This document shows positions 1 to 5,096 of a stretch of DNA of 5,096 nucleotides, piece after piece. Within the stretch, counting starts at the first letter, position 1, and each line of letters begins with the position of its first letter. The stretch lies in IMG/VR virus record IMGVR_UViG_3300017613_000229, positions 1 through 5,096 of that record. One strand, 5' to 3'. The notes under the pieces were generated by a model. It was given only the letters and a program-made list of their open reading frames with translations, was not told the origin of the DNA and did not search any database. Position numbers and translations under genes: made by a program. Origin of the DNA: a virus.

Positions 1-121
1 CTTCCTTATCAGCGCAAGAAAAAAATATTGTCATTCAAATGGCAGAAATGGATTTAGCTATTCTTACTCAACCCGATTCGGGTGAAATGTATAGAAAATT
101 AAAATTATTAAAAGGAGTTAA
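1..121 (+). repeat. Terminal redundancy, left copy of a 121-nt direct repeat marking a circular genome
   Basis: By eye, 1..121 (cttccttatcagcgcaagaaaaaaatattg...aaaggagttaa) matches 4976..5096 exactly. The repeat lies inside a continuous reading frame (VP2). Confidence 0.9.
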
Positions 122-209
122 CGTAGGAAGTGCCGCTGCAGTTGCAGGAGGCACAGCAATGGAAGGATGGAAAATGATATTAAATAAAGTATTACAATTC
201 GCTAATTAA
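1..209 (+). CDS. VP2: VP2 minor capsid / DNA pilot protein, C-terminal part (continuation of 4411..4975 across the circular junction; first full codon at nt 3)
   Basis: The open frame runs from the window edge: ..[68 protein letters not shown], with stop TAA at 207..209. Joining 4411..4975 to 1..209 gives 774 nt, exactly 258 codons (257 aa plus stop), so the join is in frame. It is missing from the ORF track because it has no start codon in this copy. Confidence 0.85.
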   Translation, partial: SLSAQEKNIVIQMAEMDLAILTQPDSGEMYRKLKLLKGVNVGSAAAVAGGTAMEGWKMILNKVLQFAN

Positions 210-221
210 TCGGAGATAAAC

Positions 222-683
222 ATGGAAATTCCATTTACTACAGCATATGGCGCAAAATTAAAGGTTCAATCTATTAATAATGATCCTTCAATGACTAAAC
301 AAAGTCTTAAAGACGATGCAGACGTCAATAAAATAATTAAACGCTATAATAAAACTGGCGTTTTACCCAACATGAATAAATTAGAAGCCGTTTACGGCGA
401 AATAACATCACAAGACCTACAGGACGCTATAAATAAAGTAGACGCCTCATACGAAGCATTCGCAGAAGTTCCGGCACCAATTAGAGCACTATTTAACAAT
501 AATGCAGGAGACTTCATCGATTACGCAACAAATCCACAAAACATTAAACAGATGACAAATTGGGGCTTAGCTAAGCTCCCAGAACATCATGTAAACATTG
601 ACGGTACATTTAACCAGGACGGAGATATAACAACAGGAGGCGAAGCCGACGCTACTCCAAATCCAGTACCTAATCCAGCATAA
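222..683 (+). CDS. VP3: VP3 internal scaffolding protein (Chlamydia-phage/gokushovirus scaffold family)
   Basis: 153-aa ORF with GGAG at 212..215, 6 nt upstream of the ATG. The stretch PSMTKQSLKDDADVNKIIKRYNKTG...FAEVPAPIRALFNNNAGDFIDY resembles the conserved gokushovirus VP3 pattern (recognised from memory, not searched). It sits directly after VP2, as in known gokushoviruses. Confidence 0.85.
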   Translation: MEIPFTTAYGAKLKVQSINNDPSMTKQSLKDDADVNKIIKRYNKTGVLPNMNKLEAVYGEITSQDLQDAINKVDASYEAFAEVPAPIRALFNNNAGDFIDYATNPQNIKQMTNWGLAKLPEHHVNIDGTFNQDGDITTGGEADATPNPVPNPA

Positions 684-692
684 AATAAAACA

Positions 693-724
693 GGGAACAG
701 TTACTACTTGATGTAACTGTTCCC
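693..724 (+). promoter_or_regulatory. Perfect 12-bp stem / 8-nt loop hairpin; candidate (+)-strand origin nick-site hairpin and/or transcript 3' end structure
   Basis: gggaacagttac (693..704) is the exact reverse complement of gtaactgttccc (713..724). The loop is TACTTGAT (705..712). It lies 10 nt after the VP3 stop and has no T-tract after the stem. Confidence 0.6.
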
Positions 725-726
725 AC

Positions 727-743
727 TGACACCAAAAGTGTCA
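727..743 (+). promoter_or_regulatory. Second hairpin (6-bp stem, 5-nt loop) in the intergenic region
   Basis: tgacac (727..732) pairs with gtgtca (738..743); the loop is caaaa. Confidence 0.4.
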
Positions 744-751
744 AAAACAGA

Positions 752-778
752 GATATTTGCGCCTTAGCGCAACATATC
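752..778 (+). promoter_or_regulatory. Third hairpin (6-bp GC-rich core, extendable to 11 bp with one bulged C)
   Basis: ttgcgc (757..762) pairs with gcgcaa (767..772); the loop is ctta. The flanks gatat (752..756) and atatc (774..778) pair if c773 is bulged. Confidence 0.45.
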
Positions 779-793
779 AGCAAAAAAAACTAG

Positions 794-823
794 TAGACAG
801 TTAACAAAAAATATTATTATAAT
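794..823 (+). promoter_or_regulatory. Candidate sigma70-type promoter for the accessory cassette and downstream genes
   Basis: TAGACA (794..799, 5/6 match to TTGACA), an 18-nt spacer, then TATAAT (818..823, perfect -10). It lies in the only sizeable non-coding stretch, upstream of same-strand genes. Confidence 0.4.
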
Positions 824-913
824 TAAGCAACAGCTATAGTATTGATATTTAACACTTTATACATTATGCGCAGTTCGCATAATAAACTCTTAGAAATCAA
901 GGAGTTATATATT

Positions 914-1069
914 ATGAATTTATTCAAAGCAATTAGAATCGGTGTAGCAATTCTAGATTGGTATGAAGAAGCATCAGAAGATGACCAAATCACTGGAAAA
1001 GAAATAGGTGAATTATTAGCTAAAATTACAACTTCAGAACTAGCCCAACATATTAATATTGAGTTATGA
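914..1069 (+). CDS. Small acidic hypothetical protein (51 aa), translationally coupled to the downstream peptidase
   Basis: AAGGAG at 899..904 lies 9 nt upstream of ATG 914. The product is MNLFKAIRIGVAILDWYEEASEDDQITGKEIGELLAKITTSELAQHINIEL. Its stop TGA (1067..1069) overlaps the peptidase ATG (1066..1068) as ATGA. The track's 75-aa version begins at a TTG (842) with no SD. I recognise no family. Confidence 0.45.
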   Translation: MNLFKAIRIGVAILDWYEEASEDDQITGKEIGELLAKITTSELAQHINIEL

Positions 1070-1383
1070 ACATCGACTTCAAGGAAGGAGTAACACCAGA
1101 CAAGCTTAAAGCTATCACCTTTCGCGCAATATTTATTTGCGCAGAAGTATTCAATCGAAAAAATTATCAATTAATAATTACATCAACACACGAAGGCGAT
1201 CACCTTCCCAATAGTTATCATTATAACGGTCAAGCATTCGATATTCGCACCTGGCGAATCCCTCAAACCTTCTTACCTTCAATGTGCGCAAAATTAACTA
1301 AAGCACTTCATGAAATAGATACAGACTTTCAAGTCATCTTAGAACCAGACCATATACACATCGAACTAGACAACAGGAAATAA
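1066..1383 (+). CDS. M15-family / LAS-type zinc peptidase (VanY or L-Ala-D-Glu peptidase-like), putative peptidoglycan hydrolase (endolysin)
   Basis: The 105-aa ORF contains SYHYNGQAFD (aa 50-59, nt 1213..1242), which fits SxHxxGxAxD with the H-x6-D zinc ligands. It also contains DHIH (aa 95-98, nt 1348..1359), which fits the DxxH third-ligand motif. Spacing and order match small phage M15 endolysins. Assigned by motif only, with no search run. Confidence 0.75.
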   Translation: MNIDFKEGVTPDKLKAITFRAIFICAEVFNRKNYQLIITSTHEGDHLPNSYHYNGQAFDIRTWRIPQTFLPSMCAKLTKALHEIDTDFQVILEPDHIHIELDNRK

Positions 1384-1387
1384 AACT

Positions 1388-1498
1388 ATGAAACGTTATC
1401 CAACTAAAAACTCAAGCCAAAAATTTAGAAACACAGCAGGTCTACAGCACAAATTCAACACGCTAGCACCAATAGCAAGAGGCGGTACCCGGCTCTAA
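1388..1498 (+). CDS. Small basic DNA-binding/packaging protein (phiX174 J-like / gokushovirus ORF8-like), 36 aa
   Basis: AGGA at 1375..1378 lies 9 nt upstream of ATG 1388. The product MKRYPTKNSSQKFRNTAGLQHKFNTLAPIARGGTRL has 8 K/R, 1 H and no acidic residues. It ends in RGGTRL, resembling the RGGIR(L/F) C-terminus I recall for chlamydiaphage ORF8. It sits between VP3 and VP4, as ORF8 does. It is not in the ORF track, being too short. Confidence 0.6.
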   Translation: MKRYPTKNSSQKFRNTAGLQHKFNTLAPIARGGTRL

Positions 1499-1499
1499 T

Positions 1500-1515
1500 G
1501 TATTCATATGAATAC
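1500..1515. repeat. 16-bp perfect palindrome upstream of VP4
   Basis: gtattcatatgaatac is its own reverse complement, centred on CATATG. It lies 2 nt after the J-like stop and 66 nt before the VP4 ATG. Confidence 0.5.
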
Positions 1516-1581
1516 GAAAAACACGTTCTATTCTTAGCAGAATTAAACAATACAAAAATACCATATTATTACGGTGCCTAA

Positions 1582-2565
1582 ATGCCATGCTACACACCCT
1601 TAGACGCATACGAAATTACAAGCAAATCACACCAGAAACCCAACGGGAAGAAATCAATAGTATTCAAACGTCCTCAAGAAACTACATACAAGGAAATGCA
1701 AGTACCTTGCGGACAATGTATCGGGTGCAAACTACTACGCAGCGTTACATGGGCATCGAGATGCATGCACGAGGCTTCACTACATGAACACAATTCATTT
1801 ATTACTCTTACCTATGATGACCAAAACTTACCTCAAGATCATTCACTTAGGAAAGACCATTTTCAAAACTTTCTTAAACGATTTAGAAAAGCTATCCATC
1901 CGATCAAAATACGTTATCTTATGTGTGGCGAATACGGTGACGATTCTTGGCGTCCTCACTATCACGCAATTATCTTCGGCTATGACTTTACACAAGGAAT
2001 TAAATATAACAAACAATGGTGCGAACGTAGACAACAAGTACAATCAGCAGAAGTCGAAAATCCTTACTATATCTCTCCCCTGCTCTCAAAATTATGGCCA
2101 GATGGATTCCATATTATCGCAGACGTTACCTTTGATACAGCCGCATATGTCGCTAGATACTGCACAAAAAAAATTACAGGTGATGAAGCAGAAGCACACT
2201 ACACCAGGAACATACTTGACTGGAATGAGTACACAGGAGAAATATTCCACTTTCAAGAAGTACAACTGGAACCAGAATACGGAACCATGTCAAGAAGACC
2301 AGGCATTGGTAAAGAATGGTACGAAAAATATAAACAAGATTGTTACCCATCAAACTTCCTTATTAACGATGGACATAAAACACCCATACCAAAATATTAT
2401 GACAAATTATTAGAACAAGAAGACGAACTACAATTTAAAGCAATGAAAACAGCAAGAGAATTAGCACTAATAGCACATAAAGATGATTTAACGCCAGAAA
2501 GACTGGCACAGAGACACACAACTAAACTAGCTCAATACGGGCAACTGAGGAGAAACAAAATATGA
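1582..2565 (+). CDS. VP4: VP4 replication initiation protein (HUH rolling-circle endonuclease, Microviridae gene A family)
   Basis: The 327-aa ORF has an N-terminal Cys cluster PCGQCIGC. Motif 1 is FITLTY (1798..1815), the HUH motif is HYHAIIF (1957..1977), and the catalytic di-tyrosine motif YVARY followed by CTKK (Y-x3-Y) is at 2146..2160. Confidence 0.93.
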   Translation: MPCYTPLDAYEITSKSHQKPNGKKSIVFKRPQETTYKEMQVPCGQCIGCKLLRSVTWASRCMHEASLHEHNSFITLTYDDQNLPQDHSLRKDHFQNFLKRFRKAIHPIKIRYLMCGEYGDDSWRPHYHAIIFGYDFTQGIKYNKQWCERRQQVQSAEVENPYYISPLLSKLWPDGFHIIADVTFDTAAYVARYCTKKITGDEAEAHYTRNILDWNEYTGEIFHFQEVQLEPEYGTMSRRPGIGKEWYEKYKQDCYPSNFLINDGHKTPIPKYYDKLLEQEDELQFKAMKTARELALIAHKDDLTPERLAQRHTTKLAQYGQLRRNKI

Positions 2566-2819
2566 AAATTAATATGTATTCAGTATACGACGATAAAGCA
2601 AAAGTATATTCACAACCATTTACAGCTATCAATGATGAAGTAGCTCAAAGAATTATGAAAAATTGCGTAGATAATCCAGAACATAATTACGCGCTTAATC
2701 CAGAAGATTACAAACTATTTAAGATCAGCTCTTTCGATGATTCAAATGCAGTTATAGATCCAGATAAAATACCACTATTAGACCTTATTACTTTAAAACG
2801 TACGGAGCCAGAACAATGA
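2562..2819 (+). CDS. VP5: VP5-like small non-structural protein (conserved gokushovirus ORF between VP4 and VP1)
   Basis: The 85-aa ORF has GAGGAG at 2547..2552, 9 nt upstream of the ATG. Both ends overlap neighbours as ATGA (VP4 stop at 2563..2565, VP1 start at 2816). YSVYDDKAKVYSQPFTAINDEVAQRIM...NPEDYKLFKISSFDD resembles the conserved pattern at this position in gokushoviruses (from memory). Confidence 0.7.
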   Translation: MKINMYSVYDDKAKVYSQPFTAINDEVAQRIMKNCVDNPEHNYALNPEDYKLFKISSFDDSNAVIDPDKIPLLDLITLKRTEPEQ

Positions 2820-4411
2820 AATCAAACATGGTAAATAGATTTACTCAAACACCAGAGGCAAATACACCACGTTCAACTTTCGATATGTCACATGGACATA
2901 AAACAACCATAGACGTAGATTATTTATATCCAATATATATTGAAGAAGCTCTCCCAGGGGACACACTCAATGTAAACATGACTGGCTTTGCAAGACTCAA
3001 TACACCTATATTTCCTATTATGGATAATATGACAATGCAAACCTTCTTCTTCGAAGTACCCACTAGATTAGTATGGGAAAACTTTAGAGCATTTATGGGT
3101 GAAAGACATCCAGATCCAGATTCAACTATTGATTACACAGTTCCCCAAGCAGTCGCAACATCCTCCTCAAATTTGGTCGGTCTACTTAGCGACTATATGG
3201 GAATACCCATAGAAGTAGACGGCCTTTCTTATTCAAACTTATTTCATAGGTCATATAATATGATATGGAATGAGTGGTTCAGAGATCAAAACTTACAAGA
3301 TTCAGTTACAGTGGATACAGATGCGGGGCCAGATGCTCCCGCAGATTACGTCTTATTAAAAGCAAACAAACGACATGACTATTTCACATCAGCCCTACCC
3401 TGGCCACAAAAAGGAGATTCAGTAGATTTACCATTAGGTACATCAGCACCAGTTACAGGCATAGGCGCAGTAAATCAAACATTCAATACAGGACCATCAA
3501 CTGCTTATGAGACAGATGGAACCGGTACGGAATCATATGCAGATCATAAAAATATATGGGATGCAGGATCACAAAATCAAATATATATAGAAGAAGACCC
3601 AAACAATGCAGGCTTTCCAAATATTAGAGCAGATTTATCAGCAGCTACATCAGCAACAATTAATCAATTAAGAGAAGCATTTCAAATACAAAAACTTTTA
3701 GAACGAGATGCAAGAGGCGGTACCAGGTACACAGAAATAATCCGCTCACACTTCAATGTAACAAGCCCAGATGGTAGAGCATGGAGACCTGTATATCTCG
3801 GAGGCGGCAAATCTTATGTCAATATATCGCCAATTGCTCAAACTTCTTCTACAGATGTTACAACGCCCCAGGGAAACTTGGCTGCAATGGGTACTAGTGT
3901 TCTCGATAATCATGGCTTCACTAAGTCTTTCACTGAGCATAGTATTGTTATTGGTCTCGTATGCGTACGTGCAGACTTAACCTATCAACAAGGACTAAAC
4001 AGACATTTCAGCCGTTCAACACGTTATGATTACTACTGGCCTTCCCTATCAACTATTGGTGAACAAGAAGTACTTAATAAAGAAATATATGCTCAAAACG
4101 ATGCAAACGATGACTTAGTATTTGGCTATCAAGAACGCTATGCAGAATACCGCTACAAACCTTCCATGATAACCGGAAAAATGCGGTCAGCTATCGGAGC
4201 GCATACAGGCAGCCTTGACTCATGGCACTTAGCAGAAGAATTCGGCTCCCTACCCGCTTTAAACTCAACTTTTATCGCATCTAATACACCAGTCGATAGA
4301 GTAGTAGCAGTAACAGACGAGCCAGATTTCTTACTCGATACATTCTTCAATATCAAAGCAGCCAGACCTATGCCACTTTATGGCATTCCAGGCATGCTAG
4401 ACCACTTCTGA
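2816..4411 (+). CDS. VP1: VP1 major capsid protein (Microviridae F-type capsid, gokushovirus form)
   Basis: The 531-aa ORF has GGAG at 2804..2807, 8 nt upstream of the ATG. The N-terminus [32 protein letters not shown]...[33 protein letters not shown] is the hallmark gokushovirus VP1 signature. Size is typical. Confidence 0.95.
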
Positions 4412-5096
4412 TGAAACATTTAAAACTACCTTACAAACAACTAGGCTTTATAGGAAGCCTAATATCAGCCGGCGCCAGCTTACTTGGTGGTGCCCTGGCT
4501 AATAGAGGCAGACAACAAGCAGCTTCAACAGTAGGACAATTTAATCAAGCATCATCAGCAACACAAATGGCATTCGAAGAAAGAATGTCAAACACAGCAC
4601 ATCAACGACAAGTAAAAGACTTAAGAGCAGCCGGACTTAATCCAATACTCTCAGCAAAATATGGCGGCGCATCAACACCACATGGATCCACTGCAACGAT
4701 GCCAATGTACGACCAACAAGATATATTCACACCTGCCGTTAATTCAGGCTTACAGGCATATCATACACAAAATCAAGGTGCTAAAATAAATACTGAGATA
4801 CAGCAAATGGAGCAAAACATTGAAGAATCCAAAGCAAAAGCCAATCTTAGTGACCATCAAGCACGAAAAATCAATTACGAGATTCCTAAAATTATTGCAG
4901 ATACTAATCTTTCTCGTGATTCTGGGCATAATATTCAAACAGATACTCAGTTAAAAAAACTGCAATCCGTTGTTACTTCCTTATCAGCGCAAGAAAAAAA
5001 TATTGTCATTCAAATGGCAGAAATGGATTTAGCTATTCTTACTCAACCCGATTCGGGTGAAATGTATAGAAAATTAAAATTATTAAAAGGAGTTAA
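4411..5096 (+). CDS. VP2: VP2 minor capsid / DNA pilot protein, N-terminal part (runs off the window end; unique part ends at 4975 and continues at nt 1)
   Basis: ATG 4411 overlaps the VP1 stop (TGATG). There is no stop through 5096. The N-terminus is Gly/Ala-rich and hydrophobic ([20 protein letters not shown]). It is followed by [29 protein letters not shown], the conserved gokushovirus VP2 motif, then a long heptad-like Q/E/K-rich segment. It is absent from the ORF track because it has no stop in the window. Confidence 0.85.
4976..5096 (+). repeat. Terminal redundancy, right copy of the 121-nt direct repeat
   Basis: Identical to 1..121 by eye. Confidence 0.9.

Follow-up and report, generated by a model that had tools for sequence, protein, structure and literature searches.

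The hairpin at positions 693–724 of the window (the whole stretch of DNA analyzed here, 5,096 nt), together with its 3′ flank up to position 733, is probably the viral-strand (double-strand) origin of rolling-circle replication of a gokushovirus, a function that is inferred from sequence and for which there is no experiment. In gut, marine, and soil viromes, gokushoviruses rank among the most abundant single-stranded DNA phages. Nothing in the literature searched defines a replication origin for them, and no description of the element was found in the literature accessible to search, although a passing remark in subscription literature is not excluded. As an element of about 40 nt that is recognizable in most genomes, it provides VP4 biochemistry with a concrete substrate, gokushovirus genome coordinates with a natural zero point, and the subfamily with a sensitive nucleotide marker, and it would be the cis part needed for gokushovirus phagemids or minimal replicons.

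Position and Structure of the Hairpin

The window is a circular gokushovirus genome of 4975 nt, written with an overlap of 121 nt. The hairpin starts 9 nt 3′ of the stop codon of the scaffold gene VP3 (222–683, + strand; Pfam Chlamy_scaf) and is part of the genome's largest non-coding stretch (684–913), which confirms the placement given in an earlier, sequence-only reading. That reading also described a perfect 12-bp stem with an 8-nt loop, and the arms at 693–704 and 713–724 are indeed 100% complementary. On the + strand, the hairpin consists of GGGAACAGTTAC (5′ arm, 693–704), TACTTGAT (loop, 705–712), and GTAACTGTTCCC (3′ arm, 713–724). Among the perfect non-overlapping inverted repeats of the window, it is the longest, in line with its earlier ranking as the strongest secondary structure. 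Folded as DNA, positions 688–730 reach −12.2 kcal/mol (z = −6.1), which is equaled by none of 200 shuffles.

The loop carries a nick core of the phiX174 type, ACTTG|AT (ACTTGAT at 706–712). It had been remarked that ACTTGAT occurs only once in the window. The count is correct, but as evidence for an origin it was dropped, since chance alone would give about one copy (mean 0.99, with at least one copy in 133 of 200 shuffles). The sole + strand copy of CTTGAT is the one at 707–712, and the CTTGAT count is 6 vs. 4 expected. Directly 3′ of the stem lies the flank ACTGACACC (725–733, + strand), a candidate VP4 binding (“bind”) site that is proposed because of the conservation of the flank, in the absence of binding data. 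Folding of the whole non-coding region 684–913 (z = −9.05) additionally predicts three hairpins, at 727–743, 752–778, and 863–883, and a promoter-like site is present 3′ of the hairpin, at 794–823. The small hairpin at 727–743 (TGACAC-CAAAA-GTGTCA, + strand) carries the flank motif a second time, inverted, and is considered an optional and not a core part of the element, because this second, inverted copy of the flank hexamer is found in only 14 of 135 relatives. Iteron-like flank repeats were likewise rejected as a general feature, a copy upstream being present in a single one of these 135. An Rfam search gave no match at E ≤ 1.

Conservation Across the Gokushovirinae

The check proposed at the outset, i.e., whether the hairpin and the loop motif are conserved in related phages, is clearly passed, with the hairpin being conserved in more than 250 distant relatives. 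The stretch of about 45 nt from 693 to approximately 736 is the only DNA of the genome that matches distant gokushoviruses at 85–95% identity. A megablast search with the whole genome matched eight GenBank records, five of them over 693–736 only (93–96% identity) and the remaining three over only part of the VP1 gene (71–72%). With blastn, there are 36 records of which the match is restricted to approximately 690–743. Judged by nucleotide comparison, no other sequence of the genome is as conserved across the Gokushovirinae as the hairpin element. In a set of 208 IMG/VR contigs selected by their capsid gene alone, a covariance model called the element in 177; of the other 31 contigs, at least 11 are partial. 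The element was also called in all six capsid-gene-matched contigs from bacterial genome assemblies and MAGs. Another recurring sequence from the first pattern scan, GGACAGTTAGCTTCGTCAAGAACTGT..., is unrelated and was dropped, as the large phage contigs containing it have no VP1 and VP4.

The alignment of 51 sequences, made with MAFFT and blind to structure, was used to measure covariation in the stem. Changes on both sides are seen in 11 of the 12 stem pairs, 84.8% of the cells are paired vs. 30–41% with a slid partner, and the covariation score is 0.348 vs. at most 0.088 for slid partners, a value reached in none of 500 shuffles. Such covariation indicates that the stem structure is under selection and is kept by compensatory changes. 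The 5′ arm is conserved in relatives mainly as the complement of the 3′ arm.

Conservation at the level of sequence concerns CT(T/A)GATGTAA, in the 3′ part of the loop, and A(C/G)TGACAC(C), in the flank 3′ of the stem. The loop consensus of 139 unique relatives is (T/C)A-CTTGAT-GTAA, also written (T/C)ACTTGATGTAA, with frequencies of 1.00 for T2, 0.89 for T3, 0.95 for A5, 0.93 for G7, and 0.78 for A9; frequencies are only given for positions that are not fixed by anchoring. A prophage relative has CTTGAAG in place of CTTGATG. The first bases of the 3′ arm, GTAA, are conserved in sequence, and GT(A/T)A is retained even when the opposing bases are unpaired. The flank TGAC[AT][ACG] is present in 127 of 135 relatives. 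The G/A dinucleotide of the predicted cut lies inside a hairpin in 138 of the 139 relatives, and in 109 of the 139 the minimum-energy fold leaves it unpaired. Conservation is asymmetric about the putative nick, from about −5 to +23: the information content remains high over the 23 nt that follow the predicted nick, beyond which it is close to zero. The conservation of the 3′ half of the loop and of the 3′ flank as sequence and not as structure points to a sequence-specific protein. The TGACA of the flank was considered as a −35 box and rejected, as there is no conserved −10, no information content after position +27, and no promoter call.

The element is located directly after VP3 in 63 of 73 relatives. 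It is also found after VP5 (phiMH2K and contig L189), after VP2 (KT264767), and between VP3 and VP1.

The Loop Motif in Phages of Different Hosts

The cultured phages Chp2, phiMH2K, and SpV4, which have hosts from three phyla, each carry ACTTG(A/T)T in the loop of a hairpin. The stem is 14 bp in Chp2 (loop TCTACTTGAT), 11 bp in phiMH2K (loop ...CTACTTGTTGTAA), and 10 bp in SpV4 (loop ATTACTTGTTATA, flank TTGACGAC), while by chance 0–5 matches to such hairpins are expected per 3000 shuffled genomes. The element was looked for in Chp1 as well, where none was found. Altogether, the same loop motif is shared by a gammaproteobacterial prophage and by phages that infect Chlamydia, Bdellovibrio, and Spiroplasma. 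Host priming and transcription factors differ between the three host phyla, whereas VP4 is shared, so the conserved loop counts in favor of an origin. Two elements or regions from the contigs L174 and L008, which have the same gene order, were compared by blastn with complete E. coli genomes with the aim of placing the element in genetically tractable E. coli gokushovirus prophages; nothing was found in these genomes.

VP4 and the phiX174 Origin

The putative actor on the element is VP4 (1582–2565, + strand), an HUH rolling-circle initiator according to its match with the Pfam family REP_ORF2-G2P (E = 3.8e-22). This nuclease family is the only match, a helicase domain not being found, and a PDB sequence search with VP4 yielded no relative. 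In a BLASTP comparison with phiX174 protein A (E = 7e-5), motifs 1–3 are all aligned. On the + strand, they correspond to FITLTY (motif 1, 1798–1815), the HUH motif HYHAI (1957–1971), opposite HFHAV in protein A, and Y189-V-A-R-Y193 (2146–2160), opposite Y343VAKY347. The tyrosines Y189 and Y193 named in the sequence-only reading are thus present. From this alignment, in which both catalytic tyrosines are matched, VP4 is a homolog of phiX174 protein A. The Reps of Gokushovirinae and Bullavirinae have been reported to be monophyletic (PMC6668415).

The nick sequence of phiX174, CAACTTG|ATA, had been cited in the sequence-only reading and was verified in NC_001422. Positions 4299–4328 of this record read CAACTTGATATTAATAACACTATAGACCAC, and the annotation of rep_origin at 4306 places the phiX174 nick at G4305|A4306. 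The window loop does share the seven contiguous bases ACTTGAT with the phiX174 decamer, as had been claimed, the first two bases of the decamer not being shared. Relatives that have CTTGATGTTAA match CTTGATATTAA of phiX174 at 10 of 11 positions. The origin of phiX174 extends over 30 nt, and the match over this length is 17/30. Outside the anchored 7-mer it is 10/23, which is not significant (p ~0.06), and the likeness to phiX174 beyond these seven bases adds nothing.

With the phiX174/G4-type origins of the Bullavirinae, the gokushovirus element has the nick core ACTTG|AT in common, as well as a homologous initiator with an HUH motif and two tyrosines spaced Y-x-x-x-Y, a conserved block that begins a few nucleotides before the nick and ends 23 nt past it on the 3′ side, and a location on the gene-sense strand in most genomes. 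However, in the window the nick core is presented in the loop of a co-varying hairpin, of 8–14 bp among the gokushoviruses, whereas a scan of phiX174 for such a hairpin found none. Moreover, the element is intergenic, while the phiX174 origin lies inside gene A, the Rep gene, and its 3′ part consists of a stem arm and TGACACC instead of an AT-rich spacer followed by ACTATAGACCAC. As the phiX174 origin is not in a hairpin and is inside gene A, the analogy is partial. Because of its intergenic location, the presence of the nick core in a hairpin loop, and a 3′ part that does not match beyond chance, the gokushovirus element is filed as a variant and not as the same type of origin as that of phiX174.

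Proposed Mechanism

On the supercoiled replicative form, the inverted repeat would extrude or breathe as a hairpin, the loop of which would offer CTTG|AT in single-stranded form, something that is supported by folding of a single strand only. VP4 may then recognize the 3′ half of the loop, GT(A/T)A, and the flank A(C/G)TGACAC(C), as inferred from their sequence conservation. Analogous to phiX174 protein A and its nick at G4305|A4306, Y189 or Y193 is predicted to cut between G710 and A711 (+ strand) and to remain attached to the 5′ phosphate; there is no experimental evidence for this cleavage. A host polymerase would extend the 3′-OH, thereby displacing the nicked strand. Once the origin is regenerated, the hairpin is expected to re-form in the displaced strand, where the second tyrosine would cut and the first junction would be religated. 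This would release a circular single strand for packaging, probably with VP5 and VP8.

Alternative Functions of the Hairpin

A hairpin of this kind might also be a complementary-strand (minus-strand) origin, at which host priming by the PriA primosome, primase, or RNA polymerase leads to the double-stranded form, as at the phiX174 n′ site, the G4 origin, and plasmid single-strand origins. Stable intergenic hairpins do have this role in single-stranded DNA phages (PMC9865509; PMC5714925), the non-coding region contains three further hairpins, and such a strand-specific element would need to be on the packaged strand, which fits the inversions and skew described below. Nevertheless, this function is unlikely. 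Sites for host factors are not expected to share a loop among phages of Chlamydia, Bdellovibrio, Spiroplasma, and a gammaproteobacterium, the conserved letters are those of the nick core of the homologous phiX174 system, and the asymmetric conservation from about −5 to +23 is as in an origin that is nicked and bound. Besides, the hairpins at 727–743, 752–778, and 863–883 are better candidates. It is quite unlikely as well that the hairpin is a packaging or late-stage signal for VP5, VP8, or the procapsid with the nick site being located elsewhere, since megablast and blastn reveal no second conserved nucleotide element of the genome that might provide this nick site and the loop has a nick core of the phiX174/pC194 type. 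Conservation across hosts would suit any phage-encoded binder, and the coupling of orientation and skew would be in keeping with a signal located on the packaged strand. The packaging of phiX174 is tied to its origin–A–C complex. As the phiX174 origin is itself the packaging signal, this explanation largely merges with that of an origin.

The position of the element, 9 nt past the VP3 stop codon, directly after VP3 in 63 of 73 relatives and followed by a promoter-like site (794–823), would be appropriate for a terminator or a stabilizer of the mRNA 3′ end of a VP1-VP2-VP3 transcript, and the covariation is also compatible with an RNA hairpin. Still, this is very unlikely. There is no terminator call on the + strand, and the call on the minus strand of the window rests on an A-rich run that is absent from relatives. 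TTTT follows the stem within 12 nt in none of 135 relatives, from which it follows that the element is not an intrinsic terminator. A terminator would not need a conserved loop and flank sequence either. Moreover, the element is also located after VP5, after VP2, or between VP3 and VP1, and its orientation is inverted in 17 genomes. Prophage L342 even has a canonical terminator (GCCTC-GAAA-GAGGC followed by T7) that is separate from the element and lies between it and VP3. Finally, inverted arms around an 8-nt spacer resemble the core site of a site-specific recombinase, Xer-like or other, and integration by Xer/dif is used by this phage lineage. The pattern of conservation is however the opposite of that of such a site, with arms that are free to differ and co-vary and with a conserved “spacer” and one conserved flank. 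The true dif-like 28-mer is found separately at 847–874, and the prophage junctions are located there and not at the hairpin, which makes a recombinase site scarcely credible.

Relation to Other Known Systems

The Rep proteins of the pC194/pUB110 plasmid family use a single catalytic tyrosine and a glutamate, and we know of no conserved hairpin like that of the gokushoviruses in this family. The members of the family are plasmids and not viruses, without packaging. Their initiators nevertheless belong to the HUH superfamily (PMC5714925), as does VP4, and the double-strand origins of this family (Rep_1) contain CTTGATA (TTCTTATCTTGATAATAAGGG in pC194; PMC7072734). More specifically, the pC194 origin contains TCTTGATAATAA (PMC7072734).

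In the CRESS-DNA viruses, i.e., circo-, gemini-, and nanoviruses, the loop contains the nonanucleotide TAGTATTAC or TAATATTAC. The loop of the window, TACTTGAT, is unrelated to the nonanucleotide (NANTATTAC). Furthermore, repeated iterons were not found in the gokushovirus element, a second copy of the flank being limited to 14 of 135 relatives, and the Reps of these viruses and of the pMV158 and pT181 plasmids use a single tyrosine, those of the CRESS viruses being fused to an SF3 helicase (PMC6668415), whereas no helicase domain was found in VP4. On the other hand, the origins of these viruses and the nick sites of pMV158 and pT181 also have a single-stranded nick site in a conserved intergenic hairpin loop, with a binding sequence adjoining the hairpin (PMC5714925), both nick and binding being inferred for the gokushoviruses. 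In these systems too, compensatory substitutions maintain the stem, and the loop is conserved in its sequence. The element joins the nick sequence of phiX174 and pC194 with the “nick in a hairpin loop” design of the CRESS-DNA and pMV158 type, which bears on the evolution of rolling-circle origins.

Conserved intergenic hairpins with compensatory substitutions have also been described in reekeekee- and roodoodooviruses, where they were found by comparison alone and proposed as complementary-strand origins (PMC9865509). The authors proposed priming of the negative strand, a function that, as they noted, could not be certified. In contrast to the gokushovirus element, these hairpins belong to other clades, have other sequences, and have no reported nick-site motif (PMC9865509).

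Orientation of the Element and Strand Composition

The element is co-oriented with the genes in the window and in 160 of 177 relatives, whereas 17 contigs carry the entire element in the orientation opposite to that of all their genes. With a mechanism of nicking and displacement, the strand bearing CTTGAT would be the one that is displaced and packaged. It is a tentative inference, made without data on virion strands, that the orientation of the element sets the displaced and packaged strand and that the inverted lineages package the antisense strand, i.e., are negative-sense microviruses. As far as we know, positive sense is assumed for every member of the Microviridae described to date. If true, packaging of the antisense strand would overturn this assumption and affect strand-specific virome methods.

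The orientation of the element tracks the compositional asymmetry of the strands in a statistical way. This is seen in T/A skew only, the GC skew at third positions showing no clean flip with orientation. Skew is not a strict marker either: fourfold sites are A-rich in phiMH2K (−0.33) and in the window (−0.37) in spite of their co-oriented elements, and TA skew is negative in 40% of the co-oriented genomes. As a strand-specific complementary-strand origin would flip too, skew alone does not separate the kinds of origin. At fourfold sites, the T/A skew of the inverted contigs is a mirror image, their coding strand being poor in T: the median T frequency (fT) is 0.071 in the inverted contigs vs. 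0.286, and TA skew is −0.65 vs. +0.12 (p = 7e-8), a difference that persists at GC4 ≥ 0.5 (p = 5e-7). All of the ten VP1 genes with the lowest TA skew, out of 177, belong to inverted genomes. Approximately eight independent changes of orientation are inferred on the VP1 tree. For example, the inverted contigs L194, L213, and L214 have skews of −0.81 to −0.86, whereas their nearest co-oriented relatives, L215 and L217, reach +0.77 and +0.65.

The Hairpin and Its Genome

The window holds the full genome of a gokushovirus, a circle of 4975 nt written past its own junction, as the exact repeat of positions 1-121 at 4976-5096 shows. All genes lie on the + strand: the VP3 scaffold gene (222-683), three small ORFs (914-1069, 1066-1383 and 1388-1498), the VP4 initiator gene (1582-2565), VP5 (2562-2819), the VP1 capsid gene (2816-4411) and VP2, which runs from 4411 across the circle junction to 209. 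ORFs 914-1069 (51 aa) and 1066-1383 (105 aa) match nothing in Pfam or PHROG; iterative searches place them in only four and nine of the compared genomes, respectively, the window counted. The 105-aa protein carries an H-x(n)-D ... H-x-H pattern that is reminiscent of small zinc peptidoglycan peptidases, a resemblance of pattern alone.

The non-coding region (684-913, 230 nt) folds into four hairpins (z = -9). At 693-724, the sequence-only reading had described a perfect 12-bp stem-loop as the strongest structure of the genome. The arms GGGAACAGTTAC (693-704) and GTAACTGTTCCC (713-724) are indeed fully complementary and enclose the loop TACTTGAT (705-712). No perfect hairpin-type inverted repeat of the genome is longer, and as single-stranded DNA the hairpin has a folding energy of -12.2 kcal/mol (z = -6.1). 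The phiX174 nick sequence quoted in the sequence-only reading is confirmed by NC_001422, where 4299-4328 reads CAACTTGATATTAATAACACTATAGACCAC; as the origin is annotated at 4306, the nick is G4305|A4306. ACTTGAT is present once in the window, as had been stated, but a single copy is what chance predicts and so carries no information.

Further stable hairpins are found at 752-778 (ATATTTGCGCC-TTAG-CGCAACATAT) and 863-883 (ATTATGCG-CAGTT-CGCATAAT), neither of which blastn finds conserved as nucleotide sequence in distant relatives. Between the 693-724 hairpin and the small ORFs and VP4 lies a strong sigma-70-like match (794-823; TAGACA, 18 nt, TATAAT; 11/12), which from its sequence may be an early promoter.

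Conservation in Related Gokushoviruses

A whole-genome megablast against 50,697 GenBank phage records returned five matches covering only 693-736 (93-96% identity) and three weak VP1 matches (71-72%). The more sensitive blastn with 600-960 as query returned 36 records from marine, insect, tunicate, reptile and mammalian gut samples, each matching only window positions ~690-743 (85-95% identity). Since all 36 are restricted to this stretch, the ~45 nt of the element, by these comparisons, are the most conserved nucleotides of the genome.

So that the sampling would not be circular, relatives were gathered by capsid protein alone. The first sample comprised 80 IMG/VR contigs with 55-84% VP1 identity, with VP1 set to the + strand. 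A loose regular expression found the element in ~50 of them, always on the + strand. A covariance model, trained on a structure-blind MAFFT alignment of 51 distinct element copies, found it in ~70 of the 80, as well as in one VP4-derived contig and in phiMH2K. The sequence-only reading had left conservation of stem and loop motif to be checked in relatives; both are kept, with a confident call in 177 of 208 contigs when three capsid-derived sets are pooled. At least 11 of the 31 contigs without a call are partial (2.0-3.4 kb). The element is also present in 6/6 capsid-gene-matched contigs from bacterial genome assemblies and MAGs. Seven IMG/VR contigs (L165, L176, L222, L233, L244, L308, L069) exceed one genome unit in length and carry two copies; they probably represent concatemers or over-circularised assemblies, and the unequal scores of the two copies in L176, L222, L233 and L244 hint at mixed variants.

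The element lies directly 3' of VP3 in 63/73 genomes, usually a few to ~100 nt downstream, and most often precedes VP8 or VP4. Where the gene order is VP5-VP3-[element]-VP1, it still follows VP3. It is found after VP5 in phiMH2K and contig L189, and between VP2 and VP4 in KT264767. The element is thus not bound to any single neighbour gene.

Structure and Sequence of the Element

Judged from the MAFFT alignment, the stem is maintained as structure rather than as sequence. Paired cells amount to 84.8%; shifting the 3' partner by 1-3 columns lowers this to 30-41%. In 11 of the 12 stem pairs, both positions have undergone changes. The stem reaches a covariation score of 0.348, whereas shifted partners do not exceed 0.088, and none of 500 shuffles reached the observed values. 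Relatives accordingly display differing stems, such as GGCCATTT/AAATGGCC, GACTATATA/TATATAGTC and GGGCATAAT/ATTATGCCC. Copies in relatives have a median loop of 9 nt and a median contiguous stem of 8 bp.

Three parts are conserved in sequence, namely the 3' loop half, the initial bases of the 3' arm and the flank directly 3' of the stem. The resulting pattern is (T/C)A-CTTGAT-GT(A/T)A, stem, A(C/G)TGACAC(C). Where anchoring left a position free, frequencies are T2 1.00, T3 0.89 (A 0.09), A5 0.95, G7 0.93 and A9 0.78; the flank TGAC[AT][ACG] occurs in 127/135 relatives. The presumed nick dinucleotide falls within the hairpin in 138/139 copies and is unpaired in 109/139 minimum-energy folds. In the relatives, information content drops to zero from 23 nt 3' of the presumed nick, and the 30-nt phiX174 origin likewise reaches 23 nt 3' of its nick.

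Cultured Phages and the VP4 Initiator

Cultured phages were scanned for hairpins with a perfect stem of 8 bp or more and a loop of no more than 18 nt that contains ACTTG[AT]T; such hairpins arise by chance 0-5 times per 3000 shuffled genomes. Chp2 has such an element after VP3 (2904-2941; 14-bp stem CTAGCGTATAACAG/CTGTTATACGCTAG, loop TCTACTTGAT, 3' flank GTGATAGC), phiMH2K after VP5 (3296-3335; 11-bp stem, loop GGACCCTACTTGTTGTAA, non-matching flank CACAG...) and SpV4 at 512-544 (10-bp stem, loop ATTACTTGTTATA, flank TTGACGAC). The genome scan found none in Chp1 or phiX174. The hosts of Chp2, phiMH2K and SpV4 belong to three bacterial phyla, and the retention of the loop sequence across them points to a phage-encoded reader.

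VP4 belongs to the HUH initiators (Pfam REP_ORF2-G2P, E = 3.8e-22) and matches phiX174 protein A (E = 7e-5), with motif 1, the HUH motif and Y189-V-A-R-Y193/Y343-V-A-K-Y347 aligned. The Reps of Gokushovirinae and Bullavirinae are monophyletic in a network analysis (PMC6668415). The origin of plasmid pC194, the target of another HUH Rep, also has TCTTGATAATAA (PMC7072734).

Orientation and Strand Composition

In 17 contigs (L162, L194, L204, L213, L214, L241, L246, L271, L272, L281, L282, L290, L303, L306, L321, L322 and L323), the whole element, with its flank, occupies the usual VP3/VP8 position but runs in the opposite orientation to all genes. The inverted elements score 32-63 bits, compared to ~15 bits for palindrome echoes. 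The closest relatives of L194 (L213 and L214) and of L204 (L271 and L272) share the inversion, which must therefore have been inherited rather than produced by assembly. By rough parsimony on a VP1 tree, orientation has changed ~8 times independently. The 17/177 is not a frequency, because two later samples were picked as relatives of inverted genomes; the inverted share is 3/73 in the first sample and 0/48 in a pattern-derived sample.

Orientation is coupled to composition at the fourfold-degenerate sites of VP1 and VP4 (coding strand). The median T fraction is 0.071 in inverted and 0.286 in co-oriented genomes (p = 6e-9), and the median TA skew is -0.65 versus +0.12 (p = 7e-8), or -0.61 versus +0.13 when only genomes with GC4 >= 0.5 are considered (p = 5e-7). 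These tests carry no phylogenetic correction. When the 177 VP1 genes are ranked by third-position TA skew, the bottom ten all come from inverted genomes. L194, L213 and L214 have skews of -0.81 to -0.86, compared to +0.77 and +0.65 in their nearest co-oriented relatives L215 and L217. The positive-sense references phiX174 (+0.75), Chp1 (+0.62), SpV4 (+0.40) and Chp2 (+0.35) are T-rich, whereas phiMH2K (-0.33) and the window (-0.37) are A-rich despite a co-oriented element. In the simplest reading, the CTTGAT-bearing strand is the one that exists as single-stranded DNA, and lineages with an inverted element may package the antisense strand.

A Putative Rolling-Circle Origin

We consider it likely that the element is a rolling-circle double-strand origin, although cleavage data are lacking. 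The support consists of the hairpin and the selection acting on it, the conserved loop and flank, the homology between VP4 and protein A, and the orientation-composition coupling. By inference, the hairpin would extrude as a cruciform and expose the nick site in its loop, VP4 would bind the TGACACC flank and cleave G710|A711, and replication would terminate at the re-formed hairpin. In origins of the pMV158 and CRESS types, an extruded hairpin likewise exposes the nick site in its loop, beside a binding sequence. phiX174 shares the type of nick sequence and of two-tyrosine initiator, but, unlike the window, has no hairpin at its nick core.

A hairpin shortly downstream of a gene could also be an intrinsic terminator, but this is excluded: there is no + strand call, a T-run follows the stem in 0/135 relatives, and the window's terminator-like call on the minus strand depends on an A-rich run absent from relatives. 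Moreover, the prophage relative L342 has a separate textbook terminator (4798-4826; GCCTC-GAAA-GAGGC plus T7) between VP3 and its element (4840-4875). A recombinase site is unlikely, as it is the centre that is conserved and the arms that vary, and the real dif-like site lies elsewhere. The main rival is a host-dependent complementary-strand origin. Conserved hairpins of other microvirus clades have been suggested to prime the negative strand (PMC9865509). Such a role leaves both the cross-phylum loop conservation and the match to the phiX174 nick core unexplained, and the other hairpins of the non-coding region, including those at 752-778 and 863-883, are better candidates for it. Computation alone does not distinguish an origin from a packaging signal recognised by VP5 or VP8, and the two coincide in phiX174. 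In the literature searched, neither a gokushovirus origin nor this hairpin is described, although an older remark in the original phiMH2K or Chp2 papers is not excluded.

The dif-Like Site and a Prophage Relative

The 28-mer ACTGCGCATAATGTATAAAGTGTTAAAT (847-874, minus strand) matches at 23/28 positions a 28-nt E. coli chromosomal site, which we take to be dif; hairpin 863-883 overlaps its XerC arm. L342 (80% VP1 identity) is a prophage located at the end of a 354-kb MAG contig from a gammaproteobacterium. Its flanking sites (28-55 and 4981-5008, 4953 nt apart) are a 28-mer identical to that of the window on one side and a dif with a canonical XerD arm on the other, from which it follows that the window lineage is temperate through Xer/dif integration. 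This route has been demonstrated for E. coli gokushoviruses (PMC7062461). The L342 hairpin lies ~100 nt from the phage-type site (about 90-155 nt, according to the reference point chosen). In its loop, CTTGAAG takes the place of the CTTGATG that is nearly invariant elsewhere, and on this difference the L342 element may be a decaying or variant origin.

What the first reader, a model, noticed from the sequence alone, without database searches (positions are those of the whole stretch)
1066..1383. M15/LAS zinc peptidase (putative endolysin) encoded by a gokushovirus-type microvirus
Lysis in Microviridae is classically a single-gene process: phiX174 E blocks MraY. No lysis gene is established for Gokushovirinae. 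This 4975-nt genome spends about 6% of its length on a 105-aa protein with a complete SxHxxGxAxD ... DxxH zinc-peptidase signature, the chemistry of VanY, phage T5 and Listeria-phage L-Ala-D-Glu endolysins. It sits in the variable VP3-to-VP4 gap, so it looks like an acquired accessory module. I recall M15-type peptidases being noted sporadically in metagenomic Microviridae, but they remain functionally uncharacterised. At 105 aa it would be near the minimal size for the fold, with no cell-wall-binding domain and no obvious signal peptide.
Basis: partly seen in the sequence, partly recalled or inferred. Interest (0 to 1): 0.8.

Follow-up and report, generated by a model that had tools for sequence, protein, structure and literature searches.

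The report
Mini cell-wall peptidase in a gokushovirus
A 5-kb single-stranded DNA phage carries a real 105-residue gene for a zinc cell-wall peptidase, folded like the Hedgehog/D-Ala-D-Ala-peptidase domain and most likely used to burst the host; this kind of accessory lysis gene has been reported in such phages since 2012, so it is a tidy but ordinary find.

Summary
ORF 1066-1383 (+) is a 105-aa gene under purifying selection in a circular 4975-nt gokushovirus, in the VP3-VP4 gap. It has S50-x-H52-x2-G-x-A-x-D59.

One correction: the conserved third motif is H96-x-H98 plus E93, not "DxxH". D95 varies even among close homologs.

No Pfam, NCBIfam or PHROG model recognises the single sequence. An exhaustive profile search finds 4,395 cluster representatives, mostly ~100 aa. 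The family profile hits Sonic hedgehog N-domains (E=1.2e-6), with H52/D59/H98 on the aligned residues that I take, from memory of the literature, to be the Shh zinc ligands. The AlphaFold model (pLDDT 97) matches Hedgehog N-domains, then LAS and M15A phage peptidases. So it belongs to the LAS / Hedgehog-DD-peptidase superfamily. It is nearer Hedgehog/M15A than VanY, T5 or Ply500, and distinct from the classical microvirus M15_3 peptidase.

An endolysin role is inferred, not shown. In non-microvirus loci the gene sits next to small membrane ORFs (47% vs 10% of controls). In microviruses it travels with tiny hydrophobic partner ORFs; here the partner is a translationally coupled 51-aa ORF (914-1069).

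Peptidases as microvirus lysis genes are already published, and one microvirus wall hydrolase has been tested. Verdict: new member of a known kind, modest interest.

The parts
1066..1383 (+). Gene for a 105-aa single-domain zinc peptidase of the LAS / Hedgehog-DD-peptidase fold (putative endolysin); stop TAA at 1381-1383
   Evidence: ORF. dN/dS 0.19 vs L005 and 0.23 vs L085. Family of 4,395 cluster representatives. Profile hit to Shh-N at E=1.2e-6. AF2 pLDDT 97. Foldseek to Hedgehog N-domains, TMq 0.62-0.73 for the hits at E<=0.001.
1201..1242 (+). Codons H46...S50-x-H52-x2-G55-x-A57-x-D59: first two predicted metal ligands (H52, D59) and a conserved upstream His (H46)
   Evidence: Invariant S50, H52 and D59; H46 99% and A57 99% in 100 members. 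Aligned to Shh 'HHSEESLHYEGRAVD'.
1342..1359 (+). Codons E93-P-D-H96-I-H98: the H-x-H motif (H98 the predicted third metal ligand) and a conserved Glu
   Evidence: H96 and H98 invariant, E93 90%, D95 not conserved. Aligned to Shh 'HIH'.
914..1069 (+). Conserved 51-aa partner ORF (MNLFKAIRIGVAILDWYEEASEDD...). It has a hydrophobic/amphipathic N-terminal helix and an acidic tail. Its TGA stop overlaps the peptidase ATG (ATGA), which implies translational coupling.
   Evidence: Sequence. Homologous ORF directly upstream of the peptidase in L006, L007, L085 and L155. pN/pS 0.24/0.57 vs L006. No homolog found in the protein database other than itself.
900..904 (+). Shine-Dalgarno-like AGGAG, 9 nt upstream of the partner ORF start
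   Evidence: Read directly from the sequence.
794..823 (+). Sigma-70-like promoter candidate (TAGACA-18-TATAAT, 11/12) upstream of the two-gene module
   Evidence: Consensus scan. The number of sites is not above the shuffle expectation, so this is only a candidate.

Best explanation
ORF 1066-1383 encodes a compact, single-domain, zinc-dependent peptidoglycan peptidase of the LAS (Hedgehog / D-Ala-D-Ala-peptidase) fold. The predicted metal ligands are H52, D59 and H98. H46, E93, H96 and R61 are conserved residues close in sequence to the predicted metal ligands.

It belongs to a large family of ~100-aa proteins found in phage and prophage-like contigs and in 67 loci of MAG or isolate genomes. 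Current Pfam, PHROG and NCBIfam models largely miss this family.

In this gokushovirus it is an accessory module. A candidate promoter precedes a 51-aa partner ORF, which is translationally coupled to the peptidase. The module sits in the VP3-VP4 gap.

The protein is made in the cytoplasm without a signal peptide. Late in infection it reaches the murein through a membrane lesion made by a small viral protein, cuts the peptide part of peptidoglycan and so lyses the host, which a related MAG contig suggests may be a Gram-negative gammaproteobacterium.

Shown: the gene is real and under purifying selection; superfamily and fold; conservation of the metal-site residues; association with small membrane ORFs.

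Inferred: zinc binding, muralytic activity, which bond is cleaved, how the protein crosses the membrane, and its role in lysis.
For: Gene reality: dN/dS is 0.05-0.23 in the unsaturated comparisons within each subclade.

Superfamily:
- The A1 profile hits Shh-N at E=1.6e-3, and the A2 profile (100 sequences) at E=1.2e-6, aligning SxHxxGxAxD and HxH residue for residue.
- 38/100 members hit HH_signal and 20/100 hit Peptidase_M15_3 at E<=0.01.
- The family consensus scores 25.0 bits on HH_signal (cut-off 22.1) and 22.3 on M15_3 (cut-off 23.2).

Fold:
- The AF2 model has pLDDT 97.2 and pTM 0.89.
- Foldseek against PDB is dominated by Hedgehog N-domains (E about 1e-4; TMq 0.62-0.73 for hits at E<=0.001), followed by the zinc-containing C-terminal domain of S. 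pneumoniae VldE.
- With the first, lower-confidence model MepA and LdcB appeared, at E about 0.1.
- BFVD hits are a Microviridae protein auto-named 'Sonic hedgehog' (TMq 0.84, 33% id), 'Murein endopeptidase K', 'Peptidase M15A C-terminal', an LT_GEWL fusion and microvirus peptidases.

Lysis context:
- 26/55 standalone family genes in non-microvirus loci have an adjacent same-strand small ORF with a TM segment, against 22/226 control genes (odds ratio 8.3, p=2e-9). Examples are, and one neighbour weakly hits a holin PHROG.
- In most of the microvirus loci examined a tiny hydrophobic ORF abuts the peptidase; 15 loci match one of three motifs.

Accessory nature:
- Relative MH572291 lacks the module and has a 225-nt gap.
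- Microvirus members fall in at least 6 separate clades at different genome positions.

Literature agrees on a lysis role for microvirus peptidases (PMC3394797; PMC9239249; PMC11499846). A microvirus peptidoglycan hydrolase has been shown to be active (PMC11980548).
Against: - There is no biochemical evidence for this family.
- The single sequence has no significant hit in Pfam, NCBIfam, PHROGs or PDB.
- The partner ORF in this genome is not a convincing holin. Its hydrophobic stretch is only ~17 residues and contains K5, R8 and D15 (maximum KD19 of 1.26), and its tail is acidic rather than basic.
- No spanin or other outer-membrane disruptor is evident.
- One family member (P0008) has Gln in place of H52, so not every member need be catalytic.
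- Hedgehog itself, the closest solved relative, is, to my recollection, not an established peptidase.
Confidence: 0.7

Rival explanations
1. The peptidase never leaves the cytoplasm. Like VanX or VanY, it hydrolyses D-Ala-D-Ala or the pentapeptide of UDP-MurNAc/lipid-linked precursors. This starves wall synthesis, so growing cells lyse. It would be an enzymatic version of the 'protein antibiotic' single-gene lysis of phiX174 E.
For: No signal peptide or TM segment. No convincing holin in this genome. VanX and VanY, as I recall them, are LAS enzymes with the same SxHxxGxAxD motif, and the family consensus weakly hits Pfam VanY at E=0.046. Microviruses classically lyse by blocking wall synthesis (established knowledge; summarised in PMC3394797).
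Against: Across the family the gene is strongly associated with small membrane ORFs, and microviruses keep a tiny hydrophobic partner next to it. That fits an exported endolysin. The domain is also fused to large virion-type proteins and to a lytic transglycosylase domain, which act on assembled murein. The closest sequence and structure matches are Hedgehog/M15A-type, not VanX/VanY.
Confidence: 0.1
2. It is a peptidoglycan peptidase used for something other than end-of-cycle lysis, for example local wall opening during DNA entry (virion-associated) or remodelling of the wall during infection.
For: Family domains occur at the C-terminus of very large proteins (870, 746 and 1075 aa). BFVD structural neighbours include a tape-measure protein and large putative cell-wall hydrolases. 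Ebor Gp7 was detected in trace amounts in virions (PMC11980548).
Against: The gene here is standalone, is not adjacent to VP1 or VP2, and is coupled to a small non-structural ORF. Gokushoviruses without the gene infect normally, so entry does not need it (established knowledge). A lysis-cassette context dominates.
Confidence: 0.08
3. It is a non-catalytic Hedgehog-like binding domain that has kept the fold but binds a host envelope component rather than cleaving it.
For: The closest solved relatives are Hedgehog ligands, for which, to my recollection, no peptidase activity is established. One family member has lost H52.
Against: All metal-site and nearby residues (H46, H52, D59, E93, H96, H98) are intact here, and each is 90-100% conserved across 100 members. 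That is the signature of a maintained active site.
Confidence: 0.05
4. The ORF is a chance open frame and the motif a coincidence.
For: The single sequence has no significant hit in Pfam, NCBIfam or PHROGs.
Against: Syntenic homologs at 49-71% identity show dN/dS well below 1. There are 1,765 representatives at E<=1e-10, and the fold prediction is confident.
Confidence: 0.01

Closest known systems
Hedgehog N-terminal signalling domain (Pfam HH_signal PF01085; PDB 1VHH and others) and the bacterial 'Hh/DD-peptidase' M15A subgroup
   Same: It is the best sequence and structure match. The shared motifs are H-x5-S-x-H-x2-G-x-A-x-D and H-x-H. H46/H52/D59/H96/H98 align with Shh residues that I number H135/H141/D148/H181/H183 from memory. 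The family consensus passes the HH_signal gathering score. PMC8052667 (abstract) describes Shh as similar to bacterial peptidoglycan metallopeptidases of an M15A subgroup.
   Different: Only positions about 100-160 of the 161-position HH_signal model are matched. The calcium-site acidic residues of Shh (WDEDG region) are not conserved (THEGD here), judged by eye only. This is a ~100-aa standalone phage protein with no lipid modification or autoprocessing domain. The window protein itself scores 13.1 bits, below the 22.1 cut-off.
Peptidase_M15_3 (PF08291) peptidases of Microviridae (Roux et al. 2012; e.g. MG945328) and M15A phage endolysins (e.g. Burkholderia phage ST79, PMC5025407)
   Same: Same superfamily and the same proposed job: an accessory, horizontally acquired, single-domain peptidase of 100-130 aa in microviruses, proposed to be an endolysin. 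It shares the SxHxxGxAxD motif, and the hhalign register is correct.
   Different: It is a separate subfamily. MG945328 hits M15_3 at 5.7e-16, while the window protein does not hit it at all. hhalign of the family against MG945328 gives only E=0.023 and probability 2%. MG945328 has 'FLHIS' where this family has 'HIHIE'. In GenBank the 14 microvirus records that hold this family either call the gene 'hypothetical protein' or leave it unannotated.
VanY / T5 endolysin / Ply500 endopeptidase domain
   Same: LAS superfamily, zinc site with H-x6-D, small globular enzymatically active domain, and use as a phage endolysin (established knowledge; PMC3394797).
   Different: Their third motif is D/E-x-x-H, whereas here D95 is not conserved and the motif is H-x-H. 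The consensus hits Pfam VanY only at E=0.046. None of these structures was among the top 50 Foldseek PDB hits with the good model. An LdcB/VanY-like structure appeared only at E about 0.1 with the first, lower-confidence model.
Ebor Gp7, the experimentally verified peptidoglycan hydrolase of a microvirus (PMC11980548)
   Same: An accessory wall-degrading enzyme in a microvirus, about 100-150 aa, in a genome that also encodes a tiny membrane protein (Gp1, 45 aa).
   Different: It comes from a different subfamily of microviruses ('Tainavirinae'). Its HHpred template is 6SSC_A, and I did not establish any relation to this family here. Its activity was shown; for the present protein nothing has been tested.
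phiX174 E-type single-gene lysis
   Same: The outcome is the same: lysis by a microvirus with a very small genome.
   Different: E is an overprinted membrane protein that inhibits MraY and has no enzymatic activity. The present gene is a non-overlapping, acquired enzyme gene.

Membership tests
LAS metallopeptidases (lysostaphin / D-Ala-D-Ala carboxypeptidase / Sonic hedgehog; Pfam clan Peptidase_MD) | First metal-binding motif H-x(3-6)-D | tested here: met
   H52-x6-D59, both invariant in 100/100 members. Aligned to the 'SLHYEGRAVD' segment of Shh.
LAS metallopeptidases | Second motif H-x-H, whose last His is the third metal ligand | tested here: met
   H96-I-H98, both invariant. Aligned to the 'HIH' of Shh.
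LAS metallopeptidases | Common fold: central antiparallel sheet carrying the ligands, packed against helices | tested here: met
AF2 pLDDT 97 with D59 on strand 57-61, H52 in the short helix 51-54 just before it, and H96/H98 on strand 96-101. Foldseek probability 1.0 to Hedgehog N-domains, TMq 0.62-0.73 for hits at E<=0.001, then VldE.
LAS metallopeptidases | The three ligands converge on one Zn2+ ion; zinc-dependent hydrolysis | not testable with these tools
No biochemistry is available.
Pfam Peptidase_M15_3 (PF08291) | Score at or above the gathering cut-off (23.2 bits) | tested here: not met
   No hit for the window protein. The family consensus scores 22.3 bits. 20/100 members hit at E<=0.01.
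Pfam HH_signal (PF01085) | Score at or above the gathering cut-off (22.1 bits) over the domain | tested here: not met
   The window protein scores 13.1 bits, E=0.078. The family consensus scores 25.0 bits and P0029 27.1 bits, so some members pass. Only about model positions 100-160 of 161 are covered.
VanY / T5 / Ply500-type M15B/C endopeptidases | Third motif D/E-x-x-H with a conserved acidic catalytic residue three positions before the His ligand | tested here: not met
   D95 is T, N or D among close homologs. The consensus hits Pfam VanY only at E=0.046.
Canonical holin-endolysin lysis cassette | Cytoplasmic muralytic enzyme without a secretion signal | tested here: met
   No hydrophobic N-terminus; maximum KD19 is 0.85. 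Muralytic activity itself is inferred.
Canonical holin-endolysin lysis cassette | Adjacent small membrane protein (holin) with at least one TM segment | tested here: inconclusive
   In the window the coupled 51-aa ORF has only a ~17-residue amphipathic/hydrophobic N-terminus (KD19 of 1.26) and an acidic tail. In other loci it is met: 47% vs 10% of controls, and partner ORF types 1 and 2 in other microviruses.

The most novel reading that the evidence does not exclude
The gene defines an unannotated, very abundant family of ~100-aa Hedgehog-like mini-peptidases. In microviruses this family has repeatedly formed minimal two-gene lysis cassettes with different tiny partners.

In this clade the partner is not a holin. 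It is a translationally coupled acidic 51-aa protein. It might be helped by a conserved overprinted membrane protein in the +1 frame of the replication gene, or the enzyme might act from the cytoplasm on wall precursors.

Either case would be a lysis strategy not yet described for Microviridae.
Probability: 0.12. Interest if true: 0.65.

Novelty: new member of a known kind. Interest (0 to 1): 0.3.

Why it matters
How gokushoviruses lyse their hosts is poorly documented, and small single-domain endolysins are useful as enzybiotic scaffolds.

This analysis shows that part of the "hypothetical protein" content of microvirus genomes is a distinct Hedgehog-like branch of the LAS peptidases. All 14 GenBank microvirus records that hold this family leave the gene unannotated or call it hypothetical. 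Standard domain libraries miss the family, yet it has more than 4,000 cluster representatives at 50% identity.

The family also offers a set of natural minimal lysis cassettes, each a tiny partner ORF plus a ~100-aa enzyme, that could be tested directly.

The general idea is already in the literature: microviruses acquire M15-type peptidases for lysis. The gain is therefore better annotation and a testable system, not a new principle.

Tried and rejected
**Searches that gave nothing useful**
- Single-sequence searches of the peptidase gave nothing significant. Pfam gave only HH_signal at E=0.078; PHROGs gave only unknown-function families at E>0.02; NCBIfam gave none. PDB phmmer gave only chance hits, a zinc finger and Swd1.
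- PHROGs on 100 family members gave essentially no coverage; one member hit an endolysin PHROG at 9e-5.
- PHROGs on ten small neighbours in tailed-phage loci gave only one weak holin hit at E=0.0047. The holin inference therefore rests on hydrophobicity alone.
- Pfam on long fusion proteins carrying the domain (P0134, P0144 and the 870-aa protein of L011) identified no partner domains.
- A homolog search for the 51-aa partner ORF returned only itself. Its relatives were found only by reading the loci directly.
- Cluster names for ten family members: none carries a name.

**Checks that could not be completed**
- Metal-site geometry: model coordinates are not exposed to the scripting environment, so no distances or superposition on T5 or Ply500 could be computed.

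**Ideas rejected**
- Alt-frame TM ORFs inside VP1 (3771-3980) and VP2 (4820-4954) as hidden holins: not significant against codon shuffles in the window (p=0.12 and 0.13).
- That this gene is the same family as the classical microvirus M15_3 peptidase: rejected.
Full report
**1. What is in the window**

The window is a complete circular microvirus genome of 4975 nt, written with a 121-nt terminal duplication. All genes are on the + strand:

| Gene | Coordinates | Evidence |
|---|---|---|
| VP2 (pilot) | 4411, wrapping to 209 | position |
| VP3 | 222-683 | Chlamy_scaf, 1.5e-25 |
| Small ORF | 914-1069 | see section 7 |
| Finding | 1066-1383 | this report |
| Basic 36-aa ORF8-like protein | 1388-1498 | position, composition |
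| VP4 | 1582-2565 | REP_ORF2-G2P, 3.8e-22 |
| VP5 | 2562-2819 | Phage_ORF5 |
| VP1 | 2816-4411 | Phage_F, 2.6e-177 |

**2. The observation**

The 105-aa ORF is exactly where stated. It contains S50-x-H52-x2-G55-x-A57-x-D59 and D95-x-x-H98. It has no hydrophobic N-terminus or TM segment.

The gene is real. Syntenic homologs of 49-71% identity occur in related gokushovirus contigs (L005, L006, L007, L085, L155, L156). The unsaturated comparisons within each subclade give dN/dS of 0.05-0.23.

One detail needs correcting. D95 is not conserved even among close homologs. What is conserved is H96-x-H98 with E93 before it.

**3. What family it is**

On its own the sequence is not recognised by Pfam (only HH_signal at E=0.078), PHROGs, NCBIfam or PDB.

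A word-indexed search found just 8 relatives. An exhaustive HMM search with their alignment found 4,395 cluster representatives at E<=1e-3 and 1,765 at E<=1e-10. Most of the top 150 are standalone proteins of about 100 aa.

In an alignment of 100 of them, K6, T39, S50, H52, D59, L81, H96 and H98 are invariant. H46, A57, R61, E93 and E100 are at least 90% conserved.

Links to known families:
- The 100-sequence profile hits Sonic/Indian/Desert hedgehog N-terminal domains in PDB at E=1.2e-6 to 1.4e-5.
- The alignment puts 'HxxxSxHYxGxAxD' on Shh 'HHSEESLHYEGRAVD' and 'HIH' on 'HIH' (already E=1.6e-3 with 8 sequences).
- The aligned positions in chain 1VHH are 108, 115 and 150. The 162-residue chain is consistent with a start at residue 34, so these correspond to H141, D148 and H183. 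I recall those as the zinc ligands of Shh (the 1VHH paper); I did not check the construct start or the ligand identities with a tool. By the same numbering H46 falls on H135.
- E93 lies one position from the residue aligned with E177.
- Individually, 38/100 members hit HH_signal and 20/100 hit Peptidase_M15_3 at E<=0.01.
- The majority consensus scores 25.0 bits on HH_signal (cut-off 22.1), 22.3 on M15_3 (cut-off 23.2) and E=0.046 on VanY.

**4. Structure**

With 8 sequences, AlphaFold gave pLDDT 88, with a weak 41-50 loop. With 100 sequences it gave pLDDT 97.2 and pTM 0.89.

Foldseek against PDB returns Hedgehog N-domains first (E about 1e-4; TMq 0.62-0.73 for hits at E<=0.001; probability 1.0). 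Next comes the zinc-containing C-terminal domain of S. pneumoniae VldE. The first, lower-confidence model also picked up MepA and the VanY-like LdcB, at E about 0.1.

Against predicted viral structures the best match is a Microviridae protein that an automated pipeline had named 'Sonic hedgehog protein' (TMq 0.84, 33% identity). It is followed by:
- an uncharacterised Salinibacter phage protein;
- an LT_GEWL fusion;
- 'Murein endopeptidase K';
- several 'Peptidase M15A C-terminal' proteins;
- a tape-measure protein;
- two microvirus 'peptidases'.

I could not measure the metal-site geometry because coordinates are not exposed.

Conclusion: this is a LAS / Hedgehog-DD-peptidase fold, on the Hedgehog/M15A side of the superfamily.

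**5. Relation to the peptidases already known in microviruses**

MG945328, a microvirus 'peptidase' discussed in PMC9239249, hits Pfam M15_3 at 5.7e-16. It aligns to the present family only weakly (hhalign E=0.023, probability 2%), although in the correct register. It has a single His where this family has HxH. The window gene is therefore a different subfamily doing what is presumably the same job.

In GenBank phage records the family occurs in 14 Microviridae and a few tailed phages (five Salinibacter records, one Microcystis, four uncultured). Almost all of these genes are 'hypothetical protein' or unannotated; one sits under a feature labelled 'putative DNA methylase'.

**6. Function from context**

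- Of the 80 IMG/VR loci, about 14 are microviruses and the rest are larger, presumably tailed-phage, contigs.
- In non-microvirus loci of at least 7 kb, from both the IMG/VR and the genome-collection scans, 26 of 55 standalone family genes have an adjacent same-strand ORF of 30-160 aa with a TM segment. For control genes of similar size in the same loci the figure is 22 of 226 (odds ratio 8.3, p=2e-9). Examples include a putative lipoprotein downstream in L030.
- In some proteins the domain is the C-terminus of very large proteins.
- In cellular genomes it is rare: 67 loci in a collection representing 185,579 species. These are mostly MAG contigs of many phyla.

This pattern is what one expects of a phage endolysin or wall-degrading module.

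**7. The module in microviruses**

In most of the microvirus loci I examined, a tiny hydrophobic ORF abuts the peptidase. Fifteen loci match one of three partner motifs:

| Type | Partner ORF | Position | Loci |
|---|---|---|---|
| 1 | 29-31 aa, 'MxWLAxNWxxIMTxLNxxGLL..K+' | upstream | L010, L018, L023, L034, L050 |
| 2 | 34-58 aa, ending '..LGLFINPKKK' | downstream | L037, L040, L049, L082, and the Prevotella prophage L123 |
| 3 | the window's 51-aa ORF | upstream | window, L006, L007, L085, L155 |

L005 has a different 34-aa hydrophobic ORF in that place. In L020 and L024 I saw no small partner ORF, and L154 and L156 were not checked for one.

The type-3 ORF (914-1069) has an AGGAG Shine-Dalgarno-like site. 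Its TGA stop overlaps the peptidase ATG (ATGA). It is under purifying selection (pN/pS 0.24/0.57 vs L006). However, it has only a ~17-residue amphipathic N-terminus and an acidic tail (net charge -6), so calling it a holin would be a stretch.

Upstream lie a perfect 12-bp hairpin (693-724) and an 11/12 sigma-70-like site (794-823).

A neighbour-joining tree puts the microvirus peptidases into at least six separate clades among non-microvirus sequences. The three larger clades each have their own partner type and genome position. This agrees with published evidence for repeated acquisition.

Relative MH572291 (4248 nt) lacks the module and has only 225 nt between VP3 and VP4. The module is therefore accessory.

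**8. Host hint**

L085 is the first 4.6 kb of a 354-kb contig of a Gammaproteobacteria MAG. It is a related gokushovirus carrying the same partner-plus-peptidase module. It could be a prophage or a chimeric assembly, and I could not fetch the junction.

**9. What is known**

- M15_3 peptidases were found in 11 Microviridae (5 of them Gokushovirinae) and proposed as endolysins acquired horizontally. Five of them sit next to an unknown ORF (PMC3394797).
- Peptidase genes are listed as the typical lysis-associated accessory genes of microviruses (PMC9239249).
- Isolated roseophage microviruses carry an M15 metallopeptidase gene, and Rhizobium microviruses are described as having an endolysin (lys) gene. 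The small amoyvirus vB_RpoMi-Mini has an M15-family peptidase-related gene.
- Purified Gp7 of the microvirus Ebor degrades peptidoglycan. Its authors call it the first experimentally verified peptidoglycan hydrolase of an ssDNA phage (PMC11980548).

**10. Verdict**

Mechanism: a cytoplasmically made mini-endolysin is released through a membrane lesion made by a small partner. I give this about 0.7. The export step is the weakest link in this particular genome.

Novelty: a new member of a known kind, in a divergent and poorly annotated Hedgehog-like subfamily. Interest is modest.

Noticed in passing
window 1784-2413 (+), inside VP4 (1582-2565), +1 frame: The +1 frame of the replication gene is free of stop codons for 250 codons, and an ATG at 1784 gives a 209-aa ORF. 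None of 2000 codon shuffles of VP4 reaches this length (mean longest run 64). The same holds in relatives L005 (247 codons), L006 (247) and L007 (221), and a 192-aa ORF is present in L156. It does not hold in L085 (85 codons) or, from its ORF list, L155. The ORF has a conserved TM-like segment (aa 43-63, YVILCVANTVTILGVLTITQL). It is a candidate overprinted membrane protein, reminiscent of phiX174 K/B within gene A. Only one GenBank microvirus (MH572323) shares it.
   Followed up: partly
window 914-1069 (+): A 51-aa ORF is translationally coupled (ATGA) to the peptidase. It is conserved in L006, L007, L085 and L155 and is under purifying selection. It has an amphipathic N-terminal helix, an acidic tail and a conserved 'WYxxASEDxxITxxEIxEL' core. 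No database homolog was found, and its function is unknown.
   Followed up: partly
L010 2694-2783; L018 434-529; L023 1773-1865; L034 1320-1415; L050 4507-4716; L037 1954-2058; L040 2410-2514; L049 1176-1280; L082 4756-4932; L123 4334-4507: Two other families of tiny (29-58 aa) single-helix ORFs with basic C-termini sit immediately beside the homologous peptidase in other microvirus clades. These look like minimal holin-endolysin cassettes. The small ORFs seem largely unannotated.
   Followed up: partly
window 693-724 and 794-823: Just after VP3 there is a perfect 12-bp-stem hairpin (GGGAACAGTTAC-8 nt loop-GTAACTGTTCCC). About 70 nt downstream is a strong sigma-70-like site (TAGACA-18-TATAAT, 11/12), in the otherwise non-coding 684-913 stretch. 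These are a possible terminator or origin structure and a promoter for the accessory module.
   Followed up: no
window 1-121 and 4976-5096: An exact 121-nt direct repeat at the two ends is the circular-assembly overlap. The true genome length is 4975 nt, and VP2 runs across the junction (4411 to 209).
   Followed up: yes
L085 1-4576 (contig CAXBLT010000001.1, 354,610 nt, Gammaproteobacteria MAG): A related gokushovirus (VP1 80% identical) with the same partner-plus-peptidase module occupies the very start of a 354-kb bacterial MAG contig. It is either an integrated prophage, which would give a host clue, or a chimeric join.
   Followed up: partly
L156 218-1362: In this 2.5-kb contig a VP1 gene truncated at 277 aa runs directly into a 71%-identical peptidase gene (4-nt overlap). 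VP2, VP3 and the partner ORF are missing. It looks like a deletion variant or an assembly chimera.
   Followed up: no
protein P0008 (cluster of 5 sequences), alignment A1: This 36-39%-identical family member has Gln in place of the metal-ligand His (H52) while keeping D59, H96 and H98. It may be an inactive or altered-metal variant.
   Followed up: no
L011 3078-5690; proteins P0134 (746 aa), P0144 (1075 aa): The ~100-aa domain also occurs as the C-terminal domain of very large proteins whose remainder has no Pfam match. These may be virion-associated wall-degrading proteins.
   Followed up: partly
window 3771-3980 and 4820-4954 (+): Alt-frame ORFs inside VP1 (69 aa) and VP2 (44 aa) have very hydrophobic segments (KD19 of 2.5). 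They are not longer than expected from codon shuffles in the window (p=0.12 and 0.13) and are only marginal in L005 and L006 (p=0.01-0.02). They are probably chance.
   Followed up: yes
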